DNA from: an uncultured Eubacteriales bacterium | GTDB taxonomy: Bacteria > Bacillota > Clostridia > Oscillospirales > CAG-272 | Direction of reading: 5' to 3' | Assembly: GCA_905210485.1 (NCBI GenBank) | Contig: CAJLXA010000002.1 | Location: forward strand, 4,168-68,167 | Length of the DNA: 64,000 nucleotides | Shown here: in pieces, positions 1 through 64,000 of the stretch | How positions within the stretch are numbered: the stretch's first letter is position 1 | Layout of the letters: every line of letters starts with the position of its first letter | Position numbers and translations under genes: made by a program | The notes under the pieces: generated by a model | Databases searched by the model: none | What the model was told of the DNA's origin: nothing | Seen by the model: the letters and a program-made list of their open reading frames with translations, nothing else

Positions 1-819
1 GGCCTTGACCATATCCAGAACGCTGTAACCGATGCCGGTTCCGAGGTTGAAGACCGAAACGCCGGGCGCTTCGTAACGGATGGCGGCAACATGGCCTTTG
101 GCAAGGTCAACAACGTGAATATAGTCGCGGACGCCGGTTCCGTCGGGCGTGGGATAATCGTTTCCGAAGACCGAAAGTTGCTTCAGCTTGCCGCACGCAA
201 CCTGCGTGATATAAGGCATCAGGTTGTTCGGAATACCGTTCGGCATTTCACCGATAAGGCCGCTCTTATGGGCGCCGACAGGGTTGAAATAGCGTAACAG
301 CACCACCGAGAAGTCGGGGTTTGCATGGCAATACCCTTTCAGGATCTGCTCGATCATGTATTTTGTCCATCCGTAAGGATTGGAGCAGTCGCCGGTATGC
401 ATATCCTCGGTAATGGGGCAATGGTCTGGATTGCCGTAAACCGTTGCGGAAGAGGAAAACACGAGTTTTTTCACACCGAATTCGCGCATAACCTCAATCA
501 GCGTCAGCGTCGAATCAATATTGTTGCGATAATAGCGAAGCGGCTCCTTCACCGATTCGCCGACGGCTTTCAGACCCGCAAAGTGGATCACAGCGTCGAT
601 CTTGTTTTCACGGAATACAGGAATAAGCGCCTCCCGGTCGCATACGTCGGCACGGTAAGCCTTTACTTTTTTACCCGTGATCTGTGCCACACGGTCAAGG
701 GATTTTTCCGAACTGTTGGCGTAATTATCCACCGTCACCACGTCATAGCCGGCGTTCAGAAGTTCGACAGCGGTATGCGAGCCGATATAGCCGGCGCCGC
801 CCGTAAGAAGAATCTGCAT
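1..819 (-). CDS. galE: UDP-glucose 4-epimerase; C-terminal part lies outside the window
   Basis: Reverse translation from the ATG at 817-819 reads [33 protein letters not shown], a GalE-type Rossmann N-terminus. The ORF runs off the window edge, so it is absent from the ORF track. Confidence 0.85.
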
Positions 820-1159
820 TTTGTTTCCTCCGATTTCGTTTGATCTTTCATCTGCTATTATATTTTAAAGGAAAAGATTTGTCAATTGCTTTTTTTGCCG
901 TAAACCAAGATTTTTTGAATATTTTTTTGTACAGCCTGCTTTTTATCCCCTTTTCATTCTTTTTCCGTACTGCCTTTATACCGGATAATGAGTGCAAAAC
1001 AAATCTCCGAAAAAACGAAATCAACCGATTTTTCCTTACAAGATAGCCTCTTCGGCAACATATCTTGTCATATATTGAGGCATATTGCACATTTTTTAAA
1101 GTCTGTTATCCGTGTTTTGTGTTTAATCATACAAAAAACAAAAAATTTCAATTTAGTAC

Positions 1160-1188
1160 TTTACAACTTTAGCGCGATGAAGTATAAT
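1160..1188 (+). promoter_or_regulatory. sigma-A type promoter of the amino-acid ABC operon
   Basis: TTTACA (1160-1165), 17-nt spacer, TATAAT (1183-1188), about 50 nt upstream of the ATG at 1241. Confidence 0.6.
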
Positions 1189-1240
1189 AGTATCATCAAA
1201 CAGCGGCTACCTGCCGCATATCAACGAAGGAGACAACACC

Positions 1241-2059
1241 ATGAAAAAAGTATTATCGTTCATTCTCGTTATGGCAACCTGCCTTACCGTTCTTCTGTCC
1301 CTCGCCTCCTGCGGCAACAAGTTTTCCAATCTGCAGATCATTGACATCGGCCAGGAAGAAGAATATTACGGCATTGCGTTCCGCAAAGGTTCCGACATGA
1401 CCCGCAAAGTCGAAGACATCACAAAGCAATTGCTCGCCGACGGTACCCTGAAAGCAATCGGTCAGAAATACGGCACGGCGCCGGTTGACGCCGACGCGTA
1501 CATTCCCGCCGCCGAGACAAATGCTGACTCCGGCGACTGGGCATACATTCAGGGAAAAGGCAAACTGGTAATCGGTATCACCGACTTCAAACCCATGGAT
1601 TACAAAGACGATAACGGCAAATGGATCGGTTTTGATGCCGAATACGCCGAAAAAGTCTGCGAAAAACTGGGCGTCACCGCCGAATTCAAAGCCATCGTAT
1701 GGGAACAGAAAGAAGTGCTTCTCGAATCCAAGCAGATCGACTGCGTATGGAACGGCATGACCATCACCGACGCTATGAAAAATGCCGCAAGCTGCACCGT
1801 TCCCTATATGCAGAACAAACAGGTCGCCGTCGTGCTGAAGAGCAAAGCCGATACCTATAACAGTCTCGACGCCATGGCTTCCGCCCGCATTACCGCCGAA
1901 GACGGTTCCGCCGGTGCCGGCGTTGCACAGGACAGCCTGAAAAACGCACAGTTCAAAGCGGTGGAAGCACAGACGGACGCACTCCTCGCCGTTCTCGGCG
2001 GTCAGGCAGACGTAGCCATCATCGACTACATCATGGCCAAGGCTCTTATTTCAAAATAA
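1241..2059 (+). CDS. polar amino-acid ABC transporter substrate-binding lipoprotein
   Basis: Signal peptide with lipobox LASCGN. Sequence is family-3 SBP-like. It is followed by permease and ATPase genes. Confidence 0.85.
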   Translation: MKKVLSFILVMATCLTVLLSLASCGNKFSNLQIIDIGQEEEYYGIAFRKGSDMTRKVEDITKQLLADGTLKAIGQKYGTAPVDADAYIPAAETNADSGDWAYIQGKGKLVIGITDFKPMDYKDDNGKWIGFDAEYAEKVCEKLGVTAEFKAIVWEQKEVLLESKQIDCVWNGMTITDAMKNAASCTVPYMQNKQVAVVLKSKADTYNSLDAMASARITAEDGSAGAGVAQDSLKNAQFKAVEAQTDALLAVLGGQADVAIIDYIMAKALISK

Positions 2060-2119
2060 GGATATTTGTAAATAAAGCATTACATATCAAGCGTATCTTT
2101 TCTCTTCTCGCCTGATACG

Positions 2120-2158
2120 ATCCGCCTCGCGGTGTACGAAAATACGTCGCGGGCGGAT
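2120..2158 (+). other. intercistronic stem-loop between the binding-protein and permease genes
   Basis: ATCCGCCTCGCG...CGCGGGCGGAT forms a near-perfect GC-rich inverted repeat with no clear U-tract. This is typical of partial attenuation or mRNA stabilisation after SBP genes. Confidence 0.45.
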
Positions 2159-2233
2159 TTCGGCGTTCATTCCGGATATTATGAAGACGTGAAAAACGGC
2201 GCGCATACGCCGCTTTCACAATAAAGAGGATTT

Positions 2234-2884
2234 ATGAACACTTTCTTTTCGGTCAACCTGCAGCTTCTGCAAGGTTTTTTAGCGACAATACAGATATTTG
2301 TCATCACGCTTCTCATCGCGCTTCCGGCAGGGCTCATCATCGCATTCGGCTCCATGTCGCATTTTTATCCGTTGCGAAAAGCGGTGCGTATGCTCGTCTG
2401 GGTGGTACGCGGTACGCCGCTTATGTTGCAACTGATCATCATGTATAACGGCCCCGGACTCCTTTTCGGAACGCCGATCTTCAATGCGTATACGGCCACC
2501 TATATCACCTTCGGCCTGAATTACGCGTGCTATTTTTCGGAAATATACCGCGGAGGTATCGAATCCATCGCGCAGGGACAATATGAAGCGGGGCAGGTGC
2601 TCGGTATGACGCGCCGCGAAACGTTTTTCCACGTCATTCTCCTGCAGGTGGTGAAGCGCATTGTTCCGCCGATGTCGAATGAAATCATAACGCTTGTGAA
2701 GGACACTTCTCTTGCCCGCATCGTCACCTATTACGAACTGATCTACATTGCGCAAAGCATGATCCGCGGAAAAGGTCTGTTGTGGCCGCTCTTCTATTCG
2801 GGCGTGTTTTATCTTGTATTCACCGCGCTTCTCACCTTTATTTTCGGTAAGATCGAAAAGAAACTTTCTTATTTCAAGGCGTAA
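2234..2884 (+). CDS. amino-acid ABC transporter permease
   Basis: 216-aa multi-pass membrane protein of the HisM/GlnP type, placed inside the ABC operon. Confidence 0.85.
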   Translation: MNTFFSVNLQLLQGFLATIQIFVITLLIALPAGLIIAFGSMSHFYPLRKAVRMLVWVVRGTPLMLQLIIMYNGPGLLFGTPIFNAYTATYITFGLNYACYFSEIYRGGIESIAQGQYEAGQVLGMTRRETFFHVILLQVVKRIVPPMSNEIITLVKDTSLARIVTYYELIYIAQSMIRGKGLLWPLFYSGVFYLVFTALLTFIFGKIEKKLSYFKA

Positions 2885-2898
2885 AGGAGATTTTGTCT

Positions 2899-3693
2899 AT
2901 GACTTCCGATAACACCATGCTGGAAGTGGTCGATCTTTATAAAAGTTTCGGCAATACCTCTGTTCTCAACGGCGTCAGTTTTTCTTTGAAAAAAGGCGAG
3001 GTGCTCTCCGTCATCGGCAGTTCCGGCGGCGGAAAAACGACCTTGCTCCGTTGTCTCAACTTTCTCGAAAAAGCAGACAGCGGTATGATCCGCGTGGCGG
3101 GAGAGACCGTTTTCCATGCGACCGCGGGAGAAAAAGCCGAAGTATCCGACGACGCGCAGTCCTCTTTCGGCCTCGTGTTCCAGCAATTCAATCTTTTTCC
3201 GCAATATAATGTGATCGAAAACCTGATGCTTGCTCCGAAACTTCGTGCCAAACGCGAAAAAACTTATACGCCCGAACTGGCCGAAGAAATCCGAAGTCGG
3301 GCGACCGAACTGCTTGCGACCGTCGGTCTGTCCGAAAAAGAAAATGCCTATCCGTGCGAACTGTCCGGCGGTCAGCAACAGCGCGTCGCCATTGCGCGCG
3401 CGCTCATGCTCTCCCCCGAAATCCTTTGTTTTGACGAACCGACGTCGGCTCTCGATCCCGAACTGACCGGCGAAGTCCTGAAAGCCATCCGCGCGTTGAG
3501 AAGCAGTGACCGCACGATGATCATTGTGACGCACGAAATGGAATTTGCCCGCAATGTATCCGACAAAGTCATCTTCATGGCCGACGGTCTGATCGAAGAA
3601 ATGGGCACGCCGGAAGAGGTTTTTGACCATCCGCTCTCGGGAAAAACAAAAGCCTTTCTCGGACGGTCGCACGACGCCGCCAGCGGTCTTTGA
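2899..3693 (+). CDS. amino-acid ABC transporter ATP-binding protein
   Basis: Walker A GSSGGGKTT, signature LSGGQQQRVAIARAL, Walker B ILCFDEPTSALD. The ATG at 2899 sits ~9 nt after AAAGGAGA. The ORF track starts at the TTG at 2893. Confidence 0.9.
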   Translation: MTSDNTMLEVVDLYKSFGNTSVLNGVSFSLKKGEVLSVIGSSGGGKTTLLRCLNFLEKADSGMIRVAGETVFHATAGEKAEVSDDAQSSFGLVFQQFNLFPQYNVIENLMLAPKLRAKREKTYTPELAEEIRSRATELLATVGLSEKENAYPCELSGGQQQRVAIARALMLSPEILCFDEPTSALDPELTGEVLKAIRALRSSDRTMIIVTHEMEFARNVSDKVIFMADGLIEEMGTPEEVFDHPLSGKTKAFLGRSHDAASGL

Positions 3694-3727
3694 CGAAGTT
3701 TCCGGTTTCTCCGTATTTTCAATATTG

Positions 3728-3765
3728 AAAGCGATATGTAAACACCTCTTTACATATCGCTTTTT
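3728..3765 (+). terminator. intrinsic terminator of the ABC operon
   Basis: 15-bp perfect stem AAAGCGATATGTAAA / TTTACATATCGCTTT with a 6-nt loop, followed by a T-run. Confidence 0.8.
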
Positions 3766-3823
3766 CCATGTATATTCCGCGACCATATCCGAAAGAATAA
3801 AAACAAAAACGAGGTAACGGAAT

Positions 3824-5296
3824 ATGGAGCATAAATCGCTGTGGCAGATGACCGTTAAGGCGCCGGCCTATCCGGTACTTGACGGCGAAATCACCGCCGA
3901 CGTCACCGTTATAGGCGGCGGAATTGCCGGTATACTTACCGCAAAACTTTTGACCGAGGCGGGGTTCTCCGTCGTTGTACTGGAACGTGACCGTATCGGC
4001 GGCGGCGCAACGGGTAACAGCACTGCGAAGATCACATCGCAACACGGCATGAAATACCGCACATTATTAAAAGACCTCGGCGAAGAAGGCGTGAAATTGT
4101 ACGCCTCCGCCGAAGAAGAGGCAATCACCGCCTACCGCGAGATGGTCGAACGGTATCATATCGACTGCGATCTTGTAACGCGCCCCTCCTGCCTTTATAC
4201 CTGCTGTGATCCGGAATCCATTCTGGAAGAATGTCACGCGGCGCGTATCGGCGGCATCGACGCCGTAACGGTCGACGAAACGCCGCTCCCCTTTCCTATA
4301 CGGAAAGCCGTGGTATTCCCCGATCAGGCGGCCTTTCATCCGTTACGGTTTCTGTACGGTATTGCCGATTCTCTCCGCATTTTTGAAAACACGGCGGTCA
4401 CCGACATTGAGGACGGTACGGTCCATACCCGCCGCGGCCGCGTCAAAAGCCGATATACCGTTTTTGCCTGCCACTTCCCCTTTCGTAATTTCCCCGGTCT
4501 TTATTTCACAAAGATGCATCAATCGCGTTCGTATCTTCTGGCACTGAAAGGCGTAAAACCGATTCCCGGGCTGTTTTATTCCGCAGATGCCGACGGATAT
4601 ACATTCCGCGATTACGGAGAACTGCAAATATTCGGCGGCGGCGCACACAGAACGGGCGAACCGTATCCGGGCGGTGCCTACGATATGCTGACGCGCACCG
4701 CAAAGCGGCTCTTCCCCGATGCCAAAATCGCTGCCATGTGGTCGGCGCAGGACAATATCACGGCCGACGGTTTACCCTATATCGGTTATTTTTCGCATCT
4801 CGGCGAACACAGTTTTGTCATCACCGGCTTTGCAAAGTGGGGTTTTTCCACCGCCTATACGGCGGCGCGCCTTATCACCGATAAAATCAGCGGAAAAGAA
4901 AATCCGTGCGACGATCTTTTTTCACCGCGGCGCGCCTCTGCCAAAAGTCTCGGCAACCGTTTGGCCGATGCCGGCGTGTCCATAAAGAATCTGACAAAAG
5001 AAATCGCCTCCTCTCCCAAAAGAACCGAAAGCGACCTTGCCTGCGGCGAGGGCGACGTTGTCCGTTATCATGGACGAAAATGCGGCGTGTATAAAGATGA
5101 AAACGGAAAGCTGTATGCCGTTTCCTCCCGCTGTCCGCACCTCGGTTGCGAACTTGTTTTCAACCCAGACGAAAAGAGTTGGGACTGCCCGTGTCACGGT
5201 TCGCGTTTTTCCTATACGGGGGAGCGCCTGTGCGGCCCTGCGGAAACCGACCTGCCGCTCCTGACGCAGGAAACCGAAGCCGGTAACCCTTTATAA
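3824..5296 (+). CDS. FAD-dependent oxidoreductase with C-terminal Rieske 2Fe-2S domain (YhfW-like)
   Basis: N-terminal dinucleotide fold VTVIGGGIAGIL. C-terminal Rieske motifs CPHLGC and CPCHGS. Confidence 0.8.
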   Translation: MEHKSLWQMTVKAPAYPVLDGEITADVTVIGGGIAGILTAKLLTEAGFSVVVLERDRIGGGATGNSTAKITSQHGMKYRTLLKDLGEEGVKLYASAEEEAITAYREMVERYHIDCDLVTRPSCLYTCCDPESILEECHAARIGGIDAVTVDETPLPFPIRKAVVFPDQAAFHPLRFLYGIADSLRIFENTAVTDIEDGTVHTRRGRVKSRYTVFACHFPFRNFPGLYFTKMHQSRSYLLALKGVKPIPGLFYSADADGYTFRDYGELQIFGGGAHRTGEPYPGGAYDMLTRTAKRLFPDAKIAAMWSAQDNITADGLPYIGYFSHLGEHSFVITGFAKWGFSTAYTAARLITDKISGKENPCDDLFSPRRASAKSLGNRLADAGVSIKNLTKEIASSPKRTESDLACGEGDVVRYHGRKCGVYKDENGKLYAVSSRCPHLGCELVFNPDEKSWDCPCHGSRFSYTGERLCGPAETDLPLLTQETEAGNPL

Positions 5297-5514
5297 CCGT
5301 GCAAAACAACCGGGGAAAACGGACATAGCGAAGAATCATCTGCATGCGCGCACGCACGAAATGTATAGGTAACCGCTAAACGAACCTATGCTGTCAAAGT
5401 TCGACTACCGCCCGTTTTACGGTCCTCTTTCGCCTATCGTCCCGCTTATCGCCTTTCGTCCCGCGTACCGTCATGCGGATATGCGCGTCTTCGCGCGCCT
5501 TCTCTCCATTTGTT

Positions 5515-5554
5515 AAAAAAGAAAATGCAAACAAAAGTTTGCATTTTCTTTTTT
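5515..5554. terminator. bidirectional intrinsic terminator (Rieske gene / trxB)
   Basis: 18-bp perfect stem AAAAAAGAAAATGCAAAC / GTTTGCATTTTCTTTTTT with loop AAAA. A/T tracts lie on both sides. It sits between convergent genes. Confidence 0.85.
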
Positions 5555-6467
5555 AATTGTGCTCGCAGATATCCACAGCCGCAATCGTGCCGTCGGACAC
5601 AGCGGTCGTCAATTGGCGTACGCGCTTTTTCCGACAATCCCCGGCGGCATATATCCCCGGCAGGACGCATCCGTCTTTTCCCAGCACGCGCATGTTTTCA
5701 TCGGTTACAAGGAAGCCGTTTTCACATAGTGCAAAGGGATCGTATAAAGCCGTATCCGGCACGCGGCCGATAGCGCCGAATACAGCGGATACGGCAAGGG
5801 TTTCCTCTTCTCCGCTCACTGTATGACGGAGGCAAAGGGCGGACAGCTTTCCGTTATCGGTTTTTGCTTCTACAGGGATCCTGTCATATAAAACCGTGAT
5901 ATTGCCGGCGGCAAGAACACGCCGCACGTTTTCTTCCTCGCCACGAAACGTATCGCGCCGATGCACAAGATATACGTGATCTGTAACGCCGGAAAGATAC
6001 AGTGCCTCCGTGAGCGCGGTATTACCGCCGCCGACCACCGCCACTTTACGGCCGCGGTAAAAACGGCCGTCGCAAAGCGCACAATAGGAAACGCCGTTCC
6101 CGCGCAACGCCTGCTCATTCGGGAACGGTAAACGGCGCGGCTCACTTCCCGTGGCCAACAATACCGCCGCCGATAAATACTCATGTTTCGCCGTTTTTAC
6201 ACTGCACGGCGCCCCTGGGGTCACCGACGTAACATTTTCCGCCTTTATTTCGGCACCGCTGTCCTTGGCCTGCTTCACCAGAAAACGGATAAATTCGGCG
6301 CCGCTTATCCCCGGCGCGGCCGGATAATTCTCAATCGTCGGTGCGTCAAGGATCTGACCGCCCCCGCCGGCTTTATCGAGCACCAAAACGCGCTTTCCCG
6401 CGCGCGCGGCGTAGAGCGCCGCTGTCAGTCCCGCCGCGCCGCCGCCGATAATCACCATATCCCACAT
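5553..6467 (-). CDS. trxB: thioredoxin-disulfide reductase, NADPH type
   Basis: GGGAAGLTAALYAARAG FAD motif, CALCDG redox centre, GGGNTA plus HRRDTFRG NADPH motif. Confidence 0.9.
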   Translation of the reverse strand: MWDMVIIGGGAAGLTAALYAARAGKRVLVLDKAGGGGQILDAPTIENYPAAPGISGAEFIRFLVKQAKDSGAEIKAENVTSVTPGAPCSVKTAKHEYLSAAVLLATGSEPRRLPFPNEQALRGNGVSYCALCDGRFYRGRKVAVVGGGNTALTEALYLSGVTDHVYLVHRRDTFRGEEENVRRVLAAGNITVLYDRIPVEAKTDNGKLSALCLRHTVSGEEETLAVSAVFGAIGRVPDTALYDPFALCENGFLVTDENMRVLGKDGCVLPGIYAAGDCRKKRVRQLTTAVSDGTIAAVDICEHN

Positions 6468-6490
6468 ATTCTCCGCCCGCTTTCTTCTTT

Positions 6491-6913
6491 TTATTTATTA
6501 TGCCCGGATATACGTCGTTTCACGCGATGAAAAAAGTGCCGCACAGGATAATCCCATACGCGAATACGGGCATACAAACGGTATCGCCATGACGAAAGTT
6601 TTTTCACACGTCCGTTTCTCGTATAAGAGGTCATTACGCCGAGGATCCTGTCGTCCGGAATCGGGGATTCGGTGTAATAGCAATTATCCCCGCGCATAAC
6701 GTAGCCTGCGGCGGTAATACGAATAACGCGATGAAGCAGGAACTTCTCCTGCGCCGCGTCGTAGTAAAAGACGACATCGTATTTTCGCGGCGGACGTGTC
6801 GGCGCGGTCACCGTAACGGCGTCCTGCTTCTCCCGCAAAAGAGGAAGCATGCTCGTGCCCGCAATACGGCCGCTGTAAACAATCCGCCGTCCGTCCATAC
6901 TTTTTTCGTCCAC
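6491..6913 (-). CDS. S24/S26-family (SipW/LexA-like) serine peptidase domain protein
   Basis: GTSMLPLL Ser motif and LHRVI (His in place of Lys, ER/SipW-like). No obvious N-terminal TM segment. GTG start. Only 23 nt upstream of trxB, so probably co-transcribed. Confidence 0.55.
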   Translation of the reverse strand: MDEKSMDGRRIVYSGRIAGTSMLPLLREKQDAVTVTAPTRPPRKYDVVFYYDAAQEKFLLHRVIRITAAGYVMRGDNCYYTESPIPDDRILGVMTSYTRNGRVKKLSSWRYRLYARIRVWDYPVRHFFHRVKRRISGHNK

Positions 6914-6941
6914 ATTGCCACCCCATTCCGTCTTTTTTTAC

Positions 6942-6970
6942 ATCTTACCACGAAACCCGCGCGGTGTCAA
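6942..6970 (-). promoter_or_regulatory. sigma-A type promoter for the peptidase-trxB unit
   Basis: On the minus strand: TTGACA (6965-6970), 17 nt, TAAGAT (6942-6947). Confidence 0.55.
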
Positions 6971-6993
6971 GTTCATCGAATTGTTTTTTACTT

Positions 6994-7034
6994 AAAAGAA
7001 AGAACCGCATGCACGCATGACGGTTCTTTCTTTT
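6994..7034 (-). terminator. intrinsic terminator after cotJC
   Basis: 14-bp perfect stem AAAAGAAAGAACCG / CGGTTCTTTCTTTT, 30 nt downstream of the cotJC stop. Confidence 0.8.
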
Positions 7035-7064
7035 GTATTTATCAGTAAAAATGTACTGTAAACA

Positions 7065-7667
7065 TTACATTTTGCTGTCAAAGCTCGGATTGAAAGCGTA
7101 GAAATTCTTTTTATCCAGACGATCGGTGGCAATGCGCAGGGCATCGCCGAAACGCTGGTAATGTACGATCTCACGCTCACGAAGAAACCGAAGTACATCG
7201 CGCACATCGGGATCGTCAATCAAGCGCAGCAGATTGTCATAAGTAACGCGCGCCTTTTGTTCGGCGGCAAGATCTTCGTTCAGATCTGCAAGAACATCGC
7301 CCTTCACGCCGATTGCCGACGCGGTAAACGGCGTTCCCGCCGCGGCGCATGGATAAACGCCCACCGTATGATCCACAAAATATTTGTCAAAGCCGCCGGC
7401 TGTGATCTCCTCGGGCGTCAGATGACGCGTAAGCTGATAAATGATGGAAGAGATCATCTCCACATGTGCCAGTTCTTCCGTACCGACATCCGTCAGTATA
7501 CCGACTACCTCATTATAAGGCATAGAGAAACGCTGGGAAAGATAACGCGTCGAAGCGGCGAGTTCGCCGTCCGGACCGCCCATCTGGCTGATGATGAGCG
7601 AAGCGGCGCGTGCGTCGGGGTTTTTGATTTTAATGGGGTATTGCAGTTTTCTTTCGTAAATCCACAT
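7065..7667 (-). CDS. cotJC: spore coat protein CotJC (manganese-catalase family)
   Basis: MWIYERKLQYPIKIKNPDARAASLIISQMGGPDGELAASTRYLSQRF is a hallmark CotJC N-terminus. Confidence 0.9.
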   Translation of the reverse strand: MWIYERKLQYPIKIKNPDARAASLIISQMGGPDGELAASTRYLSQRFSMPYNEVVGILTDVGTEELAHVEMISSIIYQLTRHLTPEEITAGGFDKYFVDHTVGVYPCAAAGTPFTASAIGVKGDVLADLNEDLAAEQKARVTYDNLLRLIDDPDVRDVLRFLREREIVHYQRFGDALRIATDRLDKKNFYAFNPSFDSKM

Positions 7668-7670
7668 GTG

Positions 7671-7925
7671 TCAGTTCTCCTCCGTCTGCCAGGGCCACGG
7701 CATTTTTGCCCAGCGGAAATCCTCGTCATAACCGTCGCCGCCTGCCGTCAGGGGGCCGTATTCTTCTTCATATGCTTCGGTGGCACGTTCCAGTTCGTCA
7801 TTGATTTTACGGAAATATGCCAATGCCTCACGGTTATCGGGGTAAGCGTCAAGGTACAGATTGGTTTCCACCGCCGCAAACGACAGTTCCGAAATCTTTT
7901 TCATCAGTTTTTCTCTTTCACTCAT
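7671..7925 (-). CDS. cotJB: spore coat protein CotJB
   Basis: 84-aa product MSEREKLMKKISELSFAAVETNLYLDAYPDNREALAYF. The ORF-track entry 7671-8075 is over-extended. The ATG at 7923-7925 overlaps the cotJA end by 8 nt. Confidence 0.85.
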   Translation of the reverse strand: MSEREKLMKKISELSFAAVETNLYLDAYPDNREALAYFRKINDELERATEAYEEEYGPLTAGGDGYDEDFRWAKMPWPWQTEEN

Positions 7926-8304
7926 GGCACTCACCTCCTGCCGCCATAAACGGCAAATCCAGCTCTTTGAAGAGCGTACCGCGTGAAAGACCCTCTTCGG
8001 GGCTGTACATTTTGCGGAAATACTGCCGCGGCACATAAGCCATTGCAAGCGGGAAATCCGCCATAGGATCCACATTGTCGGGATCGCAGGGTGTTTTTTC
8101 TATATACTGTTCCGCGCGTTCACGACGCGGCGTTTCGGGCATCATCGGCGCTTGCGGTACTTCCGGTACCTCCGGCATTTCCGTACGCGCAGCAACACGG
8201 TTATTATCGGCATTATCCGTAATTCTTTCCGGACTCATGTCCTCTGCCGTTCCCTCGTTCCGTTGTCTGCCGCGCAAGCTGTGATAATAATGATATTGAT
8301 TCAT
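7918..8304 (-). CDS. cotJA: spore coat-associated protein CotJA with an extended N-terminus
   Basis: C-terminal AMAYVPRQYFRKMYSPEEGLSRGTLFKELDLPF CotJA motif. AAGGAG lies 6 nt before the ATG at 8304. Confidence 0.8.
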   Translation of the reverse strand: MNQYHYYHSLRGRQRNEGTAEDMSPERITDNADNNRVAARTEMPEVPEVPQAPMMPETPRRERAEQYIEKTPCDPDNVDPMADFPLAMAYVPRQYFRKMYSPEEGLSRGTLFKELDLPFMAAGGECHE

Positions 8305-8377
8305 CGGGTACTCCTTTTACAGCAGCCGCTGCGATAGCAGTATATGTCGCGGCAGGAAATAGTGACATATTTCCCGT

Positions 8378-8407
8378 AAAAAAACGGCCGTCCTTTCGGA
8401 CGACCGT
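8378..8407 (-). terminator. intrinsic terminator of the TetR/ABC-2 operon
   Basis: On the minus strand: ACGGTCGTCC-GAAA-GGACGGCCGT followed by T7. Confidence 0.8.
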
Positions 8408-8415
8408 CTTTGCTG

Positions 8416-9147
8416 TCACATTCTTTTTCTTTTATGCATGAAGACCATAACAGCGGCAATCAGTATCGCAACGGCATACGCCGAAACAATCAAAACATCC
8501 TTGCCGACACCGTCATATGTACCGGCGTACAGTGCGCGTTCAAGGTTTACCGCATGTACAAACGGCAGACAATCGGCAATCCTGGTAAAAACATCGCCGA
8601 GAAGAGACATGTCGATCCATATGCCGGAAAGCCACGCCGTCAGATTCGTCATCAATGCACCGCATACGCCACCGACCTGTTTTTCATTCATAAACGAACC
8701 AAAGAACAGTCCAAGCGCGATATAGAATACCGACATCGGCAGAATCCCCGGAACAGCGGCCAACAGATTCACAGTTACAGGCAAGCCGAGGCAAAGCGCG
8801 ACGGCATATGTCACAGCGCATTGCAGAAGCGCAATCGGCAGGAGCGGCAACGTATAACCGAGAATATAGTCTATATCCCTCATCGGCGTCGTATAAAGGC
8901 GCATGAGAAAGGCGCCGGAGCGGTCTTTTGAAACCAACATGCCCGAGAATATCGTCATGAAAGACAATCCGAACACCGTCATACCGGGAGCAAGACTTTT
9001 AATTTCAAAGATCGCAACGGGAAGATTGCGTTGCATGACAGACATCAGAATCAAAAGAATGAGCGGAAAGCCAAGGCCGAACGCCGGCGTCATCGGATCA
9101 CGCAGGACTTCTTTTGCCGTTCTCATCGAAAAAGCGTATGTTCTCAT
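8416..9147 (-). CDS. ABC-2 type exporter permease
   Basis: Six-TM ABC-2 membrane protein. Start MRTYAFSMRTAKEVL at 9145-9147 overlaps the ATPase stop (TGATG). The ORF-track start at 9354 is an upstream over-extension. Confidence 0.8.
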   Translation of the reverse strand: MRTYAFSMRTAKEVLRDPMTPAFGLGFPLILLILMSVMQRNLPVAIFEIKSLAPGMTVFGLSFMTIFSGMLVSKDRSGAFLMRLYTTPMRDIDYILGYTLPLLPIALLQCAVTYAVALCLGLPVTVNLLAAVPGILPMSVFYIALGLFFGSFMNEKQVGGVCGALMTNLTAWLSGIWIDMSLLGDVFTRIADCLPFVHAVNLERALYAGTYDGVGKDVLIVSAYAVAILIAAVMVFMHKRKRM

Positions 9148-9872
9148 CACTTTGTCTCCTTTACCAATGCAACGAATGCTTTCTCCAGCGAATCCGTTCC
9201 CGTGCGCCGGCATATATCCGCCGTTGTACCGATATACAGAAGTTTCCCGTCCTTCATCACGCCTATACGATCCGAAAGCGCCTCCGCCTCTTCCATATAA
9301 TGCGTGGTCAGTATGATCGTCATTCTGCTTTTCAGTTCCTGTATCACGTCCCATAGTTCCTGTCGCGCGATCACGTCAAGGCCGAGCGTCGGCTCGTCAA
9401 GAAACAAAACGCGCGGTTCGGATATCAGAGCCATAGCGATACTGAGACGGCGTTGATAGCCGCCGGATAACTTCTTGGCGGCGGTATTTGCTTTGTTTGT
9501 AAGAGCAAAGGCCTCCATCAGCGATACGGCTTTTTGTACGGCATCACGGCGTGAAAAACCGAAAATTTCGGCAATCATCTGCAAATTTTCACGAACGGTC
9601 AGGTTCGGTGCATAGGCGCTTTCCTGCGGGGACACCGCAATGATCTTTTTGACCTCGTTTTCCGTATTCTTCACGCTGTTTCCGAAAATAAATGCGTCGC
9701 CGCTCGTCGGCCGTGTAAGACAGGAAAGCATTTTTATGGTCGTGGTTTTTCCCGCGCCGTTAACGCCGAGAAGAGAAAAGAGTTCTCCCTCCTGCACCGA
9801 CAGCGTAAGCGAATCCACCGCGGTCAGTTCTTTATACTTCTTTGTCAGGTTCTCGGTTCGGATTGCTTCCAT
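9147..9872 (-). CDS. ABC-2 exporter ATP-binding protein
   Basis: Walker A GVNGAGKTT, signature LSGGYQRRLSIA, Walker B LFLDEPTLGLD. ATG start (MEAIRTENL) chosen over the upstream TTG. Confidence 0.85.
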   Translation of the reverse strand: MEAIRTENLTKKYKELTAVDSLTLSVQEGELFSLLGVNGAGKTTTIKMLSCLTRPTSGDAFIFGNSVKNTENEVKKIIAVSPQESAYAPNLTVRENLQMIAEIFGFSRRDAVQKAVSLMEAFALTNKANTAAKKLSGGYQRRLSIAMALISEPRVLFLDEPTLGLDVIARQELWDVIQELKSRMTIILTTHYMEEAEALSDRIGVMKDGKLLYIGTTADICRRTGTDSLEKAFVALVKETK

Positions 9873-10437
9873 TACTCTCTCTATGCTCCTTATAATAAGC
9901 GGCAATGCCGCGATAACTGTCGTTCAATACGCGATCAATTTCTTCTTTTTTCCACGGATAGTACCGGGTGACGATCATAGTGGCAATACCGTGACACACC
10001 GTCCACAGTTCGACATGAAACAATAGCGCCTCTTCACGGGAGACGCCCAGCTTCTCCTGCAACATATCGAGAAGCGGTTCGATCTCGCCGGCGTCGCCGT
10101 CTTCGGTATCCGTCCCTCTGTCGCGCATAAAAAGCAGGCGGAAAAGTTGCGGTTCTTCACTTGCAAAAGCAATATACGCAAGACCGCTGGCTTTATACGG
10201 CGTATCCGATGTGCGCACCGCCGTAAATATCCGTTCTGCGTAAATCTTTTTGGCCTCCGCAATAATTTCCTGCCGCAATTCGTTCATACTGCGGTAGTGG
10301 GAATAAATAGGCTGTGTCGAACAACCGATCTCCGCGGCAAGACGGCGGGCATTCAAAACGCCCTCGCCTTCGCGCTGTACCAATGCAAATGCTTTACGGA
10401 AAATATCTTCTTTGCGTACTTTGACCTTTGGCGGCAC
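9832..10437 (-). CDS. TetR/AcrR-family transcriptional regulator
   Basis: N-terminal HTH (ARRLAAEIGCSTQPIYSHYRSMNEL). GTG start 6 nt after AGGAG. First gene of the exporter operon. Confidence 0.85.
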   Translation of the reverse strand: MPPKVKVRKEDIFRKAFALVQREGEGVLNARRLAAEIGCSTQPIYSHYRSMNELRQEIIAEAKKIYAERIFTAVRTSDTPYKASGLAYIAFASEEPQLFRLLFMRDRGTDTEDGDAGEIEPLLDMLQEKLGVSREEALLFHVELWTVCHGIATMIVTRYYPWKKEEIDRVLNDSYRGIAAYYKEHRESNGSNPNREPDKEV

Positions 10438-10450
10438 GGCTTTCTCCTTT

Positions 10451-10468
10451 ATATAACATATGTTATAT
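10451..10468. promoter_or_regulatory. 18-bp perfect palindrome, candidate TetR operator
   Basis: ATATAACATATGTTATAT equals its own reverse complement. It overlaps the predicted TSS of the promoter at 10473-10501. Confidence 0.6.
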
Positions 10469-10472
10469 ATGT

Positions 10473-10501
10473 ATTATAGCACGCCGGCAAGCCTTTGTCA
10501 A
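10473..10501 (-). promoter_or_regulatory. consensus sigma-A promoter of the TetR/ABC-2 operon
   Basis: On the minus strand: TTGACA (10496-10501), 17 nt, TATAAT (10473-10478). Confidence 0.75.
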
Positions 10502-10537
10502 TAGAAAGCTGCGGACTTTTTACAGAAGATACGAATC

Positions 10538-10587
10538 AAAAAAGAAAAGCACCGCGCGGTATCACGGATACGGATACCGAACGGTGT
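10538..10587 (-). terminator. intrinsic terminator ending the ribosomal alpha operon
   Basis: On the minus strand: CACCG-TTC-GGTATC...GATACC-GCG-CGGTG, an interrupted stem followed by CTTTTCTTTTTT, about 35 nt after the rplQ stop. Confidence 0.7.
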
Positions 10588-10620
10588 TTATCGGGGTATG
10601 TTGTCCCCGGAAACCGCCGA

Positions 10621-11166
10621 TTATTCAGCGGTTTCGGTAGCGGGAGCCTTTTCAGCTTCCGCAGCGGGAGCGGTCTCGGCGACTTTCTTTTTACGGGTAG
10701 TCGTCTTCTTTTTAGCAGGAGCGGCGTCGGCTTCCTTTGCAGCAGCTTCCTTTACGGCAGCTTTCTTTCTGGGAGAAGATTTCTTCGCGGGTTTTACTTC
10801 CTCCACGGGGGCTTCTTCCTTGACGTCCTTCAGCTTGATAAGAGCCATTTCGGCACAGTCGCCGCGGCGCGGACCGAGTTTATAGATCTGCGTATAACCG
10901 CCGGCTACATCGGCATAAGAGGGCGCGATGGTGTCGAACAATTTCTTCGCAACATTCTCGCGGGTCAGAATACCGAGAGCGGTACGATAAGCGGCGAGAT
11001 TGCCCTTTTTGCCGAGCGTAATCAGGTTATCGGTAACGGCGCTGAGTTCCTTTGCTCTCGTGTAAGTGGTCTTGATCTGACCCTTATCGAGAAGATTCGT
11101 CGCCATGCCGTTCAGCATAGCCAATCTGTGCGCGGTAACTCTGCCGAGTTTTCTTGTTCCGGGCAT
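10621..11166 (-). CDS. rplQ: 50S ribosomal protein L17 (bL17) with K/A/E-rich C-terminal extension
   Basis: MPGTRKLGRVTAHRLAMLNGMATNLL core. Last gene of the alpha operon. Confidence 0.95.
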   Translation of the reverse strand: MPGTRKLGRVTAHRLAMLNGMATNLLDKGQIKTTYTRAKELSAVTDNLITLGKKGNLAAYRTALGILTRENVAKKLFDTIAPSYADVAGGYTQIYKLGPRRGDCAEMALIKLKDVKEEAPVEEVKPAKKSSPRKKAAVKEAAAKEADAAPAKKKTTTRKKKVAETAPAAEAEKAPATETAE

Positions 11167-11186
11167 TTTTCTTTCTCCTTATAAGA

Positions 11187-12158
11187 TTAGTCTTCAACCG
11201 TTTTCAGGTTGAGTCCCAAAGAATGCAGTTTCTGAATCACTTCTTCGAGAGACTTTCTGCCGAGGTTTCTGACCTTGATCATATCCTCTTCGGTACGGTT
11301 GATCAGATCCTCCACCGTGTCGATACCGGCACGTTTCAGGCAGTTAAAGCTACGGACGGAGAGGTCGAGTTCCTCAATCGTCATCTCCAGAACCTTTTCC
11401 TTCTTGGTTTCCTCACGTTCGATCATTACCTCTGCATGACGCGCGTCGTCGGACATACCGACAAAGAGGTTCAGATGTTCGTTCAGAATTTTTGCGGCGT
11501 GAGCGATGGCTTCCTTGGCGGAAATCGTGCCATTCGTCAGAACGCGCATCGTGAGTTTATCGTAATCGGTGATATTGCCTACACGGGTATTCTCCACTTT
11601 GTATTCCACACGAAGAACGGGGGTAAAGATGGAATCGGTGAAAATCGTACCGATCGGGGCGCCAACGCCGCCCGAAGACATGAGATAATATTGTTTGTTC
11701 TTATCCTGCGAAACATAACCGCGACCCGCGTCAAACGTGATCTCCATGTAAAACCGTGCGTCGGCACTTACCGTGGCGATATGCTGGTCGGGGTTAAAAA
11801 TTTCGATGTCGGAATCGGGGATAATATCGGCAGCCGTCACAACGCAGGGACCCGTAACGTCAATCGTTACGGTTTTCGGGCTGTTCGTGTGCAGCTTGGC
11901 AATGATGCCTTTCACGTTCAGAACGATTTCGGGAACGTCTTCCTTGACACCCTGCACAGCGGAAATCTCATGAAGGACACCGCCGATTTTGATACTCGTT
12001 GCCGCATAGCCCTGCAAAGAGCTGAGAAGAATACGGCGCAGAGAGTTGCCGAGCGTCTGGCCGTAACCGCGTTCAAGCGGTTCGACAACGAAAAGACCCT
12101 CGCTGCCGGATTCGTTCAGATCCTGCGTGCTGACATCGGGCTTCTCTATTCCAATCAT
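11187..12158 (-). CDS. rpoA: DNA-directed RNA polymerase subunit alpha
   Basis: MIGIEKPDV... RpoA sequence. GGAGG lies 8 nt before the ATG at 12158. The ORF-track TTG at 12173 sits inside that RBS. Confidence 0.95.
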
Positions 12159-12284
12159 GTTCAATTCCTCCAAAATCTTTGATTTAGTGGCAATCGTTTC
12201 CGCCGTTGCGGAAACAGTCGTACAACAATAATCCGTATAACGGAGCTACGGGAAAAAATCCCGCGGCGCCGTACTCGGAGGCTG

Positions 12285-12911
12285 TTATTTGGAATAAAGT
12301 TCGACGATAAGCTGTTCGTCAAAGTCAAAGTCGATGTCTTCTCTTGCGGGAAGAGCAACTACTTTTGCCTGCATTTCAGCAGCATTGACCTCCAGCCATT
12401 TCGGCTTGATACGGCCTTCAACAGCTTCGGCAAGTCCTTTGATCTTGGCGGAATCCTTGCTGTTTTCGGCAACGGCGATCACGTCGCCGGCCTTCACAAG
12501 GATCGAGGGAATGTTGGCCTTTTTACCGTTGATGGTAAAGTGACCGTGCAGAACGAGCTGACGCGCTTCCTTGCGGCTTTCGGCCATACCCATTCTGTAT
12601 ACAACGTTATCAAAGCGGCGTTCAAGAAGGATAAGGAGGTTTTCACCCGTCATGCCTTCCATGCTTTCGGCTTTCTTGTAGTAGTTAAGGAACTGGGCTT
12701 CCAGTACGCCGTAATAGCGGCGGGCTTTCTGCTTCTCACGAAGCTGCATGCCGTATTCACCCATTTTTTTGCGGGCAGCACCGTGCTGACCCGGCGCGGA
12801 AGTTCTGTGCTCCAGCGCGCATTTGCCGGAGGTGCAACGGTCGCCTTTCAGAAAGAGTTTGGTACCCTCTCTGCGGCACATTTTGCAGCTCGGACCTGTA
12901 TATCTTGCCAT
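12285..12911 (-). CDS. rpsD: 30S ribosomal protein S4 (uS4), Cys4 zinc form
   Basis: [32 protein letters not shown]. Confidence 0.95.
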
Positions 12912-12930
12912 TCTTCTATACCTCCTGTTA

Positions 12931-13332
12931 TCAAACGCGACGACGTTTCGGGGGACGGCAGCCGTTGTGAGGAATAGGCGTTACGTCACGAATGAGCGTA
13001 ATGTCCAGTCCTGCGGTCTGCAGTGCGCGAATTGCGGATTCGCGACCCGATCCGGGGCCTCTGACATAAACTTCAACCGTCTTCATACCGTGATCCATAG
13101 CAAGCTTTGCAGCCTGTTCAGCGGCGGTCTGAGCGGCGAAAGGAGTTGATTTCTTTGAACCTTTGAAACCGAGTTCACCGGCGGATGCCCAGGAAATAAC
13201 ATTTCCCTGTACATCGGTAATGGTAACGATCGTGTTGTTAAAAGTGGAACGGATATGCGCAGTACCTTTTTCGATATTCTTGCGCTCACGACGCTTTTTA
13301 ACAACTTTTTTAGTTGCAGCGGTAGTAGCCAT
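12931..13332 (-). CDS. rpsK: 30S ribosomal protein S11 (uS11)
   Basis: [30 protein letters not shown]. Confidence 0.95.
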
Positions 13333-13345
13333 CTGTTCTCACTCC

Positions 13346-13714
13346 TTATTTCTTCTTGTTGGCAATGGTCTTGACCGGGCCTTTTCTGGTTCTGGCATTG
13401 GTCTTTGTTCTCTGACCGCGAACCGGGAGACCCTTTCTGTGACGGATGCCGCGATAGCAGTTGATTTCGACCATGCTCTTGATGTTCATGGAAACTTCAC
13501 GGCGGAGATCGCCTTCCACATGGTACGAGGTTTCGATTTCGTCACGGAGTTTGGCGATTTCGGCTTCCGTAAGATCCTTGGCACGGGTGTCGGGATTGAC
13601 ACCGGTCTTGGCAAGAATATCGCGGGCGCTCTTGACGCCGATACCGTAGATATAAGTGAGCGCATATTCAACGCGCTTTTCGTTAGGAATATCAACACCA
13701 GCTATACGAGCCAT
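13346..13714 (-). CDS. rpsM: 30S ribosomal protein S13 (uS13)
   Basis: [26 protein letters not shown]. Confidence 0.95.
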
Positions 13715-13758
13715 TTTCGATATTTCACTCCTTCTTCAATTCTTAAAGTCCGGCGATC

Positions 13759-13872
13759 TCAGCCCTGCTTCTGCTTATGCTTCGGGTTTTCGCAGATCAC
13801 CATGACCTTACCTTTTCTTTTAATGATTTTGCATTTATCGCAAATCTTTTTAACGGAAGGTTTAACTTTCAC
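13759..13872 (-). CDS. rpmJ: 50S ribosomal protein L36 (bL36), zinc form
   Basis: Not in the ORF track. Reverse translation gives (GTG)[36 protein letters not shown] followed by a stop. Confidence 0.9.
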
Positions 13873-13902
13873 GGTTTTATACCTTTCCTTTCAGAGATTA
13901 TT

Positions 13903-14124
13903 TTACTTTTTTCTCCAGGTGATGCGACCTTTTGTCAGGTCGTAAACCGATACCTCAACGGTCACGGTATCGCCCGGAAGAATCTTGATATAGTTCATGC
14001 GAAGCTTACCGGATATATGAGCGGTCACAACATGACCGTTCGGTAGCTTGACTTTGAATACAGCGTTCGGAAGGGCTTCCAGAACAACGCCGTCTTCAAA
14101 TTCCATCACATCGTCCTTTGGCAC
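13903..14124 (-). CDS. infA: translation initiation factor IF-1
   Basis: S1-like sequence [42 protein letters not shown] start after AGGAGG. Confidence 0.95.
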
Positions 14125-14144
14125 GATAAATCCTCCTTAGAAAC

Positions 14145-14897
14145 TTAGTTCGCAACGGTCAGAATGACCGGTCCGTCTTCCGTAATCGCCACGGTATTTT
14201 CATAATGCGCGGAGAGTTTACGGTCTGCGGTGACAACGGTCCAACCGTCCCGAAGTTCGCACACGTTTGCAGTGCCGACGTTCACCATGGGTTCAATGGC
14301 GATCGTCATGCCGGAATACAGTCTTGCGCCGCGTCCCGCCGTGCCGAAATTCGGTACTTCGGGATCTTCATGCAGTTCATGTCCGACCCCGTGCCCGATG
14401 TACTTACGCACAACGGAGAAGCCGTTTTCCACTACATATTTTTCGATAGCACTGCCGATGTCGCCGATTCGGTTGCCTGCTTTGGCGAAAACGACTCCGT
14501 GTTCGAAACTTTCCCGAGTGACGCGGATAAGTTTCAGAGCCTCTTCGCTCACGTGACCGACCGCATAGGTTCTTGCGGAGTCACCGTGATAGCCGCGATA
14601 GCAAGCGCCGACGTCGACCTTGACAATGTCGCCGTCCCGGATCACCACATGGTGACTGGGAATGCCGTGAATGACCTGCTCGTTAAGACTGATACAAGCG
14701 CTTCCGGGGAATCCCCCGTAGCCGAGGAAAGAGGGGCGGGCGCCGGATTTCACAATGAAATCGTGGATCTTATCGTCCAGTTCCTTTGTCGTCATACCGG
14801 GACGCAGGCATTGCTCCGCATAGAGCAACGCCTCCGCCGTAATACGACCCGCGTCTTTCATCAAACGCAACTGTTCTGCTGTTTTGATCGGAATCAT
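14145..14897 (-). CDS. map: type I methionine aminopeptidase
   Basis: 250-aa MetAP with metal-ligand context (DIVKVDVGA, HGVGHELHE, AIEP). Confidence 0.9.
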   Translation of the reverse strand: MIPIKTAEQLRLMKDAGRITAEALLYAEQCLRPGMTTKELDDKIHDFIVKSGARPSFLGYGGFPGSACISLNEQVIHGIPSHHVVIRDGDIVKVDVGACYRGYHGDSARTYAVGHVSEEALKLIRVTRESFEHGVVFAKAGNRIGDIGSAIEKYVVENGFSVVRKYIGHGVGHELHEDPEVPNFGTAGRGARLYSGMTIAIEPMVNVGTANVCELRDGWTVVTADRKLSAHYENTVAITEDGPVILTVAN

Positions 14898-14903
14898 AAA
14901 TGT

Positions 14904-15533
14904 TTATACTCCGAGTGCCGCAAAAGTGCGTGCCGTTGTTTCTTCAAGAAGTTCTGCGCCTTTGACCACTTTGAGAATTCCCTTCTTCTGATAGAAATCT
15001 TTCAAAGGTTCGGTCACATCGTGGTACACTTTCAGACGTTCCAGTACAACTTCGGGAGCGTCGTCTTTGCGAATCGTGAGTTCTGCACCGCACTTATCGC
15101 AATGAACATTGTCTGCCGAGGGATTGTACTGTGTGTGATAGGTAGCGCCGCATCCGCATACGCGGCGGCCGCTCATGCGCTTTACGATGTCTTCATCGGC
15201 AACATAAAGTTCAAGAACGACGTCAATGCCGACGCCCATTTTGTCCAGTGCCTCAGCCTGAGGCACCGTACGGGGGAATCCGTCAAGGATAAAACCGTTT
15301 TTACAGTCGGGGTTTTCAAGACGTTCTTTGATGATGCCGATAACGACTTCATCGGGAACGAGCTTGCCGTTTTCCGTATACTGCTTGGCGGCGAGACCCA
15401 TAGCGGTTCCCGTTTTTATAGCCTCGCGGATAATGGCGCCGGTGGAGATTGTCGGGATCGAAAGACGTTCCGACAGAAGTTCCGCCTGCGTGCCTTTGCC
15501 CGCGCCGGGGGCTCCTAAAAAGATAATTCTCAT
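14904..15533 (-). CDS. adk: adenylate kinase (zinc-lid type)
   Basis: MRIIFLGAPGAGKGTQ P-loop. The lid carries CGCG...CDKCG cysteines. Confidence 0.95.
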   Translation of the reverse strand: MRIIFLGAPGAGKGTQAELLSERLSIPTISTGAIIREAIKTGTAMGLAAKQYTENGKLVPDEVVIGIIKERLENPDCKNGFILDGFPRTVPQAEALDKMGVGIDVVLELYVADEDIVKRMSGRRVCGCGATYHTQYNPSADNVHCDKCGAELTIRKDDAPEVVLERLKVYHDVTEPLKDFYQKKGILKVVKGAELLEETTARTFAALGV

Positions 15534-15548
15534 ACTTTTCCTCCGATT

Positions 15549-16967
15549 TTAATCCAGGAAGCCTTTGTAACTACGCATGGACAGCTGAGATTCCAGTTCC
15601 CGCGCGGTTTCCTCAATAACACCGACAACAATCAGAATCGACGTACCGCCGAAAGTGAACGCGGAAGTGAAATAGGAAAGATACGCCGCATAGCCCGTGC
15701 CGGACACAATGACCGACACACCGGGAACAAACAAAGCCGCCTTAACGATGATCGGAAGCAGCGCCACGATACCGAGGAAGATTGCGCCGGCAAGCGTAAT
15801 ACGGGAGACAATGCGCGAAATGAATTCCGCTGTAGGTCTGCCCTGACGGATACCGGGGATCATACCGCCGTTCTTTTTAAGGTTATTGGAAATCTCAATC
15901 GGATTGAACGAGATCTGAATATAGAAATACGAAAATGCAATAATCAGAACAAAGAGCGACACCGCGTAGAACCAGTTGTTGGTATCGCAAAAATCATAGA
16001 GACGGTTCCAGAACGAAGGGTTCTTCACTGCGGAAGCACTCTTGACGTTGAAGAACATCATGATCGTTGCGGGAAGCGTGCAAATGGAACTTGCGAAGAT
16101 AATCGGCATAACGCCGCTCATGTTCAGCTTGATCGGCAGATTGGAGTTCTGTCCGCCATACATCTTGCGTCCGACGGTACGTTTGGCGTACTGAATCGGA
16201 ATACGGCGTTCGGAGCCGGTCACAAAGATGATGAAGACGGTCAGTGCAATAAGACCGATGACAATCACGGCCGTCAGTACAGACGCCCAGACGATCGCCG
16301 ATACCTTTCCCGTGGTCTTCGACGCGCCGGTCTGGAAAAGCAGAACCAGTTTATATACGACCGTAGGAAGTGTGGAAATGATGTTGGCGAAAAGGATCAA
16401 AGAAATGCCGTTTCCGAGGCCGTTTTCATTGATCTTTTCGGCAAGCCACATCACCAGCGCGGCACCGGCACAGAAGCAAAGAATAATGACAATCGCATAG
16501 AACCATGCAAGATTGCCGCTGCTTGCTTCACTCTTGAGACAACCGTAGTTTCTCAGGATAAAATAATAACCGAGAGCTGTAACGACAGCGATGATAACGG
16601 TGATAAAACGCGTGAGAGCATTCAGGAATTTCTTGCCCTCTTCGCCCTCTTTCGATTTGCGTTCCAGCGGTTTAATCGCCACGCAAAGAAGCTGAACGAT
16701 AATGGACGCGTTGATATAAGGCGACACGCCGAGGGCGAACAGGGTACCCTGTGCCAAAGCGCCGCCGGAAAGCAGGTCGAGATAGGAGAAGATACCCGTT
16801 ATCGACGTAACGAAGGATTCCCCTCCGGTGCCAACCAGTTTATTATGGTCGATAAAAGGAACGGGAATGACCGTACCGATACGGTACAGGAGCAGGATAA
16901 AAAGCACAAACAGAATCTTTTTTCTGATATCGGGCGTTTTCCATGCGTTTTTTAAAGTCTGAAGCAT
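15549..16967 (-). CDS. secY: preprotein translocase subunit SecY
   Basis: 472-aa 10-TM protein at the canonical spc-operon position. Confidence 0.95.
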   Translation of the reverse strand: MLQTLKNAWKTPDIRKKILFVLFILLLYRIGTVIPVPFIDHNKLVGTGGESFVTSITGIFSYLDLLSGGALAQGTLFALGVSPYINASIIVQLLCVAIKPLERKSKEGEEGKKFLNALTRFITVIIAVVTALGYYFILRNYGCLKSEASSGNLAWFYAIVIILCFCAGAALVMWLAEKINENGLGNGISLILFANIISTLPTVVYKLVLLFQTGASKTTGKVSAIVWASVLTAVIVIGLIALTVFIIFVTGSERRIPIQYAKRTVGRKMYGGQNSNLPIKLNMSGVMPIIFASSICTLPATIMMFFNVKSASAVKNPSFWNRLYDFCDTNNWFYAVSLFVLIIAFSYFYIQISFNPIEISNNLKKNGGMIPGIRQGRPTAEFISRIVSRITLAGAIFLGIVALLPIIVKAALFVPGVSVIVSGTGYAAYLSYFTSAFTFGGTSILIVVGVIEETARELESQLSMRSYKGFLD

Positions 16968-17408
16968 TTAGATTACCTCAGTCTTTCCACCTGCTGCTTC
17001 AATCTTTCCTTTCGCTGTTTCCGAAAAGACTTTCGCTTTCACGGTAAGATTTTTCTGCAGTTCACCTTTGCCGAGAATTTTTACGCCGTCACATACCTTG
17101 CTGACAACGCCGGCTGCGAGGAGTGCGTCTGCGTCAACGACTGCGCCGTCGTCGAAACGATTGAGAGACTCAACATTAACAACAACATACTGCTTTGCAA
17201 ACTTATTGTGGAAGCCTCTCTTCGGAAGTCTTCTGTAAAGCGGGAGCTGACCGCCTTCAAATCCGGGTTTTACACCGCCGCCGGAGCGGGCGTTCTGACC
17301 CTTGTGGCCTTTGCCGGCCGTTTTGCCATTGCCGGAACCTGTGCCTCTGCCCTTGCGGAAGTTTTCCTTAACGGAGCCTTCTGCGGGAGAAAGTTCATGG
17401 AGCTTCAT
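16968..17408 (-). CDS. rplO: 50S ribosomal protein L15 (uL15)
   Basis: [36 protein letters not shown] precedes the ATG at 17408. The ORF-track TTG start is rejected. Confidence 0.95.
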
Positions 17409-17433
17409 AATATATCCTCCTTTCAAATTCCGA

Positions 17434-17613
17434 TTAAACGGTTTCCGTCTTGACGAGGTGACGAAGAACGTTCACCTTGCCGAGAACGGCATCGTTCTTC
17501 GCACCGACGAACGTGTCGCCGATTTTGCGAAGACCGAGAGACTGCGCGGTAGCTTTCTGTGCGGGGTTCGTGCCGATAAGGCTCTTTACGAGGGTGATCT
17601 TGATCTGTTCCAT
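17434..17613 (-). CDS. rpmD: 50S ribosomal protein L30 (uL30)
   Basis: Not in the ORF track. Reverse translation gives [59 protein letters not shown]. Confidence 0.9.
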
Positions 17614-17625
17614 TGTGACCCCTCC

Positions 17626-18129
17626 TTAACCCTTGACCTGCTCGGTGGAAATGCCGCGGGTAGCCGCCACTTCTTCCACGGTGCGGAGTTCTTTCAGACC
17701 CTCGAAAGTCGCTTTAACGACGTTCGTCGGGTTGTTGGAACGCAGGCACTTTGCACGGATATTTTTGATGCCGGCGAGTTCGAGAACGTCACGAACTGCG
17801 CCGCCGGCGATGATACCGGTACCGGGAGCGGCAGGTTTCAGAAGAACCTTGCCGGCACCGTATACACCGATAATTTCATGGGGGATGGTCGAACCGTTGA
17901 GGGAAACCTCAATCATGTTCTTCTTTGCGTCTTCGGTTCCCTTACGGATCGCATCGGGAACTTCGGCTGCTTTACCGAGACCGAAACCGACGTGGCCGTT
18001 ACCGTCGCCGACAATCATGATCGCTGCGAAACGGGCAATGCGGCCGCCTTTTACGGTTTTGGAAACACGGTTCAGTACAACGAGCTTTTCCTGAAGGTCA
18101 AGCTCTGCTGCATTAATTCTTTTTGCCAT
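17626..18129 (-). CDS. rpsE: 30S ribosomal protein S5 (uS5)
   Basis: [36 protein letters not shown] precedes the ATG at 18129. Confidence 0.95.
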
Positions 18130-18187
18130 GTTTTTACTCCTTAATGTTTTCAAAAAATCTTTTTGAAACTGTGTACAAACCGAAGAA

Positions 18188-18547
18188 TCAGAACTTCAGG
18201 CCACCCTCACGGGCGCCTTCAGCCAGCTCCGATACACGTCCGTGGTAGATATAACCGCCACGGTCAAATACAACAGCCGAAATACCTTTTTCAAGAGCGC
18301 GCTCCGCAATGGCCTTGCCGACCTTGCGGGCTGCTTCTTTGTTAGAACCGATTCCCTCAAAATTCTTTTCAAGGGAGGACGCGGAAACGAGCGTCACACC
18401 GGCGACATCGTCGATGATCTGCGCGCTGATATTTGCGTTAGAGCGATAAACAGCGAGACGGGGTTTTTCGGCAGTGCCGGAAACCTTGCTTCTGACGCGA
18501 ACATGTCTCTTAAGACGCTGTTTGTTGCTATCAATCTTCTTTACCAT
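18188..18547 (-). CDS. rplR: 50S ribosomal protein L18 (uL18)
   Basis: [27 protein letters not shown]. Confidence 0.95.
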
Positions 18548-18565
18548 TTCGATTCCACTCCTTTA

Positions 18566-19105
18566 TTATTTACCGGTCTTTCCGGCCTTGCGGCGGATGT
18601 GTTCACCGGCATACTTGATACCCTTGCCGAGGTACGGTTCGGGCGGTCTCTTCTCGCGGATCTGCGCGGCGATCTGGCCGACAGCCTGCTTATCAATACC
18701 TTTAACGATAATGGTCGTGTTATCGGGAAGGTCATAGGAAATTCCGTTACCTTCTTCAAAGAAGACCTGGTGGGAATAACCGAGATTCAGAACAAGTTTC
18801 TTGCCCTGTTTTTCGGCGCGGTAGCCGACGCCGTTGATCTCAAGTCTCTTTTCATAGCCTTTGGTAACGCCCTCCACCATGTTGTGGATCAGCGTTCTGG
18901 TAAGACCGTGAATAGAGCGGTTTTCCTTTTCGTCATCGGGACGGGAAACGATGACCGTTCCGTCCTTGACTTCGATTTTCATGTTTTCGTTCAGCTTCTG
19001 CGTAAGTTCGCCTTTCGGACCCTTTACCGTAACGAGGTTATCGGCACCTACCGTAACGGTAACGCCTGCGGGAACCGCAATGGGAGCTCTTCCGATTCTG
19101 GACAT
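18566..19105 (-). CDS. rplF: 50S ribosomal protein L6 (uL6)
   Basis: [19 protein letters not shown]. Confidence 0.95.
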
Positions 19106-19120
19106 TCTTCTTTACCTCCC

Positions 19121-19519
19121 TTACCAAACGAATGCAAGCACTTCGCCGCCAACGTTTGCCTTGCGGGCAGCCTTGTCGGTCATAATGCCTTTAGAAGTGG
19201 AAATGATGGCGATGCCAAGACCGTTCATAACACGGGGCATATCTTCACAGTTCGAGTAAATACGAAGACCGGGCTTCGACACTCTGCGGAGGCCGTGAAT
19301 GACCTTCTGCTTACCGGGGAGATATTTCAGGGTGATACGAATGATACCCTGTTTGCCGTCTTCAACGACCTGGTAACCTTTGATGAAGCCTTCGGCGACG
19401 AGAATGTCGGCGATAGCTTTCTTCATATTGGACGCGGGAACATCAACAGTTTCATGCTTCGCATTGCTGGCGTTTCTGATTCTGGTGAGCATGTCTGCAA
19501 TGACATCTGACATTTGCAT
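19121..19519 (-). CDS. rpsH: 30S ribosomal protein S8 (uS8)
   Basis: [26 protein letters not shown]. Confidence 0.95.
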
Positions 19520-19636
19520 TTTAATTATCCTCCTTAATGCAAGTTCTTGCTTGCTGCCACTTCTGCGTGGCGGCTGACCGGTGGTAAAGCCATATGCTTC
19601 CTGCCGGTAGATTAGAGAATTTTTCCCGGATTCAAA

Positions 19637-19822
19637 TTACCAGGAAGCTTTTTTCACACCCGGAATCTCGCCCTTGTATGCGAGTTCACGGAAGCAGATA
19701 CGGCAGATGCCGTATTTGCGGAGGTACGCATGAGGTCTGCCGCAGATCTTGCATCTGTTGTACGCACGGGTAGAGAACTTCGGCTCTGCCTTCTGCTTAT
19801 TGACCATAGACTTTTTAGCCAT
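19637..19822 (-). CDS. rpsN: 30S ribosomal protein S14 type Z (zinc form)
   Basis: 61 aa with CKICGRP...CRICFRE. Confidence 0.95.
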
Positions 19823-19837
19823 GTTACGTTTCCTCCC

Positions 19838-20377
19838 TTATTTCGCAAACGGAGCGCCCATCAGCGTGAGCAACTCTTTTGCTTCTTCATCGGTTTGTGC
19901 GGTGGTTACGAAAACGATATCCATACCGCGGATCTTATCCACTTTATCATACTCGATTTCGGGGAAGATCAACTGTTCCTTAAGGCCAAGGGCATAGTTG
20001 CCGCGGCCGTCGAACGCGTTGGGGTTGATACCCTTGAAGTCACGAACGCGGGGCAGAGCGAAGGTGAACAGTCTGTCGACAAATTCATACATCTTTTCGC
20101 CGCGCAGAGTAACTTTAACGCCGATCTTCACGCCTTCACGGAGTTTGAAGTTAGCCACCGACTTCTTTGCATAAGTCGGAACGGCTTTCTGACCGGAAAT
20201 GAGCGTGATTTCGTCCACGATGGTGTCGATAACCTTGGCGTTGTCTTTCGCATCGCCGGCGCCGACATTGATAACGACCTTATCCAGTTTCGGAATCTGC
20301 ATCGTGCTCTTGTAACCGAATTTCTTAAAGAGTGCGGGAGCAATCTCTTTTTTATACATTTCACTGAATCTCGACAT
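19838..20377 (-). CDS. rplE: 50S ribosomal protein L5 (uL5)
   Basis: 179-aa uL5 sequence at the canonical spc position. Confidence 0.95.
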
Positions 20378-20390
20378 TGCTTCTTCCTCC

Positions 20391-20723
20391 TTAAATCTCC
20401 GCGCCGCACTTAGCGCAAACGCGAACTTTTACCGTTTTTCCGTTCTTATCGGTCACAACCTTGACCTTGGTACGGCGGCCGGCGTTGCAAGCGGAGCAGA
20501 ACAGCTGAACCTTGGACGCATAAAGCGCGCCTTCGGTCTTCACGATCTGGCTTACTTCGCCCTGACGGCGAGCCTTCTGATGTTTGGAGACGATATTGGC
20601 GCCCTCAACCATTACTTTGCCTTCGGCGGGGGATACGGCAAGAACCTTGCCTTTAACACCCTTGCTTTCGCCGGAGATAACGACGACAACGTCGTCTTTC
20701 TTAATATGAAGTTTTTTCATCAT
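20391..20723 (-). CDS. rplX: 50S ribosomal protein L24 (uL24) with four C-terminal cysteines
   Basis: KOW motif [19 protein letters not shown]-terminal CSAC...CAKC. Confidence 0.95.
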
Positions 20724-20735
20724 TCATTACCTCCG

Positions 20736-21104
20736 TTAAAGAACTTCGGGAGCAAGCGAAAGAATCTTGGTAAAGTCCTTGTCGCGGAGCTCACGAGCCA
20801 CAGGCCCAAAGATACGGGTACCTTTCGGGGTGTTGTCGTCTTTGATAATAACGGCTGCATTTTCATCAAACTTGATGTAGGAGCCGTCTGCACGGCGAAG
20901 ACCGAACACGCTTCTTACGATAACGGCCTTCACAACGTCACCTTTCTTAACTACGCCGCCGGTGGCTGCTTTTTTCACGCAGGCAACGACAACGTCGCCG
21001 ATGTTGGCGTATCGACGGCCGGAGCCACCGAGAACGCGGATACACATCAGCTCTTTTGCGCCGGTATTGTCGGCGACTTTCATTAAAGTCTGCTGCTGAA
21101 TCAC
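20736..21104 (-). CDS. rplN: 50S ribosomal protein L14 (uL14)
   Basis: [27 protein letters not shown]. Confidence 0.95.
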
Positions 21105-21158
21105 TTTGATTTCCTCCTGATTTCGGCAAGCGTTTGACCTGCCTACTCGAATTTGTGA

Positions 21159-21416
21159 TTATTTTGCTTTCTCGATGATCTCAACGAGACGCCATCTCTT
21201 GGTTTTGGAGAGCGGGCGGGTTTCCATGACGGAAACCTTGTCGCCGATGCCGCACTCGTTCTTTTCGTCGTGTGCATGAAGTTTCAGAGTATGCTTCATG
21301 GTTTTTCCGTATTTCGGATGACGAACATAGTCTTCGATAGCGACAACAATGGTCTTGTCCATTTTGTTGCTGACTACCTTGCCGACTCTTACTTTTCTGA
21401 GGTTTCTGTTTTCCAT
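21159..21416 (-). CDS. rpsQ: 30S ribosomal protein S17 (uS17)
   Basis: [32 protein letters not shown]. Confidence 0.95.
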
Positions 21417-21430
21417 TGCTATTTACCTCC

Positions 21431-21619
21431 TTATGCGTTCTTCTCGCGGAGAACCGTCATTACGCGGGCGATGTCATGCTTAACGTCCGTAATCTTGTGC
21501 GGATTATCAAGCTGGTTGATCGCATGCTGGAAACGAAGGTTAAAAAGCTCGGTTTTCAGCTCGGACAGCTTCTTTTCGAGCTGTTCGGCAGTCATTTCTC
21601 TGAGTTCTGTTGCTTTCAC
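21431..21619 (-). CDS. rpmC: 50S ribosomal protein L29 (uL29)
   Basis: MKATELREMTAEQLEKKLSELKTELFNLRFQ. Confidence 0.95.
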   Translation of the reverse strand: MKATELREMTAEQLEKKLSELKTELFNLRFQHAINQLDNPHKITDVKHDIARVMTVLREKNA

Positions 21620-21622
21620 GGC

Positions 21623-22051
21623 TTAACCCTCCACAATTTCCTTGTCTTCGCGGGTAACAAACTTCGTTTTGATCGGGAGTTTGTGGCCTGCAAGACGCAT
21701 AGCTTCTTTCGCGATATCTTCGCTTACGCCGTCCATTTCAAAGAGCACACGGCCGGGTTTTACCACGGCTACCCAGTACTCGGGCGAGCCTTTACCGGAA
21801 CCCATTCGCGTATCGGCAGGCTTTTCAGTGATCGGCTTGTCAGGGAAAATTTTGATCCAGACCTGACCGCCACGTTTGATATAACGTGTCATAGCGATAC
21901 GGGCAGCCTCAATCTGGTTGCTGGTGATCCAGGCGGGTTCGAGGGCGACGAGACCGTAAAGGCCGTTCGACACCTTGTTGCCGCGCATGGCTTTACCTTT
22001 CATTCTACCGCGCTGAACGCGACGGTATTTTACTCTCTTCGGCATTAACAT
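21623..22051 (-). CDS. rplP: 50S ribosomal protein L16 (uL16)
   Basis: [21 protein letters not shown]. Confidence 0.95.
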
Positions 22052-22818
22052 TATCGGTTGCCCTCCTCTTTCATAGGTCTGCGAGCAGCACCGTCACGGC
22101 GGAAACCTCTGTTATCGCCGTTGCGACGATTGTTGTCGTTGCGGCGGGGGCGGCGTTCGGTTCTTTCGCGGGGAGCGGCGTTGCCGTTGTCCGCAAGAAC
22201 TTCGCCCTTGTAGATCCACACTTTGATACCGATTTTACCGTAAGTGGTATTGGCTTCAAAGAAACCGTAGTCGATGTCGGCACGGAGAGTCTGAAGCGGA
22301 ATGGTACCTTCATGATAGTGTTCGGTGCGTGCGATTTCGGCGCCGCCGAGACGACCGCCGCAGGAAATCTTGATACCCTTTGCGCCGAGACGCATGGTTC
22401 TGCCGATCGCCTGCTTCATAGCACGACGGAAACCGATTCTTCTTTCAAGCTGAGAGGCAATGCTCTCGGCAACGAGCTGTGCGTTGAGGTCGGGATTCTT
22501 GATCTCGACAACGTTCACGATAACGGGTTTGTTGACCATAGCTTCCAGTTCGACTTTCAGCTTTTCGATGTCCTCGCCCTTTTTACCGATAACCATGCCC
22601 GGTTTAGCGCAGTGAACGAATACGCGAACGCGCGTTCTGTCGCGTTCGATTTCGATTTTAGGAACGCCGGCCGCCTGGAGTTTCTTCTTCAGATATTTTC
22701 TGATGTTGTAATCGGAAACGAGAGTATCGCCGAATTTTTCGTCGCTCTCGAACCATCTGGAGTCCCAGTTTTTAATAACGCCGACGCGCAGGCCGTGGGG
22801 ATTGACTTTCTGTCCCAT
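22051..22818 (-). CDS. rpsC: 30S ribosomal protein S3 (uS3) with R/N-rich C-terminal tail
   Basis: [23 protein letters not shown]. Confidence 0.95.
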
Positions 22819-23168
22819 TATTTAACAGCCTCCTTCGTTTTTTCTTTTACCACCAGCGTAACGTGGCTGGTTCTTTTCAGAATACTGTACGCTCTGCCCT
22901 GTGCGCGCGGCATAACTCTCTTAAGAGTCGGGCCGGGGCATACAAAGCACTCGGAAACGTAAAGATTCGAGGCGTCCATTCTGAAGTTGTTCTCCGCATT
23001 GGCAACAGCGCTCTTCAGAAGTTTCACAAGGTACTCGGAGGCACTCTTGTTCGTGTTCTTCAGAATCGCCATTGCGGTATCCGTGTCTTTGCCGCGGATA
23101 AGGTCGAGAACGATTTTGACTTTGCGCGGAGAAATTCTTATATATTTAAGATGTGCTTTGGCTTCCAT
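22818..23168 (-). CDS. rplV: 50S ribosomal protein L22 (uL22)
   Basis: [26 protein letters not shown]. Confidence 0.95.
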
Positions 23169-23182
23169 TGAATCTCTCCTCC

Positions 23183-23464
23183 TTAGTTACCGTTATTGGA
23201 AGTTTTGCTTCCGGCATGACCTTTGAAGGTACGCGTGGGAGCAAATTCACCCAGCTTACGACCGACCATGTCCTCAACGATATATACCGGCACGTGTTTT
23301 CTGCCGTCGTGAACGGCGATGGTATGACCGACGAATTCAGGATAAATGGTGGACGCACGAGACCAGGTCTTCAAAACTTTCTTTTCGCCCTTTTCGTTCA
23401 TGGCAACCACTCTGTCATAGAGTTTCTGCTCAACGTAGGGAGCTTTCTTACTGCTTCTGCTCAT
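23183..23464 (-). CDS. rpsS: 30S ribosomal protein S19 (uS19)
   Basis: [15 protein letters not shown]...[17 protein letters not shown]. Confidence 0.95.
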
Positions 23465-23489
23465 TTCTATCTCCTTTTCTCACACGCCA

Positions 23490-24320
23490 TTACTTCGCAT
23501 TTCTGCGTTTGACGATGAACTTGTTCGTACGTGCTTTCTTGTTTCTCGTCTTGTAACCGAGAGCAGGTTTACCCCAAGGAGTAACCGGTCCGGGGTGACC
23601 GACGGGAGCACGACCTTCACCACCGCCGTGAGGGTGGTCGCAGGGGTTCATAACCGAACCGCGAACAGTAGGACGGATGCCCATGTGACGCTTTTTACCG
23701 GCCTTACCAATCTTGATGGTATCATGCTCGATGTTACCGATCTGACCGATGGTGGCCTTGCAGTCCAGACGGACGATACGGACTTCGCCGGAAGGCAGTC
23801 TTACCTGAGCCTGGCCGTTTTCTTTGGCCATCAGCTGAGCGGCAGCGCCCGCGGAGCGGACAAGCTGAGCGCCCTTGCCGGGATAAAGTTCAATGTTGTG
23901 AATAATGGTACCAACGGGAATGTTGGCGATCGGAAGCGTGTTGCCGGGTTTGATATCGGCATCGGCACCGGCATAAAGCACGTCGCCGTCGGTCACGCCC
24001 GCAGGAGCCAGAACATAGCTCTTGTCACCCTTTTCGTTCTGAAGAAGAGCGATATATGCGGTTCTGTTCGGGTCGTATTCAACGCCGATGACGGTTGCCG
24101 GAGTTTCATCCTGACGCTTCCAGTCGATAATTCTGTATTTGACTTTGTTGCCGCCGCCCTGATGACGAACGGTGATCTTGCCGTAGCTGTTACGGCCGGC
24201 ATGTTTTTTCTTGATGACGATAAGGCTCGCTTCGGGGGTCTTCTTCGTTACTTCGTCGAACGAAGGAGAAACCATGCCTCTGCGGCTCGGAGTCGTCGGT
24301 TTAAATTTCATGGTAGGCAT
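23490..24320 (-). CDS. rplB: 50S ribosomal protein L2 (uL2)
   Basis: 276-aa uL2 ([29 protein letters not shown]). Confidence 0.95.
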
Positions 24321-24339
24321 TCTACATTATCCTCCCGGC

Positions 24340-24630
24340 TTAGTTCAAGCTGTCGAAGAACGGAATCGTCTTGGAATCCTTCGTGAGGTCGACGATGGCT
24401 TTCTTCCACGCGCTGGTGACACCGGCATGAACGCCGAGTCTCTTGGGTTTCTCGCTGACGTTGATAATGCGTACGCAAGCGACTTTGACGCCGAACATTT
24501 CTTCAACCGCTGCGGCGACATCGGGTTTGGTTGCGCTCTTCGCCACTTTGAATACATAGCGCTTCGACTGAAGCATATCCATGGACTTCTCAGTGATGAT
24601 AGGCTTTATAATGATATCTGCTGCCTTCAT
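24340..24630 (-). CDS. rplW: 50S ribosomal protein L23 (uL23)
   Basis: DIIIKPIITEKSMDMLQSKRYVFKV. Confidence 0.95.
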   Translation of the reverse strand: MKAADIIIKPIITEKSMDMLQSKRYVFKVAKSATKPDVAAAVEEMFGVKVACVRIINVSEKPKRLGVHAGVTSAWKKAIVDLTKDSKTIPFFDSLN

Positions 24631-25253
24631 TTCGCGTAAACCTCCTCGATTTTCTTAACCGCATCTTCCGCGACGACGAACTTATCGCAGTTCAGAACGT
24701 CGTAGGTGTTGATGGCGTTATAAACGGTCGTCTTGACGCCGGGAATGTTCGCGCAGCTCTTGATGAGCTTCTCGTCGGAAGCGGGAAGAACGATCAGGGT
24801 CTTCTTGCCTGCGCCGAGAGCGGCGAGCATCGCCGTCATGTTTTTCGTCTTATATTCGGCAGTTTCGATCTTGTCGACAACCACCATTTCGTTTTCCGCA
24901 ACCTTGGAGGACAGCGCTCCGAACAGAGCGGCTCTCTTCACTTTCTTATTGAGGGAAACGCGATAGCTACGCGGCTTGGGGCCGAGGGCTACACCGCCGT
25001 GCGTCCACTGAGGAGCGCGGGTCGAACCCTGTCTTGCTCTGCCGGTGCCTTTCTGCTTCCAGGGCTTCTTGCCGCCGCCCGATACTTCGGTACGGGTCAG
25101 CGTGGACTGTGTGCCCTGTCTTTGATTGAGCAGGTATGCTCTTACAGCGGTGTGGAGGACTGCGGCGTTGACTTCTGCGCCGAATACTACATCGGAAAGT
25201 TCGATCGTGCCGACTTCCTTACCCGCCATGTTAACGACTTTCAAACTTGGCAT
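24627..25253 (-). CDS. rplD: 50S ribosomal protein L4 (uL4)
   Basis: 208-aa uL4 (SGGGKKPWKQKGTGRARQGS). Confidence 0.95.
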   Translation of the reverse strand: MPSLKVVNMAGKEVGTIELSDVVFGAEVNAAVLHTAVRAYLLNQRQGTQSTLTRTEVSGGGKKPWKQKGTGRARQGSTRAPQWTHGGVALGPKPRSYRVSLNKKVKRAALFGALSSKVAENEMVVVDKIETAEYKTKNMTAMLAALGAGKKTLIVLPASDEKLIKSCANIPGVKTTVYNAINTYDVLNCDKFVVAEDAVKKIEEVYAK

Positions 25254-25271
25254 TGTTGTTTCCTCCTTCCG

Positions 25272-25904
25272 TTATGCTTTCACAGAATCGCGGATAAAGA
25301 CGATTCCGCCTTTGGCACCGGGAACGGCGCCCTTGACCGCGATCAGATTCTTTTCTGCGTCGATTTTGGCAACGGCGAGATTCAGGATCGTAACCTGCTC
25401 GTTACCGTACTGTCCGGCCATCTTCTTGTTCTTATAGATGCGGGACGGTGTGGAGTTTGCGCCCATGGAACCGGGCTGACGATGGATCGGGCCCGTGCCG
25501 TGCGTCATACGAAGAATGTGGTGACCCCAACGTTTGACCGAACCGGTGAAGCCGTGACCTTTGCTGGTTCCCGTAATGTCGACCTTCTCGCCTGCGGCGA
25601 AGGTATCGACGGTAACCATGTCACCGACATTCAGTGCGGAGCAGTCCGAAAGACGGAATTCCTTAAGATATCTCTTGGGAGTCACGCCGGCTTTCTTGAA
25701 ATGACCGAGCTGCGCTTTGTTCTGATGCTTTTCTTTGTCATCGCGGAAAGCGAGCTGAACTGCATCATAGCCGTCGTTTTCGACGGTTTTCTTCTGCGAT
25801 ACCGCGCAAGGGCCTGCTTCAATCAGGGTTACGGGAATCACATTGCCGACTTCATCGAAAATCTGGGTCATGCCCAGTTTTCTTCCGATAATGCCTTTTT
25901 TCAT
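25272..25904 (-). CDS. rplC: 50S ribosomal protein L3 (uL3)
   Basis: MKKGIIGRKLGMTQIFD. GGAGG lies 6 nt before the ATG at 25904. The ORF-track TTG start at 25916 sits inside that RBS. Confidence 0.95.
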   Translation of the reverse strand: MKKGIIGRKLGMTQIFDEVGNVIPVTLIEAGPCAVSQKKTVENDGYDAVQLAFRDDKEKHQNKAQLGHFKKAGVTPKRYLKEFRLSDCSALNVGDMVTVDTFAAGEKVDITGTSKGHGFTGSVKRWGHHILRMTHGTGPIHRQPGSMGANSTPSRIYKNKKMAGQYGNEQVTILNLAVAKIDAEKNLIAVKGAVPGAKGGIVFIRDSVKA

Positions 25905-26007
25905 ATTTTCCTCCAAACGGTTATTGGTTGGTATTTTAGATTATCGGGCTTCCCCGGTGATACCAACTTGACCACTGGTGTGGTGCGATAATAAATTAAA
26001 GGTAAGA

Positions 26008-26316
26008 TCAGGCCTTGACTTCGATTTCAACGCCTGCGGGAAGTTCAACATTCATGAGATCGTTGATGGTCTTTGCCTGCGGTTTCATGATGTCGATCAG
26101 TCTCTTGTGCGTACGCGTTTCAAACTGTTCGCGGCTGTCTTTATACTTATGAACAGCGCGAAGGATTGTCACGATCTCTCTTTCGGTCGGGAGCGGAATA
26201 GGACCCGAAACCTTGCTGCCGTTTCTCGTAGCGATCTCCACAACCTTTGCGGCGGCGGCGTCAACGAGAGTGTGATCGTAGCTCTTGAGTCTGACTCTGA
26301 TTTTTTCGCTTGCCAT
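26008..26316 (-). CDS. rpsJ: 30S ribosomal protein S10 (uS10)
   Basis: [19 protein letters not shown]. First gene of the cluster. Confidence 0.95.
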
Positions 26317-26572
26317 GTTTTTTGCCTCCTGTTATATTTTTGCTCTTTCAAGGGGGCGGTTTTGGTTTCACACGCTGTCGCGCGTTTCTTTCCGTGTCAT
26401 CTAAAAACCCGAATCCCTGTCCCTCGCGGGAACCGAATTCAGGTACAGACTTCGGCGTGTGTCTTTTGCTTATCGGCAAAAGAGGAAACCGTCGCTTCGC
26501 CCATTTTCGGACATGCTCCACGAAAATTCCCCGCATATCTGCGGCAACCTCTCGCTTCTTCGCACATCAAGC
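26317..26572 (-). promoter_or_regulatory. ~256-nt GC-rich, hairpin-rich 5' leader of the S10-spc-alpha cluster
   Basis: Lies between the predicted TSS (~26572) and the rpsJ ATG. Local hairpins include CCGCA-GATA-TGCGG and CTTTTGC-CGATAA-GCAAAAG. A long-range complement pairs CACACGC (26369-26375) with GCGTGTG (26455-26461). Confidence 0.5.
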
Positions 26573-26578
26573 CTTTTT

Positions 26579-26607
26579 ATTATATCGTACTTTATATCAA
26601 AATGCAA
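26579..26607 (-). promoter_or_regulatory. sigma-A promoter of the S10-spc-alpha cluster
   Basis: On the minus strand: TTGCAT (26602-26607), 17 nt, TATAAT (26579-26584), in an AT-rich upstream region. Confidence 0.7.
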
Positions 26608-26968
26608 GGAATTTTTTACATTTTGACACTCCTCATATGTAGAAATTTTTAAAATATTTTTGATATTTTTTGTTCAATTTGAACAATTTTCATTGTTTTT
26701 GAAGATATGGAAAGTGATTTTTCATTTGATTTATCGTTTTTTGCGTAGGATTTCACCATTTTTTCCTCTTTTTTCATGAAGAACCGGCGCATAAACGCGT
26801 TTGTTTTCACTTTGTTCATATTTCAAAACCGTTTTCGTTGTATAATACAAGAAGGCGATTGCGGGAATCCGAAGTTTCCCTTTTGTATCGTTCTCGCCCC
26901 GCCGGCCGTTATTTCCGGCTGTCTATATAATATAAAGGAAGGTTTTCCTCGCGGAAAAGTGGTAATCC

Positions 26969-27787
26969 ATGTTCTCTTCACATTCTGAAAAACGCAATAC
27001 AAACCGTATGGCCATATGCGGAGCCGCCGCCGTCGGCTTTTTTCTTGTTCTGTTCGGCAGTTTTTTTCTTCTGTTCCGTTACGATGCTCCCGTTGCGCAT
27101 TTCACGGGGCGCTATGATAAATATCTGATGATGGCGGCCTATATCGGCGCGGCGATTCTGACGGCCTGTATGGCGCGCGGAGTCCGCGTCTCCGAAGAAC
27201 CGACCTTTCCGAAAAACAAATCGGTTCGCATAACCGCCTGTATTGCCGCTCTCTTTCTTCTCGTATTCGGCGTTTCCGTTCTTTTCTATCGCGGGACAGG
27301 ACTTGCTCTTTTTTTCTCGTTTCTGGTCTTTATCGCTGCCGTGGCCACCGCCGGCGTTATGCTGTACACAACCTTCCTCCCGACCGCACCGATAACGCTC
27401 GGTTATATCCGCGACGCGGCGACTGCGCTGACTTTACTGTTTTATGCCATGCTTCTCTATTTCGACGTATCCGAGGCCATGAATACGCCGTATAAACTCT
27501 ATACCCAACTTTCGTTCATTCTTCTTGCATTATATTTTCTTGCGGAATGTCGCATGCAGGCCGCCGAGAAACGCCCCCGATTGCGTTTCTTCATCTCCGT
27601 TTTTTCGGTTTCTTCCGCGCTTTCCGTGGCCATTCCCTCGCTTCTCTGCCCGCTTCTGCACGGCAGTTTCACAGCGCACAACCCCATCACCGCACTGACG
27701 CTTCTTGCCTTTGCCGCCTACTGCACCGCACGCCTGATCGCATTCTGCGCCTCGGATATTCCGGAAGAAAGTGAGCCAAATTCATGA
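26969..27787 (+). CDS. hypothetical multi-pass membrane protein, translationally coupled to polA
   Basis: 272 aa with about 7 hydrophobic segments. Its stop overlaps the polA ATG (ATGA, 27784-27787). Weak RBS. Confidence 0.6.
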   Translation: MFSSHSEKRNTNRMAICGAAAVGFFLVLFGSFFLLFRYDAPVAHFTGRYDKYLMMAAYIGAAILTACMARGVRVSEEPTFPKNKSVRITACIAALFLLVFGVSVLFYRGTGLALFFSFLVFIAAVATAGVMLYTTFLPTAPITLGYIRDAATALTLLFYAMLLYFDVSEAMNTPYKLYTQLSFILLALYFLAECRMQAAEKRPRLRFFISVFSVSSALSVAIPSLLCPLLHGSFTAHNPITALTLLAFAAYCTARLIAFCASDIPEESEPNS

Positions 27788-30312
27788 AAAACATTCTCGT
27801 TATTGACGGCAACAGCATTATCAATCGTGCTTTTTACGGTATCCGCCCCCTCACTACGCGTGACGGGCGAAACACCAATGCCCTTTACGGCATGCTTCAG
27901 ATCATCGGCCGTCAGCTCGACGCCGTAAAACCCGATTATGCCGCCGTTGCCTTTGATCTGAAAGTACCAAACTTCCGCAAAAAAGCCTATGACGCTTATA
28001 AAGCCGGCCGACGTCCGACGCCGCCCGAACTTCTTGAACAATTTCCCTATGCAAAAGAATGTCTCACGGCGCTGGGCCTGTCCATTCTGGAACTCCCCGG
28101 ATATGAAGCCGACGATCTTCTCGGCACGGTGGCGGAACTTGCCAATATAGAAGACGATGTTCATGCCTATGTCCTTTCCGGCGACCGCGACCTGTTTCAG
28201 TTAATCACCGACAAAGTGACCGTACTGTATGCCGGCAATACCGATACCCTGCCGTACGACCGTCACGCGTTCCGCGAAAAATACGGCATTGAGCCGGCGC
28301 AATTTGTGGATATGAAAGCCATTATGGGAGACACGTCGGATAACATTCCCGGCGTTCCCGGCATCGGTGAAAAAGGCGCGCAAAAACTGATTGCCGAATT
28401 CGGCGATCTCGACGCCGTATATGCCCATACCGATTCCCCCACCATCACAAAAGGCGTTCGGGAAAAACTCATCGCCGGAAAGGACAGCGCTTATCTTTCC
28501 CGTTTTCTTGCCCGGATCGAAGTGCACGCCCCCCTTGGGAAAACGCTGTCCGAACTGGCCTATACCGGCGCAAAAGACAACGCGGAACTTCTCCGTATTC
28601 TGCGTCATTATGAATTGTCCGCTCTCATCAAACGCTGGCGTCTCGAAGAAGCGCCTGCCGCCGATACCATAGACGCATCTCCCGCCGTCACGGAAATCGC
28701 CGATCCCGCCGCGCTTCATACGCTTCTCGGCAATACCTATGCCGTCGCCATAGCGGACGGCGCGCTCCTGTTTGCAACAAAAACCGATGTCCTTTGCCGT
28801 TACAACGGCAACATTTCCGCTCTGACGCCGCTGTTCACAACCGACAAAACCATCGTAACATACGACGGAAAAGCGCTGCTTCATTTTCTTTACAACAACG
28901 GCTTGTCCCCCGACTTCATACCGCAGGATCTTATGCTGTACGCCTACGTGGACAATGCGCAGAACGGAGCCGACTCTCCCGAAGCGCTGGCCTCCGCACT
29001 GCTTTCCGTAACAGCGCCGGCCGGAACGGCCGCCGTCGGTTACTATCTCCATATGTACGACATTCTGAAAGAAAAAATTGCCGCCATTCATGCGGAAGAT
29101 CTTCTTTATCAGATTGAACTGCCGCTCTCACCGCTTCTTTGCCGCATGGAAAGAAAAGGCTTTCGCGTAGACGGCGCAGGACTGCATCTTTTCGGAGAAA
29201 AACTCCGCGAAGAAATGACGCTTGCTGAAGACCGCATTTATGCCATGGCGGGCGGCACATTCAATCTGAATTCGCCGAAACAACTCGGCGAGATCCTGTT
29301 TGTACGTTTGGGACTACCGGCCAAGAAAAAGACAAAAAGCGGTTATTCCACCGGCGCCGACATTCTCAATGCCCTGCGCCCGTATCACCCCATCATCGGT
29401 GAGATTCTGGATTACAGACAACTATCCAAACTTTATTCCACCTACGTGATAGGTCTTACGAAAGCAACCGATAAAGACGGACGTATTCATACGGACTTCA
29501 AGCAGGCGCTGACCGCCACAGGGCGTCTTTCCTCCGCGGAACCCAACCTCCAGAATATACCGATCCGTACGCCCCTCGGCCGGGAAATGCGCCGTTACTT
29601 CGTAGCCGAAAACGAAAACTATGTGTTATGCGACGCGGATTATTCGCAGATAGAACTGCGCCTTTTGGCCGCTGTTTCCGGCGACGAAACCATGATCCGG
29701 GCCTTTCAGAACGGCGAAGATATTCACCGTCATACCGCCGCCACGGTGTTCGGTATTCCCGAAGCGGAAGTGCCGGACGATCTGCGTAAACGCGCCAAGG
29801 CCATCAACTTCGGTATTGTATACGGTATCGGCGGCTTCTCGCTGTCGGAAGATCTAGGCATCAGCGTTGCGGAAGCCAATCAGTATATCAAGGCTTATCT
29901 GGCAAGTTATCCGAAAGTGGACGCCTACCTGAAAGGGGTCGTCGAACAGGCTGAAAAGGACGGCTACACCACCACGCTGTACGGTCGGCGGCGCTACATC
30001 CCCGAACTTCACGCCTCGGCGTTTCAAACGCGCTCGTTCGGCAAACGCGTTGCCATGAACAGTCCGATTCAGGGAACGGCGGCGGACATTATGAAGATCG
30101 CCATGCTCCGCGTAGACAAACGTCTGCGTGCCGAAAAACTGGACGCGGGACTGGTAATGCAGGTGCACGACGAACTCATCGTTGAAGCGCACCGCAATTG
30201 CGCCGAACGCGTCTCCCTCATACTCCGCGAAGAAATGGAGGCGGCGGCAACGCTCGCCGTTCCGCTGACCGTTGAAGTGTCTGTCGGAGACAACTGGCTC
30301 TGCAAAGCATAA
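27784..30312 (+). CDS. polA: DNA polymerase I
   Basis: N-terminal 5'-nuclease (ILVIDGNSIINRAFYG). C-terminal family-A polymerase motifs (DYSQIELRLLA, RRRAKAINFGIVYG, QVHDELIVE). Confidence 0.95.
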   Translation: MKNILVIDGNSIINRAFYGIRPLTTRDGRNTNALYGMLQIIGRQLDAVKPDYAAVAFDLKVPNFRKKAYDAYKAGRRPTPPELLEQFPYAKECLTALGLSILELPGYEADDLLGTVAELANIEDDVHAYVLSGDRDLFQLITDKVTVLYAGNTDTLPYDRHAFREKYGIEPAQFVDMKAIMGDTSDNIPGVPGIGEKGAQKLIAEFGDLDAVYAHTDSPTITKGVREKLIAGKDSAYLSRFLARIEVHAPLGKTLSELAYTGAKDNAELLRILRHYELSALIKRWRLEEAPAADTIDASPAVTEIADPAALHTLLGNTYAVAIADGALLFATKTDVLCRYNGNISALTPLFTTDKTIVTYDGKALLHFLYNNGLSPDFIPQDLMLYAYVDNAQNGADSPEALASALLSVTAPAGTAAVGYYLHMYDILKEKIAAIHAEDLLYQIELPLSPLLCRMERKGFRVDGAGLHLFGEKLREEMTLAEDRIYAMAGGTFNLNSPKQLGEILFVRLGLPAKKKTKSGYSTGADILNALRPYHPIIGEILDYRQLSKLYSTYVIGLTKATDKDGRIHTDFKQALTATGRLSSAEPNLQNIPIRTPLGREMRRYFVAENENYVLCDADYSQIELRLLAAVSGDETMIRAFQNGEDIHRHTAATVFGIPEAEVPDDLRKRAKAINFGIVYGIGGFSLSEDLGISVAEANQYIKAYLASYPKVDAYLKGVVEQAEKDGYTTTLYGRRRYIPELHASAFQTRSFGKRVAMNSPIQGTAADIMKIAMLRVDKRLRAEKLDAGLVMQVHDELIVEAHRNCAERVSLILREEMEAAATLAVPLTVEVSVGDNWLCKA

Positions 30313-30387
30313 GCAACGTCGCCTATACAGAGTTAAAAAAGCAGTGAAAATGTAAATTGAATTTTACATTTCAAGGCAATATCAGAA

Positions 30388-30430
30388 TAAAGAAGCGCAT
30401 CGCTGTTCCGGCGGTGCGCTTCTTTATTAA
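30388..30430. terminator. bidirectional intrinsic terminator (polA / microprotein gene)
   Basis: AAGAAGCGCA / TGCGCTTCTT 10-bp stem flanked by A- and T-tracts. Preceded by an AT-rich hairpin AAATGTAAA-TTGAA-TTTACATTT at 30344-30368. Confidence 0.8.
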
Positions 30431-30478
30431 CGGGTTCTACTGCAAGGGAGAATCCCCTCTCCCCTCAGTGCTTTCATC

Positions 30479-30583
30479 TTAACCGTTGCAGCAGCAGCAG
30501 AAAAGAACGATAATGGCAAGAATGATGATCCACGTACAATTGTCATCGAACAAATGACAGAGGCAGTTGCAATTGTTGTTCAT
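30479..30583 (-). CDS. 34-aa Cys-rich single-TM microprotein (not in ORF track)
   Basis: Reverse translation gives MNNNCNCLCHLFDDNCTWIIILAIIVLFCCCCNG. GGAGG lies 8 nt upstream of the ATG, and the terminator at 30388-30430 lies downstream. Confidence 0.6.
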   Translation of the reverse strand: MNNNCNCLCHLFDDNCTWIIILAIIVLFCCCCNG

Positions 30584-30858
30584 TCTGAAAACCTCCATGT
30601 TTACTACCCGAAGTCGGGGAATACGGATATTTGCGAAAGAAGAGGCGGGTGTCGGTAAGAATGGGGGACTCGGAATGTACAGAGGGAAAACACCCGCTTG
30701 CTCTTCACTATCATTGTATGAAAAGCGCCGCGGGTGGTTCCTTTTATTTCAGATGAATGAATGAAAAATATCACGCCTGCCCCGATGGGCAGAAAACAGT
30801 GCCGCTGCCTCTCCGGGAGACCGTAAATCAGGTGCGGCGCCAAAGCCGGCAGGAGCTG

Positions 30859-32886
30859 TCAGGTTCCGCTTGCCGCCGCGCGCATATCCGTTTCCGCAGT
30901 CTCGATGAGTTCCGCAAAAATGCGCGGGTTTTCAATCCATTCGGCAAAGGTGACATTTTGTATCGCCCCACGCCCTTCCAAGTAGAGGTCGAAAACCTTC
31001 TTTTCTTGTTCGAGGTGTGTGCAACCTTTCTGAATTTCAATGCACTTTGTCTGCAGATCGGTTGTCGCTTTTTCTTGTTCCGCCTTAAAGACGGCTTCTT
31101 TCGTATCATATGCATTGCGGGCCGCGGAAATATATGTGGCGGCCGTTTCCGCATAAGTTTCAAGATATTCTTCCCCGTATTCTTCTTTGAACGCGTTCAG
31201 TTTTTCCTCCGCCTCAAGGATCTTGTCTTCACCGGCAATCCCCTCTATATAGGCGTCTCCGCGAAGTATCTCGGCCAAGGTCTTCAGTTCGTTTCCTGCC
31301 GCGGTCGCCCCCTCATACAGCGAATTATAGGCCGTCTCCGCCGACTCCAGCGTTTCAACGCGGGAGAGATATGTCTTCCCGGCATCGCCGTATTTCTGTA
31401 CATACGCGTTATACGCCGTCCGGGCGGCAAGAACGGCGTCTCCGACGCCGAGATTCACCTTTCCGATGGCGGCAATCGCCGCGTCAACCTCTGCGGCGGC
31501 AATACGCACTTCCGCCACCAAGGCGTTGTACGCCGTCCGCTTTTCGGTCATCACGGTATATGTGTTTCCGAGGATTGCCGTTCCGTCGTTGATCTCATCA
31601 ATATGGTACGTATCACGCCACACGCGATAGGCCTCTTCCGCCGCCGTCAACGCGTCCCCGGACAACAGCGATACGTCGCCGATTCCGGTAACTGCGGCCG
31701 TAACGGCGATTTTGTTTTCATCGGCGCTCCGCAATTCGTCATAACGGATCCGCATGGCGGTCACTGCCGCGGCAAGGTCGATTTTTTCTCCGTCGATATA
31801 GGTAAGCGCGGCGATCTTCTGATCGGCACGAACATAATATATATCGGCAAGACCGGCCTCATTTTGTTTTGCGTATACTTCCTCCGCATGACGTACCGCC
31901 GCTTCGTTTCCGTAACGCACAGCGCCGTCTTTGTAAACGAGGCAAAGAGCGTCGTAAGTGTCGTCGGCAAGCGTATGTGCCTCCTGCAGAGCGGCGGCGG
32001 CTTCATTCAGAACAACCTCTGTCTCCGCTTTCGTTTTTGCCATCAACGCACGAAGCGCCGCGCCGTCAAGCGCCGACATCAGTTGCAGATAGCTTTCGCC
32101 GCTGTAAGCCGCGCGATTCTTCTGTGCTTTATCCCGATACTCGCATATTTTTCCGTAAGCCGCCGTTTTGGTTGCATCATCGGCCAGAGAGTCCTCCGCC
32201 TTGCGGTATTCTTCGATCTGTTCCCGATACCGCGTTGCATATTTCACAGCGACCGCCGGCGAAGAAGCCAATTCGATCTCCAGAAGCACACGGCTTCTTT
32301 CACTTTCCGCCAACAGATAATACACGTCCGTGAGCGTGGAAATATCCACGCTGTTCACCATTTCCAGAGCCTCGGTCTTATCCAGAACCAGAAGAGCGAG
32401 CGCCGTCTGAAAATCGTTTGCCGTATCCCGCATTTCTTCCACGGTCGTGCAAAGCGAAAGCCGTGAAAGAGCGGTGTTGCACAATTCGGCCACGCCCGCG
32501 TCGTCCTTATGCGCGACATACAGTTCGCTTGTCGTCATCAGGCGGGCAACCGACGCACGGTAATCCCCCAGTGTATTATCCACGATCGTATTGACATACA
32601 CCGTTTCGGTTTTTCCGTTATATGTATACGCAATCCGTGCCACGCAGGCACCGGGAGTGGCGGAGGTGAATGTCACCATGTCCGGCGTAACGGGAACCGT
32701 TTCTTCGGTACCGTCGGTATAACGGACGGACAGTTTCAGCCCCTCCGTCCGAAAAGATTCCCCGACGTTATAATGGATATCGGACGGATATTCCGCAAGC
32801 GAAACCGACTGCAGAGCACGATTCCCGCAGGCAACGGAAAACATGCATATCCCCGACAGAAGTAAAATAAATATGAGTTTTTTCAT
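30859..32886 (-). CDS. secreted lipoprotein with an N-terminal Ig-like (Big_3-type) domain and a long helical repeat region
   Basis: Lipobox MKKLIFILLLSGICMFSVACGN. YNVGESFRTEGLKLSVRYTDGTEETVPV is an Ig-like segment. Repeats are of the type V.AA....IG.V.L..GDA..AA..AY. Confidence 0.7.
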   Translation of the reverse strand: MKKLIFILLLSGICMFSVACGNRALQSVSLAEYPSDIHYNVGESFRTEGLKLSVRYTDGTEETVPVTPDMVTFTSATPGACVARIAYTYNGKTETVYVNTIVDNTLGDYRASVARLMTTSELYVAHKDDAGVAELCNTALSRLSLCTTVEEMRDTANDFQTALALLVLDKTEALEMVNSVDISTLTDVYYLLAESERSRVLLEIELASSPAVAVKYATRYREQIEEYRKAEDSLADDATKTAAYGKICEYRDKAQKNRAAYSGESYLQLMSALDGAALRALMAKTKAETEVVLNEAAAALQEAHTLADDTYDALCLVYKDGAVRYGNEAAVRHAEEVYAKQNEAGLADIYYVRADQKIAALTYIDGEKIDLAAAVTAMRIRYDELRSADENKIAVTAAVTGIGDVSLLSGDALTAAEEAYRVWRDTYHIDEINDGTAILGNTYTVMTEKRTAYNALVAEVRIAAAEVDAAIAAIGKVNLGVGDAVLAARTAYNAYVQKYGDAGKTYLSRVETLESAETAYNSLYEGATAAGNELKTLAEILRGDAYIEGIAGEDKILEAEEKLNAFKEEYGEEYLETYAETAATYISAARNAYDTKEAVFKAEQEKATTDLQTKCIEIQKGCTHLEQEKKVFDLYLEGRGAIQNVTFAEWIENPRIFAELIETAETDMRAAASGT

Positions 32887-32926
32887 TTGACTTCCTCACT
32901 TTTTCTGTATTGTGTACCGCCGGCCG

Positions 32927-34045
32927 TTATTTACGGTCGCGTTCATCAAGCGCCGCCAGTCCGAGGCGAAATGCCTCCGCAACAATGCGGCGGTCTTCCG
33001 GGTCCTTGCTGTGGAAAGCACCCGACAATGTACGATAAAGTTCTCCGCGCACGCTCATATCACGCGCAAGATATTCCGCGCCTTTCAGCGGCAAAGTGTC
33101 GTCCATGATCGAAAGTCCGTAAAGACCGAAGGTTTCGCCGATGTCCGGCAAAAGAAATTCGGGCGGCAAAATCCCCTCCAGTTTCAGGCGCAGAAACGTT
33201 TCCTCGCCGTAACCGCTTTTGGCAATATAGGACTTTATGGCGGCAAACAGCGTATCGGAATCCCCGACATCGGTAAGCGTTACCGTTTCGTCAAGATAAC
33301 GCCGCGCGGAATAGGCATGAAACACAAGCGACGGTTCTTCGTTTGCCGGTACGTCAACGGTCACCGCTCCTCCGAAACCGGGCATATCGAAACTGCGCCC
33401 CTCCATGGCGCCGGGAGTAAAGATCAGCGGTTTGTTTTCGTACACCGTCATACCGACGGACGCGCTGTTTCCCGTCACGCAAATATTCGCGCCGAAGCGG
33501 CGTATCACGGCCGCCGTTTCTTCGGTATACGGCGCGGCGCAAAGAAGAACATGCGTTTTCCCGTCGTCTGCGGCGCGCATATCTCCGAAACGTTCATCAA
33601 GCGGCGGCGCGTCCGTTTTGTCACAGAATCCGTAAAACGTCACATCGGGGAAATCGAACCGCGTCGGCGCCGCTTCGCTGAAAACATACATATTCTGCGG
33701 CAGGCGCGCCGAGGCGTAAAACACGGGAAAAAGCGAAGCCTCTCCCTTGCCGGGCGCAATAATAAAATGAAGCGACGTATGTTCTTCGGCTTTTGCGATG
33801 ACAAAGGAAAGCGTGTCTCCCGTCAGAAAATCCGCGTCAAACAGATCGCCGGCAATCAGAATATACGACACACCGCTGTCCTCCGCGTCGGAAAGCATAC
33901 GCGAAAAAGAAGCGCGCGCCGCGGTGCGCCGCGCCCGCATAGATTCCGCCGTGAGACCGGCAAAAGGCGCGTCAAACCGCACGCCGCCGCATACCGTGAA
34001 TCTGACGCCGGTATCTACGGTCTCCGTTGTATTTTCATGATCCAT
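32927..34045 (-). CDS. calcineurin-like metallophosphoesterase-fold protein (YhaO/SbcD-like) with degenerate metal motifs
   Basis: YILIAGDLFD matches motif II. Start MDHENTT follows GGAAAGGAG. The ORF-track start at 34105 overlaps a terminator hairpin and is rejected. Confidence 0.6.
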   Translation of the reverse strand: MDHENTTETVDTGVRFTVCGGVRFDAPFAGLTAESMRARRTAARASFSRMLSDAEDSGVSYILIAGDLFDADFLTGDTLSFVIAKAEEHTSLHFIIAPGKGEASLFPVFYASARLPQNMYVFSEAAPTRFDFPDVTFYGFCDKTDAPPLDERFGDMRAADDGKTHVLLCAAPYTEETAAVIRRFGANICVTGNSASVGMTVYENKPLIFTPGAMEGRSFDMPGFGGAVTVDVPANEEPSLVFHAYSARRYLDETVTLTDVGDSDTLFAAIKSYIAKSGYGEETFLRLKLEGILPPEFLLPDIGETFGLYGLSIMDDTLPLKGAEYLARDMSVRGELYRTLSGAFHSKDPEDRRIVAEAFRLGLAALDERDRK

Positions 34046-34061
34046 AACAGGCTCCTTTCCG

Positions 34062-34101
34062 AAAAAGCAGAAGAACGGTTTTGGAAAGTACCGTTCTGCT
34101 G
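34062..34101 (-). terminator. intrinsic terminator inside the 5' leader, 17 nt upstream of the start codon (attenuator candidate)
   Basis: On the minus strand: CAGCAGAACGG-(12-nt loop)-CCGTTCTTCTG, 10/11 bp, followed by CTTTTT, then the RBS GGAAAGGAG. Confidence 0.65.
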
Positions 34102-34174
34102 TCATAATACTGTAGTAAAATCTGTTGATAAACTTGTATTACCCGACAAGCGAAAATACTTGCTTGCAAGGGTA

Positions 34175-34304
34175 TTTTTGCGCCGGACATCAGGGAAAGC
34201 GGGCGGCGTTAAAGCGCCGCATGAGACGCGCATCGCGTGGCTCTGATTGCGCTTCCGCGCAATCTTTCCGCTTGTATTATACCATTTTCGATAAAAGGTT
34301 TCAA
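34175..34304 (-). repeat. conserved promoter plus three-hairpin leader element, copy 1
   Basis: On the minus strand: TTGAAA (34299-34304), 17 nt, TGgTATAAT (-10 at 34276-34281), then ACAAGCG. Hairpins: ATTGCGC-GGAA-GCGCAAT (34246-34263), ACGCG-ATG-CGCGT (34226-34238), GCGGCG-CTTTAA-CGCCGC (34203-34220). Tail: CGCTTTCCCTGATGTC-CGG-CGCAAAAA. A second copy lies at 61556-61684. Confidence 0.6.
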
Positions 34305-34355
34305 TAGATTACAAAAAAAACTTGTATTTGTCCGCTTTAATTTTACAAATTTCTC

Positions 34356-34384
34356 TTGAAAAGTGCAAATATACATGGTAAAAT
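34356..34384 (+). promoter_or_regulatory. sigma-A type promoter of the MTase-like gene
   Basis: TTGAAA (34356-34361), 17 nt, TAAAAT (34379-34384). Confidence 0.55.
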
Positions 34385-34471
34385 AGTGGCAGACATTGAT
34401 TTTAATATACGGGATTCCGTCGGGCACTGAGACGGTTTTTCGATAGCAATACGGTCACGGAGGACATTTTC

Positions 34472-36034
34472 ATGCTGAATACCGCTGTTCGCAACACCAA
34501 TAAATTGATACGTCAAAAATCGCAGAGCGAGGGCATCCGCATCGGCAACCGCTTTACAAAAAAAGCCACCGCGCGTCTGATGGCGTCCATCCCCGCTTAC
34601 AGCCGGCGGGACTGCGTTTATCTTCTCGATCCCGGTGCCGGAACAGGTATTCTGACCGCCGCCGCCGCCGAAGAACTGGCGCGCGCCGGGGTATCCGAAA
34701 TTCACGCGGATCTTTATGAGACCGACGCCGATATGCTTCCGACTCTGGAAAACAATATGCGCCGCGTGCGCCGGAAATGCCACCACGATTACGGGGTGCG
34801 CTTTCGGTTTCGTATTCTTTCCGAAGATTTTCTTACCGCTTATGCCGACGACGGAAAGGACAAGCCGCATTATGACTATGTATTCATGAACCCCGACGAT
34901 GAGCAGGAAGACAAGGACGCCGATGCCGTCGGGCTCTACCGCACCGCTTTCAGTATCCCCGTCAGCCGCGCGTTTTATTTTCTTGACGCGGCGCTCCGCG
35001 CCCTGAAAGACGGCGGCCATCTCGTGGCCGTAGTTCCGACGCTTTTTGCCACCGCCGACTCCTGCGAAAAACTGCGCGCCCATCTCTTCTCCGGTTATGC
35101 GGTGCCGCGCGTCCATCTGTTTTCCGCAAAAGATAAGATCAGAGATATTGACGGCAGCCGGCGCGACGAACTGAAAAAGCACATGCTTCTGTATTGCGTA
35201 AAGTCCGCTCCGCTTACCGAGATCGCCTACAGCGATTCTTACGATGACGGCGAAGCGGTTACGATGCTTCCCGTCTTCCCGCGCTCGTTTGCCGTGCGCG
35301 GCGACAAATGCCGTATGTTGCTCCTGCAATCCGAAAAGGAATACGCCGCCATCAGAGCGCTCGAAAGTCTTCCCGAAACGCTCACCACGCTCGGTCTCCG
35401 TATGAGAACAGGGCTTGTAATCCCTTCCCGCTATACCGAACTTCTTTATAACGAACCGACCGACGATACGATACCGCTTCTCTCCCCGCGCGGTATACGG
35501 AACGGTCACATCGACTTTCCCCTTGCCGAAGAAAATCAGTATATAAAACCGCGGATCCCTTCTCTTGCGCAGGACAACAAAAACATGTTGCTTCTGAAAC
35601 GCGTGCCCGCAAAAGCCGACGGACGGCATCTGTATGCGGCGGTTTATCTCGCCTCCCAACTGCCCTACACACAGAAAATCAGCACGGAAAACAAACTTAT
35701 CTATGTGGACTACGCCGACGGACGCGAACTTGACGCTCCGCTTCTGCACGGCCTGTACGCACTTGTCAACTCCACACCTTATGAATGTTACTGCTCCATT
35801 CTTTCAAAATCCGCACAGGTCAACGCCGGAGAATATAAAAACCTGCCGTTTCCCGATGCGGAAGCCATTCGTAAAATCGGGCGTACAATGATGACTTCCC
35901 GCCAGTACACGGCGCGGATCTGCGATATTCTCGCCAGAACCGCCCTGCGCCTGCCGACGGAAGAACAGCCCGCACAGGAAAAAACCGGCTTAAACGATTC
36001 GTCCGAAGCGGAAAAATTCGCCGTTCTGTCGTAA
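34472..36034 (+). CDS. Eco57I/TaqI-like N6-adenine DNA methyltransferase homologue with degenerate motif IV (NPDD)
   Basis: Motif I LLDPGAGTGILT (34622-34657). The motif IV position reads FMNPDD (NPDD at 34889-34900) instead of NPPY/F/W. Long C-terminal TRD-like region. No nuclease gene nearby. Confidence 0.6.
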   Translation: MLNTAVRNTNKLIRQKSQSEGIRIGNRFTKKATARLMASIPAYSRRDCVYLLDPGAGTGILTAAAAEELARAGVSEIHADLYETDADMLPTLENNMRRVRRKCHHDYGVRFRFRILSEDFLTAYADDGKDKPHYDYVFMNPDDEQEDKDADAVGLYRTAFSIPVSRAFYFLDAALRALKDGGHLVAVVPTLFATADSCEKLRAHLFSGYAVPRVHLFSAKDKIRDIDGSRRDELKKHMLLYCVKSAPLTEIAYSDSYDDGEAVTMLPVFPRSFAVRGDKCRMLLLQSEKEYAAIRALESLPETLTTLGLRMRTGLVIPSRYTELLYNEPTDDTIPLLSPRGIRNGHIDFPLAEENQYIKPRIPSLAQDNKNMLLLKRVPAKADGRHLYAAVYLASQLPYTQKISTENKLIYVDYADGRELDAPLLHGLYALVNSTPYECYCSILSKSAQVNAGEYKNLPFPDAEAIRKIGRTMMTSRQYTARICDILARTALRLPTEEQPAQEKTGLNDSSEAEKFAVLS

Positions 36035-36061
36035 AAATCCCGAAAAAAAGAAAAATTCCCC

Positions 36062-36090
36062 TTGCATTTTCATCATTCCTGTGCTATACT
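36062..36090 (+). promoter_or_regulatory. sigma-A type promoter upstream of secG
   Basis: TTGCAT (36062-36067), 17 nt, TATACT (36085-36090). Confidence 0.55.
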
Positions 36091-36228
36091 ATATCTAAAG
36101 TATTGCCCGTAACGGCAATCGGATACAGGAAACGGCCGTGCGCCGTTCTCCGTTTCTTTATTTCATCATTACGGTGTCGGGGTGTTTTACCCGACAGGGA
36201 AAAATATTCTTCCCGGAAAGGTTTGTTT

Positions 36229-36531
36229 ATGAATCTTGTATTTGCCATTCTTCTCCTGCTCTTTGCCGTATTTCTCATTCTGGCCGTACTCTTCCAGAGC
36301 AGTAAGTCGCAGGGACTCTCCGGCTCCATCACGGGTAGCACCGCGGAAACTTTCTTCGGCAAGGATAAAGGTACACGCATCGACCGTATGCTCGGCAAAC
36401 TCACCGCGATTTGCGGTATCGTGTTCGTCGTCGTCGTTCTGCTTGTCTATATCGTTCAGCCGGACTACTCTTTCACGCAGAATCTTGTCGGATCGGCATG
36501 GCAGAACGCAAGCCAGTACTTCCCGAAATAA
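36229..36531 (+). CDS. secG: preprotein translocase subunit SecG
   Basis: MNLVFAILLLLFAVFLILAVLFQSSKSQGLSGSITG. The ORF-track start at 36103 is an over-extension. Confidence 0.85.
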   Translation: MNLVFAILLLLFAVFLILAVLFQSSKSQGLSGSITGSTAETFFGKDKGTRIDRMLGKLTAICGIVFVVVVLLVYIVQPDYSFTQNLVGSAWQNASQYFPK

Positions 36532-36555
36532 GGTTTATTCCGTATAACCGAAATA

Positions 36556-36600
36556 CGAAAGTAGCAAGGTGCCGTCCAGCGCTTTGCTACTTCGTTTTTT
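36556..36600 (+). terminator. probable terminator after secG
   Basis: CGAAAGTAGCAA...TTGCTACTTCG stem with one bulge and a 16-nt loop, followed by T6. Confidence 0.55.
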
Positions 36601-36678
36601 CAGGAAACCGCTGTTCTCCGCATGAAAATCAAAATAAAAGAAAACACTGTATATAAGAATAAAAAATAAAGAAAGATC

Positions 36679-38748
36679 ATGAAACAGAAAAAGAGCAAAA
36701 GCAGATCCGCCGACAGGAAAAAAACCGTTTCCCGTCACGCGGCAAACAATCACTACCCGAAAAGCCGACGAAAAATTTCTGCGGAAGACCTCGCGGCGCA
36801 CCCTTATAAAAGGAAAGCCGGACGACCCGTGGCAAAAAGAACCGTGGAAGGCGTTTTTTCCGCCACCCGTCACGGTTACGGCTTCCTGACGGTCACCGGG
36901 GAAAAAGAGGACTTCTTCGTTCCCGCGCCGAAAACGGGCGGCGCCCTGCACGGCGACCGTGTACGCGCCGTTCTCCGCAAAAGCCGCGGCGAACGCGCGG
37001 AAGCCGAAATCACGGAAATCCTCTCTTACGGCAAAGAAACCGTCATCGGCACATTGTGCAGCGAACGCGTTGCCGGGAAAAGAAGAGGCGGCAAATATTT
37101 TGTCCGGCGTTTCTTATTGCCTGACAGCGATCTTTTCCCCGAAATCGAAGTGCAGAATACCGCTCTCCCGGACGGAGAAAAGGCGGAAGTCACCGTCGTC
37201 CGTGGCAAAGCGGGTACGCTCACCGGAAGCATAACGCGTTCTTTCGGCCCCTGCGAATCGCGCACGGCCAACTATGAAGCCATCCTTGCCGAAAACGGAA
37301 TCCCTGCCGTATTTCCGGACGATGTGCTTGCGGAAGCGGCACAGGCAGCGGCAGAACCGCTATCCGACGCGGGGCGCAACCGTCCGCGCGAAATCATTTT
37401 CACGATCGACGGCGCAGACGCCAAAGACCTCGACGACGCCATATCGCTGACGAAGATCGGTGATGCCTACCGTCTCGGCGTGCATATTGCCGACGTCAGT
37501 CATTATGTAAAAAGACACAGCGCCTGCGAAAAAGAAGCCATGGCGCGCGGTACAAGCGTTTACTTTGTCGACAAAGTTGTTCCCATGCTTCCCGAAATTC
37601 TTTCAAACGGCGCCTGTTCTCTGAACGCGGGAGAAGACAAATACGCCATTTCCGCCTATATCACCTTTGAGAAAAACGGGGAGATCAAAAACACCGAAGT
37701 ACGGCGCAGTATTATCCGTTCAACGGTACGCGGCGTGTACAGTGAAGTCAACGACCTGTTACTGAAAGGCGGAAAATCGGCGTTTTTCCGAAAATACGAA
37801 AAGGTATACCCCACGCTTCTTGAAATGCGCGATCTGTATACTCTTCTTGCCAAACGGGGACGTCACCGCGGCATCATTGACTTTGACCGTCCGGAAGGCA
37901 TCGTTCTGCTCGACGAAAACGGCGATCCGTACGCCATTGAAAAACGCGAACGCGGCATTGCGGAACGCATGATAGAACAGTTCATGCTTGCCGCCAATAC
38001 GGGCATCGCCACCGCTCTTCATGCGGCGGGATTCCCCGCCGTATACCGTGTCCATGACAAACCCGATCCCGATCGTGTGCGCGATTTCGTCGCGTTTGCC
38101 GACGCGTTGGGTCTTGACACCGCCGCCATTCGGGAGGGAGAAGGAAAGACCCCCGTCGCCTTTGCAAATCTCCTGCGTTCGGCGCAGAAAAGGGGAATCG
38201 GCGACACGGTATCCTATGTTTTGCTCCGCACCATGGCCAAGGCCAAATACAGTGCCGAAACACACGGGCATTTCGGTCTTGCAATCCGCTATTACTGTCA
38301 CTTTACGTCCCCGATCCGCCGATTGTCCGACCTCGTCACGCATCGCCTTGTCAAGCATTACCTGATTGACAAAGATCCCGAAAATCAGGCCGACCGCCTC
38401 TATGCGCGGGACGCCGCCACGGCCGCGACCGAAGGAGAAATCCGTGCGCTCACCGCGGAGCGTGAAATAGAAAACCTGTATAAAACGTTGTATATGATCA
38501 ACCACATCGGCGAAGAATACGAGGCGACGGTCTCCGGTCTTACTTCCTTCGGCATCTTCGCGGAGCTTGACAACACCTGTGAAGGTATGATTCCCTTTAC
38601 CGCTTACGGCCATCGCTATGTCTATGACGAACGGCGACAGATCATTGTCGGCCCCGAACGTACTTTTCGTTTCGGAGACCGTATTCGCGTGCGCGTGGAA
38701 GAAGCTGATCTTATCAATCGTAAAGTAAAGTTTGCATTATTACAATAA
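36679..38748 (+). CDS. rnr: ribonuclease R
   Basis: 689 aa with a basic N-terminus, RNB catalytic region (DGADAKDLDDAISL) and C-terminal S1 domain. Confidence 0.9.
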   Translation: MKQKKSKSRSADRKKTVSRHAANNHYPKSRRKISAEDLAAHPYKRKAGRPVAKRTVEGVFSATRHGYGFLTVTGEKEDFFVPAPKTGGALHGDRVRAVLRKSRGERAEAEITEILSYGKETVIGTLCSERVAGKRRGGKYFVRRFLLPDSDLFPEIEVQNTALPDGEKAEVTVVRGKAGTLTGSITRSFGPCESRTANYEAILAENGIPAVFPDDVLAEAAQAAAEPLSDAGRNRPREIIFTIDGADAKDLDDAISLTKIGDAYRLGVHIADVSHYVKRHSACEKEAMARGTSVYFVDKVVPMLPEILSNGACSLNAGEDKYAISAYITFEKNGEIKNTEVRRSIIRSTVRGVYSEVNDLLLKGGKSAFFRKYEKVYPTLLEMRDLYTLLAKRGRHRGIIDFDRPEGIVLLDENGDPYAIEKRERGIAERMIEQFMLAANTGIATALHAAGFPAVYRVHDKPDPDRVRDFVAFADALGLDTAAIREGEGKTPVAFANLLRSAQKRGIGDTVSYVLLRTMAKAKYSAETHGHFGLAIRYYCHFTSPIRRLSDLVTHRLVKHYLIDKDPENQADRLYARDAATAATEGEIRALTAEREIENLYKTLYMINHIGEEYEATVSGLTSFGIFAELDNTCEGMIPFTAYGHRYVYDERRQIIVGPERTFRFGDRIRVRVEEADLINRKVKFALLQ

Positions 38749-38823
38749 AAAGCGCCTGAAAATCCTTATAAAAAGGAAAACATTTTTTCTTTGTGTGACA
38801 GCCGCCGTGCAACGGCGCACGGT

Positions 38824-38861
38824 AAAAAAAGAGAACGACCTGCGGGTCGTTCTCTTTTTTT
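38824..38861. terminator. bidirectional intrinsic terminator (rnr / ibrB-like)
   Basis: 17-bp stem AAAAAAAGAGAACGACC / GGTCGTTCTCTTTTTTT with loop TGCG, between convergent genes. Confidence 0.85.
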
Positions 38862-38862
38862 A

Positions 38863-39441
38863 TTATGCCTTTTCTGGAACCTTTTCAGCCTCATCATCCG
38901 GCATAGGCTCCGGCGCTTCCTCGTCCTCAAGCGGTTCCCACGATCTTCCGAATTCGGCATTGCGGAAAAGCGAGGCCAGTCCCGTCAATTGTTTCAGACG
39001 CAGAATTTCGTCTTCGTCCATGCCGAGGTGCCGGGAAATCCACGCGTCGGAACGGCCGAGTTCGTGAAGTTCTTTCACGATATTGCTCATCAGATCAACG
39101 TCGTGCGTACCGCGGGCGCGGTTATGGCGGATCGTACTGGCCATACGCTGGTCGAGAGGTTTGTCGATGACGGAAACCGGCAGCATACCGTTTTCACGGC
39201 AATAGATGTCCACATAGTCTTTCATAATTCTGTAGCGGTGAAATCCGTCGACAATGATATAGGTATCGTTTTCCTCATCGTAGTAACACACGATCGGCAT
39301 GGTATAGCCGTCCTCTTTTATGCTGTCGTAAAGAAGGCGCATTTCGGGCGGTGCCACGCTGTTGGGGTTATACGTATTCGGCGATATTTTTTCAAACGGC
39401 ACGGCAATGACATTATACACCGGGCTTTTATAGCTGCTCAT
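38863..39441 (-). CDS. ParB/Srx-fold protein, IbrB-like
   Basis: IVDGFHR and TIRHNRARG motifs. Acidic C-terminal tail. Its start overlaps the upstream gene by 4 nt. Confidence 0.75.
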   Translation of the reverse strand: MSSYKSPVYNVIAVPFEKISPNTYNPNSVAPPEMRLLYDSIKEDGYTMPIVCYYDEENDTYIIVDGFHRYRIMKDYVDIYCRENGMLPVSVIDKPLDQRMASTIRHNRARGTHDVDLMSNIVKELHELGRSDAWISRHLGMDEDEILRLKQLTGLASLFRNAEFGRSWEPLEDEEAPEPMPDDEAEKVPEKA

Positions 39442-40763
39442 TTTTCGTCTTCCTCTATTGCTTCGTATTTTTCTTTCAGGATCTTCACGCGCAACTGCTG
39501 TTCACGCGTCAATGAAAAACCCATCGTGCGGCATATATGATCGTTTTTCAGAATACACGCGCACATGCGCTTCCAACTCGGTATATCCTTTGTCGATTTG
39601 ATGTCGTCGGTATCATCGGGGATCCTGCCGACAAAAACGACCCGCGGATTTTTCATGACCGTATAATTGGAAACGCCGTTCAGACGGATGTCATACCCGC
39701 GCGCAACCAATTCGTTTACCACATCGGTGGGCAGGCCGCCGCCCGTGCGATGCCAGAAGTCGATCGACGTGCGGAACTTTCTTATATAATTGTTGCGCAG
39801 TTTTGCCGGCAAGGTCTCCAAAAGAAACAGCGTATACTCTTTCCATGTATAATTCTTGGGAAGCGTTACCTTACGATAGCCGAGCGCCTTGGTTTTCCCG
39901 TAAAGAGCGGCGGAATTGACTCCGCGTACCCGCCCCACAAGCTTCACCCATATTTCCGGGTCGATGATACGGTAAAGATTCAGGCTTTCTTTTGCATAGT
40001 CGTTGAACGGCGAAGCAACGCGCATCTGGTCGGGGCGAACCCCCGCCATGTAATACAGATCGTACAGGTGGTTATACTCGTACCCGAAAATAGCGTTGGC
40101 ATGCCAGACATCGGAAGTCGACCAATCGTAAAGAGGTGATGCCGCCCATACGTCCTTATGCCGCTGAATAATCCACGACTGCCCCTTATACCCGTATTTG
40201 GCATTGATAATAGCGCTGTACCGGTGAAGCGATTCGTCGCAACGGATGCCCAGAAGGCATATCGTTTTTTTGTTTTCATGCGTCATGCGGTAAAACCGCC
40301 CGAACTGATTGGCAAGGTCCTCCTGATGCATGCGATAACGGTAAGTGACAAAGGGATTGTTCTTCAGATTGATGACATAGGGATGATCCGGCATCGGACG
40401 CACCCAATCCGCTTCCTTTTTGTCGTCCCACGGATACCAGAACATTTCGTAGTTGCTGATCGAAGTGCGCGTGGCCATCGGCAGGCATACCCAATACAGT
40501 TCCGCTTCTTTTTCAATGCGGTTAAAAGTATTCTCCACATATTTTGTCGTTTCGCTGTACTGCGCCTCAAAATCCTGATGGAACACCCCTACCGTTCTTC
40601 CGGGATAAAACTTATTCCGGAAATCCAACGTAAGATTCAGAAGAAGTCCGCTGTCTTTGCCACCGGAAAACGAGACATATATATTGTCAAACTCACGAAA
40701 AATATAGTGCATACGTGAGCAAAACGCCTCGTAGACATTCTGATGCTGATACTGTTTTTTCAT
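39438..40763 (-). CDS. PAPS-reductase-fold PP-loop ATP pyrophosphatase with long C-terminal domain, IbrA-like (DUF3440 type)
   Basis: PP-loop SFSGGKDSGLLL near the N-terminus. 441 aa. Paired with the ParB-like gene. Confidence 0.75.
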   Translation of the reverse strand: MKKQYQHQNVYEAFCSRMHYIFREFDNIYVSFSGGKDSGLLLNLTLDFRNKFYPGRTVGVFHQDFEAQYSETTKYVENTFNRIEKEAELYWVCLPMATRTSISNYEMFWYPWDDKKEADWVRPMPDHPYVINLKNNPFVTYRYRMHQEDLANQFGRFYRMTHENKKTICLLGIRCDESLHRYSAIINAKYGYKGQSWIIQRHKDVWAASPLYDWSTSDVWHANAIFGYEYNHLYDLYYMAGVRPDQMRVASPFNDYAKESLNLYRIIDPEIWVKLVGRVRGVNSAALYGKTKALGYRKVTLPKNYTWKEYTLFLLETLPAKLRNNYIRKFRTSIDFWHRTGGGLPTDVVNELVARGYDIRLNGVSNYTVMKNPRVVFVGRIPDDTDDIKSTKDIPSWKRMCACILKNDHICRTMGFSLTREQQLRVKILKEKYEAIEEDEK

Positions 40764-40894
40764 TGATCACAGAGCGAGCCTGAAAGAGAAAAAGCCGCCA
40801 TAGCCCCTTTACCGATTTACTGTCCGTTTTATACGGATTGTCGGCGTGTAAAAACGGTTATCTTCAACCGAAAACACACGCCGAAACCGGTTAT

Positions 40895-40923
40895 ATTATA
40901 CCATTTTTTTGTCATAAAAACAA
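40895..40923 (-). promoter_or_regulatory. extended -10 promoter of the ibrA/ibrB-like cassette
   Basis: On the minus strand: TTGTTT (40918-40923), 17 nt, TGgTATAAT (-10 at 40895-40900). About 125-nt 5' UTR containing a CGGCGTGT...ACACGCCG hairpin. Confidence 0.55.
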
Positions 40924-41034
40924 GGTAATTTGCGCATTTTCTCATTTTTTGGCACTTAGGCAAAAACAGGAGTCCGTTTTTTGTGAAATATTCCAAAAAT
41001 GTCACAAAAATATGCGAAAAGGTATTGCAAATTA

Positions 41035-41063
41035 CTTCAAAAAAGATTAGAATAAAGACAATA
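41035..41063 (+). promoter_or_regulatory. sigma-A type promoter of the isomerase gene
   Basis: TTGCAA (41035-41040), 17 nt, TAGAAT (41058-41063). Confidence 0.6.
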
Positions 41064-41083
41064 AAATCAAAAAGGAGATCCCT

Positions 41084-42052
41084 ATGAAACTCAGTGTACT
41101 CACCAATCTCTTCGGCAATATGAGTTACGAAGAGGCCTTTCGGAAATTTGAAGAACTCGGCGTCGACGCCGTGGAAATCGGTTGCGGCGGATATCCCGGA
41201 AAGGCTCATTGCAATCCGAAAGAATTGCTTCAGGACGAAAAGAAACTGCAGGCTTTTACCGATTCGCTGAAAAGACATCATCTGGAACTGGCCTGCCTCT
41301 CCTGCCACGGCAACGCCGTACATCCCGACCCCGTCATAGCCAAAGGATTTGACGATGATTTTCACGACGCCGTTCTGCTTGCGGAAAAACTGGGCATCGA
41401 CACCGTTGTCACCTTTTCCGGTTGCCCCGGCGGATCGCCCGAAGATAAAACGCCGAACTGGGCGACCTGCGCCTGGCCCGAAGATTATCTTGCCATCCTT
41501 GACTACCAGTGGAATCAGGTGCTGATCCCCTATTGGAAGAAAACGGCCGCTTTCGCCAAAGAACACGGCGTAACCAAAATTGCTTTTGAAATGCACCCCG
41601 GTTTCTGCGTTTATAATCCCGAAACGCTTCTGCGCCTGCGTGCCGCCGTCGGCGACATTATCGGCGCAAACTTTGACCCCTCGCACCTGATCTGGCAGGG
41701 TATCGAACCCGTCGCCGCCATTCGCGAACTCGCCGGCGCCATCTATCACTTCCATGCAAAGGACACCAAGGTCGACAAATATAACACCGCCAAATTCGGC
41801 GTCCTTGATACAAAACCCTACAGCGACGAAATTCACCGCAGTTGGGTATTCCGCTCGGTAGGATACGGCAACGGTCTTGACTACTGGCGCGACATCATCT
41901 CCGCGCTCCGTCTTGTCGGATACGACAAGGTCATGTCTATTGAACATGAAGACAGCCTCATGACCACGGAAGAGGGTCTCAAAAAGGCCGTTGAATTCCT
42001 GAAGCAGTCCATTATCCGCGACCCGAAACCGACCACGATGCATTGGGCATAA
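41084..42052 (+). CDS. sugar phosphate isomerase/epimerase (xylose-isomerase-like TIM barrel)
   Basis: 322-aa AP-endonuclease-2/xylose-isomerase-like barrel sequence (FEMHPG, SIEHED). Confidence 0.75.
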   Translation: MKLSVLTNLFGNMSYEEAFRKFEELGVDAVEIGCGGYPGKAHCNPKELLQDEKKLQAFTDSLKRHHLELACLSCHGNAVHPDPVIAKGFDDDFHDAVLLAEKLGIDTVVTFSGCPGGSPEDKTPNWATCAWPEDYLAILDYQWNQVLIPYWKKTAAFAKEHGVTKIAFEMHPGFCVYNPETLLRLRAAVGDIIGANFDPSHLIWQGIEPVAAIRELAGAIYHFHAKDTKVDKYNTAKFGVLDTKPYSDEIHRSWVFRSVGYGNGLDYWRDIISALRLVGYDKVMSIEHEDSLMTTEEGLKKAVEFLKQSIIRDPKPTTMHWA

Positions 42053-42111
42053 TTTTGCCCCCGCATCGGAGACTTCTCTGCCCGGCGCATCTCTACGGCC
42101 GCGGCGAAGAT

Positions 42112-42155
42112 AAAAAGCATAACAGCCTGCCGAACGGCAGGCTGTTATGCTTTTT
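42112..42155. terminator. bidirectional intrinsic terminator ending the polysaccharide operon
   Basis: 20-bp perfect stem AAAAAGCATAACAGCCTGCC / GGCAGGCTGTTATGCTTTTT with loop GAAC. Confidence 0.9.
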
Positions 42156-42172
42156 GTAACGTCTTATTTACA

Positions 42173-43462
42173 TTATTGCGGATTTTCGGCAACACCGAAT
42201 TGCAGACGCAGTTTCTCCGAGAGTTCATCCGTAACCGTCCCGAAAGGCGCGCCGCCTTTCGCGTAATCGGTATTTTTATATACGGTTCCCGTTCCGCTGT
42301 AATTTTCGCATATGCCGAGAAGCGCTTCCGCAACCGTCTCGGGAGAGCAGTTTTTCAGAGATACGATATTGCCGTTAAAGTCGGCAATATCTTTGTTCTT
42401 ATAGCAGTTTGTAATGGTCTTCACACCGAAAGTGGACATTTCCAGCGGCGGATAACTCGGATGCGGCGACACCATGAGAGAGATGCCGGCATAACTGTCG
42501 CACATCGTCTGCGCATAATCCCGAAGCGGCATTTTACCGGCGGCCTTCAGCGTTGCACCGTTTCCGAGGTCGATGGTCTCATGCGTTTCTCCCGCCGACA
42601 GGAATGTCCATTCCGCGACGTCACTCATTTTACCGGCAAACAACCTCAGCGCACAAACAAGCAACGTAAAGGCATTCCTGTCCGTATGCGGTCTTCCGTA
42701 CACCAGTATCTGTTTCTTTTTCGGTACGGTCTCTTTTTCGGGAAGACAGGAGATCAGGGCGGGATTCAATACCGGATCAAACGACCACATGGCGGAGAAA
42801 GAATAACCCTCGTTAACGAAATAATCCCGCAGAATCGAAGAATTGATGACGGCATAGACGGGAGAATCCATACGGTAGGTGCTGTCCGCCATCAGATACC
42901 GCGACGACCATGGATAAAAGCCGGGTTCATAATCCTGAATCATATAGACAAGCGGTCGCACAGGAACGCCGAAATATTCGCTTTGCGCATGAAGAACCGC
43001 TTTCACGGTGTAGGCCGTCCACCAACCCGTTGCCACGAAAATATCGTTTTCCGCTACGGGAATCGTTTTTCCGCTTCTGTCCGCAAAAGAGATGAGCTGA
43101 TACGATTTCAGGCTGTCCTCTTCCGCCGAAACCACGACGTAATCCGAAGGAGCCACGGAAGTTTCCGAAATGACGGGCGCGTCACATGTGATGATCCGTG
43201 CGTCACAACCGTTTTTCTTACGGAGTTCTTCAAAGAAACGGATCGCCGTCGCGATACCGCCGAAGACATGCGCCGTATCTACCGACGGTGTAAGAAGATT
43301 GAGCCGAAGCTGTTTTCCGTAAGCCTCCGATTTCCGCGCTCCGATCGGTTCTACCTCCGGAATACGGACTTCCGCACCGCTTGCAACCGCCGATTTTGCC
43401 ATTCTGTAAAGCGGCGCCGTCAACGGGAATTTTTTCAGAAACTGTTTTACGCGTGTATTCAT
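42173..43462 (-). CDS. GT-B type glycosyltransferase, tentatively WsaF-like rhamnosyltransferase
   Basis: 429 aa with two Rossmann-like halves. Last gene of the rhamnose operon. The family assignment is from recollection of WsaF-like sequences and is not verified. Confidence 0.55.
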   Translation of the reverse strand: MNTRVKQFLKKFPLTAPLYRMAKSAVASGAEVRIPEVEPIGARKSEAYGKQLRLNLLTPSVDTAHVFGGIATAIRFFEELRKKNGCDARIITCDAPVISETSVAPSDYVVVSAEEDSLKSYQLISFADRSGKTIPVAENDIFVATGWWTAYTVKAVLHAQSEYFGVPVRPLVYMIQDYEPGFYPWSSRYLMADSTYRMDSPVYAVINSSILRDYFVNEGYSFSAMWSFDPVLNPALISCLPEKETVPKKKQILVYGRPHTDRNAFTLLVCALRLFAGKMSDVAEWTFLSAGETHETIDLGNGATLKAAGKMPLRDYAQTMCDSYAGISLMVSPHPSYPPLEMSTFGVKTITNCYKNKDIADFNGNIVSLKNCSPETVAEALLGICENYSGTGTVYKNTDYAKGGAPFGTVTDELSEKLRLQFGVAENPQ

Positions 43463-46400
43463 TACCTTTTTGCCTCCTTCGGCGTAGTGGACGACAGATC
43501 CAGATTGCGGTTATAGAAAGGATCGCCGTTTTCCCGGTAAGGCGTGTAGACAGCATACGAACGGCGGAAATCCACCTCGGGAATGTCGTCGGGTTTACGG
43601 CTTTTCGATTCGTAATGATACAGCCTGACCGCAGGTTCATATTTATTATAATACCCTTTTTCATACGCGCGGAGACACAACTCTATGTCACTGCCGCATA
43701 TGATGAAACTTTCGTCGAATTCCCCGATGTCTTCTATAGTTTTACGCGATACCGCAAGACAGGCGCCCGTCACGGCAAGCACGTTCCTTGCCACCATAGG
43801 CGATACGAACGGCGCCCCGTAATGCACGGGCGGCTGCCCTTTGAACACATGATCCGCCCAACCGCCGAACCCGACCACAACGCCTGCATGCTGTATGGTG
43901 CCGTCCGGGTACAGAAGAAGCGGCCCCGCAACGCCGATACCGGGACGGATAACATTTTCGGCAAGACGCGTCATCCAATCCCCGCTTATGACCACCGTAT
44001 CGTTGTTCAGGAAAATAAACACGTCGCCGGTGGCGTTGCATATACCAAAGTTATTGATCTTTGACCAGTTGAATTCCATGTCGGCCGCAATCACACGGAC
44101 GCGCGGATTCTGCTCCGTAATCTTGCGGAACCAATTTTGCGTCTCTTCCTCGACGGAACGGTTATCCAGTATGATGACTTCATAATCGGGATAGTCCGTT
44201 TTTTCAAGAATACTCTGCACGCAGGCGTCGGTCAATGCGCTTTTGTCTTTCATCGGAATCATGACCGACACGCGGGGCGCGGGATCCGGGAGAGGATAGC
44301 GCGCGTCATATACGAATGTATAGGCGGTGTCTTCCGCATGAGCGCCGTCGCCGGATACGCGGTGCAGATGCTCGTCAAGCGCGCGCTTACCGGCGGTATG
44401 CGCATATGGTTTCGCTGTCGGATCGGCCGCCGTTGAGCCGGGACATTCCCGCCATGTATACAGGATTTTCGGAATATGCACGATATTCCGCGTGCACTCG
44501 GACAAACGAAGCATAAGGTCGTAATCCTGGCTTCCGTCAAAAGCCGGGCGGAATCCCCCGACCGACAGAAACAGGGAGCGGCGGATCACCGACAGGTGAC
44601 AGATATACATCTGACTGCAAAGAAGATCCGGCGAAAAATCCGGTTTATAAAACGGATTTATATGCTTGCCGGCGGGAGAAAGATGATCTTCATCGGAATA
44701 CAGCACATCGGCGCCGGTATTCTGTATAAACACCGCGTTCTGATACAGCGCTTCCGACGACAGAAGATCGTCGTGGTCGAGAAGCGCGATATAGTCGCCG
44801 CTTGCCATCGCCGCGCAGGCATTGGTATTTTCCGATATGCCGCCGTTTTTTTCAAGACGGCGATATTGCACGCGTGCGTCGCGCGCCGCATATGTCTTTA
44901 CGATTTCTTCCACGTAAGCATGCGCCGCGTCGCTTCCGTCTGCGAGGCAAAGTTCAAAATTCGCGTAGGTTTGCCGCAGTACGGACTCAATCATTTCACA
45001 AAGATATTTCTTGTTCGTGTTATACAAAGGCACGATCACCGAAAATTTCACGGAATTGGTAAAAACCGTTTTCCGCTGTAACGCAAGCTCCTTTTTCGTC
45101 GGGAAAACCGATTTTCTGGGGAACAGACGGGTTTTGATCTTACGAAAAGTGATTCCGGGGCCGTTCCGGCGTATGGAACGGAGAAATTTTCCGAATATAC
45201 GCACCGGAGGAATTTTTTTCAGGAAATCGCCGAGCATGCGAAAAGGTTTTGTTATCTTCCAGAATGCCGCGTTGGAAATCGTATCATACGCAACGCTCTT
45301 TTCATTTAGACTTTGCCGCAACGCGGCGTTTTCTTCCTCGCTTTTCCGACGAAAGAGCGCAAACTCTTCTTTCTCTCCGGCATATTCCGCACGGAGCATC
45401 GCTATCGTTTCTCTTTGTTCATTGCAGGTCGCCCGCAACGTTTCATGTGCTTCGGATTTTTCCTTAAACGCCGACATAAGTTCCTGATACGCCTGTGCGT
45501 CTTTTTCGGATTTTTCTTTCAGTTGCGCTGTATTATTTTCGCTTTCCGATAATGCACGGCTTTTTTCGTCTATGATTTTTTCTTTCTCTTTGAGATTGTC
45601 AAAATACGCCTTTTGACTGGAGATCAAAATGTGATCACGATCGCAAAGTTCGCTCTGCAACCATGTTATGGTCTTTTTCAGATCGGTCATGTCCTCGCTG
45701 ATATGACCGTTCAGGCGGCGCAGTCTGTCCTCCTCGGTTTTCAGCGTCTCTATTTCGGCCTCCTCTTGCAAAAGCCGCTCGGTGGCCTGTGCCAGCTTGC
45801 TTTTTTCACGGTTTTCCCCGGAAATAATCTCGTCTACAAAAGAGGGGGCGGCGGAGATCGGTACAAGTTCTGCCTGTACGCCGAAAAACGTCGCGCCATC
45901 GGGTATACGGAACGTAAACTGCGGGTATCGCTCGGTGGCAATGTAGCCGTCCGCATACGGAGCGGCGTGATCAATGGCTGTCGGGGACAGATCGCCCGAA
46001 TCCGTACGGAAATGCACATTTTTATAATAAAAAGTGCCCTCGTCGCACGGATCAAGGCGCAGATGCACCGTATGGGGGGGGAGCGGAAATTCCTTATGGA
46101 TTTTCAGCGGGTTCTCACAGGTGAAAGTGATGGCATTTTTGTCGCATAATCCTTCGCCCGTATCGAAAAACACGCGGTTGACGCCGCTGTATACAGGAAG
46201 ACGTTCGTTTCTCACCATTCCCTTTTCATGCGCATAATCCATACGGTAGGCCACGCCGACAAATTGATAAATATGTGAATACGGTTTGTTTTTGATAAAA
46301 GCAAGATCCGCCGATGACGCCTCGCTTTTTTGTTCCGTCGATCCCATAGGAACCATTGTCCCCGTCAGTTCGGCAAGAAACAGACCGGCCTCCGCACATA

Positions 46401-46899
46401 TTTCCGGCAAATTGTCTTTGCCGAAAAAATGAATGTGCGTATCGTCGAGAATTCCGAGAGGTGTATAATCAAAACGGCCGTCGATCAACTTCAGAAGAAC
46501 ATCTCCGTGCGCAAGATTCGGAACCGAAAACAGCACTTTCCCGTCCTTTTTCAAAAAAGCCGCCGCGTCGCGAAGGGCATTATGCGGAAAACGGAGATGT
46601 TCAAGAACATCTCCGAAAATAATACTGTCAAATCTCATGTCCTTGACGGCTTCTTTCCATTCTCCCGACTCAATATCGCACAATACGGGCAAAGAGAGAT
46701 AAGGTGACGCCTGTTTCAGCGCTTCTTCACTGATTTCCACGCCGACAACGGAACAGTTTTTTTCTTCTTTCAGATAGCGCGACAGCAGTCCTGTAGCGCA
46801 TCCGAATTCAAGAATATGTTCACCAGAGTTTACATGATTAGCGATAATTCCATGTGATGAATTGTCGCCGAAGCCAATGGCCACCGAATATTTGAACAT
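43462..46899 (-). CDS. 1145-aa fusion of SAM-methyltransferase, unknown domain, coiled coil, basic amphipathic segment, GT2 and GT2
   Basis: MT motif ILEFGCATGLLS plus IIFGDVLEHL (aa ~25-175). Heptad-rich E/K region aa ~362-538. GT2-1 FSVIVPLYNT...LLDHDD. GT2-2 VSVMIPMKD...FLNNDT. Confidence 0.8.
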   Translation of the reverse strand: MFKYSVAIGFGDNSSHGIIANHVNSGEHILEFGCATGLLSRYLKEEKNCSVVGVEISEEALKQASPYLSLPVLCDIESGEWKEAVKDMRFDSIIFGDVLEHLRFPHNALRDAAAFLKKDGKVLFSVPNLAHGDVLLKLIDGRFDYTPLGILDDTHIHFFGKDNLPEICAEAGLFLAELTGTMVPMGSTEQKSEASSADLAFIKNKPYSHIYQFVGVAYRMDYAHEKGMVRNERLPVYSGVNRVFFDTGEGLCDKNAITFTCENPLKIHKEFPLPPHTVHLRLDPCDEGTFYYKNVHFRTDSGDLSPTAIDHAAPYADGYIATERYPQFTFRIPDGATFFGVQAELVPISAAPSFVDEIISGENREKSKLAQATERLLQEEAEIETLKTEEDRLRRLNGHISEDMTDLKKTITWLQSELCDRDHILISSQKAYFDNLKEKEKIIDEKSRALSESENNTAQLKEKSEKDAQAYQELMSAFKEKSEAHETLRATCNEQRETIAMLRAEYAGEKEEFALFRRKSEEENAALRQSLNEKSVAYDTISNAAFWKITKPFRMLGDFLKKIPPVRIFGKFLRSIRRNGPGITFRKIKTRLFPRKSVFPTKKELALQRKTVFTNSVKFSVIVPLYNTNKKYLCEMIESVLRQTYANFELCLADGSDAAHAYVEEIVKTYAARDARVQYRRLEKNGGISENTNACAAMASGDYIALLDHDDLLSSEALYQNAVFIQNTGADVLYSDEDHLSPAGKHINPFYKPDFSPDLLCSQMYICHLSVIRRSLFLSVGGFRPAFDGSQDYDLMLRLSECTRNIVHIPKILYTWRECPGSTAADPTAKPYAHTAGKRALDEHLHRVSGDGAHAEDTAYTFVYDARYPLPDPAPRVSVMIPMKDKSALTDACVQSILEKTDYPDYEVIILDNRSVEEETQNWFRKITEQNPRVRVIAADMEFNWSKINNFGICNATGDVFIFLNNDTVVISGDWMTRLAENVIRPGIGVAGPLLLYPDGTIQHAGVVVGFGGWADHVFKGQPPVHYGAPFVSPMVARNVLAVTGACLAVSRKTIEDIGEFDESFIICGSDIELCLRAYEKGYYNKYEPAVRLYHYESKSRKPDDIPEVDFRRSYAVYTPYRENGDPFYNRNLDLSSTTPKEAKR

Positions 46900-46901
46900 A
46901 G

Positions 46902-47642
46902 TTATCTCCGACTCTGTTTATAAAGATTGCAGACGGGTTCGGTATCGCCGATCATGCGGACGCGCCCATGTTCAAGCCACACAACGCGTTGGCACAAGCG
47001 CTCCACCTGTTCGATACTGTGAGAGACAAAAAGCACCGTCGTGCCGCCGCTCATAAGTTCCGCAATACGTTTTTCGCACTTCTGCTGGAAGAGGAAGTCC
47101 CCCACAGCCAGAATTTCGTCCACGATCAGAATATCGGGTTTTACGATAGTGGCGATTGAGAAACCGAGACGCGCCACCATACCGGAAGAAAAGTTTTTGA
47201 TAGCCACATTTTCAAACGGCCGGAGTTCCGCAAAATCAAGGATCTCGTCATACTTCGATCTCACAAAGTTGCGGTCGAATCCGAGAACGGAACCGTTGAG
47301 ATATATGTTTTCACGCGTTGTCAGTTCAAAGTCAAATCCGGCGCCGAGTTCTATCAGCGGAGAGATCACGCCGTCTGTCGTCACGCGGCCGGCGCTCGGC
47401 TCAAGGATACCGGAAATCACTTTGAGAAGCGTACTTTTTCCTGAGCCGTTGAGGCCGATAAATCCTACGACTTCACCTTTTTTCACTTCAAAGGAAACGT
47501 CGGATAATGCGGTAAATTCGTCGAAGCGTAATTGATGCTTCAGGAATTTGATCACATATTCTTTCATGTTGTCGACTTTTTCTTTCGGCATGTTGAAATT
47601 CATGGTCACATGGTCGACAGCCACAGCAATATCCTGATTCAA
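46902..47642 (-). CDS. polysaccharide ABC exporter ATP-binding protein (Wzt/TagH-like, no C-terminal carbohydrate-binding extension)
   Basis: Walker [10 protein letters not shown], signature [12 protein letters not shown], Walker [13 protein letters not shown]. 246 aa. Confidence 0.85.
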
Positions 47643-47662
47643 GATACGGTCTCCTTCTATTA

Positions 47663-48949
47663 TTAAATGTAAAAGATGAATTTATTCTGGTTCTTGCGGA
47701 AAATCAACATGCCTCCGAAAAGCGCGATCAGGGCATAGCCAAGGCATATGATGTGTTCCGTCGCCGTCGGAAGATTTCCGTATATCATCACGTTACGGAA
47801 CATCTCAACAAAATGATAGAGCGGGTTCACGCGCACGATCGCCTGCATCCATCCGGGCAGAATGTCCATCGGATAAATAATCGGCGTGAGATACATCCAT
47901 ACCGTAATCAATACGCTGTAAAGATGCCCGACGTCCCGGAAAAACGTATTGAGCGTTGCCAGAACCAGACCGAGACCGAGACTGAAAATAAACGTATATA
48001 TCAGCGGTATCGGGAACATGAGCATGGTTGCATGCGGCGTAACGCCGATAATGAGAAATACGATCACCACCGCGATCAGAGAAAACAGCATGTTCACAAA
48101 GGAAAACAGGCACTTTTCAAGCGGGAAAATGATTTTCGGTATATATACTTTTTTGATAAGGCCGGCCGCACCGAGAATGGACGTCATCGAAAAGTTCGTA
48201 GCCTCGGTAACAAAATTGAAAATCACATAGCCGGTCAGGTAATAAACGGGGAAATCCTGAATCTGAAACTTGAAAATGTTGGAGAACACCGCGGTCAGAA
48301 CAAGCATCATAAGAAGCGGATTCAGAACGCTCCACAAAATGCCGAGAACCGAGCGACGGTATTTTGTTTTGATGTCGCTGGAGACCAGGTCGCCGATGAG
48401 AAACCGATAACGCCTGATGCCACGCAACTCTTTTTTGATAGCGGACGGCTCCTGCAGAAGATCCAGAGCGAGAAGAATCACCACGAGCGTCCCGAAAAAG
48501 ATCAGAATGAACATGAGGTAATTCAGATTGATAGTATGCGGATTTACCGCGAACGAGGCCGGTGCCGTACCGGGTGTTTCGCCGTTTTCCGTTCCGCGCA
48601 CCGCGATACCGCAGGTGTCGCGCTGCACACGGATATAATAGTTGCCGTTTTTGCGGATAACAGGAACGTCCACGGACTTTTCCTCCGTGAAGACATCGCC
48701 GGGTTCGTCAGCGAAATATACGCGGACAGCCGTCAGTTCATTCTCGAAATCACCGTACAGAGCCACATTGTTTACATAGGTCTTCTCCGTAAAGAAGACG
48801 CCCTCTCCCGCATTATCCGCTTTCACCGTGGTCCGACGGCTCATGATATTCGAAAGATTGTCCGCGCTGAAAAGCGCAAGACTGAACACTATCGCCAGTA
48901 TCAGAGACAGCAGTACGGCAGAAATATTCCAAAATTTATTCTTTTTCAC
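47663..48949 (-). CDS. ABC-2 polysaccharide exporter permease (Wzm/TagG-like) with ~170-aa N-terminal extension
   Basis: Canonical ABC-2 core from [28 protein letters not shown] onward. It is preceded by a TM segment, a ~110-aa extracytoplasmic segment and a second TM segment. GTG start. Confidence 0.8.
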
Positions 48950-48960
48950 AATGTATACCT

Positions 48961-49536
48961 TTAAAATGCAAATCCAAGTTCCGAAAAACGAAGATTCTTT
49001 TTATCCTTTTCGCTGAGAAGAACTTCCACGCCGTCGGGAATAGGCCATTTTACACCGATGTCGGGATCGTTGTACAAAAGTCCTCCTTCGCTTGCCGGAT
49101 CATAATAACGTGTGCATTTATATACAAACGTTGCCGTTTCCGAATTCACAAAAAATCCGTGCGCAAATCCTTCGGGAATGTAGAACTGCTTTTTGTTTTC
49201 CGCGCTGAGAAGCACGCCGTACCACTTGCCGTAGGTGCGGCTGTTCTTACGCAGATCGACCGCCACGTCATACACTTCCCCGCGCGTCACACGGACAAGT
49301 TTGCCCTGCGGATTGGCCTTCTGAAAATGCAGACCGCGCAAAACGCCCCTGCGGGAGGAGGATTCGTTATCCTGCACGAATGTGGCGGGTGTGCCGTCAA
49401 GATGCTTGATATACGGAGCAAACTCCTCGTTATAAGTTTCCATAAAATAACCGCGCGCGTCACCGTATACCGTCGGTTCGATTACATAGAGATCGGGAAT
49501 ACCCGTTTCCGTAAATTTGAATTTTCCCATTATCAT
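48961..49536 (-). CDS. rfbC: dTDP-4-dehydrorhamnose 3,5-epimerase
   Basis: Cupin RmlC sequence (FTETGIPDLYVIEPTVYGDARGYFMETY, RGLHFQ). Confidence 0.9.
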   Translation of the reverse strand: MIMGKFKFTETGIPDLYVIEPTVYGDARGYFMETYNEEFAPYIKHLDGTPATFVQDNESSSRRGVLRGLHFQKANPQGKLVRVTRGEVYDVAVDLRKNSRTYGKWYGVLLSAENKKQFYIPEGFAHGFFVNSETATFVYKCTRYYDPASEGGLLYNDPDIGVKWPIPDGVEVLLSEKDKKNLRFSELGFAF

Positions 49537-50564
49537 TTCTCCTGCAGGCGGTCGCCGTACATTTTTTCATAATAGTTTTTGTAGTCGCCGCTGATGATGT
49601 TTTCCCACCATGCGCGATTATCGAGATACCAGCGGATCGTCTTTTTAATGCCGTCGCGGAACATGGTTTCGGGAAGCCAGCCGAGTTCGTTATGAATCTT
49701 TGTCGGGTCAATGGCATAGCGTCTGTCGTGGCCGGCGCGATCCTTGACATAGGTAATCAGGTCTTCGCTCTTGCCGAGTTCCTTCAGAATGATCTTCACA
49801 ATGTCGATGTTCTTCATTTCGTTATGGCCGCCGATATTGTATACCTCACCGACGCGTCCCTTACGGATAATAAGATCGATCGCACGGCAATGATCTTCAA
49901 CATACAGCCAGTCGCGCACATTGTCGCCCTTGCCGTAAACCGGAAGCGGTTTGTCGTAAAGCGCATTGGCAATCATCAGGGGGATCAGTTTTTCCGGGAA
50001 ATGATAAGGTCCGTAGTTATTCGAGCAACGGGAAATGGTCACGGGGAGACCGAACGTGCGGTGATAAGCCATTACCAGAAGATCGGCGGAAGCCTTGGAC
50101 GCGGAATAAGGGCTGGACGTATGGATCGGTGTGGTTTCGGTAAAGAAAAGGTCGGGACGGTCGAGCGGAAGGTCGCCGTATACCTCGTCGGTCGAAACCT
50201 GATGGTACCGCTGAATACCGTACTTACGGCAGGCGTCCATCATCACGGCGGTACCCATGATATTGGTGTTCAGAAAAACGCCGGGGTTTTCGATCGAACG
50301 GTCAACATGGCTTTCCGCCGCAAAATTGACGACAATATCGGGGTGCTCCTCTTCAAACACGCGGTAAACCGCCTCGCGGTCGGTAATATCCACCTTGCAG
50401 AAGCGGAAATTCGGATTGTCCATCACAGGGGCAAGCGTTTCCATATTGCCCGCATACGTCAGACAGTCAAGGCAGATGATGCGGTCTTCGGGATGCGTTT
50501 TCAGCATATAGTGAACAAAATTTCCGCCGATGAAGCCAGCGCCGCCGGTAACGATAATTTTCAT
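49533..50564 (-). CDS. rfbB: dTDP-glucose 4,6-dehydratase
   Basis: MKIIVTGGAGFIGGNF, YSASKASAD catalytic motif. Confidence 0.9.
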   Translation of the reverse strand: MKIIVTGGAGFIGGNFVHYMLKTHPEDRIICLDCLTYAGNMETLAPVMDNPNFRFCKVDITDREAVYRVFEEEHPDIVVNFAAESHVDRSIENPGVFLNTNIMGTAVMMDACRKYGIQRYHQVSTDEVYGDLPLDRPDLFFTETTPIHTSSPYSASKASADLLVMAYHRTFGLPVTISRCSNNYGPYHFPEKLIPLMIANALYDKPLPVYGKGDNVRDWLYVEDHCRAIDLIIRKGRVGEVYNIGGHNEMKNIDIVKIILKELGKSEDLITYVKDRAGHDRRYAIDPTKIHNELGWLPETMFRDGIKKTIRWYLDNRAWWENIISGDYKNYYEKMYGDRLQEK

Positions 50565-50597
50565 AAAAAGTCCTCTTTTAAAATATATTTTCAGGTC

Positions 50598-51479
50598 TTA
50601 TTCTTTGTAATTCCGCATAAACGCGGCGAGTGCCTCTTCCCACGGACGGAATTCGTCGCCCACCGTCACCCGGAACATCAGGTTGTCCAGCGACGAATAA
50701 GCGGGGCGGCGCGCAGGCGTCGGATATTCCGCCGTCGTGCAGGGAGATACCGTGGCCGCAATGCCTGCAAGTTCCACGATTTTTTCGGTAAATTCAAACC
50801 ACGAACATTCGCCGTTGCCCGTGCCGTGATATACGCCGTATTCTTCCGTGGTAAGAAGTTTTAAAATATGGTGAGCGAGATCGGCCGCATTGGTCGGGTT
50901 GCCCCGCTGATCGGATACCACACGGCAGGCGCCCTTTTCCCGCGCAATCTTCATCATGGTTTTGACGAAGTTATTGCCGTAATAGCCGTAAAGCCACGCC
51001 GTACGGACAATGAAATAACGACTGCAGAATTCACGGACATAACATTCGCCGAGATACTTCGACGCCCCGTATACGCTCTGCGGACCGCATATGTCCCATT
51101 CCGTATACGGCTTGTCGCCGTTACCGGGAAATACGTAGTCGGTCGACACATGGATCAGTTTCGCGCCGATCTTCTGCGCGGAAACGGCAAGATTGCGCGG
51201 CCCCAGCGCATTGGCGCGCATAGCCGTCTCCCTCTCGCTTTCGCACTTGTTGACGTTGGTGAAAGCGGCGCAGTTGATCACCGCGTCATATTTTTCGCGC
51301 GTAAACAGCGCGTCCACCGCTTCGGCGTCCGCAATATCCAGTTCATCAATGTCGATCGGACGGACAATGTTTTTCTGCAACAATACGGGCGGACGCCCGA
51401 TTTCGGTTTCTCCGCGTTCAAAGCACCTGACGAGCTCAGTGCCGAGCTGTCCTTTTCCCCCGGTGATCAGTATTTTCAT
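50598..51479 (-). CDS. rfbD: dTDP-4-dehydrorhamnose reductase
   Basis: [22 protein letters not shown] motif. Confidence 0.9.
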   Translation of the reverse strand: MKILITGGKGQLGTELVRCFERGETEIGRPPVLLQKNIVRPIDIDELDIADAEAVDALFTREKYDAVINCAAFTNVNKCESERETAMRANALGPRNLAVSAQKIGAKLIHVSTDYVFPGNGDKPYTEWDICGPQSVYGASKYLGECYVREFCSRYFIVRTAWLYGYYGNNFVKTMMKIAREKGACRVVSDQRGNPTNAADLAHHILKLLTTEEYGVYHGTGNGECSWFEFTEKIVELAGIAATVSPCTTAEYPTPARRPAYSSLDNLMFRVTVGDEFRPWEEALAAFMRNYKE

Positions 51480-52372
51480 CAGTATCGGATCTTCCCTTCC
51501 GCGACAGCGCGCAAATGTTTACCGTAATCGGATTTTCCGTAAGAAACAGCGGATTCCATGAGTTTTTCGCGCGTGACCCAACCGTTTTTATAAGCGATCT
51601 CTTCAATGGCGGAGATCTGCACGCCCTGCCGCTTTTCTACCATACGGACAAATTCTGCCGCTTCGAGGAGGCTGTCCATCGTACCGGTATCCAGCCATGC
51701 AAAACCGCGGCCGAGAAGCTGCACATCAAGTTTTCCTTCTTCAAGATACAGGTTGTTCAGCGTGGTGATCTCCAGTTCGCCGCGCGCCGACGGCTTTACC
51801 TTTTTCGCCATGGCGGATACGCGGTTATCGTAAAAATAAAGTCCCGTTACGGCATAGTTGGACTTGGCTTCCTCACGCGGCGGCTTTTCCACAATGGAAA
51901 CGGCCTTTCCCGCGTCATCGAATTCCACAACGCCGAAGCGTTCGGGATCTTCCACATAATAGCCGAACACACTGCAACGGCCGTTTTTCTCCGCGTTTTC
52001 GGCCGCGTCACGCAAAATACGGGAAAACTTATTCCCATAAAAAATATTGTCGCCGAGAACCATGGCACAGCAATCGTCGCCGATAAAATCTTCGCCGATC
52101 AGAAAAGCCTGAGCCAATCCGTCGGGAGACGGCTGTTCCTTATACGACAGGTGAATACCGAAATTCGAGCCGTCGCCGAGCAGTTTTTCAAAGTTCGGCA
52201 GGTCGCGCGGCGTGGAAATGATGAGTATATCGCGGATTCCCGCCAACATCAGCGTGGAAAGCGGATAATAAATCATCGGTTTGTCGTAGATCGGCAGAAG
52301 CTGCTTCGACGTAATGGTGGTCAGAGGGTAAAGACGGGTGCCGGAACCGCCGGCGAGAATAATGCCTTTCAT
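51479..52372 (-). CDS. rfbA: glucose-1-phosphate thymidylyltransferase
   Basis: [18 protein letters not shown]. Confidence 0.9.
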
Positions 52373-52401
52373 GGAGTTCTCCTTTATCTTAAGTCTTTCG
52401 A

Positions 52402-53337
52402 TTATAAGTCTTTCGGTAGGGATTTGATTTTGTATTTGCCGATAAGATACATGCCGCGGAAAATCAGGTTTTCCGCAAGAGACTGACGGTAGGCCTTTGC
52501 GGAAAACACATACCCTAACCGGGTGAAGAAGTTTTTCCCGCAGAAAAAGAAGCGGCGCGCTTCGTCAAGGTACTCGCTTTTCATCACATCACGGTAATGC
52601 GTTACCAGAGACAAAAGCTGCCGCACCCCTTTTTTCGGAGCGTCGGTCTTCATACGCTTCAGCCGCGTGCCGAGATTGCGGAAGAATCCGTTCCGATAAC
52701 CGATGACGTTCCCGCCGTGCTGACGGTAAAGCGTTGTCGGCGTCGCGTCAAAAATCACGCGCCCCGTTGCCGAGGCAAGCATGTAAACAAAGAAATCGGG
52801 CACCAATATGTTTTCGCACTTTTCACGGCGCAAAAGCGCCATCAAAGCATGGTTCGCCACCTGCGTATGGCCGGGGCAGACATTCTGCACCATGGCATTG
52901 TAAAAAAGCGGCGGTTTTTTCGGCGTCATTGTCTGTCCGATGGCATGAAGTTCTGCGTCCACAAGGTAAGAAAGCGCAGCATACAAAAGCGGCGCGGTAT
53001 TGTCGCCGCGATCAAGCGCTTCCACGGCGCGGGACAGTTTGTCCGGCAACCATACGTCGTCCTGATCGCTGAAAGCAAAGTAATCGCAGGACATATCGGC
53101 CATGGAAAAAAGCGCGGTCATGGAATCGACAAATCCGATATTATCGCCGAACACCAAAGAAAAACCGTGCCTGTCCCGATACTCTTCAAGAATTTCCCGC
53201 GTGCCGTCCGTCGAACCGTCATCACGGATCAGAACGGATATGTCGCCGGCATTTTCCAATGCAAGAAAACTGTCCAACTGAGGGCGCAGATATTTTTCCC
53301 CGTTATAGGTGGAAAGAAGAATCTGAACGCGTGGCAA
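52402..53337 (-). CDS. family-2 glycosyltransferase; possible WbbL-like adaptor rhamnosyltransferase
   Basis: [20 protein letters not shown]...DDGSTDGT...SDQDD. First gene after the operon promoter. Confidence 0.7.
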
Positions 53338-53397
53338 GAATAGCCTCCCAAAAACGGGCGATATACGCGCACGCGCGCAACGCCGTGATTCTTTATA

Positions 53398-53426
53398 ATC
53401 ATATCACACGCGGGCGTATTTGTCAA
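53398..53426 (-). promoter_or_regulatory. sigma-A promoter of the ~11-kb rhamnose-polysaccharide operon
   Basis: On the minus strand: TTGACA (53421-53426), 17 nt, TATGAT (53398-53403). Confidence 0.65.
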
Positions 53427-53586
53427 TACATTCTTGTTTTTCCACGGGAATCCTGCTGAAATTTCAGAAAAAAAGGGGGGGATACCGCCGGCATACGTTC
53501 GTATCCGCTTTGCCGTAAAGCGCGCCACATTTATCGTTTCGTCTCTGAAATACGATTAAAATGTAAATTACAGGTCACATTTTCAT

Positions 53587-54537
53587 TCATATCAAGAGAA
53601 TTGACGTAACAGCGCATATCGCCGGAAGCAATAGAAGCGCCACGGTCTCCGGCACGGAAAGACCGGCGTCGCATAAAAGATAATGCAGATGTCCGCGGTC
53701 GGCGGAAAAAGGCGACCGATGTTCCGTAATACGTCTTACTATCGACAGAAAAACATCGCAAAACGGCACAAAAAACAAGAGTGCGCATGAAAGCAAAAGC
53801 ATAAAAAGCGATCCGCCCGCCGCGCTTCCGGCAGAAGCCGGAACGGCGCTGTCCGAAACGGTTGCCATGGCCAGATACCCCATTGCGTAACCGAGGAACT
53901 GGCTTCCGCAGTCCCCCATAAAAAGGAATGCCCGCGGCGCATTGTACGGCAGAAATCCCACTACCGAAGCGCACAATATGACGGCAACCGCGGCCGGCCA
54001 CGCAACATCGTTTTTTACCGCAAACAAAAAAATACCGCACAGCGTCACAAGGGCGAGCGATCCCGCAAGTCCGTCGATTCCGTCCACGAGATTCTGCGCG
54101 TTGACCGTCAATAACAAAAACGCCGTCGTCGCCACCGTTGCGAAAAACGGGGGAAAATACGGAATACGCACGCCGTATAAAGGCGCGGGAACGCAAAAGA
54201 GAATCTGCAAAAACAATTTTCCTTTTGCCGGCAACGTATACATATCGTCAAGAAATCCGCACATAGCGGCCGCCGCTCCGCAGAGAAGCAGTATAACGGA
54301 CTTTTCATCGGCAAAAAAACGGTTCAAAAGCAAAATTCCCAACGCGGAGGCCGTAAACATGGCCAGTCCTCCGCCCCGCGCCGTCACCCGCAAGTGACGA
54401 TGCCGTCCCCCGTCCGGCACATCAAGCGCGCCCGCGTGTTCGGAAAAAGTGGCCGCAAGCGGCGAAAGAGCAAAAGCCGCGGCAAATGTTGCGAGCATCG
54501 GCAAAAACGCCCGTGACAAGATATAAGAAAAAGGCAT
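53587..54537 (-). CDS. polyprenyl-phosphate HexNAc-1-phosphate transferase (WecA/TagO, GT4/MraY family)
   Basis: DDMYTLPAKGKL and NAQNLVDGIDGLAG motifs. Multi-TM. ATG (MPFSYIL) 7 nt after GGAG. The ORF-track start at 54564 is rejected. Confidence 0.85.
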   Translation of the reverse strand: MPFSYILSRAFLPMLATFAAAFALSPLAATFSEHAGALDVPDGGRHRHLRVTARGGGLAMFTASALGILLLNRFFADEKSVILLLCGAAAAMCGFLDDMYTLPAKGKLFLQILFCVPAPLYGVRIPYFPPFFATVATTAFLLLTVNAQNLVDGIDGLAGSLALVTLCGIFLFAVKNDVAWPAAVAVILCASVVGFLPYNAPRAFLFMGDCGSQFLGYAMGYLAMATVSDSAVPASAGSAAGGSLFMLLLSCALLFFVPFCDVFLSIVRRITEHRSPFSADRGHLHYLLCDAGLSVPETVALLLLPAICAVTSILLI

Positions 54538-54572
54538 ACGTATTCTCCTTTCGGATATGTACATATACCTTT

Positions 54573-54599
54573 TTATCGGAATCTGCCTTATCGGAATCT
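54573..54599. repeat. two perfect 12-nt direct repeats (15-nt period) upstream of the WecA-like gene
   Basis: TTATCGGAATCT at 54573-54584 and again at 54588-54599. An adjacent 12-bp palindrome ATATGTACATAT lies at 54555-54566. Confidence 0.5.
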
Positions 54600-54659
54600 A
54601 CAAAGAAAAACCGTTCGGTATCCGTCTCTGCCGCCGTCGCTTTTCATTCCGGCCGTATT

Positions 54660-55664
54660 TCAGCCGCGCGGCACAAATCCGATCTTTTTCTGTACTTTGC
54701 GGAGAGTCTTTTCCGCATAATAGCGCGCCTCTTCCGCCCCTTTTTTCATGACGTTTTCCAGATAAGCCTTGTCGGCAATCAGACGGCTGAATTCCTGCTG
54801 CACGGGCATGAGAACATCGGCGCAGGCTTCCCCGACCGCCGTTTTGAAGTCGCCGTAACCGCGGCCGGCAAATTCCTCTTCGATTGCGGAAAACGAAGCG
54901 CCGGTCACAGCGGCATAGATCGTCATCAGATTGGATACGCCCGGTTTTTCCGCGGGATCGTAACGGACCTCACTGCCGCTGTCGGTAACCGCGCGGCGGA
55001 ATTTACGGATAATATCGTCTTTTCCGTCGAGGATATACACCACCGCATTCTGATTTTCGTCCGACTTCGACATTTTCGACGCGGGATCGGCGAGAGACGC
55101 GATTTTGGCGCCGTTTTTCGGCATATAACACTCCGGCACCGTAAACGTATCGCTGTAAAGATGATTGAAGCGTTCGGCAATGTTGCGCGTCAGTTCCAGA
55201 TGCTGTTTCTGATCGACGCCGACAGGTACAAGGTCGGTCTGATACAAAAGAATATCCGCCACCATCAGCACGGGATATGTGAAAAGCCCCGCATTGATAT
55301 TGTCGGCGTGCGCCAGAGACTTCGCCTTGAACTGCGTCATGCGTTCCAGTTCTCCGAACATGGAGAAGCAGTTGAGAATCCATGAAAGTTCGGCGTGCGC
55401 GGGGACATGCGACTGCACAAACAAAGTGTTTTTCTCCGCGTTAAGGCCGCAGGCCATATACAATGCCAGCGTTTCATAGGTGCGGCGCCGCAGGTCGGCA
55501 GGGTTCTGACGCACGGTGATGGCATGCTCGTCCACCACACAGTAAAAGCACTTGTATTCATCCGAAAACGCGGAGAAATTGCGAAGAGCGCCGAGATAGT
55601 TGCCGATCGTCAGATTTCCCGAAGGCTGAACGCCCGAAAACACTACTTTTTTATCGTTCAACAT
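54660..55664 (-). CDS. trpS: tryptophan--tRNA ligase
   Basis: SGVQPSGNLTIGNYLGA (HIGH-region equivalent) and KMSKS. Confidence 0.95.
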   Translation of the reverse strand: MLNDKKVVFSGVQPSGNLTIGNYLGALRNFSAFSDEYKCFYCVVDEHAITVRQNPADLRRRTYETLALYMACGLNAEKNTLFVQSHVPAHAELSWILNCFSMFGELERMTQFKAKSLAHADNINAGLFTYPVLMVADILLYQTDLVPVGVDQKQHLELTRNIAERFNHLYSDTFTVPECYMPKNGAKIASLADPASKMSKSDENQNAVVYILDGKDDIIRKFRRAVTDSGSEVRYDPAEKPGVSNLMTIYAAVTGASFSAIEEEFAGRGYGDFKTAVGEACADVLMPVQQEFSRLIADKAYLENVMKKGAEEARYYAEKTLRKVQKKIGFVPRG

Positions 55665-55737
55665 GGAAGTTTCCTCTTTCGTATTTTGACCGAAACCGCG
55701 CCGAATATGTATTGCGGCACGCCGTCATTCTGATTTT

Positions 55738-55766
55738 TTCCAGTATAGCACACTTTTTCCGTGAAA
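55738..55766 (-). promoter_or_regulatory. sigma-A type promoter of trpS
   Basis: On the minus strand: TTGATT (55761-55766), 17 nt, TATACT (55738-55743). Leaves only a ~70-nt leader. Confidence 0.6.
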
Positions 55767-55828
55767 TCAAGAGCAAAATTCCCGCGGCGGCAGATATTTA
55801 CTCTTCTTATAAATAAAATTTTAACAAA

Positions 55829-55862
55829 AGCACTTTACAAGCGCGAAGAAAAGTGCTAAAAT
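55829..55862 (+). promoter_or_regulatory. sigma-A type promoter of the PFOR gene, embraced by an 8-bp inverted repeat
   Basis: TTTACA (55834-55839), 17 nt, TAAAAT (55857-55862). AGCACTTT (55829-55836) and AAAGTGCT (55850-55857) are reverse complements. Confidence 0.6.
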
Positions 55863-55937
55863 AGAAATTAATGCGGACAGGATTCGCATACTTTCGACGC
55901 TCTCTCTAAAATTTTATATAAAAACGGAGGAAAAACA

Positions 55938-58900
55938 ATGTCCAGAAAGAAAATTTCTATGGACGGTAACACTGCTGCGGCACACGTATCTTATGCGTTT
56001 ACCGAAGTAGCTGCTATCTACCCGATCACCCCGTCCAGTCCTATGGCGGAAGTGACCGACACATGGTCTGCCACAAACAAAAACATCTTCGGCGAACCTG
56101 CAAAGAACATCTTCGGCGAAAATGTCAAAGTTGTGGAAATGCAGTCCGAAGCCGGTGCCGCCGGTGCCGTTCACGGCTCTCTCGCTTCCGGCGCGCTCAC
56201 GACTACATACACCGCTTCTCAGGGTCTTCTCCTGATGATCCCGAATATGTATAAGATCGCCGGCGAACTTCTTCCCTGCGTCATTCACGTTTCCGCCCGT
56301 TGCGTTGCTTCGCACGCGCTGAATATTTTCGGCGATCACTCCGACGTTTATGCCTGCCGTCAGACCGGTTTCGCCATGCTGGCGGAAACCAACGCGCAGG
56401 AAATCATGGACCTCGGCGCCGTCGCTCACCTTTCCACCATCAAGGGCCGCGTTCCTTTCATTAACTTCTTCGACGGTTTCCGTACTTCGCACGAAATCCA
56501 GAAAGTCGAAGCGTGGGATTACAAGGATCTTGCCGAAATGGTGGACATGGATGCCGTTCAGGCTTTCCGTCACCGTGCGCTGAACCCCGAATTCCCCGTT
56601 CTCCGCGGCTCCGCCGAAAACGGCGATATCTTCTTCCAGCACAGAGAAGCCTGCAACAAGTACTACGACGCGCTTCCCGCCATCGTGGAAGAATACATGG
56701 ATAAAGTCAATAAGAAACTCGGCACAAACTACGGCCTCTTCAACTACTACGGCGCTCCCGACGCCGACCGCGTCATGGTGGCCATGGGCTCAATCTGCGA
56801 CTGCGCGGAAGAAGTCATCGACTATCTCACCGCAAAAGGCGAAAAAGTCGGTCTTGTCAAAGTCCGTCTCTACCGTCCGTTTGTTGCTGAAAAATTCGTT
56901 GCGGCTCTGCCGAAGACCGTCAAGAAGATCGCCGTCCTCGACCGCACGAAAGAACCCGGCGCACTGGGCGAACCGCTTTACCTTGACGTTGTTGCCGCTC
57001 TCGAACGCACGGGCGTATCGGTTCCCGTTGTCGGCGGCCGCTACGGTCTCGGTTCCAAGGACGTCAACCCCGCCTGCATTTTCGCTATCTTCAATAACCT
57101 TGCCGCAAAGACGCCGAAGAACAACTTCACCGTCGGCATCGTCGACGATGTGACCGGCTCTTCTCTCGAAGAAACCGCTGTTCCCGATACGGCTCCCGCC
57201 GGCACGATTTCCTGCAAATTCTGGGGTCTCGGCGGCGACGGTACTGTCGGTGCCAATAAGAACTCCATCAAGATTATCGGCGACCATACCGATAAATTCA
57301 TTCAGGCGTACTTCCAGTACGACTCGAAGAAAACGGGCGGCGTCACGATTTCCCACCTCCGTTTCGGCGACACACCGATCAAATCCACCTACTACATCAC
57401 GAAAGCCGACTTTGTTGCCTGCCATACGCCGTCTTACATGCTGAAAGGCTATAAGATCGTCAACGACGTGAAGCCCGGCGGCACGTTCCTCCTGAACTGC
57501 CAGTGGAGCGACGACGAACTGTCGACGCACCTCTCTGCCGAAACAAAGCAGTATATCGCGAAAAACAACATTAAATTCTATACCGTAAACGCTATTGACA
57601 AAGCCATTGAAATCGGTATGGGCAAACGCACGAACACTATTCTGCAGGCTTCGTTCTTTGCACTGGCGAAGATCATGCCGATTGCGGAAGCCGTCGATTA
57701 CATGAAGTACATGGCGAAGAAGTCCTACCTCAAAAAGGGCGAAGACGTCGTTATGCTGAACTATAAGGCTATCGACGCCGGCGTTGAAGCGCTTCACGAA
57801 GTCAAGGTTCCCGCGGATTGGGCAGACGCCGTAAACAAGAAGGCCGAAGCGCCCCTTACCGGTAACAGAGCCGACCTCGTCGACTTTGTAAAGAACATTG
57901 TCGTTCCCGTCGGCAAAATGCAGGGCGATTCTCTCCCCGTATCCGCCTTTGAAAAATACGTTGACGGTACGTTCCCGCAGGGCGCCGCCGCTTATGAAAA
58001 ACGCGGTGTTGCCGTGGACGTTCCGACATGGATCCCCGAAAACTGCATCCAGTGTAACAACTGCGCCTATGTCTGCCCGCACGCCACGATCCGTCCTTAC
58101 GCGCTGAACGCGGACGAAGTTGCCGCCGCTCCCGAAGGAATGAAATACACCGCCAAGATGATCGGCAAGGGTTGCGAAGGCTATAAGTTCACGATGGCCG
58201 TAAGCCCGCTCGACTGTATGGGCTGTACGCTCTGCGTCAAGGCTTGCCCCGTCAACGCCAAAGCCGCAAAAGACGGCACCGACAAACTCGCCATCAAGAT
58301 GGTACCTCAGGAATCCCAGCTTGCGGAACAGAAAAACTTCGACTACTGCGTCGCAAACGTTTCCGAAAAATCGGATCTGCCGTTTGCCGACACCACCGTG
58401 AAAGGCAGTCAGTTCAAACAGCCGCTTCTTGAGTTCTCCGGCTCCTGCGCAGGCTGTGCCGAAACCTCCTACGCCCGCCTGATTACACAGCTCTTCGGCG
58501 AAAGAATGTATATTTCCAACGCGACCGGCTGTTCTTCCATCTGGGGCGGCTCCGCACCTGCCACGCCGTACACCGTCAACCGTGAAAGCGGCCACGGTCC
58601 CGCGTGGGCGAACTCCCTCTTTGAAGACAACGCCGAACACGGCCTCGGCATCGCCATCGGTCAGAAGACCATCCGCAACAAACTGATCGGTTACGTGAAG
58701 ACCCTGAAAGAAACCGCTCCTGCCGACAAGGTTGCCGTATTTGACAACTACCTCAACACGCTTGACGACGGCAAACAGAACGAGCCGGCCGCCAAGGCGC
58801 TGATCGCCGCTCTTGAAGCCTGCAACTGCCAGGACGACGCGGTGGTGGAACTGAAGAATAAGATTCTTGCCGAAAAACAGTACCTCTCGAAGAAGTCCGT

Positions 58901-59561
58901 CTGGATTTTCGGCGGCGACGGTTGGGCATACGACATCGGCTTCGGCGGCCTTGACCACGTTCTCGCTTCCGGCGAAGACGTCAACGTCATGGTATTCGAC
59001 ACCGAAGTATATTCCAACACCGGCGGTCAGGCGTCGAAGGCTTCCAATATCGGTCAGGTTGCGCAGTTTGCGGCCGCCGGTAAAGCCATCGGCAAAAAGA
59101 ACCTTGCCGAAATCGCTATGACTTACGGCTACGTTTACGTGGCGCAGATCGCCATGGGCGCCGACCCGGCGCAGACCATCAAGGCGCTTGCGGAAGCAGA
59201 AGCCTACCACGGTCCGTCCCTCATCATCGGCTACGCTCCCTGCGAAATGCACTCCATCAAGGGCGGCATGGCAAACTGCCAGCTCGAAATGAAGAAAGCC
59301 GTTGACGCCGGCTACTGGCAGATGTTCCGCTACAACCCGGCTCTGAAAGCCGAAGGCAAGAATCCCTTCACCATGGATTCCAAAGAACCGACCGGCGATT
59401 ATCAGGCATTCCTGAAGAACGAAGCGCGTTATGCCCGTCTTGCACAGGCATTCCCTGAAAGAGCGCAGGAACTCTTCAAAAAAGCGGAAGCATTCGCTAA
59501 GGCAAAGTATGAGAGACTCACCCGCCTTACCGCTCTCTACAACCCCGAAAATAACGACTGA
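55938..59561 (+). CDS. nifJ: pyruvate:ferredoxin (flavodoxin) oxidoreductase
   Basis: 1207-aa single-chain PFOR (DGNTAAAHVSYAFTEVAAIYPITPSS, two CxxCxxCxxxCP ferredoxin motifs, GGDGWAYDIGFGGLDH TPP motif). Confidence 0.95.
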   Translation: MSRKKISMDGNTAAAHVSYAFTEVAAIYPITPSSPMAEVTDTWSATNKNIFGEPAKNIFGENVKVVEMQSEAGAAGAVHGSLASGALTTTYTASQGLLLMIPNMYKIAGELLPCVIHVSARCVASHALNIFGDHSDVYACRQTGFAMLAETNAQEIMDLGAVAHLSTIKGRVPFINFFDGFRTSHEIQKVEAWDYKDLAEMVDMDAVQAFRHRALNPEFPVLRGSAENGDIFFQHREACNKYYDALPAIVEEYMDKVNKKLGTNYGLFNYYGAPDADRVMVAMGSICDCAEEVIDYLTAKGEKVGLVKVRLYRPFVAEKFVAALPKTVKKIAVLDRTKEPGALGEPLYLDVVAALERTGVSVPVVGGRYGLGSKDVNPACIFAIFNNLAAKTPKNNFTVGIVDDVTGSSLEETAVPDTAPAGTISCKFWGLGGDGTVGANKNSIKIIGDHTDKFIQAYFQYDSKKTGGVTISHLRFGDTPIKSTYYITKADFVACHTPSYMLKGYKIVNDVKPGGTFLLNCQWSDDELSTHLSAETKQYIAKNNIKFYTVNAIDKAIEIGMGKRTNTILQASFFALAKIMPIAEAVDYMKYMAKKSYLKKGEDVVMLNYKAIDAGVEALHEVKVPADWADAVNKKAEAPLTGNRADLVDFVKNIVVPVGKMQGDSLPVSAFEKYVDGTFPQGAAAYEKRGVAVDVPTWIPENCIQCNNCAYVCPHATIRPYALNADEVAAAPEGMKYTAKMIGKGCEGYKFTMAVSPLDCMGCTLCVKACPVNAKAAKDGTDKLAIKMVPQESQLAEQKNFDYCVANVSEKSDLPFADTTVKGSQFKQPLLEFSGSCAGCAETSYARLITQLFGERMYISNATGCSSIWGGSAPATPYTVNRESGHGPAWANSLFEDNAEHGLGIAIGQKTIRNKLIGYVKTLKETAPADKVAVFDNYLNTLDDGKQNEPAAKALIAALEACNCQDDAVVELKNKILAEKQYLSKKSVWIFGGDGWAYDIGFGGLDHVLASGEDVNVMVFDTEVYSNTGGQASKASNIGQVAQFAAAGKAIGKKNLAEIAMTYGYVYVAQIAMGADPAQTIKALAEAEAYHGPSLIIGYAPCEMHSIKGGMANCQLEMKKAVDAGYWQMFRYNPALKAEGKNPFTMDSKEPTGDYQAFLKNEARYARLAQAFPERAQELFKKAEAFAKAKYERLTRLTALYNPENND

Positions 59562-59612
59562 TCCGTTTCCCGTATGTCTGTGAAATAAAACTTTTTCACA
59601 GACATACAACAT

Positions 59613-59657
59613 AAAACCGCCGTGCAAATAACATTTGCTCTTTGCACGGCGGTTTTT
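59613..59657. terminator. intrinsic terminator after the PFOR gene
   Basis: 16-bp perfect stem AAAACCGCCGTGCAAA / TTTGCACGGCGGTTTT plus an extra T. Preceded by a 12-bp hairpin at 59574-59605. Confidence 0.8.
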
Positions 59658-59676
59658 ACAGTCCCGGTTATCCGTA

Positions 59677-59709
59677 AAAAAACGGCCTGCTCCACGCACG
59701 CCGTTTTTT
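59677..59709. terminator. probable weak terminator after the rubrerythrin gene
   Basis: AAAAAACGGC / GCCGTTTTTT stem with a 13-nt loop and a short GC core, 19 nt from the rbr stop. Confidence 0.45.
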
Positions 59710-59727
59710 ATTTGTCCTGCTATATGC

Positions 59728-60273
59728 TTATTTAAAATATCTGTCAAGAAGTCCCTGGAACGCTCTGCCGTGACGGGCCTCGTCCTTCGCCATCTCATGA
59801 ACCGTATCGTGAATGGCGTCAAGGTTATGCTGTTTTGCCAGTTTTGCAAGATCGAACTTGCCGGCACAAGCGCCGTTTTCGGCGGCCACACGCATCTCCA
59901 GATTCTTCTTGGTCGAAGCCGAAACCGACTCTCCCAGCATTTCCGCAAATTTAGCGGCATGTTCCGCTTCTTCGTAAGCGGCCTTTTCCCAATACATACC
60001 GATTTCGGGATATCCCTCGCGGAAAGCGACGCGCGCCATCGCAAGATACATACCGACTTCGGAACATTCACCGTTGAAATTTGCGTGGAGTCCTTCCAGA
60101 ACTTCGGCGGGAATATCCTTCACGATACCCACTTCATGCTCGGTTGCATAAGACATGGTCTCTTCGGTTACCTCCACAAATTTTTCGCCGGGTGCCTTGC
60201 AAAGAGGGCAGATGTCAGGGCGAACATCGCTGACAACGATTTCGCCGCATACGGTACATTTCCATTTTTTCAT
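59728..60273 (-). CDS. rbr: reverse rubrerythrin (N-terminal rubredoxin-like domain, C-terminal diiron four-helix bundle)
   Basis: N-terminal CTVCG...CPLC. Ferritin-like ExxH motifs ([18 protein letters not shown]). Confidence 0.9.
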
Positions 60274-60304
60274 AAGTAGTTTCTCCTTTAATAAATCTTT
60301 ATTT

Positions 60305-60320
60305 GTAAACTATTGTTTAC
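60305..60320. promoter_or_regulatory. 16-bp perfect palindrome between crp-family gene and rubrerythrin gene
   Basis: GTAAAC-TATT-GTTTAC overlapping the crp-family stop codon, about 40 nt upstream of the rbr ATG. Confidence 0.4.
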
Positions 60321-60975
60321 TTTCTATTTGTTTTAATGCACTTTCCGACAAAATTTCCACTGTCCCGTGCGATACACGGATCGCACCGAGTTCCCGGAAT
60401 TTACGCAATATACGCGTAACCACCTCTCGCGCGGATCCGATATAGCGGGCGATCTGTTCATGCGTTAGGTGCAGTTCCCTGCTTTTTGTTTCTTCCGCTT
60501 CCCGAAGCAGAACGTCTGCGATGCGGCTGTCCACACTGCGGAACAAAATATCCTGCATATGCGAGGTAATCGCCGAAAACGTTTCGGATGTCATGCGCAG
60601 AATCTCACATTCGGCCGTACGGTTTTCACGCAATATGCGCGCCATTACCTGCGGCGGAACAATGTCCAACACCGTATCTGTCTCGGCGGAAAAGTACACG
60701 TCCGCGGTCACATGACGTAATATACAAACCGATGACAGCACGCAGGTCATACCGGCGGTGAGGAAGAAAATCGTCGCTTCCCGTCCCTCTTCGGACAAAA
60801 TGGAAACGCCCACTTTGCCGCCCGTCACACGCATCATGCCAAGGCACGGGTCTCCGTGAGAATGAATGAGCGTGCCGCGTTTATAAGATACGGTATACGC
60901 GCTTTCGGAAATATGTCGTTTTTCTTCTTCGGTCAGCGCCTTATAAAACGGAATATCTGTCAGCATCGTTGTCAT
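60310..60975 (-). CDS. Crp/Fnr-family transcriptional regulator
   Basis: cNMP-binding-like N-terminal domain and C-terminal HTH ARYIGSAREVVTRILRKF, with a CRP-like R-E-x-x-x-R recognition helix. Confidence 0.85.
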   Translation of the reverse strand: MTTMLTDIPFYKALTEEEKRHISESAYTVSYKRGTLIHSHGDPCLGMMRVTGGKVGVSILSEEGREATIFFLTAGMTCVLSSVCILRHVTADVYFSAETDTVLDIVPPQVMARILRENRTAECEILRMTSETFSAITSHMQDILFRSVDSRIADVLLREAEETKSRELHLTHEQIARYIGSAREVVTRILRKFRELGAIRVSHGTVEILSESALKQIESKQ

Positions 60976-60988
60976 TCCTTAGCGAATA

Positions 60989-61303
60989 TCACTGAAGAAT
61001 AAAATCGCGCAATGCTTCCTCGTCAAGGTATCCCACCGAACGGGCCGCCGTCTCGCCGTTTTTCAGAAGAACCAGCGTCGGTATGGAACTTACGCCGTAT
61101 CTGGCGGCCAGCGATTCTTCATCATCAACATTTACACGGCAAAAGAGCACCTGATCCGCATATTCTTCTTCCGCCTCTTCAATAAGCGGCGCAAGCATAC
61201 GGCAAGGGCCGCACCAATCGGCATAGAAGTCGATCAGTACCGGCTTCCCGGATTCCTTTACCGTCGTATCGAAATTGTCACTTGTAAGCGTCAGAACAGC
61301 CAT
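60989..61303 (-). CDS. trxA: thioredoxin
   Basis: 104 aa with a WCGPC active site. Confidence 0.95.
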   Translation of the reverse strand: MAVLTLTSDNFDTTVKESGKPVLIDFYADWCGPCRMLAPLIEEAEEEYADQVLFCRVNVDDEESLAARYGVSSIPTLVLLKNGETAARSVGYLDEEALRDFILQ

Positions 61304-61555
61304 ATAAACCTCTCATTCCGAAAGGAATCGCAGCCGAACCCGGCATTAGGTCATTCCTTTCATTTTATTATATAAGCGGGAAAATTTGCTCGCATTGGTT
61401 TTCCATCATCATGTTTCAACGGAAACGGCGGTTTGTGTTACATAAAGCGCAGGGTAACGGCCGTTGCCGACAAAATTTCCGATCCGGTATCGTCTCTGCG
61501 ATATTATATCGTAGGACATTGCCGCCTGTGTCCGATGAATCATAATCTGTAACCG

Positions 61556-61684
61556 TTTTTGCGATAGACATCAAGGAAAGCGGCGACGGTGTGCCGTCGC
61601 TTTGGCGCATGCATGTGCGCCTTGGGATTGCGCACCGCGCAATACCTACGCTTGTATTATACATCATTTCCATGAAATATACAA
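61556..61684 (-). repeat. conserved promoter plus three-hairpin leader element, copy 2
   Basis: On the minus strand: TTGTAT (61679-61684), 17 nt, TATAAT (61656-61661), then ACAAGCG. Hairpins: ATTGCGC-GGT-GCGCAAT (61627-61643), GGCGCA-CATGCA-TGCGCC (61604-61621), GCGACGG-CACA-CCGTCGC (61583-61600). Tail: CGCTTTCCTTGATGTC-TAT-CGCAAAAA. Confidence 0.6.
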
Positions 61685-61783
61685 TATTTTTTCTTGAATT
61701 TACCGCAAACCGGACTTTTTCGGGAGAAAACTTTCCCTGATTTGCTGTTCCGATGTTATTCTATCAGATATTTTTCTCGAAAA

Positions 61784-61826
61784 CTGTGACAATATCACAG
61801 AATGAAAAAGTTTTTTTGTCTATAAT
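61784..61826 (+). promoter_or_regulatory. CRP-type palindrome about 41 bp upstream of the predicted TSS, plus the -10 box of the flavodiiron gene
   Basis: CTGTGACAATATCACAG (61784-61800, 7 of 8 symmetric pairs, TGTGA/TCACA half-sites) and TATAAT at 61821-61826. Confidence 0.55.
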
Positions 61827-61854
61827 GTAATCAACAAAACCACAAAAGGATTCG

Positions 61855-63708
61855 GTGAACTTCATGTATTGCATAAGAAAAATAACAAAAGATCTCTTTT
61901 TTGTAGGAGGAAACGACCGTCGCCCCGGTCTCTTTGAGGGCGTATATGCCGTTCCGGACGGCGTGTCGTATAACTCCTATCTTCTCGTCGACGACGTAAC
62001 GGTTCTGTTCGATACCGTTGACGCCTCTGTCAGCAAACTCTTCTTTGAAAATATCGCGCATGTATTGGACGGACGTCCTCTCGATTACGTCATCGTTCAG
62101 CATATGGAACCGGATCATTCGGCGTCGCTTCACGAACTGCTCCTCCGCTACCCGGACGTGAAGATCATCTGCAATAAGAAAACAGCCGAAATGATGCAGC
62201 AGTTTTTCGGCCGCATTGACAACGACCGGTTTCAGCTTGTGACCGAGGACAGCGCTTTCAAAACCGCCCGTCACGATTATCGCTTCCGTATGGCGCCGAT
62301 GGTACATTGGCCGGAAGTCATGGTCACTTATGACGCCGTTGACCGTATTCTTTTCTCCGCGGACGCATTCGGCTGTTTTGGTGCGCAGAACGGCGCACTG
62401 TTTGCCGATGAAGTGGATTTTATGCGCGACTACCTTGATGAAGCCCGCCGTTACTATACCAATATCGTCGGAAAATACGGAACGCAGGTGCAGGCGCTTC
62501 TCCGGAAAGCGGGTGCGCTCGATATTGCCATGATCTGTCCGCTCCACGGCTTTGTTTTCCGCAAAAACATCCCCGACATTCTCGGATATTATCAAAAATG
62601 GAGCACCTATACGCCCGAAAGTAACGGCGTCATGATCGCATACGCCTCGGTTTACGGCAATACTGCCAATATCGCCGATATTCTTGCCGCGCAACTCTTT
62701 GAAAAAGGCGTAAAAGCCGCGGTCTACGACGTATCGGTGACGCCGGCCCCCGACATCATCGCTGCATCGTTCCGTTACAGTCATCTCGTCTTTTTATCCA
62801 CTACCTATAATGCCGGCATTTTCGTCGCCATGGAAAATCTCCTGCGCGATCTCGCGGCGCATAACATTGCCAATCGTACCGTTGCACTCGTGGAAAACGG
62901 TTCGTGGGCGCCCACCGCGGGGAAACTGATGCGCGACATTCTCACGCCCTGCAAAAACATGCATTTTCTTTCGGACGTACTGACCGTGCGCTCCGCGCTC
63001 CGGGAGGACGGACTTCCCGCCGTCTATGCACTGGCGGATACGATCGCCGCCTCGGTGGGTGCCGCCGGCGAAACTGCATCGCCTGCCCCCGGCGCCATTG
63101 ACAACACCGCTCTTTTCCGCCTTTCTTACGGCCTCTATCTGCTGTCCGCACGCGACGGCGATAAGGACAACGGTTGCATTATCAACACGGCGCAACTTCT
63201 CACCGACGCTCCGAAAAAAATCGCCGTTACAGTCAACAAAAAGAATTATACGCACGATATGATCCTGAAAAGCGGCTTCTTCGCCCTCTCCGTTCTGTCG
63301 GTCGACGCGGATTTTGAAACCGTCCGCCGCTTCGGCTTCGTCAGCGGGCGTGATACCGACAAATTCACGGACGCGGAAAAACAGTCGCGTACAAAAGACG
63401 GCACCGTCTTTCTTACGCACGGCACAAACGCCGTTATCGGTGCGCATGTGACGGATACCGTGGATTGCGGTACGCACACTCTGTTCATCGCCGAATTAAC
63501 GGAGGCATGCGCATTGTCCGATTCCGATTCCGCAACCTACGCCTATTATCAGGAACACATGAAGCCGCGTCCCGCCCCGGCGGAAGAACGTAAAACCGGT
63601 TTTGTCTGCAAGGTCTGCGGTTACGTATATGAGGGGGAAACGCTCCCGCCGGACTTTATCTGTCCGCTCTGCAAACACGGAGCGGAAGAATTTGAGCCGC
63701 TGAAATAA
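61855..63708 (+). CDS. four-domain flavodiiron protein: metallo-beta-lactamase-like diiron, flavodoxin-like, flavin-reductase-like and rubredoxin domains
   Basis: Diiron motif VQHMEPDHSAS, flavodoxin-like IAYASVYGNT, flavin-reductase-like core (SYGLYLLSARDGDKDNGCIINT), C-terminal CKVCG...CPLC. GTG at 61855, or possibly the ATG at 61864. Confidence 0.85.
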   Translation: MNFMYCIRKITKDLFFVGGNDRRPGLFEGVYAVPDGVSYNSYLLVDDVTVLFDTVDASVSKLFFENIAHVLDGRPLDYVIVQHMEPDHSASLHELLLRYPDVKIICNKKTAEMMQQFFGRIDNDRFQLVTEDSAFKTARHDYRFRMAPMVHWPEVMVTYDAVDRILFSADAFGCFGAQNGALFADEVDFMRDYLDEARRYYTNIVGKYGTQVQALLRKAGALDIAMICPLHGFVFRKNIPDILGYYQKWSTYTPESNGVMIAYASVYGNTANIADILAAQLFEKGVKAAVYDVSVTPAPDIIAASFRYSHLVFLSTTYNAGIFVAMENLLRDLAAHNIANRTVALVENGSWAPTAGKLMRDILTPCKNMHFLSDVLTVRSALREDGLPAVYALADTIAASVGAAGETASPAPGAIDNTALFRLSYGLYLLSARDGDKDNGCIINTAQLLTDAPKKIAVTVNKKNYTHDMILKSGFFALSVLSVDADFETVRRFGFVSGRDTDKFTDAEKQSRTKDGTVFLTHGTNAVIGAHVTDTVDCGTHTLFIAELTEACALSDSDSATYAYYQEHMKPRPAPAEERKTGFVCKVCGYVYEGETLPPDFICPLCKHGAEEFEPLK

Positions 63709-63724
63709 CCGCATCCGTATAACG

Positions 63725-63752
63725 AAAAAGCAGAGGTTTCCCTCTGCTTTTT
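63725..63752. terminator. bidirectional intrinsic terminator (flavodiiron gene / aspartokinase)
   Basis: 12-bp perfect stem AAAAAGCAGAGG / CCTCTGCTTTTT with loop TTTC. Confidence 0.85.
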
Positions 63753-63782
63753 CGCTTGTAATGTCATGTATGATTTACATTT

Positions 63783-64000
63783 TCATGTAAAACTGTCGTA
63801 AAGAATCCGGATTACCTTTTCAAAATCACGGTCAGCGACGCCGATCATAATATTGATTTCGTCAGCCCCCTGCTCAATCATACGGATATTGATATTGTTC
63901 TGTCCGAGCGTAGCAAAGATCTTGCCGGAAACGCCGGGATTCAGCGCCATACGGCGTCCCACCACGGCAATCAAGCTGATGTCCTGCGTCACGCGCACGG
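63783..64000 (-). CDS. lysC: aspartate kinase, C-terminal ACT region only; N-terminal part lies outside the window
   Basis: SLIAVVGRRMALNPGVSGKIFATLGQNNINIRMIEQGADEINIMIGV is a typical aspartokinase regulatory C-terminus. The ORF continues past the window end. Confidence 0.75.
   Translation of the reverse strand, partial: VRVTQDISLIAVVGRRMALNPGVSGKIFATLGQNNINIRMIEQGADEINIMIGVADRDFEKVIRILYDSFT

Follow-up and report, generated by a model that had tools for sequence, protein, structure and literature searches.

The hairpin and five-U tract at positions 34101-34062, in the leader of a degenerate SbcD-like gene on the minus strand of the window (the whole stretch of 64,000 nt analyzed here), may be a constitutive, leaky and moderately strong intrinsic terminator, a tentative reading to which slightly less than an even chance is given. 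According to this model, a strong promoter would start transcription at about 34275, and the first 138 x n nt of the leader would be a strain-variable tandem array of cloverleaf units. A fraction of the polymerases would stop at the hairpin, yielding a non-coding RNA whose length would be about 75 nt with a further 138 nt for every unit, and the remaining polymerases would read through to produce the mRNA of the SbcD-like gene; the repeat would not serve as a sensor for the leader terminator. We infer both that transcription stops at 34062 and that it stops there only partially. A preliminary description of this DNA had proposed an attenuation or riboswitch-like architecture for the leader. 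What stands of this proposal is a strong promoter followed, ahead of the ribosome-binding site, by a non-coding, terminator-like hairpin with a U-run; the switch and its sensor domain are not supported. The coordinates of the features are collected in Table 1.

Table 1. Features of the SbcD-like gene leader and of the second repeat locus in the window
Feature	Positions	Strand	Basis or remark
5' arm CAGCAGAACGG	34101-34091	minus	direct reading
Hairpin loop UACUUUCCAAAA, 12 nt	34090-34079	minus	direct reading
3' arm CCGUUCUUCUG	34078-34068	minus	direct reading
U-tract CUUUUU	34067-34062	minus	followed by C at 34061
Terminator-like hairpin, CAGCAGAACGG / CCGUUCUUCUG	34068..34101	minus	reading and RNAfold
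Ribosome-binding site GGAAAGGAG	34060-34052	minus	direct reading
Sigma-70-type promoter TTGAAA-17-TATAAT, TG-extended	34276..34304 (-10 at 34281-34276)	minus	11/12 matches
One whole 138-nt repeat unit	34138..34275	minus	covariance model R1, 81.7 bits, E = 3e-18
P1 of repeat unit	34273-34268 with 34202-34197	minus	fold
Hairpin 1, GNRA loop	34264-34245	minus	fold
Hairpin 2	34243-34223	minus	fold
Hairpin 3	34220-34203	minus	fold
Conserved tail UCCCUGAUGUCCGGC	34196-34182	minus	fold
A/U-rich hairpin H4	34181-34150	minus	fold
Junction UUGUCGGGUAAU	34149-34138	minus	fold
Spacer, repeat to hairpin	34102..34137	minus	begins ACAAG (34137-34133), truncated start of next unit; contains in-frame ATG 34105
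Weak promoter-like site TTATCA-16-TATTAT	34131-34104	minus	inside spacer
372-aa degenerate SbcD-like metallophosphoesterase homologue	32927..34045	minus	homologue comparison
Type II methyltransferase-like gene, divergent	34472-36034	plus	
Second locus: promoter TTGTAT (61684-61679), 17-nt spacer, TATAAT (61661-61656)	61527..61684	minus	
Second-locus repeat unit	61655 to about 61555	minus	truncated after CGCAAAAA; model alignment continues to 61527

For the hairpin itself, the earlier account of an 11-position stem with 10 pairs followed by CTTTTT was confirmed on the minus strand, the unpaired position being a C/U mismatch. The distance between the U-run and the ribosome-binding site, previously given as 6 nt, was corrected: the U-run is separated by 1 nt from GGAAAGGAG and by 5 nt from the AGGAG core. 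The energy of the leader hairpin is -13.6 kcal/mol (z = -2.45 relative to shuffles; RNAfold), and that of the bare hairpin is -12.5 kcal/mol. With six G-C among its 10 pairs and five U's that begin 1 nt past the stem, it has the stem and U-tract of an intrinsic terminator; it differs from a typical terminator by its loop of 10-12 nt (versus 3-8 nt) and by its energy of -12.5 kcal/mol, and a standard terminator scan missed it only through the 8-nt maximum loop of that scan. As the loop measures 10-12 nt, the stem contains a mismatch and the five U's are preceded by a C, termination could be very inefficient. The hairpin sits in the non-repeat part of the leader, and its sequence is invariant in 10 of the 10 strain contigs examined; the 88 nt between the repeat end and the ATG are identical in 10 strain contigs, next to a polymorphic repeat.

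How often such a structure would arise by accident was estimated by a scan of our own on both strands, in which a site was a single hairpin of -12 kcal/mol or lower whose end lies within 2 nt of T5. The window contains 35 such sites as compared to 11.4 +/- 2.8 in 20 dinucleotide shuffles, an excess of about threefold that is concentrated in intergenic DNA, with many weak sites inside genes. The leader hairpin is among the weakest of the 35, and about one third of the sites this strong in the window are expected by chance. For a leader of 230 nt, the chance expectation is about 0.02 from the shuffles and about 0.04 from the density in coding sequences, or about 2-5% overall, and an accidental origin of the hairpin with its U-run is unlikely. 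It is quite improbable that the leader hairpin and T-run are functionless products of chance, a reading favored by the number of shuffle sites and by the many weak intragenic ones, and opposed by the 0.02-0.05 sites expected per leader, by an orientation and a placement just before the ribosome-binding site that fit a function, and by the invariance among the 10 strain contigs, though all of these represent one species.

The putative terminator can also be compared with others in the window. Most clear gene-end terminators have energies of -16 to -29 kcal/mol, tetraloops, and six or seven U's. The apparent gene-end hairpin directly after the rubrerythrin gene reaches only -12.6 kcal/mol, and the attenuator of the S10-Clostridia leader likewise has only five U's; weak stems and tails of five U's thus seem to be employed in this window. 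Five 25-nt palindromes of the form AAAATGYAAA...TTTRCATTT (family D1) were also noted in the window, at 5522, 7048, 26599, 30347 and 53558. For the member at 5521-5548, a bidirectional T-run hairpin was scored as well, and, judging from their sequences, these palindromes could be a shared operator or terminators.

The layout of the leader agrees in most respects with the preliminary description. The sigma-70-type promoter was verified with its upstream TG, and the start of transcription would fall at about 34275-34270. The three conserved hairpins and the A/U-rich hairpin were recovered on folding, CGCUUGU is indeed complementary to ACAAGCG, and the order of promoter, structured RNA, hairpin with U-run and ribosome-binding site is present. 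An upstream start codon at 34105, which had been named as a condition that would make the hairpin coding, was rejected: a ribosome-binding site is present for the ATG at 34045 only and none precedes 34105, the homologue N-termini align to MDHENT with five homologues beginning at or near it, and the 20-residue extension from ATG 34105 is covered by none of them. The ATG at 34045 is accordingly genuine and the hairpin is non-coding. As a speculation, transcripts initiated from the weak promoter-like site in the spacer would begin within the 5' arm and would thereby escape the hairpin.

The protein encoded downstream has no Pfam, NCBIfam or PADLOC match of its own, and its relatives carry PF00149. 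Motif I, D-x-H in the homologues, is G-x-R here. This protein and its two nearest homologues (46% and 40% identical) have lost the first metal-binding motif and are no longer matched by PF00149, and all three are, from their sequences, probably catalytically inactive. Gene order is kept in both of these relatives, with SecG, a divergent type II methyltransferase-like gene, the SbcD-like gene and a large downstream gene that in the window encodes a Big_3-domain protein.

In the orthologous leaders of these two relatives (L133 and L134), a promoter occupies the corresponding position (one reads TATAATACAAC), and the 5' untranslated regions are only about 60-70 nt long. Neither a repeat unit (by search with the covariance model R1) nor a hairpin followed by a U-run was found in these two leaders. 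Each has a GC hairpin just 5' of a GAAAGGAG ribosome-binding site of the same type as that in the window, and such hairpins next to the ribosome-binding site, devoid of a 3' U-run, may fit a translational or stability role equally well. In an alternative reading, the window hairpin would be a non-terminating element of the 5' untranslated region that modulates mRNA stability or translation, the U-run being incidental for transcription and pairing weakly with GGAAAGG. Besides the orthologous hairpins, this alternative, which is unlikely but carries appreciable weight, draws on a U5 that in L134 lies on the other side of the hairpin and pairs with GGAAA, on the minimum-energy fold of the window leader, which pairs GCUUUUU with AAGGAGC, and on the weakness and large loop of the window hairpin. 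However, T5-tailed hairpins are strongly enriched in intergenic DNA here, the pairing of which the tract CUUUUU is capable with the ribosome-binding site is very weak, and the hairpins differ in sequence and position between orthologues, so that their homology is unproven. A leaky terminator is still the preferred reading of the window hairpin.

Upstream of the hairpin lies a repeat whose full unit of 137/138 nt is composed of a four-way cloverleaf, a conserved tail, the A/U-rich hairpin H4 and the junction GUCGGGUAAU. In the SbcD-like gene leader (copy 1), one whole unit (34275-34138) is followed by the five first bases of the next. Both copies in the window form the same four-way junction, in which P1 (AAGCG/CGCUU) encloses three hairpins, and in both the cloverleaf is followed by the tail UUUCCYUGAUGUC...CGCAAAAA; conservation between the two extends from the -10 box through CGCAAAAA and then ceases. 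Sequence conservation applies to hairpin 1 and the tail, whereas hairpins 2 and 3 keep only their shape. P1 and hairpin 3, which abuts P1 with no linker, together amount to 12 bp in either sequence type (6+6 and 5+7).

The covariance model R1, built from three units of the thioredoxin locus, recovers the sequence type of the SbcD locus at 82 bits (E = 3e-18) and detected no additional copy, either elsewhere in the 64-kb window or in the loci of the relatives. In the R1 alignment, which was fitted to the model and represents only about three independent sequence types, 92% of the pair cells hold standard pairs as against 30-48% with slid partners, and 16 of the 41 pairs are changed on both sides. 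Independently of this alignment, strain variants of H4 at the SbcD-like locus display double changes from A-U to G-C and from U-A to G-C. As judged from these sequence comparisons, the structure of the repeat unit is under selection and maintained by compensatory changes. Two G-U wobbles of the repeat are on the sense strand, which favors a fold in the sense-orientation RNA (or the equivalent DNA strand). Two further hairpins were noted in the unit. At the unit junction, 34133-34152 (-), a local hairpin GCUUGU-CGGGUAAU-ACAAGC, also seen in L007, L020 and L136, competes with P1 and the foot of H4, and its variants keep 5-6 of 6 pairs; internal units of an array may therefore fold unlike the first unit. 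On the opposite strand, H4 forms a hairpin of -14.4 kcal/mol at 34140-34174 (+) followed by UUUUUGCG, so that each type-1 unit could, on folding grounds, double as a weak antisense terminator.

The second repeat locus of the window lies upstream of a thioredoxin / Crp-Fnr / rubrerythrin operon, and both window repeats directly follow a TATAAT box. Strain loci were gathered from other human-gut metagenome assemblies via the exact thioredoxin and SbcD-like proteins. Among these strains, the thioredoxin locus has one, two or three units with a period of 137 nt, and the SbcD-like locus one or two units with a period of 138 nt. A third locus, on contig L020, consists of at least two units followed after about 110 nt by tRNA-Ala(CGC). 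With two loci in the window, the one on L020 and a copy number that depends on the strain, the element is a variable-number tandem repeat. Many assemblies of the species (L139-L143, L013 and L017) end or carry runs of N inside the arrays at both loci, breaks that the tandem repeat explains. From these gaps and ends it appears that short-read assemblies collapse the array; unit counts taken from such assemblies, the window included, are therefore unreliable, and the single unit seen here may be an underestimate. Each of the three arrays stops at a different point of the unit. We infer from the compared sequences that the promoter belongs to the gene and that this lineage gained the array at the start of transcription.

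Two additional observations concern the promoter regions. A palindrome, TGTGATATTGTCACA, with perfect arms at 61785-61799, lies between the promoter of the thioredoxin operon and a divergent flavodiiron/rubredoxin-type gene (61864-63708, +). It is conserved in all strain contigs, the thioredoxin operon encodes a Crp/Fnr regulator (60310-60975, -), and from its sequence the palindrome is likely an operator. The -10/start context TATAATACAAG recurs outside the repeat loci at 26841-26890 (+) and 40887-40900 (-); the occurrence at 26841 precedes GCGATTGCGGG, a sequence similar to a unit start, but model R1 is negative there. This recurrence could reflect a preferred promoter context or a microhomology site for acquisition of the repeat.

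For the leader to act as a conditional attenuator, the cloverleaf would have to sense a ligand, a protein or a tRNA and thereby control formation of the terminator. The order of promoter, structured RNA, terminator and ribosome-binding site and the structural conservation with compensatory changes would both suit such a device. The preliminary description had found no antiterminator by eye, and the folding check likewise finds none. In the fold of the full leader the hairpin arms pair with a probability of 0.8-1.0. When the transcript is truncated ahead of the 3' arm, the 5' arm stays essentially unpaired, and a fold barred from forming the hairpin is less stable by 10 kcal/mol; no two mutually exclusive structures, terminator and antiterminator, are seen. 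The best antiterminator candidate by eye is the tail CUGAUGUC, which could pair at 7 of 8 positions with GACAGCAG, located at the base of the 5' arm, and this too has been counted in favor of a switch. However, a leader of this size should contain about 0.3 such 7/8 matches by accident (an estimate), and the tail is equally conserved at loci that have no terminator.

The distribution of the repeat also argues against a conditional attenuator. A sensor would be conserved before orthologous or related genes, whereas L133 and L134 lack the repeat and its other copies precede the thioredoxin operon and tRNA-Ala. No hairpin with a U-run was found after the repeat at the thioredoxin locus, and on L020 the repeat is followed only by a weak irregular hairpin of -7.9 kcal/mol, the only good terminator of that contig being located after tRNA-Ala. 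Because these two loci are without a comparable terminator, the leader hairpin is not an integral end of a repeat RNA gene. Regulated attenuation is unsupported, as the upstream RNA is a copy-variable repeat that follows the promoters of unrelated genes. The sequence comparisons offer good evidence that such a variable-copy element, found before a DNA-repair-like gene, a redox operon and a tRNA, would be unlike a riboswitch or T-box-type sensor. Together with the strain-dependent number of units and the absence of an Rfam match, these observations leave the conditional attenuator with only a small probability. Leader-peptide attenuation was rejected, since the upstream AUGs have no ribosome-binding site.

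A different possibility is that the repeat acts on the terminator, either by modifying the polymerase in a put- or EAR-like manner or through ribosomes that translate an open frame and mask the 5' arm. This is very unlikely, even though the repeat is promoter-proximal and upstream of the hairpin and a frame of 43 codons (89 with two units) runs uninterrupted across the 138-nt units. None of the upstream AUGs is preceded by a ribosome-binding site, the first AUG is in the loop of hairpin 2, and one open frame of three is expected about 30% of the time (an estimate), so that the frame is, by its sequence, probably due to chance. Moreover, the unit length at the thioredoxin locus, 137 nt, is not divisible by three, the remaining loci are without terminators to read through, and no similarity to put or EAR was found in Rfam. 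The open frame itself spans 34102-34233 (-) and is also present in the L137 leader; its UGA (34104-34102) lies 1 nt before the stem, and in AUGA it overlaps the in-frame ATG at 34105.

A bolder proposal would regard the cloverleaf unit as a new class of promoter-proximal, tandemly amplifying functional RNA, either a tRNA-like module, its P1 and hairpin 3 stacked coaxially over 12 bp, that is excised from leaders by RNase P or RNase Z, or a cis element that alters the polymerase at the hairpin. Its copy number would then tune the SbcD-like gene, the thioredoxin operon and the tRNA, and the hairpin would be a repeat-dependent checkpoint. We consider this proposal improbable and continue to prefer a constitutive leaky terminator to which the repeat is not coupled.

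The identity of the repeat was pursued in several searches. Rfam 15, used at the gathering threshold for the window and at E up to 10 for the three repeat contexts, gave chance-level matches only, with no riboswitch or leader family among them. A scan of 185,579 species-representative genomes with GCTTTCCYTGATGTCNNNCGCAA returned six matches, none accompanied by the other repeat blocks; three of the six share a similar flank, which we take to be methyltransferase coding sequence. The metagenome scan yielded one true locus, L020, and the 112 matches from scans of viral contigs were all devoid of an adjoining CGC[AG]AAA block. No match was obtained by blastn of the repeat against phage and plasmid collections, and a literature search on the motif strings of the repeat returned nothing relevant. 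A spurious 206-aa open reading frame called across the three-unit array, when used as a protein query, led to only one further strain. Orthologues of the thioredoxin locus were sought via the Crp/Fnr regulator, the nearest homologues of which are at most 42% identical, making orthology unreliable.

Several known classes of element were considered for the repeat and rejected. Hammerhead and hairpin ribozymes, suggested by CUGAUGU and UGAUGUCC, misfit at the core positions and are negative in Rfam. A tRNA is likewise rejected: ARAGORN is negative for the window, and the only match of the Rfam tRNA model is the true tRNA-Ala on L020. A MITE with target-site duplication was dismissed as well: the TAATACAAG flanking copy 1 is the start of the next unit, and the arrays end at differing points. 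No terminal inverted repeats, target-site duplication or associated transposase were found for the repeat.

As a terminator, the leader hairpin would be ordinary, and it should not be catalogued as a riboswitch candidate. The more interesting object is the strain-variable structured repeat, which Rfam does not contain. Its unit sits exactly at the transcription start of unrelated genes and expands and contracts between strains of an uncultured human-gut Clostridia lineage. If either its copy number or the hairpin affects expression, the length of the leader repeat would offer a simple heritable way to tune a gene.

Among known systems, the leader attenuators of Firmicutes (riboswitch platforms, T-boxes, PyrR and ribosomal-protein leaders) share the order of elements seen in the SbcD-like gene leader. 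The window has an example of its own, an S10-Clostridia leader (Rfam RF03136, 43 bits) at 26497-26569 (-), behind which comes a -18 kcal/mol hairpin with UUUUU (26443-26408). The whole region, 26408-26569 (-), represents a textbook case of a leader attenuator that is useful as a positive control, and its U5 tail resembles that of the leader hairpin. In contrast to these attenuators, the SbcD-like gene leader has neither an antiterminator nor an anti-antiterminator, its stem is weaker and its loop measures 12 nt; its upstream structure is a variable-copy repeat common to unrelated genes and absent from the orthologous leaders.

Type III toxin-antitoxin systems (ToxIN, CptIN and TenpIN) combine a promoter, tandem structured RNA repeats, a terminator and a gene. 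There, the ratio between repeat RNA and mRNA is set by a terminator that leaks, and the same logic is the behavior proposed for the SbcD-like gene leader. An order of array, putative terminator and gene occurs at the SbcD-like locus in two-unit strains and not at the other two loci. The units differ in length (137-138 nt here, not about 36-45 nt), the gene is a syntenic SbcD-like homologue rather than an endoribonuclease of the ToxN/AbiQ/CptN type and has no PADLOC match, and the repeat also precedes a thioredoxin operon and a tRNA gene. Membership in type III toxin-antitoxin systems therefore fails on account of the gene, the lack of a PADLOC match and the presence of the repeat at unrelated loci.

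With tRNA-like structures, the repeat shares a four-way junction, short linkers, and a 12-bp stack of P1 and hairpin 3 that is similar to the acceptor plus T arm, and one repeat array lies just upstream of a tRNA-Ala gene. It differs from a tRNA in having no T-loop or D-loop motifs and no CCA end, and neither ARAGORN nor the Rfam tRNA model recognizes it.

Dispersed structured intergenic repeats with variable tandem copy number include mycobacterial MIRU-VNTR, pneumococcal BOX, enterobacterial ERIC, REP/BIME and the Neisseria Correia elements. No homology of the present repeat to a described family was found in Rfam, by blastn against phages and plasmids, in the literature or among the 185,579 representative genomes. 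Its unit differs from those of MIRU, BOX, ERIC and REP in that it forms a four-way junction plus a hairpin instead of a simple palindrome, is placed immediately after the -10 box at both window loci, is known from one uncultured gut lineage only and has no recognizable transposition signatures. Nevertheless, like MIRU-VNTR, BOX, ERIC, REP/BIME and Correia elements, it consists of short non-coding units that occur at several loci, are co-transcribed with flanking genes and have predicted stable folds, with a copy number that depends on the strain and with short-read assemblies broken at the arrays. By analogy, dispersed structured intergenic repeats with variable tandem number appear to be the elements whose behavior the repeat matches most closely.

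Follow-up and report, generated by a model that had tools for sequence, protein, structure and literature searches.

The 64,000-nt window, that is, the whole stretch of DNA analysed here, carries two copies of a non-coding, hairpin-rich element which, with a probability of about 55%, is a lineage-specific, co-transcribed and amplifiable repeat of the BOX/MIRU kind, positioned in register with the -10 boxes of resident promoters. Since its units form tandem arrays at -10 boxes in front of unrelated genes, they resemble a transcribed repeat element more than a conserved riboswitch. A sequence-only reading of the window had taken the two copies for a structured RNA rather than a recently copied repeat. 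The hairpins on which that view was based are kept, but a fixed leader or riboswitch is not supported by tandem units whose number differs between strains. The element probably senses no ligand, and the 'family' proposed from these sequences is a small sample of three loci and one partial site (site 4, below).

Both copies lie on the minus strand, at 34304-34175 and 61684-61556, and each of the blocks previously described could be read out there. The sequence TATAAT followed by ACAAGCG is the same in both, and the stem of the first hairpin, P2 (ATTGCGC/GCGCAAT), is invariant between them, enclosing the loop GGAA in copy 1 and GGT in copy 2. At matching positions follow P3, which reads ACGCG-ATG-CGCGT in copy 1 and GGCGCA-CATGCA-TGCGCC in copy 2, and P4, which reads GCGGCG-CTTTAA-CGCCGC and GCGACGG-CACA-CCGTCGC, respectively. 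Each copy then has a 27-nt tail, CGCTTTCCYTGATGTC-NNN-CGCAAAAA, conserved at 23/27 positions. The unit core of copy 1 (34175..34279, minus strand), delimited by sequence and by a covariance-model match, comprises TAATACAAGCG, P2 (34246-34263), P3 (34226-34238), P4 (34203-34220) and the tail (34175-34201). That of copy 2 (61556..61659, minus strand), delimited by a covariance-model match and its fold, comprises P2 (61627-61643), P3 (61604-61621), P4 (61583-61600) and the tail (61556-61582), and stops after CGCAAAAA with no linker. At copy 1 homology runs for a further 35 nt or so past the tail, through a linker and into TAATACAAG again. This linker with the 9 nt that open a further unit (34133..34174, minus strand) is homologous to the inter-unit linkers of the arrays in L001, L091 and L108, and two more hairpins are predicted on the same strand: an A/U hairpin, P5 (34153-34178), which shares 4 nt with the end of the tail, and a junction hairpin, P6 (34133-34152), of the form CGCTTGT-CGGGTAAT-ACAAG.

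Within the 64 kb the tail pattern occurs exactly twice when 3 mismatches are allowed (0.00 expected), and TTGCGC-N2-6-GCGCAA is found in the two copies only (0.13 expected). A covariance model made from copy-2-type units scored copy 2 at 135.9 bits and copy 1 at 54.4 bits (E 1e-16), the next-best match in the window being 13.9 bits. It can be seen that this is the sole dispersed repeat family of the window.

The genes that follow the two copies are those that had been named from the sequence. Copy 1 precedes the gene for a 372-aa divergent SbcD-type metallophosphoesterase (32927..34045, minus strand), the homologues of which contain PF00149 and go by the name of DNA repair exonuclease SbcCD nuclease subunit; the gene call was confirmed in L091. 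Copy 2 precedes an operon (59728..61303, minus strand), assigned through the Pfam families of the genes called in L001-L010, of trxA (60989-61303), a Crp/Fnr-family regulator (60310-60975) and rubrerythrin (59728-60273). A third array (locus 3) stands in front of a tRNA-Ala gene, on contigs from the same samples as the trxA-locus contigs. This is a genuine tRNA according to ARAGORN, which called nothing else; the unit itself is not a tRNA-like cloverleaf, its loops being far too small. The third array means that the downstream genes have no common function, and the picture of a conserved leader is not borne out. We also considered whether the element could serve as leader to the divergently oriented gene on the opposite strand. 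The two window copies are each some 170 nt from the divergent start codons, but the upstream gene at locus 3 is co-directional, and this reading was rejected. Another candidate was a ToxI-like array: type III toxin-antitoxin systems have tandem RNA repeats and a terminator, followed by a gene for a ToxN/AbiE-type endoribonuclease. The products encoded downstream here are an SbcD-like metallophosphoesterase, thioredoxin and a tRNA.

No family in Rfam matches the element, in agreement with the failure of the sequence-only reading to place it. Scanning of the whole window against Rfam 15 at the gathering threshold gave a single match, an S10-Clostridia leader located elsewhere, and at permissive thresholds the best scores for both loci were 13-21 bits against thresholds of 55-92. 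A CUGAUG in the tail resembles the hammerhead core by eye, yet it lacks the flanking stems, and none of the hammerhead, twister and hairpin models gave a score. The exact tail pattern had 0 matches in 185,579 species-representative genomes, the covariance model had no match at 80 FprA-anchored loci from related species, and two exact patterns gave chance matches only in IMG/VR. An exact pattern searched in JGI metagenomes returned one true contig (L102) together with 7 chance matches, and a 206-aa open reading frame, used as a protein probe, returned just one additional array. This frame spans the L001 array and is judged to be spurious, as is the coding potential of the unit in general: the period is not a multiple of 3, and the frame passes through all three reading frames of the unit. 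In total the element is known from two loci in approximately 78 kb of contiguous sequence, one further contig and the partial site 4. In the sequences searched it is restricted to one uncultured human-gut Clostridia species, at three loci, and it is not a REP/MITE-like repeat scattered at random inside genes.

In sister strains the units stand head-to-tail at both window loci, with a period of 136-138 nt. Depending on the strain, 1, 2 or 3 units are assembled at the trxA locus (locus 2) and 1 to at least 2 at the SbcD-like locus (locus 1), and locus 3 has 2 or 3. These copy numbers come from short-read assemblies in which the k-mer length (k=141) is close to the repeat period and which have N gaps in L007 and L091, so that single-unit versions, including both window copies, may be collapsed arrays. 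The multi-copy arrays themselves are real, because units within one array differ by SNPs. Three sequence types of unit were distinguished across the three loci, copy 1 being type 1 and copy 2 type 2; types 1 and 3 are similar over the entire unit and type 2 is set apart. Conservation is uneven: the 5' block, the P2 stem, the tail and parts of the linker are kept, and P3 is replaced. The arrays end out of phase, 9, 14 and 104 nt into the last unit at loci 1, 3 and 2, respectively. Those at loci 1 and 3 can be viewed as whole units with a direct repeat on either side, 9 nt long (TAATACAAG) and 14 nt long, respectively. This repeat is the same as the beginning of the following unit, and none is present at locus 2. 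The sole inverted repeat, the 7-nt pair ACAAGCG/CGCTTGT, is subterminal, lying inside the unit and not reaching its ends.

All three arrays begin at the same point of a promoter, TA|TAATACAAGC, and are oriented toward the downstream gene. The sigma-70-type promoter at locus 1 (34276..34304, minus strand; TTGAAA-17-TGgTATAAT) scored 11/12 with a TGn element in the promoter scan, and its final four bases, TAAT, double as the first four of the repeat unit. The promoter that adjoins the repeat at locus 2 (61656..61684, minus strand; TTGTAT-17-TATAAT) has a perfect -10 and a weak -35, which is under the -35 threshold of the scan and hence was not listed by it. That at locus 3 is a 12/12 consensus match. 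Over the 45 nt upstream of the TATAAT, locus 1 is identical to its element-free orthologues L105 and L106 at 28/45 and 23/45 positions, whereas identity between the loci is at background (15-17/45, and 15/45 for locus 1 against loci 2 and 3). In these nearest relatives the orthologous promoter is present and the repeat is absent, and together with the lack of any homologue in searches beyond the species these empty sites speak against a conserved leader. Judged by sequence comparison, the locus 1 promoter is shown to be resident, locus 1 alone having element-free orthologues; for loci 2 and 3 a search for relatives with the same gene arrangement found none. Since the shared part starts at the -10 and runs downstream, it is a leader module that propagates and not a promoter. 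Internal units (GGGTAATAC) have no promoter of their own.

A partial match, site 4, was found on the plus strand at 26841..26863 (TATAATACAAGAAGGCGATTGCG), upstream of a 272-aa gene (26969-27787). At 20/23 positions it agrees with the beginning of a type-3 unit, and it is identical in L123, but no unit follows. Site 4 is promoter-like and contains an exact, unoccupied TATAATACAAG; it also keeps GATTGCG at the unit's distance from the -10, with the second P2 half-site absent. It does not appear to be a decayed unit with internal deletions, as gap-tolerant alignment was no better than for shuffled sequences.

The units are predicted to form stable folds (z about -2 to -3.6), that of copy 1 having a minimum energy of -41 kcal/mol (z -2.25). 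The claim that hairpin potential survives sequence change holds, P3 having been wholly replaced and P4 having exchanged G-C for A-U pairs. Across the aligned units 94.3% of cells are paired, compared with 23-48% when the partners are slid, and 8 pairs have changed on both sides. Nearly all of the covariation represents one split, between type 2 and types 1 plus 3, and P2 never covaries. Covariation that derives from one deep split does not separate RNA from single-stranded or cruciform DNA. Within types polymorphism is depleted in the stems (7/150 versus 19/164, p=0.04). P5 and P6 are 89% paired, which is not significant from the pair counts, and comparison of G.U with A.C stem changes revealed no strand bias. 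In the minimum-energy folds of both copies a helix P1 (AAGCG/CGCUU) can enclose the three hairpins, which gives a four-way junction. This junction was downgraded as the functional fold, since P1 is just 5 bp long and is rivalled by the local 7-bp P6. In addition, P1 loses one pair in type 3 with no compensation, and a start site approximately 7 nt after the TATAAT would leave the 5' strand of P1 untranscribed in the first unit. The closing helix is therefore a doubtful feature of the modelled folds. Sequences downstream of the units differ by locus, with no consistent expression platform. At copy 2 P4 and the following CGCUUUCCUU scored as terminator-like in the terminator scan. At locus 1 the minimum-energy folds have a terminator-like hairpin and U5 run immediately ahead of the metallophosphoesterase ribosome-binding site (34062..34099, minus strand). 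It belongs to the host leader, outside the repeat, and was missed by the simple terminator scan on account of a 10-nt loop and a bulge.

Counting against the preferred reading, the exact -10 register and the uneven conservation, with an invariant P2 stem and 23/27 tail positions kept, exceed what a neutral repeat would require and suggest that something specific reads the element, either a protein or the recombination machinery. We hold it to be rather improbable that the element is a new kind of promoter-homing element or leader module. A dedicated recombinase that recognises the invariant P2 hairpin and the tail, or an RNA-binding regulator, would then place or use the cassette at the boundary between -10 box and start site of strong promoters, and array length would act as a heritable, quickly adjustable dial of the expression of unrelated genes, the tRNA included.

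Somewhat less likely again is a dedicated cis-regulatory structured RNA, riboswitch-like or a protein-binding leader and sometimes tandem, with the tail and P2 as its recognition surface; as no known family matches, it would be a new one. The sense orientation directly after strong promoters at 3/3 loci agrees with such an RNA, as do the stable folds, the conservation of the unpaired tail while P3 and P4 diverge with pairing kept, the terminator-like hairpin between unit and ribosome-binding site at locus 1, and the terminator-like score of P4 with its U-rich tail. The downstream genes are unrelated, however, and one is a tRNA; strains differ in copy number; and the element is missing from the orthologous leaders of its closest relatives, as it is from every other genome that was scanned. 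Nor would one expect P2 to be devoid of covariation, expression platforms to differ at each locus, sense-strand stem changes to show no excess of G.U over A.C, or P1 to lose a pair uncompensated in type 3 and probably to have its first-unit 5' strand upstream of the start site.

About as improbable as the cis-regulatory RNA is a non-autonomous mobile element of small size (MITE/PATE/REP-like). Here a transposase or recombinase acting in trans would read DNA hairpins and target TAAT/TATAAT-ACAAG, and insertion both beside -10 boxes and at the element's own 3' end would build the tandem arrays. The empty sites in relatives, the single register of insertion at three promoters and the existence of an exact TATAATACAAG that is unoccupied are consistent with this. 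So are the integral units flanked by direct repeats at loci 1 and 3, the conserved unit ends with a variable interior and subterminal 7-nt inverted repeat, and the stem changes, which lack strand bias as those of DNA hairpins would. On the other hand, the flanking 'duplications' could equally be part of a further unit, locus 2 stops 104 nt into its unit and has neither linker nor repeat, and 3' ends in three phases are unlike precise transposition. No terminal inverted repeat extends to the ends of the unit, and the gene tables list no transposase, RAYT or integrase gene adjoining any of the loci.

The sequence-only reading had also raised the alternative of a DNA operator. In this case a repressor, of which the Crp/Fnr-family protein from the trxA operon is one candidate, would recognise (G)ATTGCGC-N3/4-GCGCAAT(C), at about +13 to +30, and the GCGCAA-like end of the tail, and units in tandem would make for a multiple roadblock. 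Repressor sites typically sit just downstream of the start site, which is where P2 would lie; its stem is invariant in all three types around a variable loop, site 4 retains GATTGCG at the same distance from the -10 with none of the rest of the unit, and a Crp/Fnr regulator gene is part of the locus 2 operon. The proposal is weakened by its spacer: type 2 has 3 nt where types 1 and 3 have 4 nt, which shifts the half-sites relative to each other. Crp/Fnr sites have a 5-N4-5 geometry (TTGAT-N4-ATCAA), to which TTGCGC-N3/N4-GCGCAA does not conform. Site 4 is without a second half-site, and an operator leaves unexplained both the 27-nt tail and the pairing of P3, P4 and P5 with differing sequences. 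We consider it an outside chance.

Least probable are independent genes for abundant trans-acting small RNAs of ~100-230 nt, one per array or unit, with downstream genes expressed by read-through: the promoters are near-consensus, the terminator-like hairpin at locus 1 would close a transcript of ~215 nt ahead of the ribosome-binding site and the unpaired C/U-rich tail could serve as a seed region, but there is no terminator after the unit at locus 2 (the scan finds P4 only) or before the tRNA at locus 3, internal units (GGGTAATAC) are without a promoter, and at locus 1, alone comparable, orthologues identify the promoter as the resident promoter of the downstream gene.

Under the preferred reading, an amplifiable repeat transcribed from resident promoters, the array would form the 5' leader of the downstream gene and each unit would fold locally, with P2-P4 as three stable hairpins rich in G+C, the pyrimidine-rich tail left unpaired, and P5 and P6. 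We infer that the array may alter downstream expression according to its copy number. A hairpin close to the 5' end, some 6 nt from the start site, could shield the transcript, or there could be partial termination or pausing at P4 and the U-rich tail. A further candidate route, at locus 1 only, is pairing of CUUUCC in the tail with the GGAAAG of the ribosome-binding site, as seen in the minimum-energy fold. We rejected the tail as a general anti-Shine-Dalgarno sequence, since locus 2 has no equivalent and the tRNA locus has no ribosome-binding site. Arrays would spread and change in size through recombination, for which the short homology next to the promoter, TATAATACAAG(..GATTGCG), would provide the anchor.

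BOX repeats are modular (boxA-boxB(n)-boxC), with an internal module that varies in number; they form stem-loops and are transcribed together with their neighbours (PMC3049150). Like BOX in Streptococcus pneumoniae and S. suis, the present element is a small non-coding intergenic repeat confined to one species or its closest relatives, with a module number that varies by locus and strain (allowing that short-read assemblies may collapse arrays here). It is likewise predicted to form stem-loops which, through predicted co-transcription, could change the expression of neighbouring genes, and its long arrays give rise to spurious annotated frames, such as the 206-aa one. There is no sequence similarity to BOX by eye, and the arrays end at arbitrary phases rather than in distinct boxA/boxC-type terminal modules with pairing inverted repeats. 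The unit is about three times the length of boxB, which is ~45 nt, and 3-4 loci are known here compared with more than 100 BOX copies per genome. BOX, RUP and REP typically prefer the 3' sides of genes, and BOX is over-represented between convergent genes (PMC3049150), whereas all known copies of the present element are at the 5' ends of transcription units, in -10 register.

The element resembles MIRU-type VNTR minisatellites in being head-to-tail, intergenic and polymorphic in copy number at several dispersed loci, with units of tens to over 100 nt. The mycobacterial MIRUs occur between genes of operons, often with short open reading frames coupled to the flanking genes. The 136-138-nt unit described here is not a multiple of 3, is non-coding and strongly hairpin-forming, and starts at a -10 box. 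With REP/BIME/REPIN sequences and the IS200/IS605-derived PATEs, which keep their hairpins by compensatory change, are clustered and presumably function as hairpins of DNA or RNA, it has in common G+C-rich extragenic palindromes in clusters, with hairpin potential maintained. However, REPs are single palindromes of 20-40 nt, usually found as inverted pairs at gene 3' ends and RAYT-linked, while here five different hairpins make up a composite unit of 137 nt, the units stand in direct tandem at 5' ends, and the gene tables of the loci list no RAYT. Tandem riboswitches and 5' leaders similarly lie between promoter and gene, with multiple hairpins, a conserved single-stranded segment and tandem units. 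They differ from the element in that it has no Rfam match, is not kept across species or tied to one gene function, is polymorphic in copy number and lacks a consistent expression platform. Putative mobile promoters (PMPs) are highly similar 50-100-nt upstream sequences before non-homologous genes of one genome (Matus-Garcia et al. 2012, PMC3488235). The three loci, which have the first ~35 nt and the 27-nt tail in common, contain at least 50 nt of at least 80% identity, as PMPs do, but their -35 and upstream DNA is locus-specific and, at locus 1, orthologous to that of element-free relatives.

If the preferred reading is correct, an uncultured lineage of gut Clostridia harbours a repeat family that had not been described before. 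Such a repeat may fool motif-discovery pipelines into riboswitch calls, and its arrays would break or collapse short-read assemblies, scaffold gaps falling exactly there, and generate spurious open reading frames of up to 206 aa. Strains would also come to differ in the 5' leaders of genes for the stress response (trxA, rubrerythrin), of a DNA-repair-like gene and of a tRNA gene. The small bacterial repeats known so far mostly shun 5' regulatory regions, and a repeat that colonises the start-site boundary would represent a new route by which expression may be rewired or tuned.

The sequence-only reading had aligned two minus-strand stretches end to end, copy 1 at 34304–34175 (locus 1, metallophosphoesterase gene) and copy 2 at 61684–61556 (locus 2, trxA-crp-rubrerythrin), and the sequence read-out returned that alignment as described, with gene contexts to match. 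TATAAT and the following ACAAGCG are identical in the two copies, as is the stem of hairpin P2 (ATTGCGC/GCGCAAT), with a loop of GGAA in copy 1 and GGT in copy 2. Hairpins P3 (ACGCG-ATG-CGCGT vs GGCGCA-CATGCA-TGCGCC) and P4 (GCGGCG-CTTTAA-CGCCGC vs GCGACGG-CACA-CCGTCGC) keep their positions and full pairing with differing sequences, and a conserved tail, CGCTTTCCYTGATGTC-NNN-CGCAAAAA, is common to both. With up to 3 mismatches permitted, a search of the window for the tail pattern still yields these 2 places and no others (0.00 expected), the P2 palindrome is found in the window only in these copies, and a covariance model for which copy-2-type units were the input scored copy 1 at 54.4 bits and all else in the window at 13.9 bits or less; the element is the only dispersed repeat family within the window. 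The weak match at 19675–19762 (minus strand; 13.9 bits, E 0.06), with a tail-like UUCCGUGA...UCGCA, was judged to be noise. No Rfam family matched the element at gathering or permissive thresholds; the sole gathering-level match in the window is an S10-Clostridia ribosomal-protein leader (RF03136, 43 bits) at 26497–26569 (minus strand).

The same loci were fetched from other assemblies of this organism, all human-gut metagenomes, using identical TrxA and an identical 372-aa protein as anchors. Across assemblies the trxA locus carries 1, 2 or 3 head-to-tail units with a period of 137 nt, and the copy-1 locus carries at least 2 in one contig (L091). In the window, the DNA 3′ of copy 1 shares homology with the linker between units, TAYCCKTGCAAGCA...ATTTT.GCT.GTCGGG, so that copy 1 comprises a full unit (34142–34279) and the first 9 nt of the next (34133–34141); copy 2 ends directly after CGCAAAAA. 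Since SNPs distinguish the units of one array, the multi-copy arrays are genuine. At the 3′ side the arrays of the three loci break off at differing phases, with 9, 14 or 104 nt of the final unit present. Many assemblies were made at k=141, near the repeat period, and single-unit versions, both window copies included, may be collapsed arrays. The repeat interferes with assembly from short reads, so the copy numbers obtained are minima or uncertain in some other way. N runs (scaffold gaps) lie exactly inside arrays in two fetched contigs (L007, ~2512–2690; L091, 2622–2720), and another, L102, terminates within an array. Public gene calls place an antisense 206-aa ORF across the three-unit array (L001, 2290–2910, minus strand; P0001 in L096, 2727–3347). 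As the ORF crosses the 137-nt units it passes through each of the three frames, and its homologues come from another array only, which marks it as a spurious gene made by the repeat. Other strains have shorter ORF calls at the array, of 58 and 67 aa.

The exact tail pattern had no match in 185,579 species-representative genomes, the unit model none in the closest representatives (80 loci anchored on FprA, protein identity up to 64%) or in relatives' orthologous loci, and IMG/VR scans gave chance matches only. A protein-space search with the spurious ORF returned one additional array and nothing else. A further ~14 kb beyond the window contained no additional locus, giving 2 loci in ~78 kb plus a third on other contigs. 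As far as these searches reach, the element is limited to this lineage, which is itself isolated, as the identity of the 372-aa protein falls straight to 46% outside the species, with a like gap for FprA (64%) and DUF4830 (66%). We favour, at a probability of about 0.55, a lineage-specific, non-coding, amplifiable structured repeat.

The two window copies have similar predicted folds (−41 and −40 kcal/mol, z about −2). In a model-guided structural alignment of 33 units (18 distinct), standard pairs occupied 94.3% of cells, vs 23–48% with partners slid. Both-sided changes were seen at 8 pairs, nearly all from one split, that between type 2 units (locus 2) and types 1 and 3 (loci 1 and 3). P3 differs wholly in sequence across that split and retains the hairpin, P4 shows a G-C to A-U exchange, and P2 showed no covariation among the 33 units, its stem being invariant and its loop variable. 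Within types, variable sites are rarer in stems (7/150 vs 19/164, p=0.04). On the sense strand A.C is as frequent as G.U among the stem changes, which therefore do not single out an acting strand or molecule. Two further hairpins are possible in the linker, the A/U hairpin P5 (AAAAUAC/GUAUUUU; both-sided change at 2 pairs) and, at the junction, P6 (CGCUUGU-CGGGUAAU-ACAAGCG); together they are 89% paired, which is not significant. Beyond the earlier description, AAGCG/CGCUU (P1) can close P2–P4 into a predicted four-way junction; P6 and the next unit's P1 draw on the same ACAAGCG, and type 3 has lost the fifth P1 pair without compensation (AAGCA). Transcription usually starts ~7 nt 3′ of TATAAT, so RNA from the first unit would begin at about GCG|G and lack the 5′ strand of P1. 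The four-way junction is therefore doubtful, and we regard the predicted string of local hairpins P2–P6 as the robust feature. Global folds of multi-unit transcripts were dominated by inter-unit pairing and uninformative. Of the proposal that this is a new riboswitch or leader, the repeated structured element stood, but a tandem unit placed before unrelated genes and restricted to one lineage speaks against it, and we consider a dedicated regulatory RNA unlikely.

A JGI metagenome scan identified the third locus in contig L102, where diverged copy-1-like units precede tRNA-Ala(CGC). Longer contigs, obtained with the next gene (DUF4830) as anchor from samples that hold the trxA locus, read ABC-transporter gene, TTGACA-16-TGgTATAAT, 136-nt units (3 in L108 and L110, 2 in L109), a 14-nt partial unit, ~100 nt, tRNA-Ala, terminator and DUF4830. 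The upstream gene is co-directional with the array, which rules out arrays as leaders of divergent genes. At both window loci ~170 nt separate the divergent start codon from the repeat's promoter end (168, 34305–34471; 171, 61685–61854), an equal spacing that may be coincidence; a second promoter-like site, TTGAAA-17-TAAAAT (TGn), is oriented towards the divergent 520-aa gene of locus 1. In the nearest relatives the gene 5′ of DUF4830 is class A RNase P RNA (234–235 bits; L114, 2497–2872; L117, 2461–2840) with promoter TTGACA-17-TATAAT, and its transcript start AAGCAGATGG is similar to the type 3 unit start ACAAGCAGATG; the source species has promoter, repeat array and tRNA-Ala at that position (L108, 5131–5743). 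The same two contigs carry ordinary TPP riboswitches, unrelated to the repeat, 5′ of a YuaJ-type thiamine transporter (L114, 1702–1803; L117, 1666–1767).

All 3 arrays have their first base at one and the same position of a −10 hexamer, within TTGAAA-17-TATAAT at locus 1 (11/12, TGn), TTGTAT-17-TATAAT at locus 2 and TTGACA-16-TATAAT at locus 3 (12/12, TGn). Around the copy-1 locus the nearest relatives keep SecG, a ~500-aa gene and the divergent metallophosphoesterase (46% and 40% identity); their orthologous site has no element, the promoter being followed directly by a ~50-nt leader and RBS, and in one of them (L106) it reads TATAATACAAC. The 45 nt 5′ of TATAAT at locus 1 match the element-free orthologues at 28/45 and 23/45, vs a background-level 15/45 with loci 2 and 3, which makes the promoter at locus 1 a resident one and puts the start of the homology between loci inside the −10 box; a search for element-free orthologues of loci 2 and 3 found none, which limits the resident-promoter conclusion to locus 1. 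Site 4 (26841–26863, plus strand; TATAATACAAGAAGGCGATTGCG) matches the type 3 unit start at 20/23 through GATTGCG and holds the fourth exact TATAATACAAG, with no unit after it. It lies 5′ of a 272-aa gene (26969–27787) divergent from the S10 operon, is promoter-like (−10 perfect, −35 poor) and is identical in one further assembly; beyond the match, similarity to the unit is no higher than in shuffles. Site 4 could be a target that no unit has occupied, a 5′ remnant standing alone, or a promoter-proximal motif that the loci share. A trans-mobilised MITE/PATE-like element targeting TAAT/−10 boxes seems improbable to us. The repeat reading accounts poorly for the exactness of the −10 register and for the invariance of the P2 stem and the tail; both suggest a specific reader. 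An array of operators bound by a repressor, for instance the Crp/Fnr protein of locus 2, is more improbable still, and weakened by a P2 spacer of 3 vs 4 nt. An independent small RNA is very improbable.

Under the favoured reading of an amplifiable repeat, the array would be transcribed as a 5′ leader and alter expression in proportion to copy number. 5′ stem-loops protect Firmicute mRNAs, and P2, ~6 nt from the 5′ end, is a candidate stabiliser; alternatively P4 with CGCUUUCCUU, flagged as terminator-like in a scan, might be a weak terminator or pause site. A third candidate route is confined to locus 1, where the tail would pair with the RBS: in the minimum-energy fold CUUUCC of the tail pairs with GGAAAG. 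A terminator-like hairpin with a U5 run (34062–34099, minus strand) lies immediately 5′ of the metallophosphoesterase RBS GGAAAGGAG (34046–34060, minus strand), and with the modelled tail pairing it could be a locus-specific attenuator. The 372-aa protein encoded 3′ of copy 1 (32927–34045, minus strand) had no Pfam match recorded; its homologues, at up to 46% identity, are annotated as SbcD-type nucleases and contain PF00149. Spread and resizing would proceed through recombination anchored on TATAATACAAG(..GATTGCG) homology.

MIRUs are intergenic VNTRs, and the present repeat is comparable in kind. It is likewise comparable to pneumococcal BOX elements, whose internal module varies and which form tight stem-loops, are co-transcribed and give rise to spurious ORFs (PMC3049150). 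Its position fits the pattern of putative mobile promoters (PMC3488235); unlike them, the propagated part here begins at the −10 box and extends downstream. As a family the repeat is new, and its position is unusual, yet in kind it falls among the known small structured intergenic repeats. It would gain in interest if it were to home systematically to −10 boxes across the genome or if a unit acted as a functional regulatory RNA.

Follow-up and report, generated by a model that had tools for sequence, protein, structure and literature searches.

A candidate WsaE/ORF6(O7)-type polymerase-terminator in an ABC-transporter-dependent L-rhamnan locus of a Clostridia-like bacterium

The locus described here lies within a window of 64,000 nucleotides (the whole stretch of DNA that was analysed) and raises the question of whether one polypeptide might polymerise a rhamnose polysaccharide, terminate it and measure its length. 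A sequence-only reading had proposed as much for a large ORF in which a methyltransferase, a coiled coil and two GT2 modules are combined. The results presented below favour this functional idea, in the form of a protein of the WsaE/ORF6(O7) type, i.e. a polymerase-terminator for an ABC-transporter-dependent L-rhamnan that probably acts with a partner enzyme, and a probability of roughly 0.65 is assigned to this interpretation. It is drawn from the domain architecture, the variable length of the coil, the presumed amphipathic anchor, the catalytic motifs, the coupling and fusions that involve WsaF, the gene order and the precedents of WsaE and ORF6-O7.

Domain architecture of the 1145-residue protein

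The ORF occupies positions 43462–46899 of the minus strand, on which all features given below lie unless otherwise noted. It begins with ATG, has a GGAG 7 nt upstream of that codon and encodes 1145 aa as a single polypeptide, as originally read. Pfam searches identified Methyltransf_23 (aa 25–173, E 1.3e-20), Glycos_transf_2 over two segments (E 2.9e-42, with aa 620–734 scoring best) and Glyco_tranf_2_3 (aa 875–1100, E 1.3e-23). An AlphaFold2 model (mean pLDDT 80) placed a methyltransferase fold at residues 1–225, an all-β region at 241–347, helices at 352–417 and 423–542, three short helices at 545–592 and GT-A folds at 619–850 and 877–1125. The resulting order of modules is methyltransferase, β-sandwich, coiled coil, amphipathic segment, GT2 and GT2.

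The class I SAM methyltransferase domain (aa 1–225; 46225–46899) was delimited with Pfam Methyltransf_23, PDB 3cc8 and the AlphaFold2 model, in which its pLDDT exceeds 90. Motif I is LEFGCATG (aa 30–37) and motif II is FGDVLEHL (aa 95–102); the acidic residue that follows β2 falls within GVEIS (aa 53–57). When 22 homologues were aligned, G33, G37, D75, D91 and D97–L102 were found to be invariant or nearly so. The N-terminal SAM methyltransferase recognised earlier is therefore supported, its SAM-binding motifs being intact and conserved. The best PDB match, 3cc8, is an uncharacterised B. cereus protein (sequence E 5e-25; Foldseek 30% identity, TM 0.78), and further matches are UbiG- and MetW-like.

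The next stretch, of about 180 aa, had been left unassigned. In the structure models it proves to consist of the end of the methyltransferase fold and a discrete β-sandwich domain ('MID', aa 241–347; 45859–46179), which is all-β both in the full-length model and when modelled separately (pLDDT 87.5, pTM 0.82). The domain comprises 107 aa and contains the motifs FFDTGEG, LRLDP and YPQF. It had no match in Pfam and no sequence match in the PDB, and a Foldseek comparison with known structures returned nothing significant (best E 0.05), including no significant match to a known carbohydrate-binding module (CBM). Its family comprises 1162 representatives at E ≤ 1e-3; the best 147 of these were compared with the nucleotide-binding domain of Wzt and the core of Wzm, without a match to either, and 10 sampled members were practically without Pfam domains. 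The β-sandwich is a candidate glycan-binding module. It is the only domain, with no kinase, between the end of the methyltransferase (aa 225) and the start of the coil (aa 352), and since this gap of 127 aa is too small for a kinase, a plain O-methyl cap would be expected.

The coiled-coil spacer (aa 352–542, approximately 190 residues; 45274–45846) was assigned from the model helices and from heptad periodicity. The hydrophobicity power of this region at a period of exactly 3.5 residues was 94, compared with 9.2 ± 9.2 for shuffled sequences, none of 2000 of which reached 94, and the spectrum peaked sharply at 3.5 as opposed to 3.6. The long heptad coil anticipated from the sequence is thus borne out. 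Modelled as a monomer, the coil has a pLDDT of 50–73 and a break at aa 418–422. The heptad power of the whole region is, however, about the value expected for in-phase helices, which suggests that one register runs continuously through that break. As a single rod, the coil would measure approximately 28 nm. The equivalent segment in homologues ranges from 51 to 200 aa and is poorly conserved in sequence, while the flanking domains are conserved; this is what a tunable spacer would predict. Heptad periodicity was also observed for that segment in four homologues (P0003 to P0006).

The coil is followed by a basic amphipathic segment (aa 543–592; 45124–45273), defined by its charge, its hydrophobic moment and a conserved post-coil motif. 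Its net charge is +13, the hydrophobic moments of its first two helices are 0.58 and 0.79, and the motif, FWKITKPFR, is found at aa 546–554, all of which agree with the amphipathic stretch described previously. The pattern W[KR]hTxPhR was present in 20 of 85 family ORFs and, in most of those 20, was situated 65–80 aa ahead of the first GT2 module. The segment is presumed to be a membrane-surface anchor.

Both GT2 modules have the GT-A fold and were assigned from Pfam, AlphaFold2 and their motifs, which are located where they had been reported. The first (aa 619–850; 44350–45045) carries the DXDD motif as DHDD at aa 708–711 (nt 44767–44778). The second (aa 877–1125; 43525–44271) carries the NXD motif as NND at aa 965–967 (nt 43999–44007), with NNDT spanning aa 965–968, and N965, N966 and D967 are nearly invariant in the homologue alignment. 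By PDB sequence search and Foldseek, the tandem pair resembles the chondroitin polymerase K4CP (2z86) and a heparosan synthase (8vh8).

The operon, its transporter and related loci

Downstream of the large ORF lies a gene for a 429-aa rhamnosyltransferase of the WsaF family (42173–43462; Pfam WsaF_N E 7e-59, WsaF_C E 1e-46), which matches WsaF itself (PDB 2x0d) at E 1.7e-106. At the junction, TAATG, its start codon overlaps the stop codon of the 1145-aa ORF by 1 nt, and judged from this arrangement the two genes are translationally coupled. In related proteins of 1511–1734 aa (the 1511-aa protein being P0002), the methyltransferase, β domain, both GT2 modules and WsaF are fused. A third linkage is therefore probably formed by the WsaF homologue, and the designation of the 1145-aa protein as 'all-in-one' probably does not hold. 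The WsaF gene is the last of the operon, since a 404-aa minus-strand ORF beyond it (40829–42043) was dismissed as a spurious frame lying antisense to an AP_endonuc_2 TIM-barrel gene on the plus strand (41084–42052). An intrinsic terminator was sought behind the WsaF gene and none was detected.

Farther upstream in the operon are rmlC, rmlB, rmlD and rmlA (48961–52372), which specify the dTDP-L-rhamnose pathway, and a gene for a 311-aa GT2 (52402–53337). The latter is a candidate adaptor glycosyltransferase acting on a lipid-linked primer, by analogy with WbbL and ORF3-O7 (PMC11231755). The putative initiator, a polyprenyl-phosphate sugar-1-phosphate transferase of the GT4/WecA-MraY type (53587–54564), matches Pfam Glycos_transf_4 at E 1e-29 and NCBIfam ECA_wecA at E 1e-25, the latter score being under the curated cutoff. 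No gene for an oligosaccharyltransferase or a Wzy_C-like protein was found in the operon or the scanned flanking ORFs, nor was a ligase found among the scanned ORFs of the window. With rmlADBC, wzm, wzt, a WecA-like initiator and a GT2 in one operon, the locus is well described as a rhamnose and ABC-transporter locus, as had been stated. The accompanying term 'Gram-positive' derives solely from the taxonomy of the homologues, which are from metagenome-assembled genomes of Clostridia/Eubacteriales. The G+C content over the locus is 47–54%, which gives no indication that the locus was recently acquired from elsewhere.

Between the rml genes and the large ORF are the genes for the ABC transporter. 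The ATPase, Wzt (246 aa; 46902–47642), has its stop codon 2 nt ahead of the ATG of the 1145-aa ORF. Its nucleotide-binding domain (aa 6–243) fills the protein, and no C-terminal carbohydrate-binding module (Wzt_C) is present. Three related loci (L081, L082 and L083) likewise encode a bare nucleotide-binding domain, of 244 aa. Most related loci have Wzt C-terminal extensions of 165–245 aa, and in one relative (L085) the Wzt is 407 aa long and contains PF14524. The ABC-2 permease, Wzm (428 aa; 47663–48949), has a conserved N-terminal extension of 175 aa, in which a β domain of approximately 110 aa is flanked by two transmembrane helices. This β domain is probably extracytoplasmic and is related to the β-sandwich of the terminator.

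In every experimentally studied system for a terminated O-polysaccharide, Wzt carries a CBM (PMC11231755). That export is gated by a methyl cap, and chain length thereby tightly defined, is therefore less certain for a Wzt that lacks one. The prediction of a methyl-capped polymer of defined length accordingly survives in part: a terminator kept at a distance is known from two experimentally studied enzymes, but the defined length is made less certain by the form of Wzt. A speculative and rather doubtful proposal is that, in the window and in L081, L082 and L083, the reading of the glycan has moved off Wzt, and that the β-sandwich modules on the cytoplasmic terminator and on the Wzm extension bind the rhamnan or the methylated chain end. 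Were this so, chains would be selected or retained within the cell by the terminator and, once outside, kept by the permease until passed on to the wall or to a protein; the recognition and hand-off of capped chains would be organised differently from the WbdD, WbbB and ORF6 prototypes.

Related tandem-GT2 proteins carry different modules ahead of the coil, namely other methyltransferases, a sulfotransferase or a third GT2. This interchangeability supports a modular design of terminator, spacer and polymerase. A search with the neighbouring WsaF homologue yielded 1177 matches, and Geobacillus WsaF was not among the best 120 of them; the NCBI-sourced matches (P0018 and P0012) belong to other organisms.

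Comparison with characterised systems

The 1145-aa protein had been described as a hybrid of WbdD and WbbB. The layout to which this refers, methyl capping within a single polypeptide, is real, but it was already known from WsaE and ORF6-O7. Likeness to these two proteins was judged from published architecture, motifs and gene order.

WsaE (Steiner et al. 2008), from the S-layer polyrhamnan system of Geobacillus stearothermophilus NRS 2004/3a, combines an N-terminal 2-O-methyltransferase with two rhamnosyltransferase domains and is encoded in the order wzm-wzt-wsaE-wsaF (PMC2943079, PMC3898925). Its methyltransferase domain methylates the terminal α-1,3-rhamnose and has been assigned to chain termination (PMC2943079, PMC3898925). 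Transfer of rhamnose in α-1,2 and α-1,3 linkage is also among the activities of a WsaE-type enzyme. The 1145-aa protein likewise unites a SAM methyltransferase and two glycosyltransferase domains in one polypeptide, and the methyl cap proposed as chain terminator in Geobacillus corresponds to that suggested here. Both clusters include rml genes and show the order wzm-wzt-X-wsaF, in which codons at the junctions abut or overlap (PMC2943079), and the WsaF partner found here is a close homologue of that from Geobacillus (2x0d, E 1.7e-106). The systems differ in their initiators, which are a WbaP-type Gal-1-P transferase (WsaP) in Geobacillus and a GT4/WecA-type enzyme here. The Geobacillus oligosaccharyltransferase WsaB, which acts on the S-layer protein, has no counterpart in this operon, and Geobacillus Wzt is predicted to bind the methylated chain end (PMC2943079), whereas the Wzt of the present locus lacks a CBM.

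In ORF6 of Klebsiella pneumoniae O7 (Kelly et al. 2024), a methyltransferase is followed by a cryptic kinase, a CBM-like domain, a coiled coil and a pair of GT2 modules; the protein both polymerises and terminates in vitro (PMC11231755). It shares with the 1145-aa protein the order of methyltransferase, coil and two C-terminal GT2 modules, which are dTDP-Rha-dependent in ORF6, and the β-sandwich ahead of the coil here may correspond to the Ig-/CBM-like β domain of ORF6. The DXDD motif of the first GT2 and the NXD motif of the second are also common to the two, and have been validated by mutation in ORF6-O7 (PMC11231755). Both gene clusters contain wzm, wzt and rml genes, together with a separate gene for a further repeat-unit glycosyltransferase. 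ORF6-O7 differs in being 1414 aa long, with a 223-aa cryptic kinase and a methyl-phosphate cap, while the 1145-aa protein has no kinase. Its partner is a ribofuranosyltransferase and not a WsaF-type rhamnosyltransferase, and its host is Gram-negative, with an LPS O antigen, as against the Clostridia-like host here.

The resemblance to WbdD (E. coli O9a/O8; Klebsiella O3/O5) is one of concept. In both, a methyltransferase lies distal to a long coil that is followed by an amphipathic helix, membrane-binding in WbdD and presumed to be so here, and the WbdD coil is regarded as a molecular ruler, as is proposed for the present coil. WbdD, however, has no GT modules and recruits a separate polymerase, WbdA, to its C-terminus, whereas the GT modules here are in cis; moreover, the eukaryotic-like kinase of the O9a protein is missing from the 1145-aa protein. 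No WbdD chain was among the PDB sequence matches of the 1145-aa protein at E ≤ 0.01, so the two are alike in design and not as members of one family. WbbB (K. pneumoniae O12) has the same succession of N-terminal terminator, coil and two C-terminal polymerising glycosyltransferases in one polypeptide, but its terminator is a β-Kdo glycosyltransferase (GT99) and not a class I methyltransferase, and the Wzt of its system has a Kdo-reading CBM that is missing here. Two relatives with a third, N-terminal GT2 (L021 and L059) are nearer to the WbbB layout than is the 1145-aa protein.

The 1145-aa protein is, then, a further example of the WsaE/ORF6-O7 design and not a new invention. The real differences from known systems are the missing kinase, the CBM-less Wzt and the N-terminal extension of Wzm with its β domain. 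The coiled-coil terminator-polymerase design, best studied in the O antigens of E. coli and Klebsiella and in a single S-layer glycan from Geobacillus, would now reach an uncultured, probably gut-associated lineage of Clostridia. Having a methyltransferase and no kinase, the protein offers a simpler natural variant for tests of the molecular ruler in a Gram-positive rhamnan. Current models are not overturned by these findings, and the transporter is the more useful lead: a predicted capped system with a CBM-less Wzt and a β-domain permease asks whether recognition of the cap by the transporter is obligatory for chain-length control.

Proposed pathway and alternative explanations

In the proposed pathway, undecaprenyl phosphate would be primed by the WecA-like enzyme, and the 311-aa GT2 would add the adaptor sugar. 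The amphipathic segment would hold the two C-terminal GT2 modules at the membrane, where they and the coupled WsaF-like enzyme would extend the rhamnose repeat from dTDP-L-rhamnose supplied by RmlABCD. The coil, probably a dimer or trimer, would keep the methyltransferase up to approximately 28 nm off the membrane, so that only sufficiently long chains could reach it. O-methylation of the non-reducing terminal rhamnose would then stop extension, the adjacent β-sandwich perhaps aiding capture of the chain end, and Wzm/Wzt would export the lipid-linked polymer. Given a Wzt without a CBM, the cap probably ends growth and is not read by the transporter.

The same feature of Wzt lends some weight to a different explanation, namely that the methyltransferase of this polymerase is merely decorative, that the coil does no more than oligomerise or scaffold the protein, and that chain length follows from the ratio of polymerase to transporter and from an obligatory link between synthesis and export, as in K. 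pneumoniae O2a. The O2a Wzt also has no CBM, like the bare nucleotide-binding domains found here and in L081, L082 and L083. CBM-less transporters are known from the O1/O2 systems, which are coupled and make no cap, and in O1 a terminal pyruvate adds diversity to the polymer but does not determine its length (PMC11231755). It is difficult, however, to square swappable terminators and variable coil length with mere oligomerisation. The placement of the terminator distally and of the glycosyltransferases close to the membrane is, in addition, kept across many taxa, and all coiled-coil proteins of this type studied to date act in termination (PMC11231755). This explanation is regarded as unlikely, although it deserves to be taken seriously.

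It is considerably less probable that the methyltransferase acts on internal rhamnose, on the lipid/adaptor region or on a non-glycan substrate, leaving the polymer uncapped. The domain has a generic class I fold with 3cc8 and UbiG-/MetW-like proteins as its matches, and specificity is not readable from such a sequence. Against this, members of the methyltransferase family are fused N-terminally to tandem GT2 polymerases at many loci, the methyltransferase and β-sandwich also occur together as standalone proteins, and the characterised analogue, WsaE, methylates terminal rhamnose (PMC2943079).

That the ORF is an artefact of assembly or annotation, e.g. two genes merged by a frameshift, is exceedingly improbable, no point in its favour having been found, whereas a 97%-identical 1145-aa protein occurs with identical neighbours on an independent metagenome contig and more than 15 full-length homologues keep the identical domain order.

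Architecture of the 1145-aa protein

Positions 43462–46899 (minus strand) of the window are occupied by one ORF that encodes, from an ATG start, a protein of 1145 aa. A GGAG sequence is situated 7 nt 5′ of the ATG, within the 3′ end of the preceding gene. Pfam searches identified Methyltransf_23 at aa 25–173 (E value 1.3e–20), Glycos_transf_2 in two stretches (2.9e–42, the best at aa 620–734) and Glyco_tranf_2_3 at aa 875–1100 (1.3e–23). The AlphaFold2 model, based on 22 homologues and with a mean pLDDT of 80, comprises a methyltransferase fold (aa 1–225), an all-beta domain termed the beta-sandwich here (aa 241–347), two long helices (aa 352–417 and 423–542), three short helices (aa 545–592) and two GT-A folds (aa 619–850 and 877–1125). 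In Foldseek comparisons, the N-terminus resembled the Bacillus cereus methyltransferase 3cc8 (30% identity, TM 0.78), and the C-terminal half resembled dual GT-A polymerases, namely the chondroitin polymerase K4CP (2z86) and heparosan synthase (8vh8). The sequence-only reading had described a single ORF combining a methyltransferase, a coil and two GT2 modules; Pfam, AlphaFold2 and heptad periodicity confirm that description, and the motif positions it gave are all correct (DHDD, aa 708–711; NNDT, aa 965–968; FWKITKPFR, aa 546–554).

The region from aa 352 to 542 contains two Gly residues and a single Pro, the latter being its first residue. Its hydrophobicity has a period of exactly 3.5 residues, the spectral peak being sharp at that value and not at 3.6, and its power of 94 (compared with 9.2±9.2 in shuffled sequences) was reached by none of 2000 shuffles. 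The powers of its parts, 55.4 and 50.9, predict approximately 100 for in-phase helices. Since the whole region comes close to that value, the heptad register appears to be continuous through the break at aa 418–422. As a single rod, the 190 residues would extend for approximately 28 nm, in a coil that was modelled as a monomer only and with a pLDDT of 50–73. The corresponding helical segment of homologues can be as short as 51 aa or as long as 200 aa, and its sequence shows little conservation, in contrast to the flanking domains, which are conserved; in the homologous proteins P0003 to P0006, it is still strongly heptad-periodic.

The 50 residues that follow the coil have a net charge of +13, and the first two helices there have hydrophobic moments of 0.58 and 0.79, features that fit a membrane-surface anchor. 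After the coil, at aa 546–554 (nt 45238–45264), comes a motif of the form W[KR]hTxPhR. Of 85 related tandem-GT2 ORFs, 20 carry it, in most cases 65–80 aa ahead of GT2-1 and irrespective of the type of terminator; it is a candidate membrane anchor or docking site.

Operon context and characterized enzymes of the same design

The operon, all of it on the minus strand, comprises, in this order, a GT4/WecA-MraY-type initiator gene (53587–54564), a GT2 gene (52402–53337), rmlA, rmlD, rmlB and rmlC (48961–52372), wzm (47663–48949), wzt (46902–47642), the 1145-aa ORF (43462–46899) and a WsaF-family gene (42173–43462). The ATG of the 1145-aa ORF lies 2 nt beyond the wzt stop codon, and its own stop codon overlaps the start codon of the WsaF-family gene in the sequence TAATG. 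The WsaF-like protein matches the crystal-structure sequence of the rhamnosyltransferase WsaF of Geobacillus stearothermophilus with an E value of 1.7e–106. A 404-aa ORF at 40829–42043 (minus strand) was considered as an additional operon gene and rejected as the antisense shadow of the next gene, at 41084–42052 (plus strand), which encodes an AP_endonuc_2 protein (xylose-isomerase-like TIM barrel) and is convergent with the operon; the WsaF gene is therefore the last of the operon. Chromosomal housekeeping genes (rpoA, secY, polA, trpS and those for RNase R and PFOR) surround the locus. A gene pair at 38863–40763 (minus strand) encodes a PAPS_reduct and DUF3440 protein (441 aa) and a ParB_N-like protein (192 aa), and resembles pairs of the IbrA/IbrB type; the same pair adjoins L084, a locus that is 97% identical.

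The WsaE protein from G. stearothermophilus NRS 2004/3a has been described as a trifunctional enzyme whose partner is WsaF (beta-1,2); the genes run wzm, wzt, wsaE, wsaF, and their codons overlap (PMC2943079, PMC3898925). In ORF6 of Klebsiella pneumoniae O7, a methyltransferase, a cryptic kinase of 223 aa, an Ig-like domain resembling a carbohydrate-binding module (CBM) and a coiled coil precede two C-terminal dTDP-Rha-dependent GT2 modules; mutagenesis confirmed the DXDD and NXD motifs of these modules, and both polymerization and termination were shown in vitro (PMC11231755). The protein described here has the matching module order and the same DXDD/NXD pair. Unlike ORF6-O7, it has no kinase, since only 127 aa separate the methyltransferase from the coil; a plain O-methyl cap would thus be expected, by analogy with WsaE and with O8-type WbdD, which forms such a cap. 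WbdD itself is not related at the sequence level, as no WbdD chain was among the PDB sequence matches at E≤0.01. The proposal of a new WbdD–WbbB hybrid is not borne out: the design was already published for WsaE and ORF6-O7, and the present protein is an addition to it.

Relatives of the tandem GT2 region

In the GTDB species genomes, at least 596 loci encode proteins related to the tandem GT2 region. Homologues over the full length that share the methyltransferase were found in Clostridia metagenome-assembled genomes, in Desulfitobacterium, where the annotation is glycosyltransferase only, and in cyanobacteria. Other relatives have, as the N-terminal module, a methyltransferase of another family, a sulfotransferase (Sulfotransfer_3, locus L035), a third GT2 (L021 and L059, a layout like that of WbbB) or an unannotated domain, with a coil behind it in those whose sequences were inspected. 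The terminator module thus appears to be interchangeable.

Natural GT2-GT2-WsaF fusions of 1511–1947 aa, with WsaF at the C-terminus, are represented by P0002 (1511 aa; locus L081, 8001–12536), P0181, P0183, P0241 and P0271; all except P0271 also have the N-terminal methyltransferase and the beta-sandwich. Because relatives fuse the two, these proteins indicate that the adjacent genes of the window work together as one polymerase, and the protein is therefore not quite the all-in-one enzyme originally proposed. Among GTDB relatives, the one closest in the GT2 region (60–66% identity), from a Eubacteriales metagenome-assembled genome (L001, 6001–9324), appears to be fused to WsaF. It has neither the methyltransferase nor the beta-sandwich, and begins with a short coil of approximately 35 aa and WRITKPLR; the terminator module is accordingly gained or lost between close relatives.

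Such variation in the N-terminal module, which extends to unannotated kinase-like domains, was observed at L002, L009, L021, L031, L034, L035, L059, L075 and L080. In some of these relatives, the beta-sandwich follows the coil or is present in two copies.

The transporter variant and proposed control of chain length

In every terminated O-polysaccharide system studied, a cap-reading CBM is found at the C-terminus of Wzt (PMC11231755). The Wzt of the window differs from these prototypes: it has 246 aa, of which the nucleotide-binding domain fills aa 6–243, and the Wzt_C CBM is absent from it despite the coiled-coil terminator encoded at the locus. The Wzt proteins of L081, L082 and L083, three related but independent loci, are also bare nucleotide-binding domains; these loci share a cassette of rmlC, wzm (451 aa), wzt (244 aa) and a methyltransferase/beta-sandwich/coil/GT2/GT2 protein; the Wzt of L087 likewise has no CBM. 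In most related loci, Wzt has C-terminal extensions of 165–245 aa, and in L085, whose methyltransferase is of the same family, the pair is the classical one, a 263-aa Wzm and a 407-aa Wzt with PF14524 (Wzt_C). This transporter variant is the part of the finding that deserves pursuit.

We favour, with a probability of about 65%, a terminator-polymerase in which a coil-spaced methyltransferase caps a long lipid-linked rhamnan; that part of the sequence-only reading is retained, without the new hybrid and the strict all-in-one enzyme. The GT2 modules and WsaF, anchored at the membrane, would lengthen the lipid-linked rhamnan while the coil keeps the methyltransferase at a distance from the membrane. 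Only long chains would then receive an O-methyl group at the non-reducing end and be terminated, with export by Wzm/Wzt afterwards. The activities, linkage types, capping, ruler function and finished-polymer acceptor in this scheme are, of course, putative. In the main alternative, which we consider less likely, the coil would be a scaffold, and chain length would be set by the coupling of the polymerase to the transporter, as it is in O2a-type systems, which have no CBM. The CBM-less Wzt and the report that WsaE methylation in vitro is independent of chain length (PMC2943079) speak for this alternative.

The Wzm of the window is also unusual, with 428 aa as compared with the usual 260 or so. 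Its N-terminal extension of approximately 175 aa (aa 1–175, nt 48425–48949) consists of a transmembrane helix (aa 7–28), a beta-rich domain of approximately 110 aa and a second transmembrane helix (aa 143–165), after which the canonical permease follows. By the positive-inside rule, the beta domain is probably extracytoplasmic. The extension, conserved at approximately 200 aa in L081, L082 and L083, is present also in L002, L007, L018 and L072. The beta-sandwich of the terminator, the family of which has 1162 cluster representatives at E≤1e–3, matched neither a Pfam family nor a solved CBM. Its profile HMM picks up the Wzm extensions in eight of nine sequences tested (per-sequence E values from 4e–8 to 2e–4; 8.6e–5 for the window), and hhalign gave an E value of 3e–4; the two domains are probably related, at these low scores.

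Follow-up and report, generated by a model that had tools for sequence, protein, structure and literature searches.

The three hairpins that follow directly behind a promoter-like sequence upstream of trxA in an uncultured Clostridia species of the human gut raise the question of whether they form a regulatory leader or belong to a different type of element. A first-pass annotation of the window, which here means the whole 64,000-nucleotide stretch of DNA that was analysed, had described the same arrangement at two places and proposed that a common conserved leader links the operons behind it in a small regulon. A detailed analysis of both loci revealed that the three-hairpin block is one partial copy of a hairpin-rich tandem repeat. 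The features described in the following are read on the minus strand unless indicated otherwise.

All motifs of the trxA-proximal element (copy 2) are located upstream of trxA exactly where they had been annotated. The -10 hexamer TATAAT (61661-61656) is separated by a 17-nt spacer from the -35-like hexamer TTGTAT (61684-61679) and is followed by ACAAGCG (61655-61649). Its last four bases lie within the 9-mer TAATACAAG (61659-61651), and the same GTATAATACAAGCG is also present at copy 1. The assignment as a distal trxA promoter holds with respect to the perfect -10 element and the spacing, but the -35 hexamer agrees with TTGACA in just three of six positions and was not flagged by the promoter scan. 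The hairpin block corresponds to a truncated repeat unit, namely the first 100 of 137 nt (61556-61655), which is matched by a covariance model of the unit with 119 bits (E=3e-27). Its P1 arms, AAGCG (61653-61649) and CGCTT (61582-61578), are able to close the hairpins P2 (ATTGCGC-GGT-GCGCAAT, 61643-61627), P3 (GGCGCA-CATGCA-TGCGCC, 61621-61604) and P4 (GCGACGG-CACA-CCGTCGC, 61600-61583) into a four-way junction. A CU-rich tail together with CGCAAAAA (61577-61556) completes the block, and the tail sequence CGCTTTCCTTGATGTCTATCGCAAAAA stops at 61556. The three-hairpin element as such is real, but it represents only a part of a repeat that is larger and younger than had been assumed.

The remaining leader starts with a spacer of 119 nt (61437-61555), for which no kinship with the unit was detectable (180 of 1000 and 682 of 1000 shuffles score as well). 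This spacer contains ACAGATTATGA, which recurs after the copy-1 unit, and the motif ACAG(T)ATTATGA is found downstream of the array at both loci. The next segment is a decayed partial unit (61362-61436; model match of 14.9 bits, E=0.054), which consists of ACAAAC-CGCC-GTTTCCGTTGA, a P5-like segment and CGCTTATATAATAAAATG and does not contain the three hairpins. Behind ACAAAC-CGCC-GTTTCCGTTGA it reads TGCGAGCAAATTTTCCCGCTTATATAATAAAATG, that is, P1 is closed directly and is continued by the tail, the P5-like piece and the junction. The alignment of its P5 and junction to the copy-1 unit was matched by 3 of 1000 shuffles, and by 1 of 300 in another test. Therefore, the second TATAAT of the leader (61372-61367), which had been taken as a hint to two promoters, turns out to be the junction of an old unit; the -10 hexamer exists and is perfect, but the -35 hexamer at a distance of 17 nt (ATGCGA) is weak. 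The 9-bp stem GAAAGGAAT (61361-61353) / ATTCCTTTC (61328-61320) and the alternative hairpin ATTCC-TTTC-GGAAT, which had also been described for this leader, are both present (61309-61361), and the ribosome-binding site GAGAGG (61314-61309) precedes the ATG of trxA (61303). According to Pfam matches the downstream operon comprises trxA (61303-60989), a Crp/Fnr-family regulator (60975-60310) and reverse rubrerythrin (60273-59728), and a flavodiiron-rubredoxin gene is oriented divergently to it.

Copy 1 (34175-34304) aligns to copy 2, and the homology begins with the left flank GTATAATACAAG common to both loci. The architecture from the -10 box to the tail is indeed the same at both places, as is evident from the alignment and from a covariance model built from trxA-locus units only, which recovers copy 1 with 78.5 bits (E=2e-17). 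A 13-mer and a 16-mer common to both copies have exact matches only at these two loci within the window. Upstream of the -10 box no significant similarity was found between the trxA and the copy-1 locus (32 of 300 shuffles as good), so the promoters of the two loci are not shared as a whole. The copy-1 promoter, TTGAAA-17-TGgTATAAT (34276-34304), contains an extended -10 element and is orthologous to the promoters in front of this operon in sister species. By sequence, the hexamers of both loci show the 16-18 nt spacing of sigma-70-type promoters, with 11 of 12 matching positions at copy 1 and the -35 hexamer of three out of six at copy 2. Behind the copy-1 promoter lies one full 138-nt unit (P1-P4, tail, P5 and junction, 34275-34138) with the 9-mer TAATACAAG on both sides (34279-34271 and 34141-34133). 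This 9-mer can be read simply as the phase of the tandem repeat, and the right end is truncated at the trxA locus. Just before the ribosome-binding site GGAAAGGAG (34060-34052) of the downstream 372-aa gene, a hairpin followed by UUUUU (34062-34099) resembles an intrinsic terminator. The terminator scan did not flag it, which we attribute to its loop of 10 nt, as the limit of the scan is 8. Judged from the sequence of this hairpin and its U-run, the locus could also yield a discrete RNA of ~210 nt. The operon encodes the 372-aa SbcD-like protein, which has no Pfam match, and a Big_3 lipoprotein.

The full unit has a length of 137-138 nt and a G+C content of 53-57%. It consists of a short closing helix, three hairpins, a conserved CU-rich strand, an A/U-rich hairpin (P5, GCAAAAAU...AUUUUUGC, with TGCAAGCA as part of the conserved loop) and the junction GTCGGGTAATACAAG; beyond the point where copy 2 ends, a full unit therefore adds P5 and then the junction, which is followed by the next unit. 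We compared ten loci of the same species that encode an identical TrxA, taken from human-gut metagenome assemblies and the NCBI MAG GCA_964327885.1, and found that the trxA intergenic length varies in steps of 137 nt. Three head-to-tail units with a spacing of 137 nt are present in L001, two in L002, L006, L009 and L010, and a single one in L003, L004, L005 and L008 as well as in the window, whereas the array of L007 is interrupted by a scaffold gap. Full units are seen in the trxA arrays of L001, L002 and L006, and in each trxA array the last unit is cut after CGCAAAAA, exactly at the end of the copy-2 element. The copy-1 locus of another strain (L011) contains at least two units. A few SNPs distinguish the units inside one array, which indicates that at least some arrays are real and no assembly duplicates. 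The tandem module thus varies between strains in the manner of BOX elements (from one to three units at trxA, two or more at copy 1), but these numbers are derived from short-read metagenome assemblies, which are able to collapse 137-nt repeats, and the single unit of the window may be an underestimate.

The distribution of the element is narrow. A covariance-model search recovered only two loci in ~85 kb of the genome, consisting of the window and its flanks. The S10 leader (26497-26569) is the sole match of an Rfam scan of the whole window, and the element matched no Rfam family at gathering or at permissive thresholds; in the permissive scans of both loci the best match had E=0.47 and all were far under the gathering scores. 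A search for tRNA or tmRNA at the element, which has a cloverleaf-like fold, did not retrieve any candidate. The tail pattern gave 32 matches in 185,579 species-representative genomes (GTDB), none above 14 bits with the model, and the two that we read are both located within coding sequence. A pattern of the 5' part resulted in nine matches in the JGI metagenomes, all coding or chance, and two patterns in 106 chance matches in IMG/VR; across genomes, JGI metagenomes and IMG/VR none of the pattern matches exceeded 18 bits with the model. Furthermore, a blastn search of the element against phages and plasmids retrieved nothing, and a phmmer search of 1.84 billion proteins, with the spurious peptide that spans the unit as query, retrieved only the ORFs of the own locus and two unrelated repeat proteins. 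The next-best homologue of the Crp regulator is just 41% identical, which indicates that this lineage is poorly sampled. The contigs examined for relatives of this regulator are not syntenic with the trxA locus, and a related flavodiiron/crp locus does not contain the element.

Information about the age of the repeat comes from the copy-1 locus. Two sister species encode homologues of the 372-aa protein with 46% and 40% identity in the same gene order, consisting of SecG, a ~500-aa gene, a divergent intergenic region, the SbcD-like gene and a large lipoprotein. The intergenic regions of ~225 nt contain the orthologous promoter (TATAATACAA; TTGCAC-17-TGCTATAATACAAC in the sister locus L057) but no unit. 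The copy-1 upstream region is clearly orthologous to these sequences, with alignment scores of 74 and 55 that none of 300 shuffles reached. Therefore, 137-138 nt have been added right after TATAATACAAG in the species studied here, ending in the second TAATACAAG. The element is young and narrowly distributed and has so far been found in a single human-gut Clostridia species. This disagrees with the proposal of a conserved leader, as the element is a tandem repeat with a copy number that differs between assemblies, and as the sister species kept the promoter without any unit. Moreover, the trxA and the copy-1 operons have no evident functional link, and there is no support for their assignment to one shared regulon. 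A riboswitch would be expected to be conserved in front of related genes of different species and to show covariation, which was not observed here.

Both copies adopt the same fold, in which the AAGCG/CGCUU helix closes three hairpins and is followed by the single-stranded CU-rich tail. Compared to shuffled sequences, the z-scores are -2.65 and -2.75 for single units and -5.4 for the three-unit array, so that the repeat would form a stable secondary structure if transcribed, as is known for BOX-like elements. The identity between the two loci is distributed in blocks: 100% in the lead and the 5' arm of P1, 89% in P2, 85% in the 3' arm of P1 and the tail, 70-90% in P5 and 94% in the 3' junction, but just 20% in the J1/2 linker. 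In the P3-P4 segment 31 of 44 ungapped positions differ, and despite this divergence the segment still gives two strong hairpins at both loci. If unconstrained divergence of one copy to the observed distance is simulated, only 149 of 5000 and 20 of 5000 sequences fold as well as the real partner. Reading the sequences and folds, we found one paired two-sided change in P4 (A-U to G-C) and one in P5 (U-A to C-G). The pattern is suggestive of selection that acts on defined blocks as well as on the formation of hairpins, but it is based on two lineages only and could be mimicked by palindrome-preserving mutation or by a mosaic origin. The block-wise conservation makes some shared function of both leaders possible. 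Conserved junction or loop nucleotides that could build a riboswitch-like pocket are missing, as J1/2 is only 20% identical and the conservation resides in P1, P2, the tail and P5.

Taken together, we assume with about even confidence that a structured tandem repeat specific to this lineage is located where two sigma-70-type promoters start transcription, that it is part of the 5' UTRs and that its effect is probably passive. As the unit is located directly after the -10 box, its transcript would form the beginning of the 5' UTR in the trxA-crp-rubrerythrin and the SbcD-like/Big_3 operons. The sense promoter of copy 1 is close to the consensus and has been conserved between species, which means that minus-strand transcription of the units must take place. 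The promoter geometry places the probable start of the sense RNA at the G in the seventh position behind TATAAT (61649 and 34269), and in this case most of the 5' arm of P1 would be missing from the first unit's RNA. Stable GC-rich hairpins, beginning with the extended P2 stem, would then form within ~3-5 nt of the RNA 5' end, and it is well established that 5'-proximal GC hairpins in Firmicutes shield mRNAs from 5'-end-dependent decay. In addition, the conserved CU-rich strand CUUUCCYUGAUGUC is predicted to be exposed and to be complementary to GGAAAG-type Shine-Dalgarno-like sequences near both ribosome-binding sites. Its CUUUCC could pair with GGAAAG at the ribosome-binding site of copy 1 (34060-34052) and with AAGGAA, which belongs to the Shine-Dalgarno-like arm at 61361-61353, a pairing that extends over just 6 bp. 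The 5' hairpins or the CU-rich strand could tune mRNA stability and translation, with the copy number setting the dose. By analogy to pneumococcal BOX modules, the likeliest effect is probably such a passive, copy-number-dependent tuning of mRNA stability or translation, and a switch that senses a ligand or a signal is less likely. Due to the copy number differences between strains and the occurrence in a single species, the element is unlikely to be a conserved regulatory switch. The start site, the strand and the effect on expression are points that we infer, and this weighs against the explanation as a whole.

The BOX elements of pneumococci are the closest described analogue. They are composed of boxA-boxB(n)-boxC with a variable number of tandem boxB modules, are co-transcribed with their neighbours, whose expression they are reported to raise or lower, and give rise to spurious ORFs on both strands (PMC3049150). 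The similarity comprises the small, strongly folded intergenic repeats and the strain-variable number of tandem modules (PMC3049150). In line with this, the 206-aa ORF over the three units of L001 is the same kind of artefact as the ORFs in large BOX arrays. In contrast to BOX, where a short internal module is repeated, here the whole 137-nt unit repeats and is positioned exactly at the transcription start; the sequences are not similar, and only two loci were seen, both in the same species. With two loci only, an interspersed or mobile family in the manner of BOX or MITE elements is not demonstrable. The MIRU-type VNTRs of mycobacteria are tandem intergenic repeats of tens to ~100 bp within transcription units and vary in number between strains; they form multi-locus families, often contain short in-frame ORFs and are not noted for multi-hairpin folds. 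The unit is similar to them as a strain-variable tandem intergenic array, but differs with regard to the multi-locus distribution. A further comparison are the repeats bcr1-bcr18 of the Bacillus cereus group, which are commonly parts of 5' or 3' UTRs and of which some have a conserved structure and a proposed action at the RNA level (PMC3446304). The restriction to a Firmicutes lineage and the frequent location in UTRs are common features (PMC3446304), whereas the high-copy bcr1-3 are MITE-like, dispersed and not described as variable tandem arrays (PMC3446304), and only two loci were seen here.

Several other explanations have to be weighed against a passive structured repeat. One of them, which we regard as unlikely, is a leader RNA dedicated to regulation in cis, which would bind a single common protein, sRNA or ligand, couple the redox and the envelope operons and use additional units to multiply the binding sites. 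The blocks TATAATACAAGCG, the P2 arms, CCGCTTTCCYTGATGTCC, CGCAAAAATA, TGCAAGCA and GTCGGGTAATACAAG are 85-100% identical between the loci, and the sequence between them is saturated with changes and still keeps the hairpins. The P2 loop of copy 1 remains a GNRA loop by a double change from GGAA to GAGA, and the terminator-like hairpin directly before the copy-1 ribosome-binding site would fit an attenuator layout. These points are opposed by the lack of an Rfam match, by the four-way-junction nucleotides, which are not conserved as in a ligand pocket (20% in J1/2), by the absence from the orthologous sister operon and from every collection scanned, and by the strain-dependent copy number. It also does not fit that the 5' arm of P1 in the first unit is probably located upstream of the start site and that no functional link between the two operons is evident.

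The active molecule could also originate from the plus strand. A promoter just downstream of the array would fire back through the units and produce either a structured antisense RNA, overlapping with the sense promoter and the 5' UTR, or a long leader of the divergent genes (the flavodiiron gene or a 520-aa gene), acting by transcriptional interference or as sRNA. We consider this improbable, but the fold is better on the plus strand in both paralogues (-58.4 versus -50.6 and -62.0 versus -55.2 kcal/mol, a gain of 7-8), because several stem positions are G·U pairs there and A·C on the minus strand. All differences in P5 between the loci keep the pairing on the plus strand (two A-U to G·U and one U-A to C-G), two of them being A·C mismatches on the minus strand as read from the folds, and P1 would be complete in every unit on this strand. 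Promoter-like sites with a common TCATAAT(A)CTGTA are located upstream of the array in plus-strand reading, at 34081-34108 according to the promoter scan and at 61519-61546 with TTGCCG-16-CATAAT and a predicted start at ~61553, 3 nt before the unit. However, ~1-1.6 promoter-like matches of such quality are expected by chance per region, and the ratio of strand-informative stem changes, read by eye, is 4 to 1 in favour of the plus strand (four of five), which is not significant. One polymorphism in unit 1 of L001 is a G·U pair on the minus strand, there is no clear plus-strand terminator after the array, and transcription of the units from the strong orthologous sense promoter must occur in any case. 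On the same strand GGACAUCARGGA invites the speculation of a CsrA sponge, but there are only two closely spaced conserved GGA motifs per unit.

It is also doubtful, although conceivable, that the repeat represents a functional structured module of a new kind, either a protein-binding or antisense regulatory RNA array that couples oxidative-stress and envelope operons, or a small element that specifically targets the 9-mer TAATACAAG at -10/+1 of promoters. This possibility is based on the perfectly conserved blocks between saturated copies and on the retained hairpins between them. Indeed, the perfect conservation of several blocks in two otherwise saturated copies argues for a specific function and against a purely passive one. 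In our view, the sequence family is new, but its kind, lineage-specific hairpin-rich intergenic repeats of variable number, is known.

A non-autonomous mobile element of the MITE or PATE type would insert at or next to TAATACAAG, multiply head to tail and have no host function, and its conserved ends would serve for recognition by a transposase. We rate this origin as rather unlikely. At copy 1 the 9-nt direct repeat TAATACAAG flanks a body of 128-129 bp, the corresponding site is empty in the sister species, and the left flank GTATAATACAAG is common to both loci. Furthermore, the ends are conserved and the middle is variable, and the body carries imperfect inverted termini (ACAAGCGgAAA / TTTtCGCTTGT), which could form 11 pairs. 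The direct repeat around the insert, the conserved ends and the variable interior as well as the GC-rich perfect hairpins of 6-8 bp are in fact known from MITE and REP/BIME elements (PMC3184786, PMC10969869, PMC3733652). In contrast to these elements, the unit is not AT-rich, has weak terminal inverted repeats, no associated transposase and no multi-copy distribution, and GTAG, a typical tag of many REPs, is found in front of P2 only at the trxA locus. With 53-57% the G+C content departs from the AT-richness of MITEs, and the trxA locus has weak inverted termini, with only ~5 of 6 positions pairing, and a right end that is a truncation without a clean boundary. Only two loci occur in ~85 kb and none elsewhere in the collections scanned, and no transposase was seen among the listed genes, which cover ~75% of the window plus flanks and lie outside 38-52 kb.

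Finally, a DNA-level operator, in which the P2 palindrome ATTGCGC-N3/4-GCGCAAT, centred ~15 bp past the start, binds a repressor and further units add operators, is very unlikely. In its favour, both loci and all variants have the same P2 arms, in contrast to the drifting P3 and P4, and repressor operators typically sit just downstream of +1. However, the half-sites are 3 nt apart at trxA and 4 nt apart at copy 1, which fits poorly with a dimeric DNA-binding protein, and neither the retention of the P3 and P4 hairpins nor the conserved tail and P5 are explained.

The coding potential of the region was examined as well. The 85-aa ORF (61416-61673), which had already been regarded as probably spurious, is very probably no gene, since the gene callers place different ORFs there in other strains and the corresponding frames are closed at copy 1. 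These other ORFs of 58, 67 and 206 aa lie on the opposite strand, and none of them has a Pfam match. The 206-aa ORF over the three units of L001 was rejected as a real gene because the copy-1 unit has stops in those frames, and a peptide of 20-51 aa starting at the ATG in the tail was rejected because the loci differ in seven codons, six of them with an exchange of the amino acid, and because a Shine-Dalgarno sequence is missing. The order of promoter, tandem direct repeats, terminator and protein gene at copy 1 is reminiscent of ToxI-type antitoxins. Such antitoxin repeats have a length of ~34-45 nt, and the downstream toxin is a small endoribonuclease. In contrast, the downstream gene here encodes 372 aa and is conserved in the sister species without repeats. 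A type III toxin-antitoxin system was rejected since the homologues of this gene occur in the same synteny without repeats and since the second locus precedes trxA. Like the type III system, arrays of self-cleaving ribozymes, a retron, CRISPR and integron attC sites were dismissed on the basis of the layout, no Rfam match or a missing partner gene.

As the element illustrates, a young repeat is able to extend and remodel the 5' UTR upstream of core stress genes, in this case those of an uncultured species from the gut. Arrays of this type also lead to spurious ORF calls (58-206 aa), and metagenome assemblies are probably broken or collapsed by them. The conserved blocks would constitute a new regulatory module if they bind a factor, but the present evidence points to ordinary lineage-specific structured repeats. 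If the copy number tunes the expression of thioredoxin and rubrerythrin, the array would give individual strains of this gut anaerobe a means to adjust their oxygen tolerance.

At the trxA locus, gene callers place ORFs of 58-206 aa across the repeat array on the strand that does not encode trxA, as at 2290-2910 on the - strand of L001, a trxA locus from another assembly of the same species, and as the 58- and 67-aa calls over the array in the further such loci L002, L004, L006, L007, L009 and L010. On this strand the trxA-type unit is free of stop codons in all frames, whereas the copy-1 unit carries stops in the corresponding frames. We therefore rejected these ORFs as real genes and regard them as artefacts of the repeat. 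The spurious peptide encoded across the unit also weakly matched two proteins of the public library (30% identity, in 7 and 16 stretches), P0378 (919 aa) and P0380 (1447 aa), which consist entirely of tandem repeats of ~56-90 aa. Both look like translated tandem DNA repeats of other organisms and are probably unrelated to the unit.

The copy-1 leader contains a terminator-like hairpin (34062-34099, - strand; GCAGAACGGU...ACCGUUCUUCUGC, followed by UUUUU), which lies 2 nt ahead of the ribosome-binding site GGAAAGGAG and displays in its loop the CUUUCC motif that is also found in the tail of the unit. Sister species have a hairpin at the equivalent site of this leader, without the U-run. The gene downstream (32927-34045, - strand) encodes a 372-aa SbcD/Mre11-like protein. 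No Pfam metallophosphoesterase match was found in this protein or its two closest homologues, P0122 and P0123; PF00149 is carried by all more distant homologues, and a GDLFD-like motif is still present. Within this lineage, the enzyme may be degenerate. The divergent 520-aa gene (start 34472) has a promoter-like site, TTGAAA-17-TAAAAT, at 34356-34384 and, ~20 nt upstream of its ribosome-binding site, a small + strand hairpin (34426-34449; CCGTC-GGGCACTGA-GACGG, then TTTTT).

The region that separates trxA from the divergent flavodiiron gene contains the palindrome CTGTGACAATATCACAG (61784-61800), whose centre is ~42 bp upstream of the start site predicted for a + strand promoter with the -10 element TATAAT at 61822-61827. 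In the related locus L059, CTGTAACAAAATTACAG occupies the equivalent place ahead of the flavodiiron gene (about 3867-3883). The palindrome looks like a candidate box for the Crp/Fnr-family regulator encoded next door, and its position resembles that of a class II activator site.

Elsewhere in the window, a gene pair at about 39100-40300 (21318-22529 of the corresponding locus L170) encodes a ParB_N-domain protein together with a PAPS-reductase/DUF3440 protein. The S10-spc ribosomal protein cluster is preceded by a leader of the S10-Clostridia family (RF03136, 43 bits; 26497-26569, - strand), which assigns the organism to Clostridia. Genes for CotJA, CotJB and Mn-catalase, found at about 7.0-8.3 kb, indicate that it is a spore former.
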